From Flavobacterium sp. (GTDB lineage: Bacteria; Bacteroidota; Bacteroidia; Flavobacteriales; Flavobacteriaceae), in assembly GCA_040379105.1 (NCBI GenBank), contig JBEILV010000001.1:1-45685 (forward strand): a DNA stretch of 45,685 nucleotides, given 5' to 3'. Below the pieces are notes generated by a model that ran no database searches, was not told the origin of the DNA, and saw nothing but the letters and a program-made list of their open reading frames with translations. The position numbers were made by a program, and so were the translations under genes. Shown one piece after another: positions 1 to 45,685 of the stretch (position 1 is its first letter; each line of letters opens with the position of its first letter).

Positions 1-442
1 ATATCATTTTTCGTAAAAATACCAATCATCAGTTAATTTGGCAACAAAATCATAGAATAGTTCAATACGTGATTCATCTTCGTTTGGTTGGTCAACGGCA
101 TAAATTCGATAATTGCCATTTAAGACGAGCAATCTAAATAATTTTCATCAAAATCAACAAAATGAAAATCATTGAAAAAGTGATGTTATGCGCTTTTGAT
201 GTGTAGATAGAAAACCTTTTGGTAATCAACATTTCTTCATTTTCGAATGTGAAGTAGGCTAGAACACCTTTGATCATCCCATTTTTCATATCCTACAATC
301 TACGGCACCTCATAATGTTAGCAGATCGTTTTTTCATTGTCATGTTGGTTTTAACAATACTTAAAAAACTTTATAAATTGACCATTTCAATTAAATGCAA
401 AGTGTTTTTACAAAATTTAATTCTAATTTTACGAAGTGTTTA

Positions 443-450
443 TATATTTG
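443..450 (+). promoter_or_regulatory. Bacteroidota -7 promoter box (TATATTTG) upstream of the enoyl-CoA hydratase gene
   Basis: Matches TAnnTTTG consensus, 32 nt before the ATG at 483. Confidence 0.5.
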
Positions 451-482
451 ATTAAAATTAAATTTTAAAAATAAAATTATCC

Positions 483-1265
483 ATGAACTACGAAAACATC
501 CTATCCGAAATTCAAGATTCGATTTGCACCATCACGATCAATCGTCCTTCGAAACTCAATGCGCTCAATAAAGCTACGATTCAAGAATTGCATCAGGCCT
601 TCGACGAAGCGAACAAAAACCCAGAAATTAGAGCGATTATTCTCACAGGAAGTGGCGAAAAAGCCTTTGTGGCGGGTGCTGATATTTCAGAATTTGCTCA
701 TTTTTCTGCTGAAGAAGGAATGCTTTTGGCAGCGAAAGGACAGCATGATTTGTTTGATTTCATCGAAAATTTATCCACTCCAGTGATTGCAGCCGTGAAC
801 GGGTTTGCTTTGGGTGGTGGTTTGGAATTGGCCATGTCGGCACATTTTAGAATCGCTTCCGAAAACGCAAAATTAGGTTTGCCAGAAGTGACATTAGGTG
901 TTATTCCTGGTTATGGCGGCACACAACGATTGCCACAATTGGTCGGAAAAGGACGTGCTTTCGAAATGATCATGACCGCTCAAATGATTGATGCCGCAAC
1001 GGCTTTGCAATACGGATTGGTCAATCACGTAGTTTCGGTGGAAGAGTTGATGCCTTTTGTGCATAAAATAGCAGCTAAAATTACCAAAAATGCTCCTGTT
1101 GCTTTAGCGAAAGCCATCGAAGCCGTGAATGCTGGCTTTAAAGACGGCAAAAATGGCTACGAAACTGAAATCGAAAATTTCGGTGCTTGTTTTGCTACGC
1201 AAGATTTTAAAGAAGGCACGCAAGCATTTTTAGAAAAAAGAAAAGCTGATTTTAAAGGGCAATAA
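483..1265 (+). CDS. Enoyl-CoA hydratase/crotonase family protein
   Basis: Crotonase motifs AFVAGADI, NGFALGGGLELA, LGLPEVTLGVIPGYGGTQRL. Confidence 0.92.
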   Translation: MNYENILSEIQDSICTITINRPSKLNALNKATIQELHQAFDEANKNPEIRAIILTGSGEKAFVAGADISEFAHFSAEEGMLLAAKGQHDLFDFIENLSTPVIAAVNGFALGGGLELAMSAHFRIASENAKLGLPEVTLGVIPGYGGTQRLPQLVGKGRAFEMIMTAQMIDAATALQYGLVNHVVSVEELMPFVHKIAAKITKNAPVALAKAIEAVNAGFKDGKNGYETEIENFGACFATQDFKEGTQAFLEKRKADFKGQ

Positions 1266-1349
1266 TCGATTTTTGAAAAATGAAACACCATGGTTTTTAA
1301 ATTTTTTAAATCTATTTTTTCTAAAACGTTATCACAAGACAAGCACACA

Positions 1350-1916
1350 ATGAACAAATTTCTAATTGTCGGCCTAGGAAATATTGGTGCCGAATATGTA
1401 CAAACCCGTCACAACATCGGGTTTAAAGTAGTCGATTTTTTTGCCAAATCAGAAGGCATCGAATTTCAAACTGCCAAGTTGGGAGCTTTGGGAAGCGGCA
1501 CAATCAAAGGAAAAAAAGTACTGCTTTTGAAACCCAACACGTATATGAATTTGAGTGGAAAAGCGGTAAAATATTGGATGGACGCCGAAAAAATTCCGCT
1601 TGAAAATGTGCTGATTATCACTGATGATTTGAATTTGTCTTTCGGCACGATTCGCATCAAACCCAAAGGAAGCGACGGCGGGCACAACGGCTTGAAAAGT
1701 TTGCAACAAACGCTCAACACTTCAGAATATCTTCGGTTTAGATTCGGAATCAGCGATGAATTTAAAAAAGGCCAACAAGTCAATTATGTGTTGGGCGAAT
1801 GGGACGAAAACGAGAAAAAGGCATTACCCGGACGATTGGAGGTTGCCTCAGAAGCGATCAAATCTTTCGTTTTGGCAGGTTTGGCAAACACGATGAATGC
1901 TTTCAACGGAAAATAA
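1350..1916 (+). CDS. pth: Peptidyl-tRNA hydrolase
   Basis: LIVGLGN..Y..TRHNIGF, KPNTYMNLSG, DDL, GGHNGLKS; start placed at MNKFL (ORF track begins 1290). Confidence 0.95.
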   Translation: MNKFLIVGLGNIGAEYVQTRHNIGFKVVDFFAKSEGIEFQTAKLGALGSGTIKGKKVLLLKPNTYMNLSGKAVKYWMDAEKIPLENVLIITDDLNLSFGTIRIKPKGSDGGHNGLKSLQQTLNTSEYLRFRFGISDEFKKGQQVNYVLGEWDENEKKALPGRLEVASEAIKSFVLAGLANTMNAFNGK

Positions 1917-1990
1917 AAAACCTATCTTTGTTTGCATTATTCTACTTTTTAAGTTGGAAGCAGTTTTTCAAAACATTTAAAATCAAAACA

Positions 1991-2485
1991 ATGCGTTTAT
2001 TTTCAGTTTTCTTTTCACTCATGTTCATGACCGCATGTTCTACTTCAAATCAGATGAAATTTTCAAAAACAGATGCTTCTGAATGTCCCGACGGAGGAGT
2101 TTGTAAGTTTGAAATTTTCAAAAACAAATCGCTTGCAGTCAAAGAAGATGGCATCGGTCAGTTGTATTACGATTTGGTTGAAAATAAAAACACTTCCGTT
2201 TATGTTTACACCTATTTCGTTGCAGGTCCAGAAAATACGGAAGATGGAAATTTGACCGAAAAAATAATTTTTGAATTGGATAATAACCAGAGTGAAAATT
2301 TATCCTTAGAAAACGAGTCACTTCAAAAAGTGAACATGCTTTTTTCTCGGGCTTGTTTTTGCAGGGGTCAAATGGGCACTTTTAGAGTTGAAAAGGGTTT
2401 TTTGAAAATAACTGAAAATTCAATTTCTGCCGAAGCAAAAACCTCTAAAGTACCACAAACACTGACAAATTTCACTTTGCGTTAA
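1991..2485 (+). CDS. Hypothetical lipoprotein
   Basis: Start at MRLFSVFFSLMFMTAC gives a lipobox Cys; CPDGGVC and CFC cysteine motifs; TATCTTTG promoter box at 1923-1930. Confidence 0.7.
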   Translation: MRLFSVFFSLMFMTACSTSNQMKFSKTDASECPDGGVCKFEIFKNKSLAVKEDGIGQLYYDLVENKNTSVYVYTYFVAGPENTEDGNLTEKIIFELDNNQSENLSLENESLQKVNMLFSRACFCRGQMGTFRVEKGFLKITENSISAEAKTSKVPQTLTNFTLR

Positions 2486-3432
2486 AATTCATACACCACT
2501 CCAATTCCCAAAACTTGCTTGAGCTGTAATCTTGGTCCAACCGTAACTTGTTCGCCATCAATTTCTTTCTTGGCTTTGGTATCGTCATCATAAATCATTT
2601 GAAGTGTGATGTTTGCCTTCACAAAATCATTGACTTGCATATCCAATTGCGATTGCCAATCGATGTCAATATTACCTACTCGATTGATATAGTCGGCAAA
2701 TAAAATCAAGCGACTTTCGTAAACAATGTTTTTATAAACTTCTTTTTTCCAATAATTATTGATCAAAACCCCCATTTCGGTTCGGTTTCTTCTTCCTTCT
2801 GAAAGAATATTCCCAAATTCATCAAAAGTAGCTCCCCGCACCCCAAACGCCCCTTGATTGGCCAATCTTTGATTTAAAACCAAGGTTGTTTTGAGTGTCA
2901 ATGGCGACATATAAATATTGAAATCTTTCTCTTTTAAATTCAATTCTGTTCCAATTCCTAAGAAAATATAGGCAGGCGCAAACGGAAGCGATATTGCAAT
3001 GTCTTTATTTGGATAAGCATATCCTTCCACAAATTGCGATGTGAAATTAAAACGCCCGGAATAATACCAATTGGAAGTTTCGCTTTTTTTATAACCAAAG
3101 TTTGAATTCAACACAAACTGGTCGTCTGTTTTTCTAAGTTCACGCCCTTCTTGTTTATTGATACCATATCTTGTGAGCAATTCGTTGTTCCACAAGACCT
3201 TCCCTCTCGTAAATTTCATCTGAAATGTTCCTCTCAAAAGCCCTGAAATTGAGCTGTTTCCCCCAGCATTCCAATTCGAAAATGCAATTTGTGTTAAATC
3301 AAAATTGACGACGTTTTTATGAACCCAATAAGTTGTGTCTTTTTCCTTTTCAGTACGAATAATGGGTTGTGCTATACAATTTGACAAAAAGAAAAAGAAA
3401 AACAACAATGTTGAAAGTGATTTTGGATACAT
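2482..3432 (-). CDS. DUF3078-type outer-membrane beta-barrel protein
   Basis: Signal peptide, Q..FSNWNAGG motif, alternating beta-strands, C-terminal ..YEF. Confidence 0.8.
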   Translation of the reverse strand: MYPKSLSTLLFFFFFLSNCIAQPIIRTEKEKDTTYWVHKNVVNFDLTQIAFSNWNAGGNSSISGLLRGTFQMKFTRGKVLWNNELLTRYGINKQEGRELRKTDDQFVLNSNFGYKKSETSNWYYSGRFNFTSQFVEGYAYPNKDIAISLPFAPAYIFLGIGTELNLKEKDFNIYMSPLTLKTTLVLNQRLANQGAFGVRGATFDEFGNILSEGRRNRTEMGVLINNYWKKEVYKNIVYESRLILFADYINRVGNIDIDWQSQLDMQVNDFVKANITLQMIYDDDTKAKKEIDGEQVTVGPRLQLKQVLGIGVVYEF

Positions 3433-3470
3433 TTTTAGGCTTTTTTTTGAAGTTGCAAAAATGTCGATTT

Positions 3471-5249
3471 TTATAAAGAATCAAAGACTTTTATCAAATT
3501 ATTTACATCGAGTCCACAAAACTTATATTGTTCAAGAACGGCGCCTTGCTCGATAAAAGTATCAGGAATTCCTAAAATTTTCAACTCATTTTTATAGTGA
3601 TGCTTTGCTATGAAAGACGCAATAGAACTTCCAAATCCACCTTGAATTGCACCTTCTTCCACAGTGATGATTTGAGCGTATTTCAGACAAATTGAATGCA
3701 AAAGAACCTCATCTAGTGGTTTAATAAACATAAAATCATAATGTGAATATTTCTCTACACTTTGCACCTTTTGAAGTGTCTCAATGACATGATTTCCAAT
3801 AAATCCGGTGGATAAAACCGCTATTAGACTTCCTTCTTTCAAACATTTGCCCTTCCCTATTTCTACTTTTTCAAATGGTTGTTCCCAATCTGTTTCCAAA
3901 GCACGTCCACGCGGATATCGAATGGAAAATGGATTTTCGGTATTGAACTGCGCTGTAAACATTAGATTTCTTAAATCCTGTGCTGTTCTCGGCGCACTGA
4001 TGATGATATTTGGAATACAATTTAAAAAAGCAATATCATACACTCCTTGATGCGTTGCGCCATCTTCGCCCACCAAACCTGCTCTGTCAATGCAAAAAAC
4101 CACAGGCAAATGTTGCAACGCTACGTCGTGTATGATTTGATCGTAAGCGCGTTGTATGAATGTGGAATAAATGGCACAAAAAACAACCAAACCTTGTGTT
4201 GCCATGCCCGCAGAAAGTGTCACGGCATGTTGTTCGGCAATGCCCACATCAAAAGCCCTTTCGGGAAATGCTTCCATCATAAATTTTAAGGACGATCCTG
4301 ATGGCATAGCGGGTGTAATTCCAATAATTTTGTCGTTTTTTTCTGCCAAAGAAACCAATGTTTTTCCGAAAACATCTTGGAATTTTGGTGGCAAATGCGC
4401 TTCGTTTTTCGGAAGAATGTCGCCTGTAACCCGATTGAATTTTCCGGGAGCGTGATATAAAACTTGATGTTCTTCTGCTTGCAATAAGCCTTTGCCTTTT
4501 GTTGTAATGACATGCAAAAATTTTGGGCCAGAAACGGATTTCAAATCATTGAAAACATCGACTAAAGCATTCATATCATGCCCGTCAACAGGACCGAAAT
4601 AATTAAAATTCAATGATTTAATCATGTTGTTGGCAGGATGGTTTTTTCCTTCTTTTACCGCAGTGAGATAGTTTTTCAGTGCACCAACACTTGGATCAAT
4701 CCCGATGGCGTTGTCGTTCAAAACAATCAAAACATTGGCATCAGCCACACCCGCATGGTTCAATCCTTCAAAAGCCATTCCTGCTGCAATTGAAGCATCG
4801 CCGATCACTGCAATATGTTGTTTTTTTAAATCGCCTTGCAATTTGGATGCAATTGCCATCCCTAAAACCGCAGAAATGGACGTAGAAGAATGTCCGACAC
4901 CAAACGTATCAAAAATGCTTTCATCTCTTTTTGGAAAACCAGAAATGCCGTTCCATTGCCGGTTGGTGTGAAATTGATTTCTTCTTCCTGTCAAAATTTT
5001 GTGCCCGTAAGCTTGATGACCCACATCCCAAACCAACAAATCATGCGGCGTATCGAAAACATAGTGCAAAGCCAATGTAAGTTCGACAACACCTAAACTC
5101 GCACCCAAATGCCCCTCTTTTGTAGCAACAATATCAAGGATAAAACTCCTCAACTCGACAGCAACCTCAGGCAAGGATGCTTGAGATAATTTTCTCAAAT
5201 CATCTGGATGATCAATCGAAGATAGGAATTTGTAGTCTGAAATTTTCAT
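3471..5249 (-). CDS. dxs: 1-deoxy-D-xylulose-5-phosphate synthase
   Basis: GHLGASLGVVEL, WDVGHQAYGHKILTGR, DVGIAEQHAV, DRAGLVGEDGATHQG; start at MKISDY. Confidence 0.96.
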   Translation of the reverse strand: MKISDYKFLSSIDHPDDLRKLSQASLPEVAVELRSFILDIVATKEGHLGASLGVVELTLALHYVFDTPHDLLVWDVGHQAYGHKILTGRRNQFHTNRQWNGISGFPKRDESIFDTFGVGHSSTSISAVLGMAIASKLQGDLKKQHIAVIGDASIAAGMAFEGLNHAGVADANVLIVLNDNAIGIDPSVGALKNYLTAVKEGKNHPANNMIKSLNFNYFGPVDGHDMNALVDVFNDLKSVSGPKFLHVITTKGKGLLQAEEHQVLYHAPGKFNRVTGDILPKNEAHLPPKFQDVFGKTLVSLAEKNDKIIGITPAMPSGSSLKFMMEAFPERAFDVGIAEQHAVTLSAGMATQGLVVFCAIYSTFIQRAYDQIIHDVALQHLPVVFCIDRAGLVGEDGATHQGVYDIAFLNCIPNIIISAPRTAQDLRNLMFTAQFNTENPFSIRYPRGRALETDWEQPFEKVEIGKGKCLKEGSLIAVLSTGFIGNHVIETLQKVQSVEKYSHYDFMFIKPLDEVLLHSICLKYAQIITVEEGAIQGGFGSSIASFIAKHHYKNELKILGIPDTFIEQGAVLEQYKFCGLDVNNLIKVFDSL

Positions 5250-5372
5250 GAAGCACAAAATTACGATTTAGTTTGAATTTCGATTCTTTTTAGCTTTTTA
5301 ATAGCATTCTTTCCAAAGTTTTTTCGACTTTTGGCTTCTAACTATCAATTTCCAACCTTTAACTTTCAATTT

Positions 5373-5813
5373 ATGATCGACGTTTTTTCAGATGCTTATT
5401 TTATGAAAAAGGCACTCATCGAAGCACAAACGGCTTTCGATTTGGGAGAAGTTCCTGTAGGTGCTGTAGTGGTGGTGCAAAACAAAGTGATTGCAAGAGC
5501 ACATAATTTAACAGAACGATTGAACGATGTGACGGCACATGCTGAAATGCAGGCCATTACGGCGGCGGCTAATTTTTTGGGCGGAAAATATTTGAAAGGC
5601 TGCACACTTTATGTCACTTTAGAACCTTGCCAAATGTGTGCAGGAGCTTTGTATTGGAGTCAAATAGACCGTATTGTTTTTGGAGCTTCAGACGAAAAAC
5701 GAGGTTTTCAAACGTTAGGCACCACGATTCATCCAAAAACAAAAGTGGAAGGGGGCATTTTGGCTCACGAAGCGATGCTTTTGATGCAAAACTTCTTTAA
5801 AAACAAACGCTAA
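5373..5813 (+). CDS. tadA: tRNA adenosine deaminase (TadA)-like nucleoside deaminase
   Basis: EVPVGAV, TAHAE, LYVTLEPCQMCAGA zinc motifs; start at MIDVF. Confidence 0.8.
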   Translation: MIDVFSDAYFMKKALIEAQTAFDLGEVPVGAVVVVQNKVIARAHNLTERLNDVTAHAEMQAITAAANFLGGKYLKGCTLYVTLEPCQMCAGALYWSQIDRIVFGASDEKRGFQTLGTTIHPKTKVEGGILAHEAMLLMQNFFKNKR

Positions 5814-7402
5814 TCTGCGCCCAAATCAATGGTTTGCTCCCAATCCCAATTGGCTCGAATATCGATGGCGTTTTTAAAATAGAATACTTCCTCGGTTTGT
5901 CGTTTTTCTAAATAACTGCCCGTGTCCCATTGTTTATTTTTGTTTTCATCATAAATAATTCTGATGGTAAAAATGGCTGGAACTAAATGGTTGAAATAAA
6001 CAAAATCTTCTTGTTTTTCAAGATATTGCGTTGCCAAAACTTTCCCTTTGTCGTCTGTCAAATCTAAAATGATTGGATAAGATTTTGCGTTTTTCAGTTC
6101 CAATCTCAAATTACCATAATCCGTATAAGCTCGGGTTGCAAATCGAAAAATCAAACTGTCGTTTACATTTCCATAGAAATCTTTAACGGCATCGGGCAAA
6201 AGTGAAAGCGTGTATTTTTCATTTTCTTCCTTATCAAAATGCAACGTAAATTCTTGCTTCCATGGGTTGTAAGATTCTTTAAATACGATTTTTGTAGAAT
6301 CTCTTTTAATGAGGCTCATTTTAGACAAGTCGAATGACTGAATCGGAATTGTGCTCACAAAAGTGAGGTCGTCTCTAAAATCGAGACCGCCTGTTTTTTT
6401 GGCTTTGATGCTGAGCGAATCTAACTTTTGGTCTTTGTTTTGCACCGTAAAAGTTTTATCGAAGTCGTTTTTTCTAATCCGAATTTGCAATGAATCTTTT
6501 TTGATTTTTGGCATCCAAAATTGAACAGAATCTTTTTCGGAAACATCTGTAATTTCAATCGGAATGTTGTTTTCAAAATCATTGATCGTTATTTCAATGT
6601 TTGACTTATCGCCAACCAATGGCACAAAATATCTACCGCCCGATGCTTGAGAAGGCTTACTGGCTTTGAATTGCGCAATTTCTTGAAACAGCTCTAATTC
6701 GTAGATTGCTTCATCGGGAATGGTGATTTTTTCGGAGTAAAATCCAATTTTTTCAGATTTTGGATCAAATTTATTGTTTCCGTTATTATCTTTCATCGCC
6801 ACCAAATAATAATCGCCCGCTTTTAAATTTTCAAGTTTGAATGTTATTAAACTATCTAAAGTGTTGGTTACATAGCGTGGTTTTTCTTTATAAACTGTCG
6901 AATCTGTAAATTTTTCATTGGCCTCATACAGCATTACTGAAACAAAATTATCTGTTTTTTTATTGAATGCATCTTTGATTGTTCCCTGCAAATAAAGCGA
7001 ATCGATGAATGATCCTGTTGAAAAAATGTACTTAAATTGACCATACGCATTCCCTTCGTTGTTGTCTTGAATGCTTTGCCCAAAATTGAAACTATACGTT
7101 GTGTTTTCTAGCAAAGTGTCTTTAATTTTAATGGTAATTTGCTTTGTTGCGCTTGTTGGCATGATCAGCGGTGCTTCGTTCATGGGTGGCGAAACAATCA
7201 ATTGTTTTCCGACATCTTTTAGCTTTATAAATTCGTCAAAAACCAATTTAATTTCTTTTTGATTGAAATTGGTGCTGCCATTTTTCGGGAAACTCATTTT
7301 TAATTGTGGAGGAATCGTGTCTTTTTTCCCACCTTCAATGCTGCCTCTTTTGGCGCAAGAAAAAAACAAAACGATTAGAATGAAGAGAAAAACATTTTTC
7401 AT
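5810..7402 (-). CDS. Conserved Bacteroidota lipoprotein with N-terminal Ig-like (Big_5-type) domain
   Basis: Lipobox LFFSCA, GG.KD..PP, TYSFNFG..IQDNNEGN, D.N.N..WD.G motifs. Confidence 0.75.
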   Translation of the reverse strand: MKNVFLFILIVLFFSCAKRGSIEGGKKDTIPPQLKMSFPKNGSTNFNQKEIKLVFDEFIKLKDVGKQLIVSPPMNEAPLIMPTSATKQITIKIKDTLLENTTYSFNFGQSIQDNNEGNAYGQFKYIFSTGSFIDSLYLQGTIKDAFNKKTDNFVSVMLYEANEKFTDSTVYKEKPRYVTNTLDSLITFKLENLKAGDYYLVAMKDNNGNNKFDPKSEKIGFYSEKITIPDEAIYELELFQEIAQFKASKPSQASGGRYFVPLVGDKSNIEITINDFENNIPIEITDVSEKDSVQFWMPKIKKDSLQIRIRKNDFDKTFTVQNKDQKLDSLSIKAKKTGGLDFRDDLTFVSTIPIQSFDLSKMSLIKRDSTKIVFKESYNPWKQEFTLHFDKEENEKYTLSLLPDAVKDFYGNVNDSLIFRFATRAYTDYGNLRLELKNAKSYPIILDLTDDKGKVLATQYLEKQEDFVYFNHLVPAIFTIRIIYDENKNKQWDTGSYLEKRQTEEVFYFKNAIDIRANWDWEQTIDLGAD

Positions 7403-7535
7403 ATAAACTACAAGATTGACTCATTTTGACCGATACAAAGTAACAATTATAAAACATTGAAATGAAATTCACTTTCAAAAACTTTAAATGCTGCTAAATA
7501 TTTTAAATGTACATTCAAATTTCAGCTCCCTACAT

Positions 7536-7570
7536 AAAAAAACAGCTGCAAATAACTGCAACTGTTTTTT
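7536..7570 (-). terminator. Rho-independent terminator of pyk
   Basis: AAAAAAACAGCTGCA-AATAAC-TGCAACTGTTTTTT hairpin with A/T tracts, just downstream of the pyk stop. Confidence 0.75.
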
Positions 7571-7593
7571 AATTATAAAGATTCGTTTAAAAT

Positions 7594-9027
7594 CTATTGA
7601 ATTTCTGAAATCCGCATTGTGTTCACCATTCCTTTGTCTGTGATCGGCATCGCAGCCAAATTAATCAGCATATCGCCGGTGTCCACAAAACCATTTTCTT
7701 TTGCCAAACGGTTTACATCGTCCACAGTATCGTCGGTACTTACAAATTTATCATAGTAGAACGATTTTACACCCCAAAGCAAATTGAGTTGTGTTAAAAT
7801 TCTTTGGTTAGAAGTATAAACCAAAATATGTGCTTGCGGACGCCAAGCCGAAATTTGAAATGCTGTATAACCACTATTTGTTAAAGTAGAAATAGCTTTC
7901 GCTTTAATTTCATTCGCCATGTTGGCAGCATGATAACAAATAGATTTAGTGATGAAACGTTTTGTTCTGATGTGAGGTGGATTTTTTGGCACTTGAATCA
8001 GCGGAGAATCTTCCACAGCTTCGATAATTTGCGTCATTTTTTGAATCACTTGAATAGGATAATTTCCTACAGAAGTTTCGCCCGACAACATCACTGCATC
8101 TGCACCGTCCATGACCGAGTTGGCAACGTCGTTCACTTCTGCTCTTGTGGGAGTCAAACTTGTAATCATGGTTTCCATCATTTGCGTTGCGATGATCACA
8201 GGAATACGCGCTGTTTTGGCACGGTTCACTAATTTTTTCTGGATCAAAGGCACTTCTTGTGCTGGAATTTCGACACCCAAATCGCCTCTTGCTACCATCA
8301 AACCATCGCAATAAGCAACAATTTTATCAATATTTTCTACCGCTTCTGGTTTTTCAATCTTAGCAACGATAGGAATTTTATGATCTGAATGTTTCATTAT
8401 CAAATCTTGCAACAAAATCAAATCGTCCGAATTTCTTACAAACGACAATGCAATCCAATCTACTTGATTTTCAATGGCAAAAATGGCATCTTTAATATCT
8501 TTTTTAGTCAATGCTGGCAAAGAAACCTTTGTATTGGGTAAGTTGACACCTTTTTTCGATTTCAATGGACCGCCTTGCACTACTCTTGCCACCACTTCGT
8601 TTTCACGGTCGGTGCTGACGGCTTCAAAAATTAATTTCCCGTCGTCAAGCAAAATACGTTCGCCTGGATTTACATCTTTCGGAAATTGCTTGTAGTTCAT
8701 ATACACTTTTTGCGCTGTTCCCGGAATGTCTTCGGCGGTTGTAAACGTGATTAAATCGCCAACATTTACAACAACATCTTCTTTCATGACGCCCACACGA
8801 AGTTTTGGCCCTTGTAAATCAGCAAGAATTGAAGTTGTAAAATTATGCTCTTTGTTGAGCTCTCTAATGATGTCGATGCGTTCTTTCACATCGGTGTAGT
8901 CCGCATGCGAAAAATTGATTCTAAACACATCAACGCCGGCAATAATCATGTCTCTAATGACTTCTTTCGAACTGCAGGCAGGCCCGAGAGTGGCAACAAT
9001 TTTGGTTTTTTTGTTTGTTGGTTTCAT
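7594..9027 (-). CDS. pyk: Pyruvate kinase
   Basis: TKIVATLGPA, RINFSH, DLQGPKLR, AKIEK, MVARGDLGVE, ATQMMETM, DAVMLSGET. Confidence 0.97.
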   Translation of the reverse strand: MKPTNKKTKIVATLGPACSSKEVIRDMIIAGVDVFRINFSHADYTDVKERIDIIRELNKEHNFTTSILADLQGPKLRVGVMKEDVVVNVGDLITFTTAEDIPGTAQKVYMNYKQFPKDVNPGERILLDDGKLIFEAVSTDRENEVVARVVQGGPLKSKKGVNLPNTKVSLPALTKKDIKDAIFAIENQVDWIALSFVRNSDDLILLQDLIMKHSDHKIPIVAKIEKPEAVENIDKIVAYCDGLMVARGDLGVEIPAQEVPLIQKKLVNRAKTARIPVIIATQMMETMITSLTPTRAEVNDVANSVMDGADAVMLSGETSVGNYPIQVIQKMTQIIEAVEDSPLIQVPKNPPHIRTKRFITKSICYHAANMANEIKAKAISTLTNSGYTAFQISAWRPQAHILVYTSNQRILTQLNLLWGVKSFYYDKFVSTDDTVDDVNRLAKENGFVDTGDMLINLAAMPITDKGMVNTMRISEIQ

Positions 9028-9509
9028 ACTTTATATAGTAAGCTGTTTTTTGATTTTTGAATTGTTTCTGGTAATAAATAAGTTGAGGCAACTTGCGGAA
9101 TGGAAGCTATTTTTTGCAATAAAAATTCTATTTCACTTTGCTCACAAACCGTGTCAATTTTAAGAATATAATCTACTTTTTTGAATTCTGGAAGAAAATA
9201 AAGCGTCGTTGCTATTGATTCTGAACCGAATAAACCATCTGTTTGGAAAAAGTTATCGTTTGAAATAGCTTTGTTTTCAACTAATTTCCAATATCTTTCA
9301 AGTTTTTTATCAAAGAATTCGAAATGAGTAAAGCCGTAAGAAGCATTTTTATGATCCACCTTAATATCTTCTCTTACAATCTTAAAAAAAGTCTTTAATG
9401 ATTGATTTAAAAAATAAGCCATTCTAAAATTAATTAAAGAAGAATGGATAGCAAGCCATGTAAACTCGTCTTCATCCGTGTCTTCAAAAGTTAACTTGTA
9501 TGCACTCAT
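9024..9509 (-). CDS. IPExxxVDY family protein
   Basis: LPEFKKVDY motif; usual position between rnc and pyk in Flavobacteria; 4-nt overlap with pyk. Confidence 0.85.
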   Translation of the reverse strand: MSAYKLTFEDTDEDEFTWLAIHSSLINFRMAYFLNQSLKTFFKIVREDIKVDHKNASYGFTHFEFFDKKLERYWKLVENKAISNDNFFQTDGLFGSESIATTLYFLPEFKKVDYILKIDTVCEQSEIEFLLQKIASIPQVASTYLLPETIQKSKNSLLYKV

Positions 9510-9611
9510 TTTCTAAAATTAATTGTAAATATAGCATTTATCACTTTTAAATGAAGAGTTTAGGAGTCGATTAACTTATTTTTATAAACGAAAAAGATTG
9601 AGTGCGTGATT

Positions 9612-10361
9612 TTATTTTTTAATTTCTATTTTGTCCTGCAATGCGAAAAAGGCTCTTTTTGCAGCCATTTCTTCCGCTTTCTTTTTTGAAGTCGCTCTTG
9701 CTTTCGCTATAATTTTGTCATCAATGAATAATTTCACACTAAAATAATGCTCTTTATCATTGCCATTGTCCAACACAAAATCAAAGTGAAAAGTACTTTT
9801 TTGCTTTTGGCACCATTCTATCAACAAACTTTTATAACTGATTACTTTTCCCTCTAATCGTTCTATATCAACATAAGGAACTACTATTTTTTGTAAAATA
9901 AATTGTTCGCAATAAGCAAAACCTCGGTCTAAATAAATGGCGCCAATAAAAGCTTCAAACATATTGCCATAAATATTGTCGCCCAGACTTTGCACAGGAT
10001 TTTTAGACTCTAAAAACTGTATTAATTTAAAATCTTTTCCCAATTCATTCAAATGATCTCGGCTCACTATTTTGGATCGCATTTTTGTTAAATAGCCTTC
10101 ATTGCCAGCGGGCACTTTGTTAAAAAGATGACTCGCAATCACGGCACTCAACATGGCATCGCCCAAAAACTCAAGTCTTTCATAACTCATGGGTTTGCCG
10201 TCTGCATCCAATTTGTTTACAGAACGATGCGTAAATGCTTTTCTATAATGCTGCAATTCAACGGGTTCAAATCCCATCATTTGTTTTAAAGCAATAAAAA
10301 AGCCCTCATCTTCTTTTGGAATCTGAGAGCTTTTTGAGAATATATTTTTTAAGAAACCCAT
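9612..10361 (-). CDS. rnc: Ribonuclease III
   Basis: AFTHRS, YERLEFLGDA, FEAFIGAIYLD, C-terminal dsRBD SKKKAEEMAA. Confidence 0.95.
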   Translation of the reverse strand: MGFLKNIFSKSSQIPKEDEGFFIALKQMMGFEPVELQHYRKAFTHRSVNKLDADGKPMSYERLEFLGDAMLSAVIASHLFNKVPAGNEGYLTKMRSKIVSRDHLNELGKDFKLIQFLESKNPVQSLGDNIYGNMFEAFIGAIYLDRGFAYCEQFILQKIVVPYVDIERLEGKVISYKSLLIEWCQKQKSTFHFDFVLDNGNDKEHYFSVKLFIDDKIIAKARATSKKKAEEMAAKRAFFALQDKIEIKK

Positions 10362-10367
10362 AAAAAA

Positions 10368-11621
10368 TTAAGACACGAATTTTTTAAACAAAACACAAGC
10401 GTTGTGACCGCCAAATCCGAATGTATTGCTCATTGCAACATTGATTTCTCTCTTTTGTGGTTTGTTCAAGGTCAAGTTTAATTCAGGATTGATGTTTTCA
10501 TCCACTGTTGTATGATTGATTGTAGGTGGTACAATTCCATGCTGAATAGCCAAAATGGATGCAATGGCTTCAATGGCACCCGCAGCTCCCAACAAATGTC
10601 CTGTCATGGATTTAGTCGAGTTGATGTTGATATTCTTAGCATGCACACCAAAAACATGGCTGATGGCTTTCAACTCGGCAACATCGCCCAAAGGTGTAGA
10701 AGTGCCATGCGTATTGATATGATCCACTTGATCTGGTGTCATTCCAGCATCGCGAAGGGTGTTTTCCATCACTGCAATCACGCCGATTCCTTCTGGATGT
10801 GGTGCTGTTAAATGATAAGCATCTGAAGACATGCCACCGCCGCCAATTTCGCAATAAATTTTAGCTCCTCTTGCAATGGCGTGCTCATATTCCTCTAAAA
10901 CTAAAGCGCCAGCACCTTCGCCCAACACAAATCCATCTCGATTGGCATCAAAAGGTCTTGATGCCGTTTCTGGACTGTCGTTTCTTGTAGAAAGCGCATG
11001 CATCGAATTGAAACCACCCATTCCTGCAATAGTGACCGCAGCCTCAGAGCCACCCGTAATAATGACGTCGCACATGCCTAATCTAATATAATTGAATGCG
11101 TCAATCATGGCATTGGCTGATGAAGCACAAGCAGAAACGGTTGTATAGTTAGGCCCCATGTAGCCATTTCTCATCGAAATATGAGCAGGAGCAATGTCTG
11201 CAATCATTTTTGGAATGAAAAATGGATTGAATTTCGGAGTCCCATCGCCTTTGGCATAATACATTACTTCTTCCTGAAAAGTTTCTAAACCGCCAATTCC
11301 AGCACCCCAAATAACACCAATTCTGTTTCTATTTGAGTTTTCGTGTGTAATTCCTGCATCTTTGATGGCTTCATCGCTTGCAGCAATGGCATATTGAGCA
11401 AACTTATCTAAACGTCTGGATTCTTTTCGATCCATGTAGTCTTCGATGTTGAAATTTTTTACTTCACAGGCAAACTTTGTTTTGTGCTTTTCTGTGTTGT
11501 AATAAGTAATCGGAGCTGCACCACTTTTTCCTTGCAATAAAGCATCCCAATATTCTTGAATGTTATTTCCAATCGGGGTCAAAGCCCCTAAGCCCGTTAC
11601 AACAACTCGTTTTAATTCCAT
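10368..11621 (-). CDS. fabF: Beta-ketoacyl-ACP synthase II
   Basis: RVVVTGLG, SACASS catalytic Cys, HGTSTPLGD, KSMTGHLLGAAG, SNTFGFGGHN. Confidence 0.97.
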   Translation of the reverse strand: MELKRVVVTGLGALTPIGNNIQEYWDALLQGKSGAAPITYYNTEKHKTKFACEVKNFNIEDYMDRKESRRLDKFAQYAIAASDEAIKDAGITHENSNRNRIGVIWGAGIGGLETFQEEVMYYAKGDGTPKFNPFFIPKMIADIAPAHISMRNGYMGPNYTTVSACASSANAMIDAFNYIRLGMCDVIITGGSEAAVTIAGMGGFNSMHALSTRNDSPETASRPFDANRDGFVLGEGAGALVLEEYEHAIARGAKIYCEIGGGGMSSDAYHLTAPHPEGIGVIAVMENTLRDAGMTPDQVDHINTHGTSTPLGDVAELKAISHVFGVHAKNININSTKSMTGHLLGAAGAIEAIASILAIQHGIVPPTINHTTVDENINPELNLTLNKPQKREINVAMSNTFGFGGHNACVLFKKFVS

Positions 11622-11796
11622 ATATGTGTAGTTTTTAAACTTCTTAAATAAAAAACCCTTTAGATCTAAAGCAAAACAACTAAAGAGCTAAGGGATATAA
11701 AGTTTATGGTAAAAAGATTTTGAGAATCTCTAATTTGCATTTACTAAAAACAAAAACTCCCGCAGGCTTGAATAAACCATACGGGAATGTTTGTTA

Positions 11797-12033
11797 TTAT
11801 TTCTTAGCTTCTTCGATGTAAGAAATAGCTTGTCCAACAGTAGCAATGTTTTCTGCTTGGTCGTCTGGAATTTGGATGTCAAATTCTTTCTCGAATTCCA
11901 TAATAAGCTCTACAGTGTCTAATGAATCAGCTCCTAAATCGTTAGTGAAACTAGCTTCTGATACCACTTCGTTTTCGTAAACGCCTAATTTGTCCACTAT
12001 AATCGCTTTTACTCTTGATGCAATGTCTGACAT
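11797..12033 (-). CDS. acpP: Acyl carrier protein
   Basis: [12 protein letters not shown] phosphopantetheine site; start MSDIASRVK; TATTTTTG promoter box at 12064-12071 (minus). Confidence 0.97.
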
Positions 12034-12206
12034 AATCTTTGATTTTAGTAATTTAATTGTTGGCAAAAATAAAAAACTTTATTTTAAAACAACATTTTAG
12101 TTTATAAATGTGATACGAAAGTAGTCATTTATTTTGATAATTAAATGACAATAAGGCTTTAGAGTCAATAAATATTTGTTTTTTTGTGTGTTTTAAATAA
12201 AAATAC

Positions 12207-12773
12207 ATGCGTAAAATTATCATTTTTGCTTCTGGTGGTGGTTCCAATGCCGAACAAATTGTGATTCAATCGCTTAAAAACAAGCGGTTTTCAGTCGAAG
12301 CGATTTTTTCAAATCAACCAAAAGCGGGAGTGCTTGAAAAAGCAGAAAAATATCAAATTCCGACGGTCGTTTTTTCGAAATCAAGCTTTGAGTCGGAAGC
12401 TTTTTTGAAACAAATTGAAAGTTTTCAACCTGATTTAATTGTTCTGGCTGGTTTTTTATGGAAAATTCCATCGTATTTAGTTCGTGCTTTCGACAATAAG
12501 ATCATCAATATTCATCCTGCTTTGTTGCCAAAATATGGTGGCAAAGGAATGTATGGAATGCACGTACACAAAGCAGTTTTTGAAAATAAAGAACCCGAAA
12601 GTGGCATCACGATTCATTTTGTTAATGAACATTACGACGAAGGCGATTTTATTTTTCAAGAAAAAGTTGCGATTACCGATTGCGAAACGCCCGAAGCCAT
12701 TGCAACGAAGGTTTTACAACTTGAGCATCAATTTTTTCCGTTAGTGATAGAAAAAATGTTGCTTAAAACATAA
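12207..12773 (+). CDS. purN: Phosphoribosylglycinamide formyltransferase
   Basis: FASGGGSN, LAGF, INIHPALLP, GITIHFVNEHYDEG. Confidence 0.93.
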   Translation: MRKIIIFASGGGSNAEQIVIQSLKNKRFSVEAIFSNQPKAGVLEKAEKYQIPTVVFSKSSFESEAFLKQIESFQPDLIVLAGFLWKIPSYLVRAFDNKIINIHPALLPKYGGKGMYGMHVHKAVFENKEPESGITIHFVNEHYDEGDFIFQEKVAITDCETPEAIATKVLQLEHQFFPLVIEKMLLKT

Positions 12774-12811
12774 CTAACTGAATTTCAATATTTTTTTTCA
12801 TTATTAAAAAT

Positions 12812-13765
12812 ATGACGATACTGAGCGAAACGATATTGCCTGGCGAAAGCAAAACCATTGATATGGAAATTGCTCGATTGCATAATATGACAAAGCTAAA
12901 AATTCCAATCATCATTCATCGGTCAAAAAAACCCGGCCCCACAGTTTTGTTTTGTGCGGGAATGCACGGCGATGAAATCAACGGAATTGAAATTGTAAGA
13001 CAAATCATTGTGCAAAAAATCAACCGCCCTGCCATCGGCACCATTATTTGCATTCCTGTGGTCAATATCTTTGGTTTTGTGAATCAAAAAAGAGAATTCC
13101 CCGACGGTCGCGATTTAAATCGGGTATTTCCAGGAAGCAAAACTGGTTCGTTAGCCAGCAGATTTGCGCATTATATGCTCACCGAAATTGTGCCTCACAT
13201 TGATTATGTGGTTGATTTTCATGCTGGTGGCGCAAGCAGATTCAACGCACCGCATATCAGAATCGTTGAGAAGGATGCAGAATTAAAAAGTTTGGCGTCG
13301 GTTTTTCACGCACCGTTTGTTTTGTATTCCAAAAATATTATGGGCTCTTTTAGAAGTGCTTGCCAAAAAAAAGGTGTGAAAATTTTGTTGTTTGAAGGCG
13401 GAAAATCGTTGGATTTGAATGCAAATATTACGCAAGTGGGTGTGGATGGCGCCAAGAGATTTCTAAAAAATTTAAACATGCTTGCCACCCGACAAGCGAT
13501 AAAAAATGAAGAAAACCCGATTGTTTTTATCGAAAATTCCACTTGGATTCGGGCCAAGTCTTCTGGCATGTTTATTGGGTTTGCCGAAGTGGGTAGTTTT
13601 GTTGAAAAAGGGCAAAAAATTGCCACGATTTCGGATCCTTACGGAAAATTAGAACACCTCATCAAAGCACCCACAGCGGGCTATTTGATCAACGTGAATC
13701 ATGCGCCGATTGTGTTTCAGGGCGATGCCATTTTTCATATATCCACACAACTTTCCGCAGAATAA
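12812..13765 (+). CDS. Succinylglutamate desuccinylase/aspartoacylase (M14-like) family protein
   Basis: AGMHGDEINGI, DLNRVFPGS, DFHAGG, FEGG. Confidence 0.88.
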   Translation: MTILSETILPGESKTIDMEIARLHNMTKLKIPIIIHRSKKPGPTVLFCAGMHGDEINGIEIVRQIIVQKINRPAIGTIICIPVVNIFGFVNQKREFPDGRDLNRVFPGSKTGSLASRFAHYMLTEIVPHIDYVVDFHAGGASRFNAPHIRIVEKDAELKSLASVFHAPFVLYSKNIMGSFRSACQKKGVKILLFEGGKSLDLNANITQVGVDGAKRFLKNLNMLATRQAIKNEENPIVFIENSTWIRAKSSGMFIGFAEVGSFVEKGQKIATISDPYGKLEHLIKAPTAGYLINVNHAPIVFQGDAIFHISTQLSAE

Positions 13766-13775
13766 AAATAATCAA

Positions 13776-14342
13776 ATGAACCAAAAAAACACGCTTCGTC
13801 AGCAATACAAATCGATGCGGACCCAATTATCATCCGATGAAATTTCAGATAAAAGTCTGGACATTGCCAATCAATTGTTGCAACTTGACATTTGGAATAA
13901 AACGTATTATCATTTATTTTTTGACATCGAACGACTGAAAGAAGTGCAAACTGAACCCGTTTTTCAGATTCTAATGGGCAAAGACAAAGAAATTGTTATT
14001 TCCAAAAGCAATTTTGAAACATCGACGATGGAACATTTTCTGCTGACTGATACCACTAAGCTCAAGGTCAATGATTGGGGCATTCCCGAACCCGAAACAG
14101 GTTTGCAAGTGCCAGTTGTAATGATTGACGTTGTTTTTGTCCCCGTTTTAGCTTACGACCGCATCGGCAATAGAATTGGTTATGGCAAAGGTTTTTACGA
14201 TCGGTTTTTATCCAACTGTCGTCCAGATGTTTTAAAAATTGGCTTTTCGTTTTTCGAACCAACAGATGAACTTATTCAGAGTTCAGCCCAAGATGTAAAA
14301 TTAGATTGCTGTGTAACTCCCCATTTAACCTACCAATTTTAA
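13776..14342 (+). CDS. 5-formyltetrahydrofolate cyclo-ligase
   Basis: K..LR, WGIPEP, DVVFVPVLAYD..GNRIGYGKGFYDRFL; start at MNQKN. Confidence 0.92.
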   Translation: MNQKNTLRQQYKSMRTQLSSDEISDKSLDIANQLLQLDIWNKTYYHLFFDIERLKEVQTEPVFQILMGKDKEIVISKSNFETSTMEHFLLTDTTKLKVNDWGIPEPETGLQVPVVMIDVVFVPVLAYDRIGNRIGYGKGFYDRFLSNCRPDVLKIGFSFFEPTDELIQSSAQDVKLDCCVTPHLTYQF

Positions 14343-14679
14343 TTTTTTTCATCTTATAAAAGCAGTTTACATTCGCATTTTTTAATTGTGAATTGCACCA
14401 TCACAAACTTAATAAATCACATTTAGAACCTGAATCGTCGATGATCATCTTTTTGTTTCAACTGAATTTTTAAATTGTTAAAAACAAATTTTACACAATG
14501 GTCTCAACACAAAATAGAAAATGAGGCACAATTATTTAGATTTTAAAACATTTTATAACATTTGTTCGCTAATTTGTTACATTTCTTTACTTATTTTTGC
14601 GTCGATTTAAACAATTGTTTCAACAACAATCAATTATCTTTAGGCAATTGTTTTTAAAAACATTTTAATTATAAAATTC

Positions 14680-15858
14680 ATGAAACCAGATTTATTTCAA
14701 GCTCCCGATTATTATCTATTGGATGAATTATTGACTGAAGAACATAAATTAGTGCGCGATGCCGCCCGCGAATGGGTAAAAAGAGATGTTTCGCCGATTA
14801 TTGAAGATTATGCTCAAAAAGCTGAATTTCCTACGCAAATCATTAAAGGATTAGCCGATATTGGTGCTTTTGGCCCTTATATTCCACAAGAATATGGCGG
14901 AGCAGGATTGGACCAAATTTCTTATGGTTTGATCATGCAAGAAATCGAGCGTGGCGATTCTGGTGTGCGTTCAACGGCGTCTGTGCAATCTTCTTTGGTG
15001 ATGTATCCGATTTTTAAATATGGCAACGAAGCTCAAAGACAAAAATATTTACCCAAATTGGCTTCTGGCGAATTCATGGGTTGTTTCGGATTAACAGAGC
15101 CCGATCATGGTTCCAATCCTGGCGGGATGACCACCAACTACAAAGACATGGGCGATCATTATTTGCTCAATGGTGCTAAAATGTGGATTTCGAACGCTCC
15201 GTTTGCTGATATTGCGGTGGTTTGGGCAAAAAACGAAGAAGGTCGTATTCATGGTTTGATTGTGGAGCGTGGCATGGAAGGTTTCACCACTCCAGAAACG
15301 CACAACAAATGGTCATTGCGTGCTTCGGCTACTGGCGAATTGATTTTTGACAATGTAAAAGTGCCCAAAGAAAATTTATTGCCTAACAAATCTGGTTTAG
15401 GAGCGCCACTAGGTTGTTTGGATTCAGCACGTTATGGCATTGCTTGGGGAGCGATTGGTGCGGCAATGGATTGCTACGACACTGCGTTGCGCTATGCAAA
15501 AGAGCGTGTTCAGTTTGACAAACCAATTGGTGCCACGCAATTGCAACAAAAGAAATTAGCGGAAATGATCACTGAAATCACAAAAGCACAATTATTGACT
15601 TGGCGCTTGGGCGTTTTGCGCAACGAAAACAAAGCCACAACAGCGCAAATTTCGATGGCAAAAAGAAACAATGTGGATATGGCTATCCATATCGCAAGAG
15701 AAGCCCGTCAGATTTTAGGTGGCATGGGCATCACAGGCGAATATTCAATCATGCGCCACATGATGAATTTAGAAAGCGTGATTACTTACGAAGGAACACA
15801 TGACATTCACTTATTAATTACAGGTGCTGACATTACAGGAATGCAGGCTTTTAAATAA
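14680..15858 (+). CDS. gcdH: Glutaryl-CoA dehydrogenase-type acyl-CoA dehydrogenase
   Basis: GCFGLTEPDHGSNP, LNGAKMWISN, ARYGIAWG, TYEGTHDIH. Confidence 0.85.
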   Translation: MKPDLFQAPDYYLLDELLTEEHKLVRDAAREWVKRDVSPIIEDYAQKAEFPTQIIKGLADIGAFGPYIPQEYGGAGLDQISYGLIMQEIERGDSGVRSTASVQSSLVMYPIFKYGNEAQRQKYLPKLASGEFMGCFGLTEPDHGSNPGGMTTNYKDMGDHYLLNGAKMWISNAPFADIAVVWAKNEEGRIHGLIVERGMEGFTTPETHNKWSLRASATGELIFDNVKVPKENLLPNKSGLGAPLGCLDSARYGIAWGAIGAAMDCYDTALRYAKERVQFDKPIGATQLQQKKLAEMITEITKAQLLTWRLGVLRNENKATTAQISMAKRNNVDMAIHIAREARQILGGMGITGEYSIMRHMMNLESVITYEGTHDIHLLITGADITGMQAFK

Positions 15859-15860
15859 GA

Positions 15861-15952
15861 TTTGGGCTCCCGATAGCTGTCGGGACTGCGGGTCGGGCTA
15901 TTCGCTATATCCCCGATGAAAAATCGGGGGATGTCGCTTCTATCCCTAACGC
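15861..15952 (+). ncRNA. Flavo-1-like structured intergenic element, copy 1
   Basis: GGTCGGGCTATTCGCTATATC-[hairpin]-GATGTCGCTTCTATCCCTAACGC; same core as copies at 25.6, 41.2 and 43.9 kb; family name from recall. Confidence 0.6.
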
Positions 15953-15996
15953 AAAAACATCGATCGCAATAAAATTCTACAAAATTTATAAAAACC

Positions 15997-16035
15997 AAAA
16001 ACCGTTTGAAATTTTTCGTTTCAAACGGTTTTTTT
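15997..16035. terminator. Bidirectional terminator between convergent gcdH and pfkB genes
   Basis: AAAAACCGTTTGAAA-TTTTTCG-TTTCAAACGGTTTTT perfect stem. Confidence 0.85.
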
Positions 16036-16964
16036 TATGCTTTTAACAAAGATTCAATATCCAAATTGTCTGGCAATCGGCCTACGTTTTGGAGTTTGAT
16101 AGTGGCTAGTTTTTGTGCAGTATGCATGCTTTCTTCAAATGATTTGTTTTGCAATTGTGCAAACAAAAAGCCTGTCCAAAAGGCATCTCCTGCTCCCGTT
16201 GTATCTTTGATTTCTGCAATATAATTGGCAGGTTGAAAAAACAATCCTTCATTTAAGTTTGACAAGACCACTCCATTTTTTCCTTTGGTCAAACAAATGG
16301 TTTCAGCACCTAAGCCGTGAAAATAATCGAAAATAAAATCTTCCGTTTTGGTTGCTGCAAACAAACGATAGCAATCGTCTTCGCTTAATTTTACGAGCGG
16401 GTTGAATTTCAAATAAGATTTTAAAACCTCTTTCGCTTCTTCTCGGTCGGGCCAAATTCTTTCCGAAAAATTAATATCAATGCTTAGTTTCAAACCTAAT
16501 TCTTTGGCTTGTTCCGCACGATGCAATATGGTTTGGCGTGCTGGATTTTTGCTCAAAGCAAAACAAGTCGTGTGAAATATTTTAGATTCCAAAAGTAAAT
16601 CATCAGGGATTTGCGTTTCGTTAATCAAACAATCTGCTTCTCGGTAAGGAATAAAATCGGGCGTATTGGTAGATTTTGACACCAAAATAATGGATGTTGG
16701 TGCCGAATCACTTCTTTGAATGTATTGAATATTGACCTCGTTGGATTGTAATTTTCTGAAAATATAATCGCCTAAACCATCTTTTCCGCAGGTGGCCACC
16801 AACACAGATTTCAAGCCCAACCGAGCTGCATTCACAGCCACATTGGTGGGCGAACCACCCAAAAATCGGTGATAATCTCGGGTTCTATTGATGGAAGTAT
16901 TCATTTCGTGACCTATAAAATCGATCAAGACCTCGCCGACACAAAGAATATCTATTGTTTTCAA
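16035..16964 (-). CDS. PfkB-family carbohydrate kinase (probable fructokinase)
   Basis: GEVLID, GGSPTNVA, DTTGAGDAF; TTG start. Confidence 0.88.
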   Translation of the reverse strand: MKTIDILCVGEVLIDFIGHEMNTSINRTRDYHRFLGGSPTNVAVNAARLGLKSVLVATCGKDGLGDYIFRKLQSNEVNIQYIQRSDSAPTSIILVSKSTNTPDFIPYREADCLINETQIPDDLLLESKIFHTTCFALSKNPARQTILHRAEQAKELGLKLSIDINFSERIWPDREEAKEVLKSYLKFNPLVKLSEDDCYRLFAATKTEDFIFDYFHGLGAETICLTKGKNGVVLSNLNEGLFFQPANYIAEIKDTTGAGDAFWTGFLFAQLQNKSFEESMHTAQKLATIKLQNVGRLPDNLDIESLLKA

Positions 16965-16965
16965 T

Positions 16966-18141
16966 TTAGATTAATAATTTAAAATTAGTATGTATTGTTT
17001 GTTCAAGTAAAACAGCCGCCGCCGCACTCCAAGCACAAAAAGGAACACCATTGGTGGTGCCAATTTCTGTGTTGAAATTTTCATAAAACGAAAAATCCAT
17101 TTTTGCATTGGCTTGATTGATTTTTTCTAAAATAAAAATGGCTTTTTCAGTTTCTGAATGTTGCATGAAAGCCAAGCCCAAAAATCCGTTGACCATCGGC
17201 CAACTACCGCCGTTGTGAAACTCGAAAGGGAAATTTCTGAATTCATATTTGCAATTTTCTTTTAACAAATTCCAATGTTCGTCTTTTTCAAAAATAGGAG
17301 GCCAAAACGCAGGAATTAAACCTAGTTGGGTGTTTTTTGCCAATTCAAAAGCGTAATGGAGAATTTGAAGTTGCATTTCTTTTGTGCCGAAATTGAGCAT
17401 CAAAACCAAAGCATTTGCGAAAGCATCAAAATTGGTTTTATAGCCCGCAGGCGAAAATGAACAAGGCAAAAATCCTTTAAATTCTAGATTTTTGTAAGCT
17501 CTCTCGTGAAATTTTTCCCCATTGGCATCTGGTAAGAAGTTACATTCTATTTGTTGCGTGATTTGATTCAGTTTAAGCGAAATTTCATCACTTTTTTTGA
17601 AGAAATTGTAGCTTTTCAAAGCCCAAATTCGCAATAATTGATCATACAAAACATAACCATCGGTAATGTATTCGTCTGCCCAATTTCCTGACAAAGGCAC
17701 ATAAACCAAATGTTTGTTGTTAAATTCCCAAGCCTCTAATAATAGCAAGGCTTTTTCGATGTGCGATTCGTATTTTTCTACAAAAGAAGAATCGTTTTGA
17801 TGAAAAGCATATTGACAAACCCCAATCACAAACCAAGTAACCGCATCCACTCTGCCCGCCAAACCGCCATAACTTACTTCCGTTTTTTCATCTGTAACCA
17901 AAACATTAGACGGAATTGTACCAATGTTGTGCTGGTTTGCAGCTAAAGTTTCGATGGTTTTCTTAAAAGTTTCAATGAGCGTTTGATCATTCGAAGCCAA
18001 AGCCGCCAAACCACAAATCACGCCATCTCTCGCCCAAACTCTTTTGTAGTTGGAAGTGTTTTCGGCACTTGCCACGAATCCGTGAGGCGAAGCCACGTTG
18101 TGCAATAATTCAATGCTTTTGTTGTAAAAAATAGTTTTCAT
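16966..18141 (-). CDS. (alpha/alpha)6 glycoside hydrolase, GH100 (alkaline/neutral invertase)-like
   Basis: NYKRVWARD, FHNGGSWP, FYENF...AWSAA motifs; operon with MFS and PfkB kinase. Confidence 0.7.
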   Translation of the reverse strand: MKTIFYNKSIELLHNVASPHGFVASAENTSNYKRVWARDGVICGLAALASNDQTLIETFKKTIETLAANQHNIGTIPSNVLVTDEKTEVSYGGLAGRVDAVTWFVIGVCQYAFHQNDSSFVEKYESHIEKALLLLEAWEFNNKHLVYVPLSGNWADEYITDGYVLYDQLLRIWALKSYNFFKKSDEISLKLNQITQQIECNFLPDANGEKFHERAYKNLEFKGFLPCSFSPAGYKTNFDAFANALVLMLNFGTKEMQLQILHYAFELAKNTQLGLIPAFWPPIFEKDEHWNLLKENCKYEFRNFPFEFHNGGSWPMVNGFLGLAFMQHSETEKAIFILEKINQANAKMDFSFYENFNTEIGTTNGVPFCAWSAAAAVLLEQTIHTNFKLLI

Positions 18142-18145
18142 CCTT

Positions 18146-19450
18146 TCAAGTGAGCGCTGTTGCTTTTTTGTTTTTGATTAATAGCGTGCAACCTGTTGCC
18201 AAAACGAGCAGTATTCCAGCAAAAGTGATCGCATTTCTGGGGTCATTGTTCAAAAAATATTTTAAGATAAATCCAAACGACAAGTTTTGAATGATCATTG
18301 GAATCACAATCATCATGTTGATAATGCCCATGTACACGCCGTAACGTTCTTTTGGAATCGAGGCCACCACCATCAAATAGGGAATCCCCATCATGCTTGC
18401 CCAACCGATGCCAAAACCAGTGATGGCAAAAAACAGTAGGTTTTTGTTTTCTATGTGTGGAAATGCCAAAAACCCAATGGCTGCCAATAGCAAACAAATG
18501 GCGTGCACGCTTTTAGCTGAATATTTTTTGGCGAATCCGACCAAAGCAAAAGCAATCAGGAAGGTGACAATGTTATACCAACCATTGACCAAACCTGTCC
18601 AACTCACAGCTTGCTCATAAGCTTCTGGATTGGATTTTGGTGTGGCATTCCAAACAGAAAGCGCAATACTTTTGGAAGAATTTTGCCAATAACAAAACAA
18701 GGCGTACCACTGAAACAAATAAACTAAAGCCAATTGCCACATAACTTTTGGCATGTCTTTGATGGCTGAAATAATCTCGATGATTGGCTCAAGAACTCCT
18801 CTTTTTTTACTTTTCATAAAAGCCAATTCTTCTTCGGTGGGTGGAATTTCGGAGGTCGTTTTCATACTCCATAAAATAGAACCAATCGAGCAAATTGCTC
18901 CTAAAAAGAACGAAGCATAGACCCAAGAAGGCAAAGAACCTGTTTTTCCAACGATAATGATTGGAAAAATAAAGAGTGAAAGATTGGCTAATGTTTGCCC
19001 GAAACCCGTAAAAAAACTTTGCATTTGAAAACCCAAAGGTTGTTGTTCGTCAATTAGTTTGTCTGCCACAAATGCTCTGTAAGGTTCCATTGCCATATTG
19101 TTTCCGGCATCTAAAATCCACAACAAACCGGCCGCCATCCACAAAGAACTACTGAACGGAAATGCTAATAAAGCCAAACTACACAAAATAGCACCTAATA
19201 GAAAATAGGGTTTGCGTCGTCCAAATTTTGGATGCCAAGTTTTATCGCTTAAAGCTCCCACAATCGGTTGTACCAACAATCCCGTGATGGGTCCCGCAAG
19301 ATTGAGCAAGGGAATTTCATCGGGACTTGCGCCTAAAAAATCATAAATCGGGTTGACTGCACTTTGTTGCAAACCAAAACTATATTGAATGCCAAAAAAG
19401 CCCACATTCATGTTTAAGATTTGCCAGAAGTTGAGTTTTATTTTATTCAA
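18146..19450 (-). CDS. MFS sugar:H+ symporter (sucrose/maltose GPH-like)
   Basis: [49 protein letters not shown]; about 12 hydrophobic segments. Confidence 0.88.
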
Positions 19451-19817
19451 GGTTTTCTTTTTTAATGGTTTCTAATAAAAGGGAAAGAAACTGAGGAAAG
19501 TTTTCGCCGTTTACAATGATGCTTTCGCCATAGATGACCACAGGAATTTCAAGCTTCGACACATCGATGGAAGCTTTTCGCAAGGCACTCAACATACGTT
19601 TCAGTGCGTTTTGGTCTTGATCAATGTCGTAAAATTTATATTCGATGTTGTTTTCGGTCAAGAATTTTTTCGTGTCGATGCAATAATGACATGTTTCACT
19701 TCCATAAACAATGGCTTTGTGTGTTTTCTTTTTTTCTGATGTTGTTTCAGATTGAGAAAAAGCACTTTGCGAAAACAGAAAAACAAATGCGATTTTTAAA
19801 ATAGATTTTACGAACAT
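19443..19817 (-). CDS. Exported glutaredoxin-like protein
   Basis: Signal peptide ending AFS-Q, VYGSETCHYC (CxxC), IPVV cis-Pro motif; 8-nt overlap with the MFS gene. Confidence 0.8.
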   Translation of the reverse strand: MFVKSILKIAFVFLFSQSAFSQSETTSEKKKTHKAIVYGSETCHYCIDTKKFLTENNIEYKFYDIDQDQNALKRMLSALRKASIDVSKLEIPVVIYGESIIVNGENFPQFLSLLLETIKKENLE

Positions 19818-19834
19818 AGTATAGATTTTAAAGA

Positions 19835-19868
19835 GATTCCTACCCATCAATAGTGACGAGTAGGAATC
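19835..19868 (-). terminator. Intercistronic hairpin after the TonB-dependent transporter (partial terminator or mRNA stabiliser)
   Basis: GATTCCTAC...GTAGGAATC inverted repeat with only a short U-tract. Confidence 0.55.
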
Positions 19869-19891
19869 AAAACTAACTTTTTTTATTGAAT

Positions 19892-22525
19892 TTAGAATCT
19901 GTAAGCAAGCGTTAATGAAGTAGTTCTTCCATTGATTGAACGCGCTCTTACAATATTGTCTGTGTTTTCAGTGATGCTTCCTTCTTCTACTTCAGTAATA
20001 CCGATGGTGTTGAATAAATTGTTTACGTTCAACATCGCAGAAAGTCCTTCTGTCAATTCGAATGACACAAATGGATTCACATATAAATAGCCTGGCATGA
20101 TTAATTCGTTGTTGTCTTGCGCAAAAGATTTAGTTGTTCCAATTAACGAAAAACCAACATTGTGTTGTTTTTTGGCACCCAAACTATAAGATCCGATCGC
20201 ATTATAGATGAAATCAGCTTGTCTTCTTGGAGTGTTTCCAACCAAAGCAGGACTGAAAAAATCTTCGGTGATTTCGGCTTTTGTCCAAGTAACACTTCCG
20301 CTTACATTCAATCTGTCTTTTGAATAAGCAGCTTCTAATTCCAAACCATACGCTTCATATTCACGTTGAATTTCTCTTGGCGAACCACCTGCAAAATCCC
20401 AGTTTTGCTCAGAAGTGTTAGCTAAAAATGCCGTTGCAAAAAGACTTACATTATTTTTTCTGTGTTTGAATCCTAATTCAGCTTGCGTTACTTCGTCAGC
20501 ACTCAAACCTGGCAATGCATCGCCGGAAGGCAAGACAGCCGCACCAAACAATAATCTATCCGCATTCGCTCTGCCGCCTTTGCTATATCTTGCAAAAACT
20601 GATTGGTTTTCGTTTAGCAAATAGTTCAAACCTGCTGAATAAGAAACATAGTTAAAATCGTAGTTGATTGGCAATCTGTTGGCATTGTCAATTACCGCTA
20701 CTTCTTCTTCGTTGGGTTGAATCACGCCGTCACTGTTCACGTCAATGTTGTTGGCTGTGATGGCACCTGCATAAGAACCTCTGGCAGTTCCCGAATCGAA
20801 ACGCACACTTACGTCCACATTCATTTTTTCGTTGATTTCATATTGACCTGCTACATAAGGCGCCGCAATATCGTAAACCGCATCGTAGTTTCTTGTACAA
20901 CAATTGCCCCAAAATGGCTGACCGTATGCATACAAACCATTCGTAGAATTTGCGCCTGCATTGATCAAAGCTGCATTTTCGCCTTTAACTTCGAGTAGGT
21001 AAGAATTCCAAAGCCATGTCATTCCGATGTTTTGTAACGCTCTGTAATAACCAAAAGTCATGTTTAAATCGCCTAAAGATTTTGACAATTTCATGTCGTT
21101 GGTGAAATTATTAAAATTGTTGATTTCTGTATCAAAAGTGTGAATTCTCATCACAAGCGCATCGCTGGCTACGTTTTGACCTGCATTCGCACCGTTTGCA
21201 AAAGTTAAATTTGGCACATCAAAAGCTGTGGCAAGACTTGCAGCAGTGGCTACTTCCGCTGGGAATGGCGATATAAATCGACCACGGTGGTAGTTTTGAC
21301 GCATACGGCTTTCAAACTTCCAATTATTTCCTAAATCAAAAGATAATTCAGCACCCACCGAAGTAGCAATTGGATTCATTCCGTCGGCAATGTTGCTTCT
21401 TCTGCGGCTTCCATCAGCACCCATCGTTAGATTGTCTAAAAACAAAGCACTGTGAGGAGTGTCTTTTAAAATATCGAAGTTTGGTAATGAACTCCATGTT
21501 GGATTGGCATTCGTACCTGAAACTTGAACTGGCATTGGCAAGTAGCCAATTGCTTTGTCATTAAGATGTTTGAAATACAAACGAACATATCCTTTTTTAA
21601 ATTCTTTGGTCAAATTGGCTTTGATTTGTCCACCCAAATTAGCGGTGTAACCCGCATTTCTTGGGCCTTCGCCTTGACGGAAAAATCCACCCACGTGAAA
21701 ACGAAGCGTTTCCGTGATCGGTGAACCATATTCGAAATCAGTTCTTAAATTATCAAAATCAACCCCGAAAGATTGCATCACACTTCCACCTTCAGTGGTT
21801 CCTGTTTTACTAATAAAGTTGATGATTCCCGCAGGAGAATTGCTCGTCATGGTTGAGGCAGAACCCCCACGAATGGCTTCAATGCGTGCAATGGTTTGGT
21901 CGTTTCTTAAGAAAATATCGGCATTTCCAAAAGCGACGTCGCCAAATTGCATCACAGGCATTCCATCTTCGTGCAATTGTAAGAATTTACCACCACCTGA
22001 AGCCACTGGAATACCACGAACCGTGATGTTGGCATTTCCTTCTCCACCCGTTGATTCGGATTTAATCCCCGGAATTGAGCGGAAAATTTCGGCGGTAGCG
22101 CGAGGAGCAGTTTGGTCTATTTGCGTGGTTGAAACGGAACTTACCGACACACTCGATTGCAATTTTGAACGCGGATTCACAACTCCCGTAACGACAACAT
22201 CGTCCAATTGTGTGGCGTCTTCTTGCATGACAATGTTTAACTTGCTAGACCCTTTTATACTGAGTGTTTTCTTTTGAGTTTTGTAGCCCAAGAAGGAAAA
22301 AACCAATGTATAATTGCCTTCTTCTAAATTGTCAAGGCTATAGTTGCCATCAAAATCGGAGGCAGTTCCTTTAGACGAATTTTCAATGCTCACATTCACA
22401 CCAGGCAACTGCCCACCGCTTTCATCTTGAATGGTTCCAGAAACACTGTTTTGGGCAAAAGAAAAATACGAAACAAGGAAAAACCCAAAGGCAAGGATTT
22501 TTGTAAAGCGTAATTTTGTTTTCAT
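19892..22525 (-). CDS. TonB-dependent outer-membrane transporter with N-terminal CarboxypepD_reg-like domain
   Basis: Signal peptide, SFLGY, DDVVVTG TonB box, plug motifs ITVRG and IEAIRGGSAS, C-terminal YRF. Confidence 0.92.
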   Translation of the reverse strand: MKTKLRFTKILAFGFFLVSYFSFAQNSVSGTIQDESGGQLPGVNVSIENSSKGTASDFDGNYSLDNLEEGNYTLVFSFLGYKTQKKTLSIKGSSKLNIVMQEDATQLDDVVVTGVVNPRSKLQSSVSVSSVSTTQIDQTAPRATAEIFRSIPGIKSESTGGEGNANITVRGIPVASGGGKFLQLHEDGMPVMQFGDVAFGNADIFLRNDQTIARIEAIRGGSASTMTSNSPAGIINFISKTGTTEGGSVMQSFGVDFDNLRTDFEYGSPITETLRFHVGGFFRQGEGPRNAGYTANLGGQIKANLTKEFKKGYVRLYFKHLNDKAIGYLPMPVQVSGTNANPTWSSLPNFDILKDTPHSALFLDNLTMGADGSRRRSNIADGMNPIATSVGAELSFDLGNNWKFESRMRQNYHRGRFISPFPAEVATAASLATAFDVPNLTFANGANAGQNVASDALVMRIHTFDTEINNFNNFTNDMKLSKSLGDLNMTFGYYRALQNIGMTWLWNSYLLEVKGENAALINAGANSTNGLYAYGQPFWGNCCTRNYDAVYDIAAPYVAGQYEINEKMNVDVSVRFDSGTARGSYAGAITANNIDVNSDGVIQPNEEEVAVIDNANRLPINYDFNYVSYSAGLNYLLNENQSVFARYSKGGRANADRLLFGAAVLPSGDALPGLSADEVTQAELGFKHRKNNVSLFATAFLANTSEQNWDFAGGSPREIQREYEAYGLELEAAYSKDRLNVSGSVTWTKAEITEDFFSPALVGNTPRRQADFIYNAIGSYSLGAKKQHNVGFSLIGTTKSFAQDNNELIMPGYLYVNPFVSFELTEGLSAMLNVNNLFNTIGITEVEEGSITENTDNIVRARSINGRTTSLTLAYRF

Positions 22526-22606
22526 TTGTTAGTTGATTAATTAGTAAATTTTTAAAATATTTTTTTCGAAATTAATTTTAATACACACAAAAAAATTGAG
22601 ATAATG

Positions 22607-22645
22607 TACCGAAATCGTTTTCGAAAATACCGAAATCGTTTTCGA
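22607..22645. promoter_or_regulatory. Tandem LacI-family operators
   Basis: TACCGAAATCGTTTTCGA twice (22607, 22628; 21-bp period), each a near-palindrome with central CG, between the divergent transporter and LacI genes. Confidence 0.8.
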
Positions 22646-22815
22646 TTTTATTTCGTAAAATTTCATCATATTTGTAAATCCAGAAGAGGCTTTGAGGCAT
22701 TGTATTATATGTATAGAAAAAAAGCTAAATTTAATACAAATCTGATTTTAATAATGATGAGCCGCAACGAACCCATTTTGAATTTGAAATCTATAGAAAG
22801 AAAATAGTGCATAAA

Positions 22816-23844
22816 ATGAAGGACAAGCAAATTACGTTAAAAAACATTGCAGAAGAATTGAATATTTCTGTGACAACGGTTTCGAAAGCATTAAAAAATT
22901 ATGCTGACGTGAGTCCGAAAACAAAAGCGGCAGTGTTGAATTTGGCTCAAAAACTAAATTATACTCCCAACGAATTTGCGGTCAATTTGCGAACGCAAGC
23001 CTCTAAAACCATTGGTTTGATTATCCCAGAAGTGGTGCATCATTTTTTTTCGAATGTGATCAATGGCATTATTGACGAAGCCGAAAAAAACAATTATTTG
23101 GTCATTATTTTGCAATCGAACGAATCGAAAGAAATGGAAAAAAAGCAAGTGCGCTTGTTGCTCAACAAACGTGTGGACGGCATCATCATGTCGCTTTCCA
23201 ACGAATCTAACGACGAAGCACATATTTTAGAAATCATAGAACGGGATATTCCGTTGGTTATTTTTGACAAAATTTCGAAAGCCATTCCATGTTCAAAGGT
23301 CATCATCGACGATCGATTGGCAGCACAAACAGCGGTGCAACATTTGATTGAGATGGGTTGTCAAAACATTGCCCACATTCGAGGCCCATTGAATCCGCAG
23401 AATGCCATCGATCGGTTTTTGGGCTACAAACAAGCACTCGAAAAACACGATCTTGTGTATCAATCAAAAATGGTTCGCGCTTGCACAAGGGTTTCGTTTG
23501 AAGAAGGATTTGCCTTTGCCAAAGAAATCATGACACAAAACCCCGAAACGGACGGTTTTTTCGTGATTACAGATTTGGTGGCGGTGGGCGTACTTTCGTA
23601 TTTGAATCAGGCAGGCATCAAAGTGCCAGAGCAAGTGAAAGTGATTGGTTTTAGCAATTGGTTCATGTCGAAAGTGATTTCGCCGTCGCTGAGTACGATT
23701 GACCAACCGAGTTATGAAATGGGTACAGCTTCTTTTGAAGTGTTGCTCGAAGCCATTCAAAAGAAAAACCAAAACGAAGTGTTTGTGCCCCGAATCAAAA
23801 CACTTCCAACGCAATTGATTGTTAGAGAATCTACTCGAAATTAA
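22816..23844 (+). CDS. LacI-family transcriptional regulator
   Basis: ITLKNIAEELNISVTTVSKAL HTH, YTPN, VKVIGFSN, LSTIDQP, LIVREST. Confidence 0.95.
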   Translation: MKDKQITLKNIAEELNISVTTVSKALKNYADVSPKTKAAVLNLAQKLNYTPNEFAVNLRTQASKTIGLIIPEVVHHFFSNVINGIIDEAEKNNYLVIILQSNESKEMEKKQVRLLLNKRVDGIIMSLSNESNDEAHILEIIERDIPLVIFDKISKAIPCSKVIIDDRLAAQTAVQHLIEMGCQNIAHIRGPLNPQNAIDRFLGYKQALEKHDLVYQSKMVRACTRVSFEEGFAFAKEIMTQNPETDGFFVITDLVAVGVLSYLNQAGIKVPEQVKVIGFSNWFMSKVISPSLSTIDQPSYEMGTASFEVLLEAIQKKNQNEVFVPRIKTLPTQLIVRESTRN

Positions 23845-23953
23845 TTTTTGCTTTTTTGCCGAAATTGCTTTCAGGATTAAACAAACATTAATTTGAAACA
23901 AAACTTTTCACAGTTTTAAACTCGTTTTTTTACTTTTACAAAAAATTATAAAA

Positions 23954-24733
23954 ATGACTATTGCTGCAATACAATCTTCGCTTCAAGACACAAGAAATCA
24001 ACTTTTAAACCATTCTTTATACCAATCCATCAAAACTATTGACGATTTGAGAAGTTTTATGGAAATTCACGTGTATGCCGTTTGGGATTTTATGTCGCTA
24101 CTCAAAGCCTTGCAAACCAAATTGACTTGCACTACTACTCCTTGGATGCCAGTCGGAAATCCGAATACACGCTATTTGATCAATGAAATTGTGGTAGCAG
24201 AAGAAACTGATTTGGCATTTGACGGCAGTCGTTTGAGCCATTTTGAAATGTATTTGAAAGCCATGGAAGCAAGCGGCGCAAATACTTCACACATTTTGCA
24301 ATTTTTAGAACACGTCAAAAACACCAAAAATATTTTTGTTGCCATCAAACAATCTGATTTGCACCCAAATGTGAAAGCCTTTTTAGATTTTACTTTTAGA
24401 GTCGTTGAAGAAGGTGCGCCACATCAAATTGCGGCTGCATTCACTTTTGGTAGAGAAGATTTGATTCCGTCGATGTTTACAGAGATTTTGAAACAATTTC
24501 AGGCACAATTTCCCACCACCGATTTATCGCAATTGATTTATTATTTCGAAAGACACATCGAACTCGACGGCGACGACCACGGCCCCATGGCGATGCAAAT
24601 GATCCAAGAATTGTGTGGCAACGACAATAAAAAATGGCAAGAAGTAGTGGAAATTTCAAAAATGGCACTCCAAAAAAGAGCCGATTTATGGGACGCCATC
24701 GAAAGCACCATTTTAGAATCAGAACCCGCTTAA
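23954..24733 (+). CDS. DUF3050 family protein (haem-oxygenase-like fold, inferred)
   Basis: FME.HVYAVWDFMSLLK.LQ, INEIV..EE.D, SHFEMY, FGREDLIP.MF, YFERHIELDGDDHG. Confidence 0.8.
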   Translation: MTIAAIQSSLQDTRNQLLNHSLYQSIKTIDDLRSFMEIHVYAVWDFMSLLKALQTKLTCTTTPWMPVGNPNTRYLINEIVVAEETDLAFDGSRLSHFEMYLKAMEASGANTSHILQFLEHVKNTKNIFVAIKQSDLHPNVKAFLDFTFRVVEEGAPHQIAAAFTFGREDLIPSMFTEILKQFQAQFPTTDLSQLIYYFERHIELDGDDHGPMAMQMIQELCGNDNKKWQEVVEISKMALQKRADLWDAIESTILESEPA

Positions 24734-24735
24734 AA

Positions 24736-25458
24736 ATGCAAAAACGTTTCTTACAAATATTAGTAATTTCATGTTGCATTTTCTTTTGGAATTGTAATCC
24801 TTCTGACGATGCAACTGAAATTATCGAAGAAACAATCCCTACAAACTACCGCTATTTAGCCTTAGGCGACAGCTATACGATTGGGCAAAGTGTGTGCGAA
24901 ACTTGTCGATTTCCAGCACAATTGATTGACAGTTTGCGGCTCAAGGCCAATGAAAACGATACTTTTGAATTAGAAATCATTGCACAAACGGGTTGGAACA
25001 CCACGCAATTGATCAACGCCATTGCAGCAAACAATCCTGCGTCGAATTTTGATTTGGTCACTTTGTTGATTGGTGTCAACAATCAGTTTCAAAACAAGCC
25101 TTTTAGTTTGTACGAAACGGAATTTCCAATTTTACTTCAAACTGCCATCACTTTAGCAAAAGGAAATCCACAAAACGTTATTGTGGTTTCTATTCCCGAT
25201 TATGCCTTCACGCCTTTCGGACAAGGTTGGGGCATTCCTGCCAATACGTCCACTCAGTTGGACAACTACAATGCTTTTGCCCAAGAATATACTGAAAGTT
25301 TAGGTATCACTTTTGTGAATATTACCGATATTACCCGCAACGGACTTCAAAATCCATCGTTGGTTGCTTCCGATAATTTGCATCCTTCCACCCTCGCCTA
25401 TTCATTATTTGTTTCTAGAATTTTGCCTTTTGCGAGTTCAAAATTGGGACTTCAATAA
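24736..25458 (+). CDS. SGNH/GDSL hydrolase lipoprotein
   Basis: Lipoprotein-type N-terminus, ALGDSYT, LIGVNN, DNLHPS; start at MQKRF. Confidence 0.88.
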   Translation: MQKRFLQILVISCCIFFWNCNPSDDATEIIEETIPTNYRYLALGDSYTIGQSVCETCRFPAQLIDSLRLKANENDTFELEIIAQTGWNTTQLINAIAANNPASNFDLVTLLIGVNNQFQNKPFSLYETEFPILLQTAITLAKGNPQNVIVVSIPDYAFTPFGQGWGIPANTSTQLDNYNAFAQEYTESLGITFVNITDITRNGLQNPSLVASDNLHPSTLAYSLFVSRILPFASSKLGLQ

Positions 25459-25570
25459 TTAAAAACTCGTTCATATCCATCTTTACTACAGCCGTTCGCT
25501 GTCATTCAGATTCAGATCCAACTTCCCATTTTTTTTTGGGCCAAATCGCTTGGGCATTGCATCAAGCCCT

Positions 25571-25638
25571 ATTCCTGCTTTTCGTTGCAATCTTTTGGGC
25601 AGAAAAAGCCCAAAAGGATTTCCACTTCAATCAGGGGC
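25571..25638 (+). ncRNA. Flavo-1-like structured intergenic element, copy 2
   Basis: ATTCCTGCTTTTCGTTGCAATC-TTTTGGGC/GCCCAAAA-GGATTTCCACTTCAATCAGGGGC. Confidence 0.6.
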
Positions 25639-25792
25639 AAATCATAAACGTATGGCATAGAGAAAACGCATCTTCTAAAATCAACCACGGTTTTAACCCA
25701 TTGCTAGGCAGAAAATTTGGTTGTCTTTAAAAAATCAATCCAAACAACACAGACGAGTTTTCCTGCAGCGCTTCAGTACAGACAAGCCATGC

Positions 25793-25984
25793 TTACTCCA
25801 TGGTCTCTTCTTATTTACTCCTTACTGCCTCTATAATAAATCTATAGTGAGTCTATGATAAGTCTATGAAAAATGCACTTTTAATAGAATTATTATACAA
25901 TTATTACACATTCTTATTACATTTACCCTACTTGAAATAACAAGCAAATACGAAGTATGAATGAAGTGTGAATGAAGCATCACA
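25793..25984. repeat. Clusters of degenerate 11-bp-period tandem repeats
   Basis: TCTAT at 25830/25841/25852/25863; (C/G)AAG at 25941/25952/25963/25974; TATTA at 25891/25902; TTACTCC at 25793/25815. Confidence 0.75.
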
Positions 25985-26034
25985 ATTTCATTTGAAATGC
26001 CTTCATGAAGAGAAGTAAATAAAACAGCGAAATC

Positions 26035-26772
26035 ATGGCAAAAATCAACAGCAACAAGCAATTCAGTGGGATGATTGGGAATTTGGTATTCCGAACCCTC
26101 AACAGCGAACAAATTGTGCAAAGTGCTCCCGACAAAGTCAAACAAAGCATTCGAACTAAAATGAGTGGCTCGGAGTTTAGGCAGTGCAGCAAATGGGGAC
26201 GCTCTTTGCGGACTATGCTGCATGATTTTCTGACCCGTCAAACAGATAGCTACATGCATCGACGATTGACCACCGCCTTGTATCATACCATTTTAGACAA
26301 CACACAATTGCCTAAAGGCGAACGAACGCCTTTGAATTGCGACATGAAAGCCATGATGGGTTTTGAATTTAACACCCACTCCCCGCTTTCACATCATTTG
26401 CAAATGCCTTTTGAAATATCTTTACAAGAAGACGGTCGCGTTTTGGTATCGATTCCGAGTTTTAAACCTGGGGAAATAGTGCATTTTCCGAAGCATTTTT
26501 ATGATGTCGATCTGATGGTTTACATTTTTGCCATCACGCAAATTGAGCCATTCAAAATGGAACATGCCAGCCATTTTGTGATGACTGTGCCTAAAAACAA
26601 CGACATGACCGAGCCACAAACGTTCCAAACAGAAACCCCGATGCCCGCTGGCGCATGGGTTTTGGCAGTGGCAAAGCTTCAATTCTTTACGCACAATGCT
26701 TTTGTAGGTAAAAAATATGAAAACAACGCACAAATGAGCCCGACGCAAATTGTGTTTTCTGGGAGGGGGTGA
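26035..26772 (+). CDS. Hypothetical protein (Bacteroidota family with FSG.IGNLVFR N-terminus)
   Basis: 245-aa ORF, basic N-terminus, GFEFN motif, beta-rich C-terminal half; no function recognised. Confidence 0.75.
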   Translation: MAKINSNKQFSGMIGNLVFRTLNSEQIVQSAPDKVKQSIRTKMSGSEFRQCSKWGRSLRTMLHDFLTRQTDSYMHRRLTTALYHTILDNTQLPKGERTPLNCDMKAMMGFEFNTHSPLSHHLQMPFEISLQEDGRVLVSIPSFKPGEIVHFPKHFYDVDLMVYIFAITQIEPFKMEHASHFVMTVPKNNDMTEPQTFQTETPMPAGAWVLAVAKLQFFTHNAFVGKKYENNAQMSPTQIVFSGRG

Positions 26773-27016
26773 TAAAATTGTGTGATTACACATAAATTAC
26801 TAAAAAAACGTATTTATAAATGTATTTATTGAGTAAAGAATTCATTTGTAGAAAGTTTAATTTTGTATTCAAAATTTTGAAATCATCACAAGTTTTGTAA
26901 AAAAGTATATATAAGGCAAATGATCAATAAATAAGTAATTAAAAGCGTTATTTTTGAACGCCCACATTTTATCATTTATCTTTACAAATAAAATAATCAA
27001 GAATAATAAACCAATA

Positions 27017-28552
27017 ATGACCGACAATTTAGAATTAGAAAAAACTCTTTGGCAAGCAGCTGACAAACTTCGCAACAATATGGATGCTGCCGAATACAAA
27101 CACGTTGTATTGGGTTTGATATTCTTAAAATATATTTCTGATGCTTTTGACGAACTCTATGAAGAACTAAAAGCAACAGAAAATGAAACAGGTGCAGACC
27201 CTGAGGACAAAGACGAATACACAGCGGAAAGAGTTTTCTATGTTCCGCCTTCTGCACGTTGGAAATGGTTACAAGGAAGAGCAAAACTACCGACCATTGG
27301 CAAAGACATTGACGATGCAATGGATGCTATTGAAAAAGACAATCCAACTCTAAAAGGCGTTTTACCCAAAGACTATGCAAGACCAGCGTTGGACAAACAA
27401 CGTTTGGGAGAATTGATAGACTTAATTGGTTCTATCACTTTGAGCAAAGGAAAAGACGGAAAAGGAAAAGATATTTTAGGCTGGGTATTTGAATATTTCT
27501 TAGGACAGTTTGCCGATGCCGAAGGCAAAAGAGGCGGACAGTTTTACACACCGCAAAGCATTGTGAAAATATTAGTAGATATGTTGGCGCCCGAACCTGA
27601 AAAACGAGTGTATGACGGTGCTTGCGGTAGTGGTGGAATGTTTGTACAAAGTGAACGCTTTATTGAGATGCACGAACATCGAAGAGGTAAAATATCTATT
27701 TTTGGACAAGAGAGTAATCCAACTACCTACAAATTAGCCAAAATGAATTTGGCAATTAGAGGTATTGATGCCAACATTGCTTTGGGCGACACTTTAATGA
27801 ATGATGCCTTTCCAGATCTAAAAGTTGATTATGTTATTGCCAATCCACCATTTAACGTTAGCGATTACAACATTAACAAAGCCGAAACACATAAATGGAA
27901 ATATGGCGTTCCGCCAACAGGAAACGCCAACTATGCTTGGTTGCAATTGTTCATCAGCAAATTGGCACCGTATGGAACGGCAGGAGTTGTGTTGGCAAAC
28001 GGAAGTATGAGTTCTGAAATTGCTACAGAGGGACAAATCAGAAAAGAATTGATTGAAAACGATTTAGTGGACTGTATGGTTTCTTTGCCTTCGCAATTAT
28101 TTTACAACACACAAATACCAGCTTGTTTGTGGTTCTTGTCTCGCAACAAAGAAGGCAATACCAAACTAAGAAACCGCAACAACGAAATTCTTTTTATTGA
28201 TGCCCGAGAATTAGGCACCATGATAAGCCGTAAGCAAAAAGAATTAAGCGAAAAAGACATTGCCAAAATTTCGGACACTTACCACAATTGGAGAAGCAAA
28301 GCCAATTTTGAAGCTAACTACAAAGACATCGCTGGATTTTGTAAAACTGCCAACATACAAGATGTACGCAAAAACAACTACATACTAACACCAGGCAGAT
28401 ACATTGATTTTAAGGAAGTAGCCGAAGATGGAGTAGCTTTTGACGAAAAAATGCAAACACTTTCTGCTACACTTTCTGCACAAATGCAAAAAGCCAATGA
28501 GTTGGACGAAGCTATTAAATTGAACCTTGCTAAAATTGGATATACGATATGA
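27017..28552 (+). CDS. hsdM: Type I R-M N6-adenine methyltransferase subunit
   Basis: LWQAADKLR, GQFYTP, YDGACGSGGMF (motif I), ANPPF (motif IV); start at MTDNLE. Confidence 0.96.
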   Translation: MTDNLELEKTLWQAADKLRNNMDAAEYKHVVLGLIFLKYISDAFDELYEELKATENETGADPEDKDEYTAERVFYVPPSARWKWLQGRAKLPTIGKDIDDAMDAIEKDNPTLKGVLPKDYARPALDKQRLGELIDLIGSITLSKGKDGKGKDILGWVFEYFLGQFADAEGKRGGQFYTPQSIVKILVDMLAPEPEKRVYDGACGSGGMFVQSERFIEMHEHRRGKISIFGQESNPTTYKLAKMNLAIRGIDANIALGDTLMNDAFPDLKVDYVIANPPFNVSDYNINKAETHKWKYGVPPTGNANYAWLQLFISKLAPYGTAGVVLANGSMSSEIATEGQIRKELIENDLVDCMVSLPSQLFYNTQIPACLWFLSRNKEGNTKLRNRNNEILFIDARELGTMISRKQKELSEKDIAKISDTYHNWRSKANFEANYKDIAGFCKTANIQDVRKNNYILTPGRYIDFKEVAEDGVAFDEKMQTLSATLSAQMQKANELDEAIKLNLAKIGYTI

Positions 28553-28980
28553 GTTTATTTGAAGAAAACAGATGGTTACAACGCTTTCAGAATTATCAAA
28601 GAGCATTAACGCATTTAGACCAAGCCATAAAATCTACCGAAGATAAAGAAATAGATGAATATTCTGATTTGGAAATTCAAGGTACTATCAAGTGCTTTGA
28701 AATGACGTTTGATTTATCTTGGAAAGTATTGCAAGATTATTTTGATGAGCAAGGATATGATATAGGAAAAGGGCCAAAAGCAAACATTCAGCAAGCATTC
28801 AAAGACAATCTCATTAAAGATGGCGACGAATGGGCTATGATGCTAGATAGCCGTAACGCTTCTGCCCACGCTTATGATGGTGATATGGCAATCGAAATTT
28901 TAAAAAAAATAAGAAATAGTTATTATTTGCTATTTGACGATTTAGACAAAGTTTTAACCCGAATTAAAAATAATGGATAA
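28549..28980 (+). CDS. HEPN-domain RNase/toxin (HI0074-like nucleotidyltransferase substrate-binding family)
   Basis: RW.QRF.NY..AL, G.IKCFE.TF.LSWK, intact Rx4HxY motif RNASAHAY (28852-28875); ATGA overlap with hsdM. Confidence 0.88.
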   Translation: MSLFEENRWLQRFQNYQRALTHLDQAIKSTEDKEIDEYSDLEIQGTIKCFEMTFDLSWKVLQDYFDEQGYDIGKGPKANIQQAFKDNLIKDGDEWAMMLDSRNASAHAYDGDMAIEILKKIRNSYYLLFDDLDKVLTRIKNNG

Positions 28981-30517
28981 AAGATTTGGTTTAAAAACAA
29001 ATTGCATTGCAGACATTATAAATGTGCTGAAACTACAACCACAAGTGGAAGAAGCCCTTATTTTTGGTTCTCGTGCTATGGGAACGTATAAAAATGGCTC
29101 TGATATTGACATAGCTCTCAAAGGCGAAAAAATAACTTTTGATATCATTGCTACTATTCGTTTACGATTAGACAAATTGCCCTATCTCTATATGTATGAT
29201 ATTATTGATTACAAAAAAATAAGCAACCCTGCTGTCACGGCTCATATTGATGAATTAGGAATCACTTTTTATAAAAAAGAAGAAAAGCCGAAGGAATGGA
29301 AAACATACACGTTAAGTAATTTGATAAATGTAAAACACGGTTTTGCATTTAAGGGTGAATATTTTTCAGAAGAGCCTACAAATGACATATTGCTTTCACC
29401 GGGTAATTTCAAAATTGGAGGAGGTTTTAAGTCTGATAAATTCAAATATTATAACGGTGAGTTTCCAAAAGATTACATTCTGAAAGAAGGTGACATACTT
29501 ATAACAATGACCGATTTGAGTAAAGCGGGAGACACGTTAGGGTATTCGGCAAAAATTCCACCGCACAATGGAATTAATTATTTACACAACCAAAGATTAG
29601 GTTTAGTTCAATTCAAGAATGATGAGATTGACCCTGATTTTTTATATTGGATTTTAAGAACAAAGCCATACCAATATTATATTGTTGGCTCTGCAACAGG
29701 TTCTACAGTTAAACATACTTCACCGACGAGAATTTGTAGTTATGAATTTGAAGCACCGATTGACAAAGAAAAACAACAAGAAATAGCCCAAATTCTTACT
29801 TCGCTTGACGACAAAATAGAACTCAACTTACAAATGAACCAAACCCTTGAAGCCATGGCACAAGCCTTGTTTAGAGAATGGTTTGTAAACTTCAACTTTC
29901 CAAACTTTGATGGAGTTTTAGAAAATGGATTGCCGAAGGGTTGGAGAAAATGTCAAGTAAAAGATATTTGTGAAGCAAATTCTTCAACTCTAAATTCAAA
30001 AGATACAATTAGTGAGGTACATTATATTGAAATATCAGAAGTTGATAGAGGTATGATAAATAATATTAGTGTCTATAAAAGAGGCGAAGAACCAAGTAGA
30101 GCAAAAAGAAAATTGAAGCACGGAGATACTGTACTTTCAACAGTTCGCCCAAATAGAGGCTCATATTTCTTGTCTCTTTTTCCAAGTGAAAACCTAATTG
30201 CTTCCACAGGATTTGCGGTATTTTCACCTACCAAAGTTCCATTTTCATTTTTATATATTTTCTTAACTAATGATGACCAATTAGAGTTTTACGGTAAAAT
30301 GGCAGACGGTGCGGCATATCCTGCAATTAATCAATCGGTAATAATGAATATGGAAATCATTTTACCAACAGCAGAATTACTTGAAAGGTATCAAGATGTT
30401 TCAAGTAATTTAATGATAAGAATTTATGAGAATTTAGAAGCAAATAAAATTTTAACCCAAACCCGAGATACTTTATTACCAAAGTTGATGAGTGGGAAAA
30501 TAGAAATAAGAAATTAA
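28973..30517 (+). CDS. hsdS: Fusion: minimal nucleotidyltransferase (MNT) domain + type I R-M specificity subunit
   Basis: aa 1-~100 FGSRAMGTYKNGSDID (GSx10DxD); then EWKTYTL-TRD1, IAQILTSLDDKIELN..MNQTLE spacer, LPKGW-TRD2, RDTLLPKLMSG. Confidence 0.92.
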   Translation: MDKRFGLKTNCIADIINVLKLQPQVEEALIFGSRAMGTYKNGSDIDIALKGEKITFDIIATIRLRLDKLPYLYMYDIIDYKKISNPAVTAHIDELGITFYKKEEKPKEWKTYTLSNLINVKHGFAFKGEYFSEEPTNDILLSPGNFKIGGGFKSDKFKYYNGEFPKDYILKEGDILITMTDLSKAGDTLGYSAKIPPHNGINYLHNQRLGLVQFKNDEIDPDFLYWILRTKPYQYYIVGSATGSTVKHTSPTRICSYEFEAPIDKEKQQEIAQILTSLDDKIELNLQMNQTLEAMAQALFREWFVNFNFPNFDGVLENGLPKGWRKCQVKDICEANSSTLNSKDTISEVHYIEISEVDRGMINNISVYKRGEEPSRAKRKLKHGDTVLSTVRPNRGSYFLSLFPSENLIASTGFAVFSPTKVPFSFLYIFLTNDDQLEFYGKMADGAAYPAINQSVIMNMEIILPTAELLERYQDVSSNLMIRIYENLEANKILTQTRDTLLPKLMSGKIEIRN

Positions 30518-30520
30518 CCG

Positions 30521-30918
30521 ATGAGAATAATAGTTTTACAAGGAATGCCCAACACAGGAAAAACAAGAACATTAAATCTTGTTTATGATATGCTTGTGCC
30601 AAATGGTGGTGGTGTTTCCACCAATCGTCAGCCTTTGGGTGGCGACCCAAGAGATTTTTCTGATATTGTAATTAGAGGAACTCAACGAATTGCTTTTTAT
30701 TCAATGGGCGATTATTCTACCTATTTAGCAAATGCTATTTATGATTACGACCGTCAAGGATGCGATGTATTGGTATCACCAACAACGCCAAAGTACGAGC
30801 CAATAATGCGTTAAACCAATTCAACGTTGCCAGAATAAACAAAACCATTGCTCCCAATTCAACTGCTCAATTAACAACGAATACAGCAGATGCACAAACG
30901 ATATACAATTTGATTTAA
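30521..30918 (+). pseudogene. Small P-loop protein gene, apparently frameshifted near 30775
   Basis: N-terminal IIVLQGMPNTGKT Walker A; frame stops at 30814, but the -1 frame continues ITNNAKVRANNALNQF...ADAQTIYNLI to TAA 30918. Confidence 0.6.
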
Positions 30919-30931
30919 AAACGAAAATAAC

Positions 30932-30971
30932 TTACATTTAGTGTAAATTAAAAATAAAAACAATACTTTTG
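30932..30971 (+). promoter_or_regulatory. Promoter box and putative antitoxin operator of the higBA-like pair
   Basis: TTACA-TTTAG-TGTAA palindrome (30932-30946) and TACTTTTG -7 box (30964-30971) directly before the GTG start. Confidence 0.5.
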
Positions 30972-30973
30972 CA

Positions 30974-31306
30974 GTGGATATAAAATTTGGACATAAGAAA
31001 TTAGGAAAATTAGCCAACGACCCAAGAAAGTGTAAGCAGGAAATGGGCGAAAGAAGAGCCACGCTCTTTTTAAAAAGGCTGACTGATTTGCGTGATGCTG
31101 AAACACTCGAAGATGTAAGACACCTGCCCAGACGGTATCACGAGCTAAAGGAAACACGCAAAGGACAATGGGCTTGCGACTTAGACCATCCTTATCGCCT
31201 TATTTTTATCCCGCAAGAAAACCCTATACCAACCAATGAAAACGGACAATATATTTGGTTTGAAATTGTTGGTGTAGAAGTTATTAAAATAGTAGATTAC
31301 CATTAA
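30974..31306 (+). CDS. HigB/RelE-fold toxin
   Basis: MDIKF..KKL, HELK..RKGQWACDLDHPYRLIF, C-terminal IVDYH. Confidence 0.85.
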   Translation: MDIKFGHKKLGKLANDPRKCKQEMGERRATLFLKRLTDLRDAETLEDVRHLPRRYHELKETRKGQWACDLDHPYRLIFIPQENPIPTNENGQYIWFEIVGVEVIKIVDYH

Positions 31307-31318
31307 AAAACAGCAATT

Positions 31319-32404
31319 ATGGCAACTGTAAACGAATTTTATACAGATATAGCATTCCATCCAGGCGAAACCCTGACAGAGAAATTGGAGGAGCTGAAAA
31401 TGGGACCCAAAGAATTTGCTATCCGTACCGGTAAACCTGAGAAGACGATTATTGCCATTCTTAAAGGCGATAGTTCCATCACACCTGAAATGGCGGTTCT
31501 CTTTGAAAGTGTATTAAAAATCCCAGCTGACTTTTGGTTAAAAAAACAATACCGATTTAACGAATACAAAGCAAGAGAAAAAAGAGCAATGGCTATTGAA
31601 GAAGCCAAAGGTTGGGCAAAGTGTTTCCCAGTTACCGATATGGTAAAGTGCGGATGGCTGAATGCAAGAACTAAAGCAGAAGAAAAAGTAGCAGAATTAT
31701 TTCATTTTTTTGGCGTGAGCTCACCCGATGCTTGGAAAGATTATTTTTTTAACCAACAATTGAAAGTAGCATTCCGTATCTCTTTGGTGCACACCAAAGA
31801 GCCTTATGCTGTTTCTGCATGGATAAGACAAGGCGAAATACAAGCCAGTCAGTTACATTGTGGAGAATATTCAGAAACGAAGTTTAAAAAAGCCTTAAAA
31901 GAAATTAAAAGCATAATGGCTACACAGCCCGATGATTTTTTTGAACAACTGCAACAACTGTGTTTAGCTAGTGGAGTTAAGGTAGTTTATACGCCTTGTA
32001 TTAAAAAAGCACCTTTGAGCGGAGCAACCCGTTGGATAGATGATAACCCATTGATACAACTAACAGGCAGATACAAACAAAATGACCGCTTTTGGTTTAC
32101 TTTCTTTCACGAAGCAGGTCATATACTATTACATGGAAAAAAGGATATTTTCTTAGAAGATATTGAATATTCGGAAGCGGATTTACAAAAAGAGGCTGAG
32201 GCAAACGACTTTGCTGTGGAATGGACATTTTCAACGGAACAAGAAGAAGAAGTATTAAATGCTATTCCATTAACAATTGAAAGGATTCAGGGATTTGCAA
32301 AAAAATTCAATACACATCCGGCAATGATAATAGGTCGATTCCATAAAAAAGAGTTATTGCACTATGCGGAAGGCAGAAACTTTTTTGTGAAACTTGAATT
32401 TTAA
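31319..32404 (+). CDS. HigA-type XRE HTH antitoxin fused to ImmA/IrrE (M78) metallopeptidase domain
   Basis: FHPGETL, ITPEMA, FWL..Q HigA motifs; [21 protein letters not shown] (HExxH), E.EANDFA. Confidence 0.88.
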
Positions 32405-32414
32405 GATAATTAAG

Positions 32415-35400
32415 ATGAGAAACAGCATCACCGAAAACGAAATAGAGGTAATTGCCCTTTCCTATCTTCAAAATCTAGGTTATTCCTATATTTTGGGCAC
32501 TACCCTTTCGCCTGATGGCGAACACCCCGAAAGACAGTACAACGAAGTTGTACTGCAAAACCGTTTGCGTGATGCTATTGATAAACTCAACCCAACCATT
32601 ACACAAGATGCCAAAGAAGATGCTCTCAAAAAAGTATTGCGTACTGAAAGTCCCAATGCTTTAATCAACAACGAAACTTTTCACAAATACCTTACCGAAG
32701 GTGTTGATGTAGAAGTACGCACGGCTGATGGCATACGAGGAGAAAAAGTGTATATCGTTGATTTTGCCAATGCAGAAAACAATGAGTTTTTAGCAATCAA
32801 TCAATTTACCATTATTGAAGGCAGTCAGAACAAACGACCAGACATTATTTTGTTCGTCAATGGTTTGCCTTTGGTGGTTATAGAATTGAAAAATGCAGTA
32901 GATGAAAACGCAACGATAAAATCGGCTTACAATCAATTACAAACCTACAAACAAGCCATCCCTTCGCTTTTCACTTACAACGAATTACTCATTGTAAGCG
33001 ATGGTTGGGATGCTTTGTGTGGCACTGTTACCAGCGATTTTGGTAGGTTTATGAGTTGGAAAACCAAAGACGGAGAAACCACAGCCGACCATTTGCAACC
33101 ACAAATGGAAGTGATGTTTTACGGAATGTTGCACAAAAAAACGCTTTTAGACTTAATTCGTCAGTTTGTAGTTTTTGAAAAAAGCGATACCAAAACGCTT
33201 AAAAAAGTAGCCGCTTACCACCAATATTACGCAGTAAACAAAGCCGTAAAAAGCACTGTAATTGCCAGCAGCAGCAATGGAGACAGACGAGGTGGTGTAA
33301 TTTGGCACACACAAGGAAGTGGCAAAAGTTTGAGTATGGTTTTTTATTCAGGCAAGCTCATTATTGAGCCACGAATGGAAAATCCAACTTTGGTAATCCT
33401 AACAGACAGAAACGATTTAGACGAGCAATTGCACGAAACATTTACCAATTGCCAGCAGCTTTTAAGACAAGAACCACAAAAAGCCGAAGACCGAAAAGAT
33501 TTAAGAAAATTATTGAAAGTTGCTTCGGGTGGTATTGTGTTTACCACTATTCAGAAGTTTATGCCAATGCAAACCGACATTGTGCAAACTGAAAATCCGA
33601 ACATTGTTAACGAACCAAGTGTTGAATATATTGGCGCAGACATTCAAGCATTAAGTGAAAGAAAAAATATTGTGGTTGTAGCAGATGAAGCACACAGAAG
33701 CCAGTACGATTTTATAGATGGCTTTGCCAAACATTTACGTGATGCTTTGCCCAATGCAACATTTATAGGTTTTACAGGCACACCAATAGAAAGCACCGAC
33801 CGAAACACACAAGCCGTTTTTGGTACCTATGTGGACATTTACGATATACAACAAGCCGTAAATGATAAAGCCACCGTTCCAATTTTCTATGAAAGCCGTT
33901 TAGCAAAAGTGCATTTTGCAGAAGATGAAAAAGTACATTTAGATGAGCAGTTTGAAGAACTGACGGAAGGCGAAGAGTTGAGCAATCGCCAACAAATGAG
34001 AGCCAAATGGACACGTTTAGAGGCCATTGTAGGCAATCCAAACCGTATCGCAAAAATTGCGGAAGATTTGGTGTATCATTTTGAACAACGCAACGCAGTA
34101 TTAGACGGCAAAGCTATGATTGTATGTATGAGCCGAAGAATTTGTGTGGACTTGTACGATGCAATTATTAAAATACGTCCGTTGTGGCATTCAGACGATG
34201 ACGACAAAGGAACAATCAAAGTAATAATGACAGGCAGTAGTAGTGATACTTTAAATATGCAATCGCATATCCGCAACAAACCAAAACGCAAAGCCATTGG
34301 TGACCGTTTGAAAAATCCGAATGACAGTTTGAAATTGGTTATTGTTCGGGATATGTGGCTCACAGGTTTTGACGCACCTTGTTTGCATACCTTGTATGTG
34401 GACAAACCAATGCGAGGACATAATTTGATGCAAGCCATTGCCCGAGTAAACCGAGTATTTACCGAAGGAAAAGAAGGCGGTTTAGTAGTTGACTATTTGG
34501 GCATTGCACAAGAATTAAAATCGGCATTGGCAGAATACACCGCAAGCGGTGGCGAAGGAAAACCTACACTCGACCAAGAATTGGCAGTTGCCAAAATGTT
34601 GGAATTACACGAAGCAATAGACTATCAATTAAGGCATTTTGATTGGAAGAAATTCTTCACACTTCTACCCGAAGAAAAACTAAAATTCATTCCAGTAATT
34701 GTAGATTATATTTTCAGTCAGGAAAACGGAGAACAAAGTTTTACAGAGAATACTAAAAACTTATTGAAAGCATTTGCTATTTCTGTTCCACACGACAAAG
34801 CAATGGCAATTCGTGATGATGTGGCTTTATTTCAATCCATTAAAGCAAGACTTCAAAAAATATCTGACCGTAACGAAGATGGAAAAACAGATGAGGAAAT
34901 GGAAACAGCAATCAAGCAAATCATTTCAGAAGCCATTACAGCCGACAATGTAATTGATATTTTTGATGCAGCAGGTTTGAAAAAACCAAACATTGAAATA
35001 TTAGACGAACGTTTTTTACAAGAACTAAAAGACTTGCCACAGAAGAATTTAGCCGTTGAGTTATTGAAAAAACTACTCAAAGACGAAATAAAGAAACGAA
35101 CAAAAATCAATTTGGTAGAAAGCAAAAAGTTTTCCGAAATGTTGGAAGATGCTATAAAACGCTATCACAACGGAATGATTGACACCGTAGAGTTTTTGGA
35201 AAAAGTATTAATTCCATTTGCAGAACAACTAAAAGAAGCAGACAAACGAGGGGAAAATCTTGGTTTAGACTTCAGAGAATACGCCTTTTACACAGCGTTA
35301 GAAGTAAACAACACAGCTGTTGCAGTGCTTGGTGACGAAATATTAAAACACATTGCACAAGAACTTTTAAAAACAGTTCGTAACAGTACTACAATAGATT

Positions 35401-35567
35401 GGACAATTAAAGAAAGTGTACAATCAGCATTAAGACGAAACATAAGACGAATTTTACGTTTACACGGTTATCCGCCAGACCTTCAAGAAAAAGCGGTGGA
35501 CACAGTAATTACACAAGCAAAAATGTTAGCAGAGGACTTTATAAACAACAATCCAGGCGAGAATTAA
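32415..35567 (+). CDS. hsdR: Type I R-M restriction subunit
   Basis: [20 protein letters not shown] nuclease motif, [38 protein letters not shown]; start at MRNSITE. Confidence 0.96.
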
Positions 35568-35848
35568 AATGCTTTTTTAACAATATATTTTTATTTTTTT
35601 TCAAAAAGTAAAATTTAATTTAATGTTAGTAAAGATGATGAGATGATAACCATAATTTTATGAAGCTTTAAATCTTTTTTTTTCATGACAATAGGACTTT
35701 TAATGAAGATCATGGATTTAAAAAGCCAAGAAAATTGTTTAAACGACAAGAAAAATCTGTATAAAATTTTTACATCTTATAAAAATCTTGAATTTAAAAC
35801 CTGAACTAAACAACCCCCACCCAACCCATTTCATTCAAAAAAACACTC

Positions 35849-37294
35849 ATGCAAAACGACAAAAACCTAACCCTCGAATATTCATACACATCATTGCCCA
35901 GCCTATTTTATCAATTTGCAAAGCCCGCGCCGTTGCGCAATCCCGAGATTGTGCTGCGCAATGACGCATTTATGGACGCAGTGAACATGCCTTTAAATAA
36001 CGACGATGCTATTTTGTCTCGTTTTTTTAATCATGAAGCAGAATTCAACTCATTTGCACAAGCGTATGCAGGACATCAGTTCGGTCATTTTGCCAAATTG
36101 GGCGATGGCCGTGCGATGATGATGGGCGAATATCTTACTGCATCGAATGAACGATTTGACATCCAACTCAAAGGAAGTGGTCGAACCGCCTATTCGCGCA
36201 ATGGCGATGGAAAAGCTACTTTAAAAGCGATGTTGAGAGAATATTTAATCAGCGAAACCATGCATTTTTTAAAAATCCCAACGTCGAGAAGTTTGTTCGT
36301 TGTAAAATCAGGCAATTGGGTGCAGCGTGAAATGCAACACGAGGGCGCCGTTTTGGCTCGATGGATGAAAAGCCATATTCGGATTGGCACGTTCGAATTT
36401 GCAAGGCATTTTGGTTCGACTGCCGATTTGCAAGCTTTGGCAAACTACACTATCCAGCGTTTGTATCCTGAATTGGAAAAAGATAAAAATCCGGTTTTAA
36501 GTTTGCTTCATAAAGTAATGGAACTACAAATCCATTTGGTTACCGATTGGATGCGCGTTGGGTTCATTCACGGCGTGATGAATACCGACAACAGTGCAAT
36601 CAGCGCGGAAACTTTTGATTATGGTCCTTGCGCTTTTATGAATGTTTATGACCCGGAAACTGTTTTTAGCTCGATCGACTCCCAAGGTCGTTACGCATTT
36701 GGAAACCAACCCAAAATCATCAAATGGAACATCGCAAGGTTTGCCGAAGCGCTATTGCCGATTTTACATCAAGAGGATGAAATTTCGTTGCAAATTGCCC
36801 AAGCTGCCATCGATGATTTTGATGCGCTTTGGTATCAAAACTATTACGAAACCATGGGGAATAAAATTGGGATTTCTGTAGAAAATTCTCAACTAGTCGC
36901 TCTTGTGGATGAATTGCTTAAACTGATGGAAAAACATCAAATGGACTACACGAACACGTTTTTACAATTGTCGGAACTAATTAATTCTGTAGATGTTTTG
37001 CAATTGAACATCGATTTTCAGCAATGGATTGAAAAATGGAAATATGCCATCAACAACACCAATGGCACAGTGGATGCAGAAGCCAAAATGAAAGCGAGCA
37101 ACCCCGTTTTTATCCCTAGAAACCATCTTGTAGAACAAGCGCTGGAAGATGCAATTCATGGCGATATGAAATTATATCATCAACTTTTGGATGTTGCATC
37201 AAATCCTTACGAACATCGGCCAGATTTAGAAATATTTATGACACCTTCCGATTCAAATTTTGAAAGACAATATCAAACGTTTTGTGGCACCTAA
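35849..37294 (+). CDS. selO: Protein adenylyltransferase SelO/YdiU
   Basis: YAGHQFG...LGDGRA, QLKGSG.T.YSR.GDG, GFIHGVMNTDN, DYGP, C-terminal TFCGT. Confidence 0.93.
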   Translation: MQNDKNLTLEYSYTSLPSLFYQFAKPAPLRNPEIVLRNDAFMDAVNMPLNNDDAILSRFFNHEAEFNSFAQAYAGHQFGHFAKLGDGRAMMMGEYLTASNERFDIQLKGSGRTAYSRNGDGKATLKAMLREYLISETMHFLKIPTSRSLFVVKSGNWVQREMQHEGAVLARWMKSHIRIGTFEFARHFGSTADLQALANYTIQRLYPELEKDKNPVLSLLHKVMELQIHLVTDWMRVGFIHGVMNTDNSAISAETFDYGPCAFMNVYDPETVFSSIDSQGRYAFGNQPKIIKWNIARFAEALLPILHQEDEISLQIAQAAIDDFDALWYQNYYETMGNKIGISVENSQLVALVDELLKLMEKHQMDYTNTFLQLSELINSVDVLQLNIDFQQWIEKWKYAINNTNGTVDAEAKMKASNPVFIPRNHLVEQALEDAIHGDMKLYHQLLDVASNPYEHRPDLEIFMTPSDSNFERQYQTFCGT

Positions 37295-37384
37295 TGTCGA
37301 AAAACAAGGGTTCACAAAATACATTTCAATCGAAGTTAAATTGCGTTTTATGCAAGTATTGACATGAAAGAAGAACGATAAGCT

Positions 37385-38377
37385 TTACTCATAAAAATAG
37401 TACTTGAATTTGAAATTAAAAGTATAGTTTGGCATTTGATCAAGTTTCTCTAGATACGCTGTTCTCCGCTCAGCAGGATTAAGATGACCCGCAACCGAAA
37501 TTCTTGGAGCTATTTTAAAGAAGCTAGGGTTTTCTGAAAATACATTTCCAACAAACGACTTCAATGGACCAGTTTCGAGTACCAAAGGAATTTGAATGGG
37601 AATATATTTTGTCATGATCGTGTTTTTTCCTTTAAAGGAGGAAATATAGTTTGGATTTTCAAAAATCAAATTCCCGTTTTCATCTGCTTTTCCAATAAAT
37701 GTGACGGCAAAAAGAATGCCCTCGCTTGAAATTAATGGATTGTTTTTGAGTTTTAAATCCACTTTTCCATTTTTAATTTGTTTGTTTGTTATGACAAAAT
37801 ATTCACTTTCTAGTATCGGATTTTGTATCAAAGAATCGTTTACTTGATGAAAATCGACCCGAACAATAACGTTTGGAAGTTTTTTAGTACCATTTACTTG
37901 CATCCAAATTTCATCGTAAACCAACGGAATTGTGATTTCTTCGAGGAAAACATCTAACGGTTTTGGGGATGCTATCTTTGTGATGATTTGCCCGCCATAA
38001 ACTCCAAAATCATAAAAGGAGTTGATTTTGGGAGCTTCAAATTCTTTTTCTGACTGCTTTTTTTTCTTGTCAGACAAAAGGATCACTTCATCCAAGGCAA
38101 AATCTTTGGGCTTTAAGTATAATCTATCAGCAATTTCGTTCGTATTTATTGTTCTCGAAATATAAGAAACATGAGAAATTTCAAAACTGTCAATGTTTTC
38201 AAAATCATAAATCACAATTCCGTTTTTATCGCCATAAAATCCTTTTCCATTCAATAAATTTATGCTGAAATATTCAATAGGGAGTCTCGAAACTTCATCT
38301 AAAACTTGAAAATTGACCTCTTGAGCATTTAGAAATTGAAAAGCTGATATAAACCAGAAAAATATTATTTTGTATAT
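37385..38377 (-). CDS. Secreted hypothetical protein with CarboxypepD_reg-like N-terminal domain; start codon is ATA (non-canonical or mutated)
   Basis: Frame open upstream of the ORF-track start: ATA-YKIIFFWFISAFQFLNA-QEVNFQVLDEVSRLPIEY..; ISHVSY and LDEVIL motifs. Confidence 0.6.
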   Translation of the reverse strand: MYKIIFFWFISAFQFLNAQEVNFQVLDEVSRLPIEYFSINLLNGKGFYGDKNGIVIYDFENIDSFEISHVSYISRTINTNEIADRLYLKPKDFALDEVILLSDKKKKQSEKEFEAPKINSFYDFGVYGGQIITKIASPKPLDVFLEEITIPLVYDEIWMQVNGTKKLPNVIVRVDFHQVNDSLIQNPILESEYFVITNKQIKNGKVDLKLKNNPLISSEGILFAVTFIGKADENGNLIFENPNYISSFKGKNTIMTKYIPIQIPLVLETGPLKSFVGNVFSENPSFFKIAPRISVAGHLNPAERRTAYLEKLDQMPNYTFNFKFKYYFYE

Positions 38378-38398
38378 GTTTTTGAACTAAAATTTCTT

Positions 38399-38671
38399 TC
38401 AAAATAAATCACTATGAGTTTCAGTGTCCAAAAGTAGCAATGTTAATTCTTTATCGTTTTGTTTCCAAATTAAAAGCCAGTCGGGTTTTATATGACACTC
38501 CCAACAATCTTTATAATTCCCACTTAACTTATGTGGTTTATAATTTACAGGCAATTGTCCGCTTTCTTGCAACATATCAATTACTATTTGTAAAAGCGAC
38601 AAATCATAATTCCGCTTTTTACAAAGTTTTAAGCTTTTATCAAACTTGTTTGTAGTATAAAGGCTATACAT
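38399..38671 (-). CDS. yafQ: YafQ-family mRNA interferase toxin
   Basis: HKLSGNY...WECHIKPDWLLIW, C-terminal THSDLF. Confidence 0.88.
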   Translation of the reverse strand: MYSLYTTNKFDKSLKLCKKRNYDLSLLQIVIDMLQESGQLPVNYKPHKLSGNYKDCWECHIKPDWLLIWKQNDKELTLLLLDTETHSDLF

Positions 38672-38856
38672 TAGCCCAGCACATTTTTAAATAAGTCTTT
38701 ACTGTCTTTATGTTTTTTTATTTTACCATTTTTTTCGTCTTCAAGTGCTTTGTCTAAGCCCGAAACTTTTTTAAAAACTCCAAGTGAAATAATGAAATCA
38801 ATCGTTTTTAATGCAATTGGGTTCTTTGCATCATATTTAAGTGTTATTTCTGCCAT
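38671..38856 (-). CDS. Small putative antitoxin of the YafQ-like toxin
   Basis: 61 aa, TAATG overlap with the toxin, C-terminus LDKALED.KNGKI...DLF typical of RelB/DinJ-like partners. Confidence 0.7.
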   Translation of the reverse strand: MAEITLKYDAKNPIALKTIDFIISLGVFKKVSGLDKALEDEKNGKIKKHKDSKDLFKNVLG

Positions 38857-38880
38857 GATTAATAAATTAAAACGTAAAAT

Positions 38881-38893
38881 TACAAATTTTGTA
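38881..38893. promoter_or_regulatory. Putative TA autoregulatory operator
   Basis: TACAAA-T-TTTGTA palindrome about 25 nt upstream of the antitoxin start. Confidence 0.4.
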
Positions 38894-38943
38894 TCCTTTA
38901 TTGATTTATAATTTACATAAATCTATACTCTTAATTTTTCAAT

Positions 38944-38981
38944 AAAAAAGGTTGCCATTCATCAAAACAGCAACCTTTTTT
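38944..38981 (-). terminator. Rho-independent terminator of the prolyl oligopeptidase gene
   Basis: AAAAAAGGTTGC...GCAACCTTTTTT. Confidence 0.8.
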
Positions 38982-38998
38982 AACCTTGAGGATTTGAT

Positions 38999-41134
38999 TT
39001 ATTTCAATGTTGTAATTCCCATATTATACAAAGTGAATGCTTGAATATCAGCATTTTCTTGAATGGTTTTCGAAATTGGTTTTCCCGCTCCATGTCCGGC
39101 GTTGACTTCAATTCTGATCAAAACGGGGTTTGTACCTGTTTGTTTAGCTTGCAACTCGGCTGCAAATTTAAAACTGTGTGCTGGCACCACTCTATCGTCG
39201 TGATCGCCTGTTGTGATGAGCGTTGCTGGATATTGAACTCCCGATTTCACATTGTGCACCGGCGAATAACCTTTCAAATATTGAAACATTTCCACGCTGT
39301 CTTCTGCCGTGCCATAATCGTAAGCCCAACCTGCGCCTGCTGTAAATGTATGATAGCGCAACATATCTAAAACTCCCACGGCTGGCAATGCCACTTTCAT
39401 TAAATCTGGGCGTTGCGTCATGGTGGCGCCTACTAATAAACCACCGTTCGAGCCGCCTCGGATGGCCAAGAAATCTGAAGATGTGTATTTTTCTTTGATC
39501 AAATATTCAGCTGCTGCAATAAAATCATCAAACACATTTTGTTTGTTCATCTGTGTGCCTGCATCGTGCCATTTTTTTCCATATTCGCCTCCTCCACGCA
39601 AGTTCGGCACTGCATAAACCCCACCATTTTCCAACCAAACCGCATTTACCACACTAAAACTCGGAGTCAAACTCACGTTAAATCCTCCATATCCATAAAG
39701 CATCGTTGGATTTTTCCCGTTTAAAGTCAATCCTTTTTTGTGCGTGATGATCATCGGCACTTTTGTCCCGTCTTTTGAAGTGTAAAACACTTGTTTCGAT
39801 TCGTATAAATTCGGGTCAAACTGAATTTTAGGCGTTGCATACACCGAAGATTTTCCATTAATTGGCTCAAAACTATACACTGTTCCCGCTGTAATGTAGT
39901 TTGTAAATGTGTAGTAAAGCACTTTGTCTTCTTTTTTTCCACCAAAACCATCGGCCGTTCCGATGCCTGGCAATTCAATAGTGCGCATCAATTTTCCATC
40001 GTAAGAAAGCTGATTTACAGACGAAACAGCATCTTTCATATAATGCGTAAAAATGTAGCCCCCACCAGTTGCTGGAGTCAGTACATTTTCAGTTTCTGGC
40101 ACAAAATCTTTCCAGTTTTCTGGCTGAGGTGTCGCCGCATTGACCGTTACAATTTTCTGATTTGGAGCATTTCTATTGGTCACGATATAAAGTTTATCGC
40201 CCACATTGTCCAAAACATAATGGTCATTGTCAAAATTATTAACCACCGTAATGAGTTTGTTGTTAGGTTTAGATAAATCTTTCAAATACAACTCATTACC
40301 AGAAGTTGAAACAGCCGCCGAAATCACCAAAAAGCGCTCATCTTCCGTCAACGAACCGCTCACGTAGCGTCTTTTTTCATTGGCACCAAAAACCACCACA
40401 TCTTCCTTTTGAGATTTTCCTAAAGTGTGAAAATAGAGTTTATGTTGGTCTGTTTTTGCCGAAAGCTCGCTTCCTTCAGGTTTGTCGTAGCTAGAATAAT
40501 AAAAACCTTCGTTGCCTTTCCAAGCAATGCCCGAAAATTTCACATCCACCAAAGTATCTTCAATAATCACTTTCGATTTGGCATCCATAATGATCACTTT
40601 GCGCCAATCGCTGCCGCCTTCCGAAATCGAATATGCCACTTTCGAACCATCTTTCGAAAAAGAAACTCCACCCAAAGAGGTTGTGCCATCTTTCGAAAAC
40701 GTATTTGGATCTAAAAAAACCTCTTCTTTGTCGTTTTCAGAAGCTTTTCTATACAAAACTGATTGATTTTGCAAACCGTCGTTTTTATAAAAATAAATAT
40801 ACTTTCCTTCTTTTGAAGGAGCTGAAATTCTTTCGTAATTCCACATCTTTTCCATCTTTTCCTTGATGGTTTTTTGCAACGGAATCTTGTTCAAATAGCC
40901 AAAAGTAACCTCGTTTTGCGTTTTTACCCAAGCTGCCGTTTCCGCCGATTGGTCATCTTCCAACCATCGATAAGGATCAGCCACTTTTTCTTCAAAATAA
41001 ACGGACACCGTGTCCACTTTTTTGGTTTCAGGATAAGTCACAGTCATTAAATTCGGTTTCACTTCTTCTTTTTTTTCATCTTTACATGCAGAAACAAGCG
41101 CAAGGAGCATTAAAACAGGGACAGTTTTTTTCAT
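38999..41134 (-). CDS. Prolyl oligopeptidase (S9A), lipoprotein
   Basis: LVSAC lipobox, [34 protein letters not shown]; start at MKKTV. Confidence 0.95.
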
Positions 41135-41216
41135 TTTGAATCTTTTACTATTGGTGTTCAAATTTATGGAAAACTACGAAAACAACTCAACTTAAGTCAC
41201 TTTTAATTTTTTTTTC

Positions 41217-41360
41217 AGGAGCTCCATCCAGCTGGTCGCTACAAGTCCTCGCCAGCCACGCCATTTTTCTAAGCAAAAAAAGAGCTTCCGTTGGTCGCTT
41301 TTTTTTGCTAAGAAAAATTGGCGCGCCTTGGCTGTGGGCTTTTCGCTGCCATCTGGGCTA
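41217..41360 (+). ncRNA. Flavo-1-like structured intergenic element, copy 3 (long stem)
   Basis: AGGAGCTCCATCCAGCTGGTCGCTACAAGTCC-[long hairpin]-GGGCTTTTCGCTGCCATCTGGGCTA. Confidence 0.55.
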
Positions 41361-41412
41361 TTTTTGGGCAGTTTTTCAAACAATCGATATTGATTAAATT
41401 GATAGAAAGTCT

Positions 41413-42357
41413 TTAATCCTTCGCCTTTGTGTTTTGAAGTTTCAATAAATTAATATTCCGCTGCAATCCTTCAAATTTGGTTCTTTTTACCGCCGAGTTT
41501 TTAAAAATCGTCGAAAACACTTCTTGTGTCAATTCTTCCCAATCGTTTTTTGTGAAATGCAAAATCGATGGATTTGGCTCAAAAGCAGGTTCGTTGTGTG
41601 GTTTCGAAAATTTATTCCACGGACAAACATCCTGACAAACATCGCAACCAAACATCCAATCGTCGAAATTTTGAGTCATTTCCAACGGGAATTGTTCTTT
41701 CAACTCAATCGTAAAATAAGAAATACATTGACTTCCGTTGACCACATAAGGCTTCACGATGGCTTGCGTCGGACAAGCATCAATGCAAGCTGTGCAAGAT
41801 CCACAATGATCGGTAGTCGGAGTGTCATAATCAAGTGGTAAATCAAGAATCAATTCTGCCAAAAAATAAAACGAACCTACTTTTTTGGTAATCAAATTAC
41901 TGTTTTTTCCCACCCAACCCAAACCACTTTTGGCGGCCCAAGCTTTTTCCAAAACGGGAGCAGAATCTACAAAAACACGACCAGAAACTTCGCCTATTTC
42001 TGTTTCTATGGCGTGCATCAACATCCGCAATTTGGATTTGATGACCTGATGATAATCTTCGCCGTAGGCATATTTCGAAATCTTGTACGAATTTTCGTCC
42101 TGTGATTCATTCGGAAAATAATTGTACAAAAGCGACACCACACTTTTGGCATCGGGCACAAGCAACGTCGGATCTAATCGTTTGTCAAAATGATTTTCCA
42201 TGTATTGCATTTTGCCATGCGCATTGGATTTTAACCATTGTTCCAAACGTGGCGCTTCGCTTTCTAAAAAACCCGCTTTAGAAATTCCACAAGACAAAAA
42301 ACCCAAACGTTTGGCTTCGTCTTTTATAATTTTGGTATGTTTTTCTAGCAGATTCAT
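41413..42357 (-). CDS. queG: Epoxyqueuosine reductase
   Basis: [46 protein letters not shown]. Confidence 0.95.
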
Positions 42358-43685
42358 GCACGATTTCTGAATTCTAAAATAGCTTCGAAAGGTTTTAAAG
42401 TAATCAAAGGTTTGATTTGAATGGGAGTTTGTTTTTCAATAATTTCAAATCTTTCTACAACGGTCATGATGGCTAAAATCATTTCATACATCGCAAAATT
42501 ATTGCCTATGCACATTCTTTGTCCAGCTCCAAAAGGATAATAATTTTTTGAAAATTTGATGCTTCCATCCTGAAAACGCTCGGGAATAAATGCCTCTGGA
42601 TGTTCCCAAAAATCAGGATGACGATGGATTTCATAAACCGAAAACAACAAATTTGAACCTTTCGGCAACGCCATATTGTTGAACTCGTCATCTTCTTTAT
42701 TAATCCGATCGATGAAATAAGCCGGTGGATACAAGCGCATGGCTTCTTCAATCACAAGTTTGGTGTAAGTAGCATTTTTTAACCACGACAAAACATCCGA
42801 AGACTCCTCATTAATTTGTTTCACTTCGGCTAGAATTTTTGTTTGCGCCTCGGGATTTCTGGCCAAAAGTTCACAGGTAAAAGTCAACGCATTGGAAGTT
42901 GTTTCATGGCCTGCGGCAAACAAAATCAGAATTTCGTCCAACAATTGTGCTTCTTCCATGGCTTCGCCATCTTCATATCGAGCATCGAGCAACATGTCGA
43001 GCAAATCATTGAATTTTTTTCCGCTTTGCTTTCTTTGCTGTACCAAACGACGAAGAATTGCCCTAGATTCGTCTATCAAATCGATATGGAATTTGATTTT
43101 TCCTGATAAGTTGAACCACCATAGCAAATAAGGTTGTCGTAATTCTCTGACCAACATTTGTTGCGTGACCTCGGTGGCGTGTTGCAGTTTTTTGATGTCT
43201 TCCTCTACAATGTCTGAACTGAACAAAGATTTTACAACGGTTTGAAATGCCAAATCGTTGAAAATTGGAAAAATATCATTCTGTTCATTGACAACGATAT
43301 GATCTAATTCTTTTTGGATGATATGATGAATCGTGTCCAACAAAAGCGCTAATTGACTTTTATGAAAAGCTGGCTGAATTAACTTGCGCTGTTTTTGCCA
43401 TTTTTCGCCCTCTGCGGTCAGCAAACCTTTTCCGATGTATTTTGCTAAATCGACCGTTTGGATGGGAGATTTGGTATAGTTTTTCTGATTTTTTTGCAAG
43501 ACGTAGCTCAACAAATCAGCATCTCTTGTAAAAATGACTGATTTTCCAAAACCTATTTGAAGTCGAAAAGAATCGCCGTGCAAAAGAAAATTGGCTTTGT
43601 GAAACGGTAACGGATTCCGTAGGATTGTTAACGAATGCTTGATAAATTTCGGTAGCGAAACAACAGGAATTTGTTTTGTCGGCAT
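42354..43685 (-). CDS. Cytochrome P450
   Basis: AGHETT I-helix, EAMR (ExxR), [15 protein letters not shown] haem-thiolate loop. Confidence 0.95.
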
Positions 43686-43857
43686 AACAGCAACTTAATT
43701 TTGATGTAAAAATAGTGCCTAAACCTTGATTAAAGAGCTTTTAAAAGTAATTTTTAGGATTTTATAATGAATTATTTATCCGAAAATAAAGAGATCGATT
43801 AAGAACAAACCGTTGTTTGAAATTAAGACATAGCTTTGGTTCAATTCCGAACTCCCA

Positions 43858-44003
43858 TAGCCCTGATTGAAGTGGAAAGCCCGTAAAGCAAAAAAAGCAA
43901 ATTTTTGTTGGTTTTTGAGAGTGACCAACGGAAACTCCTCAAAAACCTTACAAAAATGCTTTTTTTGCTGCGGACTTGGAACGAAAAGCAGGAATGAGCT
44001 CCT
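43858..44003 (-). ncRNA. Flavo-1-like structured intergenic element, copy 4 (long stem)
   Basis: Reverse complement reads AGGAGCTCATTCCTGCTTTTCGTTCCAAGTCC-[long hairpin]-GGGCTTTCCACTTCAATCAGGGCTA. Confidence 0.6.
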
Positions 44004-44011
44004 AAAAAAAA

Positions 44012-45034
44012 TTAAAAAAGTCCTCCTTGCACGTTGATTTTTATTTTACCCAAATGTTTGTACGCCTTCTCTGTGACTTCCCTTCCTCGAGGCGTCCTGA
44101 TGATGAAACCTTCTTGAATCAAAAAAGGCTCGTACACTTCTTCGATGGTTTCGCCACTGTCTGAAACTGCGGTGGCAAGGGTTGACAATCCGACGGGGCC
44201 ACCTTTGAATTTATCAATGATGGTGGTCAAGATTTTATTATCCATCTCATCTAATCCGTGTGCATCAACATTCAACGCACGAAGGCTGTATTTCGCAATT
44301 TCGATGTCAATAGCTCCATTGCCTTTGATTTGCGCAAAATCGCGCACTCTTCGCAATAATGCGTTGGCAATACGGGGAGTGCCTCTGCTTCTACCCGCAA
44401 TTTCAATCGCAGCTTCCATAGAAATAGGCACTTTCAAAATCGTAGCGCTTCTTTCGATGATGGTTGTGAGTAATTCTTTGGAATAATATTGCAAACGACT
44501 TTGGATGCCGAATCTGGCTCTCATTGGCGATGTGAGCAAACCTGAACGGGTTGTAGCCCCAATAAGTGTAAATGGATTCAGATTGATTTGAACAGTCCGC
44601 GCGTTGGGGCCAGATTCAATCATGATATCAATCTTGAAATCTTCCATTGCAGAGTATAAATATTCCTCAACAACAGGACTTAAACGATGGATTTCGTCAA
44701 TAAAAAGGACATCGCGTTCTTCTAAATTAGTAAGTAAGCCCGCCAAATCGCCGGGTTTATCCAAAACGGGGCCAGAAGTAATTTTGATACCAACATTTAA
44801 TTCTGCGGCTAAAATATTGGCAAGAGTCGTTTTTCCTAAACCGGGAGGGCCATGGAAAAGAGTGTGGTCTAAAGCTTCACCCCTTTGATTGGCAGCTTCG
44901 ACGAAAACTTTTAAATTTTCAAGCACTTGTTCTTGACCTGTAAAATCACTAAAACTAAGGGGTCTTAACTTTCTTTCAATATCAAAATCCTCAGAATTTT
45001 GATTGGGCGAAGTTGGATTTAAATTTTCATTCAT
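44012..45034 (-). CDS. ruvB: Holliday junction branch migration helicase RuvB
   Basis: [40 protein letters not shown]. Confidence 0.97.
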
Positions 45035-45080
45035 ATTTCCAAAGATAGAAATCTATTTAATTAAAAAAAGACGAAACCAC

Positions 45081-45112
45081 AAAAAAAGCCTTTCCACAAG
45101 GAAAAGGCTTTT
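45081..45112 (-). terminator. Rho-independent terminator after cytochrome c oxidase subunit I
   Basis: Minus strand GCCTTTTC-CTTGT-GGAAAGGC followed by T7. Confidence 0.8.
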
Positions 45113-45136
45113 ATAGGAATTAATAATAACTATGTA

Positions 45137-45685
45137 TTAATGATGCAATTGTTCTTCACCTTCTTTCATAGGAACCGTTTGTGGGATAAAATCGTCATCT
45201 GCACCAGGTTTGCTATAATCATAAGGCCAACGATGAACTTCTGGCAATGCACCAGGCCAGTTTCCGTGGATGTGCTCTACTGGAGCTGTCCACTCCAATG
45301 TGTTTGAACGCCATGGATTTTGTTCTGCTTTCTTTCCGTAGAAAATACTGTAGAAGAAATTCCACAAAAACAATAATTGGAAAGCACTACCAATGATCGC
45401 AAAAGTTGTAATAATTACGTTCACATTTTGTAAATCATCAAACAATGGGAATGCTGTGTTTGTATAATATCTTCTTGGTAATCCAGCCATTCCGATAAAG
45501 TGCATTGGGAAAAACACCCCATAGGCCGCAACTGCCGTTACCCAAAAGTGAACATAACCTAAGTTTTTGTTCATCATTCTACCGAACATTCTTGGGAACC
45601 AATGATAAACACCAGCAAAGAAGCCATATAAAGCAGAAATACCCATTACTAAGTGGAAGTGAGCCACAACGAAGTAAGTATCGTG
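45137..45685 (-). CDS. Cytochrome c oxidase subunit I, 3' part (runs off the window)
   Basis: HDTYFVVAHFH haem ligands, PMHFIGMAGLPRRY, NPW..NTLEW. Confidence 0.93.
   Translation of the reverse strand, partial: HDTYFVVAHFHLVMGISALYGFFAGVYHWFPRMFGRMMNKNLGYVHFWVTAVAAYGVFFPMHFIGMAGLPRRYYTNTAFPLFDDLQNVNVIITTFAIIGSAFQLLFLWNFFYSIFYGKKAEQNPWRSNTLEWTAPVEHIHGNWPGALPEVHRWPYDYSKPGADDDFIPQTVPMKEGEEQLHH

What the first reader, a model, noticed from the sequence alone, without database searches (positions are those of the whole stretch)
28549..30517. HEPN RNase toxin whose putative AMPylating antitoxin (MNT) is fused to the type I R-M specificity subunit: a candidate R-M guard system
Seen: the order is hsdM -(ATGA overlap)- HEPN gene -(8-nt overlap)- one 514-aa ORF. 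Its first ~100 aa are an MNT with an intact GSx10DxD motif (29066-29110), and the rest is a complete two-TRD HsdS. There is no stop and no in-frame Met at the junction (..FYKKEEKPKEWKTY..), so HsdS appears to be made only as the fusion. The HEPN keeps Rx4HxY (RNASAHAY). Known: in HepT/MntA type VII TA systems, MNT neutralises the HEPN RNase by AMPylating the Tyr next to this motif, and PrrC is a HEPN anticodon nuclease that backs up the type I enzyme EcoprrI. Inference: toxin neutralisation is tied to the presence or state of HsdS, so phage anti-restriction proteins, HsdS proteolysis, or loss or swap of hsdS could release the RNase (abortive infection, or addiction to the R-M locus). Alternatively the MNT may AMPylate R-M subunits. 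The domain fusion may already exist in databases; I know of no functional description.
Basis: partly seen in the sequence, partly recalled or inferred. Interest (0 to 1): 0.85.

Follow-up and report, generated by a model that had tools for sequence, protein, structure and literature searches.

The report
Antitoxin welded to restriction specificity subunit
In this bacterium, and repeatedly in unrelated ones, the enzyme predicted to silence an RNA-cutting toxin is built into the DNA-recognising subunit of a restriction enzyme, which would likely let damage to that antiviral enzyme release the toxin as a back-up defence.

Summary
Confirmed. The order is hsdM, HEPN gene (PF08780), then one 514-aa ORF: MNT (PF18765) plus two-TRD HsdS. 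Contigs from three studies, one possibly the source, cross the junction without gaps.

The fusion is common and specific. At least 129 clusters at 50% identity carry it, 127 with an intact GSx10DxD. In genome surveys, MNTs directly before hsdS were fused in 20 of 21 cases; before other genes, 0 of 58. Other cargo before hsdS was fused in 0 of 24 loci. Fused MNTs are not one clade (AU p=4e-5). A HEPN lies directly upstream in 27 of 29 informative loci, all with Rx4HxY. MNT also fused once each to HsdM and HsdR.

Best reading: a type VII toxin-antitoxin pair whose antitoxin rides on the R-M enzyme and likely guards it, like PrrC or Ronin (0.42). Addiction, neutral fusion and other substrates remain open. 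TRD-less remnants argue against a pure guard. Nothing was tested functionally. Nine literature searches found no description.

The parts
27017..28552 (+). hsdM, type I methyltransferase subunit (511 aa from the ATG at 27017); its stop codon overlaps the HEPN start
   Evidence: PF12161 and PF02384, E 1.7e-108; sequence
28549..28980 (+). HEPN toxin gene, HI0074/PF08780 subfamily (HepT class I), 143 aa; predicted RNase
   Evidence: PF08780, TIGR01987; closest solved relative PDB 8XDJ, E 9e-25; dN/dS 0.07 against L001
28690..28701 (+). K48-x-x-E51, aligned to the Q44/E47 Mg site of the solved relative (Q replaced by K)
   Evidence: alignment; PMC11586414 results section; K also in 5 of 27 fused-locus and 15 of 165 stand-alone HEPNs
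28852..28875 (+). R102-x4-H107-x-Y109 motif; Y109 is the predicted AMP acceptor
   Evidence: sequence; R, H and Y kept in 27 of 27 fused-locus HEPNs
28973..29284 (+). MNT (MntA-like adenylyltransferase) domain, residues 1-104 of the fusion; GSx10DxD at 29066-29110, third Asp D76
   Evidence: PF18765; model matches 8XEO at 0.9 A; G32, S33, D44, D46, D76 invariant in 30 fusions; dN/dS 0.08
29270..29299 (+). MNT-HsdS junction with no stop codon; K105 (AAG, 29285-29287) at the position of the former hsdS start codon
   Evidence: sequence; spanned by contigs of X1, X2, X3; Met here in 4 of 20 close proteins, ATG in L022
29285..30517 (+). complete HsdS moiety: TRD1 (about residues 112-262), central helix (265-305), TRD2 (about 326-465), distal helix (467-507)
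   Evidence: PF01420 x2; PADLOC; AF2 secondary structure; domain comparison
32394..35567 (+). hsdR of the same system, intact frame (1057 aa), after three cargo genes
   Evidence: TIGR00348 above cut-off, E 4e-195

Best explanation
This is a HEPN toxin gene followed by an MNT antitoxin domain fused to the front of a complete HsdS inside a type I restriction-modification operon, and it likely works as a guard: the MNT, carried on the HsdM2-HsdS enzyme, is predicted to keep the HEPN RNase silenced by AMPylating Tyr109, so that loss, degradation or blocking of the enzyme would free the RNase and arrest the cell.

Shown: the gene order, the single reading frame, intact motifs, recurrence in many lineages, and specificity of the fusion for Hsd subunits.

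Inferred from solved relatives: HEPN is an RNase toxin and MNT AMPylates it.

Inferred, untested: the fusion is assembled into the R-M enzyme; the MNT's lifetime or access to HEPN depends on that assembly; and phage anti-restriction proteins (DNA mimics of the Ocr/ArdA kind) or proteolysis of HsdS trigger release. Release would most likely come through newly made or incompletely AMPylated HEPN, because the AMP mark is covalent.
For: Selection on the fusion itself. In surveys by the MNT profile alone, MNTs directly before hsdS were fused in 20 of 21 cases, against 0 of 58 with another close co-oriented gene (243 MNTs examined). Other cargo between hsdM and hsdS (PIN_12, YhcG, RhuM, GmrSD, AlbA, DUF3800, AbiJ) was fused in 0 of 24 loci. 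Among 120 listed close HsdS relatives, 10 carry PF18765 and none carries another extra Pfam family. Every longer protein with an N-terminal MNT was an Hsd subunit (20 HsdS, 1 HsdM, 1 HsdR) or, once, a HEPN.

Repeated origin or renewal. At least 17 fused/unfused changes on a 280-sequence MNT tree. One clade is rejected, p-AU 3.7e-5. Linkers run from about 0 to 38 residues. One fused locus has an EcoAI-type hsdR.

Both partners stay active-looking. GSx10DxD intact in 127 of 129 clusters. HEPN directly upstream in 27 of 29 informative loci, with R, H, Y and the E47-equivalent in 27 of 27; dN/dS 0.07-0.08 for the window against L001.

The R-M side stays alive. MNT 71-95% identical with unrelated TRD1 in 20 of 20 close proteins; hsdR adjacent in 19 of 24 informative loci.

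Precedent. PrrC and Ronin are toxins held by type I complexes and released by anti-restriction proteins (passages of PMC12707154; 10.1101/2023.04.06.535777). In the closest solved pair AMPylation is incomplete and the MNT is called labile (PMC11586414).
Against: No functional data.

L244 and L247 keep the MNT on a 272-275 aa HsdS remnant without TRDs and without hsdR; such a protein is a poor sensor of DNA mimics. The N-terminal position means TRD damage does not remove the antitoxin. A covalent AMP mark is slow to reverse, and lytic phages shut off host synthesis (inference).

The fusion is dispensable for R-M: 110 of 120 close HsdS lack it. It was found in 0 of 60 close relatives, 0 of 250 cyanobacterial-phylum genomes and 0 of 150 genomes of L004's phylum besides L004 itself. 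Unfused MNT before hsdS exists (L082, L264). K replaces the Q44-equivalent in this HEPN, so its RNase activity is not assured.

Surveyed genomes are related, so the counts overstate independence. Tandem MNT-MNT-HsdS proteins show that MNT replacement at already fused loci could inflate the number of origins.
Confidence: 0.42

Rival explanations
1. Addiction or lock-in without phage sensing. The pair is a selfish type VII module; fusing the labile MNT to HsdS stabilises it and makes hsdS translation indispensable, so the R-M locus is kept, but anti-restriction proteins do not trigger the toxin.
For: The toxin is lost first: MNT-HsdS without an upstream HEPN in L089 (IS insertion) and L239, and MNT-HsdR with only a HEPN stub in L232. 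The pair survives decay of the R-M system: TRD-less L244 and L247, and no adjacent hsdR in 5 of 24 informative loci. Fusion stabilises MNT domains in fused MNT-HEPN proteins (PMC13000451 passages). HsdS subunits are Lon-sensitive in Mycoplasma (PMC7737663 passages).
Against: An unfused pair next to hsdS would already punish deletion of the locus, so addiction alone does not predict 20 of 21 fused. The remnants show the fusion does not protect the TRDs or hsdR. Stabilisation could come from any partner, yet 0 of 58 other neighbours were fused.
Confidence: 0.3
2. Neutral ratchet. HEPN-MNT is one more cargo cassette at the hsdM-hsdS hotspot. The MNT tolerates a C-terminal extension and HsdS an N-terminal one, so the stop codon and then the hsdS start are lost, and the change is hard to reverse. 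The two functions run independently.
For: The junction is a cargo hotspot (24 loci with other cargo). The junction keeps a relic start codon that drifts to K, V, T, L, R, I or Q. P0197 shows another, unknown N-terminal extension on HsdS. MNT also occurs as a C-terminal domain on unrelated proteins (L132, L245). New cassettes can land in front of an old fused MNT (3 tandem cases), which renews the fusion without fresh selection.
Against: Unfused precursors should be common at a fast-turnover hotspot but are 1 of 21. No other cargo fused in 24 loci. Fusions reach HsdM and HsdR and a second type I family, but no non-R-M neighbour.
Confidence: 0.19
3. The tethered MNT modifies something else, such as R-M subunits, phage anti-restriction proteins or DNA ends, and the HEPN acts as its substrate-binding partner or is incidental.
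For: PF08780 and TIGR01987 are annotated as nucleotidyltransferase substrate-binding subunits. Two of 29 informative fused loci lack an upstream HEPN and keep an intact MNT motif. K at the Q44 position could weaken the RNase.
Against: The acceptor Tyr is kept in 27 of 27 partners. In 2 of 3 tandem MNT-MNT-HsdS proteins the MNT next to HsdS has decayed while the outer one is intact. The closest solved pair is a toxin-antitoxin with Y105 AMPylation.
Confidence: 0.09

Closest known systems
HepT/MntA class I type VII TA, HI0074/HI0073 subfamily; solved example Legionella pneumophila Lpg2920/2921 (PDB 8XDJ, 8XEH, 8XEO; PMC11586414, parts 1-5 of 9 read)
   Same: PF08780 HEPN before a short MNT, same 8-nt overlap, Rx4HxY and GSx10DxD; MNT model 0.9 A from 8XEO
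   Different: There the MNT is a free 108-aa protein; here it is the N-terminal domain of HsdS inside an hsdMSR operon. Q44 of the Mg site is K here.
PrrC with EcoprrI (PMC12707154 and PMC3710099, passages)
   Same: HEPN nuclease gene embedded in a type I R-M locus; proposed back-up when restriction is blocked
   Different: PrrC is an ABC-ATPase-HEPN anticodon nuclease held silent by the R-M complex, with no MNT and no covalent mark. Here the toxin is a bare HEPN and the predicted silencer is an enzyme fused to HsdS.
Ronin, decoy type I HsdMS plus RonA (10.1101/2023.04.06.535777, passages)
   Same: Toxin suppressed by HsdMS and released by Ocr, ArdA or Aop1; no hsdR, as in 5 of 24 informative fused loci here, including one complete genome with no full-length hsdR found
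   Different: RonA is a 61-aa predicted membrane toxin with no separate antitoxin. The window's locus has an intact hsdR. The hsdR-less excess here is not significant (5 of 24 against 2 of 44, p=0.09).
FhepTA fused MNT-HEPN (PMC13000451, passages)
   Same: N-terminal MNT tolerates a C-terminal partner, and fusion stabilises it
   Different: The partner there is its own toxin; 'restriction' and 'HsdS' occur 0 times in that paper's main text.
Type I R-M specificity subunits (1YF2, PacII 7VRU)
   Same: Two TRDs and two conserved helices, with TRD shuffling
   Different: Extra N-terminal enzyme domain. Databases name these fusions only 'restriction endonuclease subunit S' (for example WP_321826277.1).

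Membership tests
HepT/MntA class I (type VII TA) | Adjacent PF08780 or PF01934 HEPN and PF01909-clan MNT | tested here: met
   class definition from PMC7641770 passages
HepT/MntA class I (type VII TA) | Rx4HxY in HEPN and GSx10DxD in MNT | tested here: met
   27 of 27 fused loci
HepT/MntA class I (type VII TA) | Q/E Mg site of the PF08780 solved relative | tested here: inconclusive
   E kept, Q replaced by K; K also in 15 of 165 stand-alone HEPNs
HepT/MntA class I (type VII TA) | HEPN toxic as an RNase and neutralised by AMPylation | not testable with these tools
   needs bench work
HepT/MntA class I (type VII TA) | Antitoxin is a stand-alone small protein in a two-gene operon | tested here: not met
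   MNT is fused to HsdS; NCBIfam MntA model scores 34.3 bits, under its cut-off of 60
Type I R-M system | hsdM, hsdS with two TRDs, and hsdR with intact frames | tested here: met
Type I R-M system | Methylates and restricts a bipartite site | not testable with these tools
   no methylome or assay available
PrrC | N-terminal ABC ATPase fused to HEPN | tested here: not met
   143-aa HEPN with PF08780 only; no PADLOC match
Ronin | Small RonA membrane toxin and no hsdR | tested here: not met
   hsdR present; toxin is a HEPN; RonA itself was not searched for
R-M guard systems (works like PrrC or Ronin) | Toxin released by anti-restriction proteins | not testable with these tools
   needs bench work

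The most novel reading that the evidence does not exclude
A widespread, repeatedly evolved class of guarded type I R-M systems in which an AMPylating antitoxin is a covalent part of the restriction enzyme. The enzyme continuously writes an 'all is well' AMP mark on a HEPN RNase; phage anti-restriction proteins or proteolysis stop the marking and trigger abortive infection. HEPN effectors are swapped in front of a constant MNT-HsdS platform, and hsdR-less copies act as decoys.
Probability: 0.3. Interest if true: 0.88.

Novelty: new variant of a known kind. Interest (0 to 1): 0.72.

Why it matters
HEPN-MNT pairs are among the most abundant toxin-antitoxin modules, and the conditions that trigger them are called an open question in PMC7641770 (passage). 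This architecture names a concrete trigger: the state of a type I R-M enzyme. It is testable with three genes in a laboratory strain.

If it is a guard, it adds an enzymatic form of monitoring to PrrC and Ronin, present in about 1.5-3% of sampled genomes of two large phyla (6 of 400 and 12 of 400) and hidden under plain HsdS annotations. If it is only addiction, it still shows how a type I R-M locus can be locked in by a toxin-antitoxin pair.

Tried and rejected
Assembly artefact or frameshift at the junction: rejected (and recurrence). Singleton: rejected. Single origin of the fused MNT: rejected by AU test on 26 fused and 33 randomly drawn unfused rows, quick tree, no mixture model. No label-shuffle control was run on the count of 17 changes.

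Complex prediction of the HEPN dimer with the MNT domain: no verdict (score 0.25, mark 0.32); not used as evidence. Promoter and terminator scans: at chance level (29 against 29.6 expected; recalled Bacteroidota promoter pattern, 4 against 4.7, none in the locus). Expression: RNA run X6 covers parts of hsdM, hsdS and hsdR as contigs but not HEPN or MNT; uninformative.

Plasmids: 90 records match the MNT part at under 60% identity, none over 80% of the query; the 40 listed are annotated as stand-alone nucleotidyltransferases or unannotated. Phages: one unannotated record, not followed up. Excess of hsdR-less fused loci: p=0.09, not significant; L126 first looked hsdR-less but has an EcoAI-type hsdR, so the background count may be off too. 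HEPN swapping in front of a retained MNT: 5 of 8 fused pairs against 7 of 101 unfused, but this is about two events in one related group; a lead only. Earlier scan findings: three look-ups returned nothing.

Literature: nine searches found no description of an MNT-HsdS fusion. Figure 5 of PMC3710099 uses an 'RM_TRD' label and could show such an operon; figures are not held, and its one supplement held as text (4,325 characters) had no hit. Subscription papers are not covered.
Full report
OBSERVATION. hsdM (27017-28552) overlaps the HEPN start by ATGA. The HEPN gene (28549-28980) overlaps by 8 nt a single 514-aa frame (28973-30517). Pfam places PF08780 on the HEPN, and PF18765 (residues 14-104) plus two PF01420 stretches on the long ORF. 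An intact hsdR follows after three cargo genes. Contigs of run X1 (2218 nt, 0 differences, possibly the source), X2 (791 nt, 24 differences, no gaps) and X3 (151 nt, 0 differences) cross the junction in frame. The AF2 model (pLDDT 87.5, pTM 0.68) shows an MNT domain 0.9 A from PDB 8XEO, a short linker of lower confidence and a normal HsdS. The host is an unnamed 2.7-Mb draft genome, 81% complete; I infer Bacteroidota from gene content.

RECURRENCE. A search with the MNT part among proteins of 282-900 aa returned 47 hits of 254 candidates; 46 of 47 carry both PF18765 and PF01420, and the other is an N-terminally truncated fusion. In the 20 closest relatives the MNT is 71-95% identical while TRD1 is unrelated in all 20 and TRD2 in 19 of 20. 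A profile of 30 fusions against 1.8 billion cluster representatives gave 129 MNT-HsdS proteins among the best 150, 127 with an intact GSx10DxD. That profile favours fusions, so 129 is a lower bound on clusters, not a frequency.

FREQUENCY. I searched genomes with an MNT-only alignment (10 fused, 9 unfused rows). Window's phylum: 125 matches in 400 genomes besides G000, 7 fusions in 6 genomes. Phylum of a Methylocaldum genome: 159 matches (150 listed), 13 fusions in 12 of 400 genomes. Phylum of L004: none in 150 besides L004. Phylum of a Nostoc genome: 118 matches in 250 genomes, no frame above 267 aa; three frames of 223-267 aa were not fetched. Close relatives: 0 of 60. The number of candidates scored per genome was capped, so some may be missed.

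SPECIFICITY. I fetched flanks for 243 of these MNTs (88, 109, 16 and 30 per survey). MNTs directly before hsdS were fused in 20 of 21 cases; the exception, L264, has a broken hsdM and hsdS. With another close co-oriented gene downstream, 0 of 58 were fused. The rest: 153 with no close gene, 7 before a HEPN, 1 fused to HEPN, 1 to HsdM, 1 to HsdR, 1 cut by a contig end. As a second control, 24 loci of the same HsdS family carry other cargo between hsdM and hsdS, and none is fused (leader of at most 51 aa). Among the 120 listed closest HsdS of 1399, 10 carry the MNT and none another Pfam family. Metagenome loci, chosen with a fusion alignment and so biased, added 7 fused, 1 frameshifted with a truncated HEPN (L022) and 1 truly unfused case (L082). 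Related genomes are not independent, so the formal p-values overstate.

ORIGINS. Fused and unfused MNTs are interleaved: at least 17 changes among 190 fused and 90 unfused sequences (FastTree; L022 counted as unfused). One clade is rejected (p-AU 3.7e-5). Linkers vary from none to about 38 residues, and only 15 of 151 protein junctions found keep a Met. The window's K105 (AAG) lies where L022 has ATG, so the fusion formed by loss of the MNT stop with decay of the hsdS start (inference). One fused locus belongs to an EcoAI-type system. Three tandem MNT-MNT-HsdS proteins suggest that new cassettes can replace old MNTs at fused loci, so some 'origins' may be renewals.

PARTNER. Of 30 fused loci, one has too little upstream sequence; 27 of the other 29 have a HEPN directly upstream. 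All 27 keep R, H, Y and the E47-equivalent, against 160 of 173 stand-alone HEPNs for R, H and Y. Window against L001 gives dN/dS 0.08 (MNT) and 0.07 (HEPN). The closest solved pair is the Legionella HEPN-MNT. Its paper (PMC11586414, parts 1-5 of 9 read) reports the same gene order and 8-bp overlap, poly-AMPylation of Y105, incomplete modification, a labile MNT, and an RNase site at Q44/E47-Mg with little effect of R98A or H103A. The window HEPN has K at Q44, as do 5 of 27 fused-locus and 15 of 165 stand-alone HEPNs. Its activity is therefore likely but not assured.

MECHANISM. The pattern implies selection to tie the antitoxin to the R-M enzyme (inference from the controls above). I commit to a guard model at 0.42. 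MNT-HsdS assembles with HsdM and keeps HEPN AMPylated; blocking or destroying the enzyme stops the marking, and unmodified HEPN cuts RNA. Precedents are PrrC and Ronin (passages), and Anantharaman et al. proposed this logic for R-M-linked HEPNs in general (PMC3710099 passages). Against it: TRD-less remnants L244 and L247 keep the MNT; 5 of 24 informative loci lack an adjacent hsdR, which fits decoys or decay equally (p=0.09 against 2 of 44); the N-terminal MNT survives TRD swaps; and a covalent mark reverses slowly. Addiction with MNT stabilisation (0.30), a neutral ratchet (0.19) and another substrate (0.09) are the rivals. None could be excluded computationally.

COMPARISON AND NOVELTY. By motifs and families it is a class I HepT/MntA pair (PMC7641770 passages) inside a complete type I R-M system. 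It fails membership in PrrC (no ABC ATPase) and Ronin (hsdR present, different toxin) but may work like them. The proteins are in public databases as plain S subunits. Nine searches of open full text found no description. I read passages of PMC3710099, PMC2701414, PMC7641770, PMC13000451, PMC12839542, PMC12707154, PMC7737663, 10.1101/2024.01.29.577857 and 10.1101/2023.04.06.535777; none mentions an MNT-HsdS fusion in the passages shown. Figure 5 of PMC3710099 could not be seen and may depict such an operon. Supplements of the two preprints, including the candidate lists of R-M-embedded genes, were not read and may bear on novelty.

VERDICT. A real, widespread, repeatedly formed fusion with good comparative evidence of function and an untested mechanism. 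New variant of a known kind; interest 0.72.

Noticed in passing
window 30974-32404 +: A second toxin-antitoxin-like pair inside the same operon, between hsdS and hsdR: a weak HigB/RelE-like toxin (PF05015, E 0.005, under cut-off) and an HTH plus IrrE/ImmA peptidase protein that matches PADLOC PD-Lambda-2_B at E 1e-33. The same pair sits in unfused type I loci L039 and L047.
   Followed up: partly
window 30521-30814 +: 97-aa ORF with a P-loop-like start and no family match. Relatives directly after or near hsdS in L047 and L054 have open frames of 135-137 aa, also without a match. Run X2 has 10 more bases at 30776, so the window copy is probably truncated.
   Followed up: partly
L244 (G490:C222) 3193-6879 +: Two HEPN-MNT cassettes in one locus: HEPN, MNT-HsdM, HEPN, then MNT on a TRD-less HsdS remnant; no hsdR found in that draft genome.
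   Followed up: yes
L232 (G533:C8) 6048-9344 +: MNT fused to the N-terminus of a type I HsdR, preceded in frame by a short HEPN N-terminal stub; a Fic gene lies upstream.
   Followed up: yes
P0148, P0161, P0195: Tandem MNT-MNT-HsdS proteins; the inner MNT has lost GSx10DxD in P0161 and P0195.
   Followed up: partly
L242 (G546:C31) 3034-5454 +: Two different HEPN genes in tandem before a single MNT-HsdS.
   Followed up: partly
L129 (G356:C1, near 811584): Complete genome with hsdM-HEPN-MNT:hsdS followed by an AAA_21 ATPase and DUF4276 pair, and no full-length hsdR found by three queries.
   Followed up: partly
P0197: HsdS with an unrecognised N-terminal extension of about 140 aa and no Pfam match for it.
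   Followed up: no
L132 4334-5230 +; L245 544-1737 -: MNT as the C-terminal domain of a PIN-domain protein and of an unknown 398-aa protein, each followed by a HEPN gene.
   Followed up: no
window 35849-37294 +: A SelO adenylyltransferase gene follows hsdR; probably unrelated, though also an AMPylator.
   Followed up: no
G000:C73 638-11337; C21 and C75: The genome holds a second, distant type I R-M locus without MNT, and two weak stand-alone MNT-like matches; the window has the only PF08780-type HEPN found.
   Followed up: no
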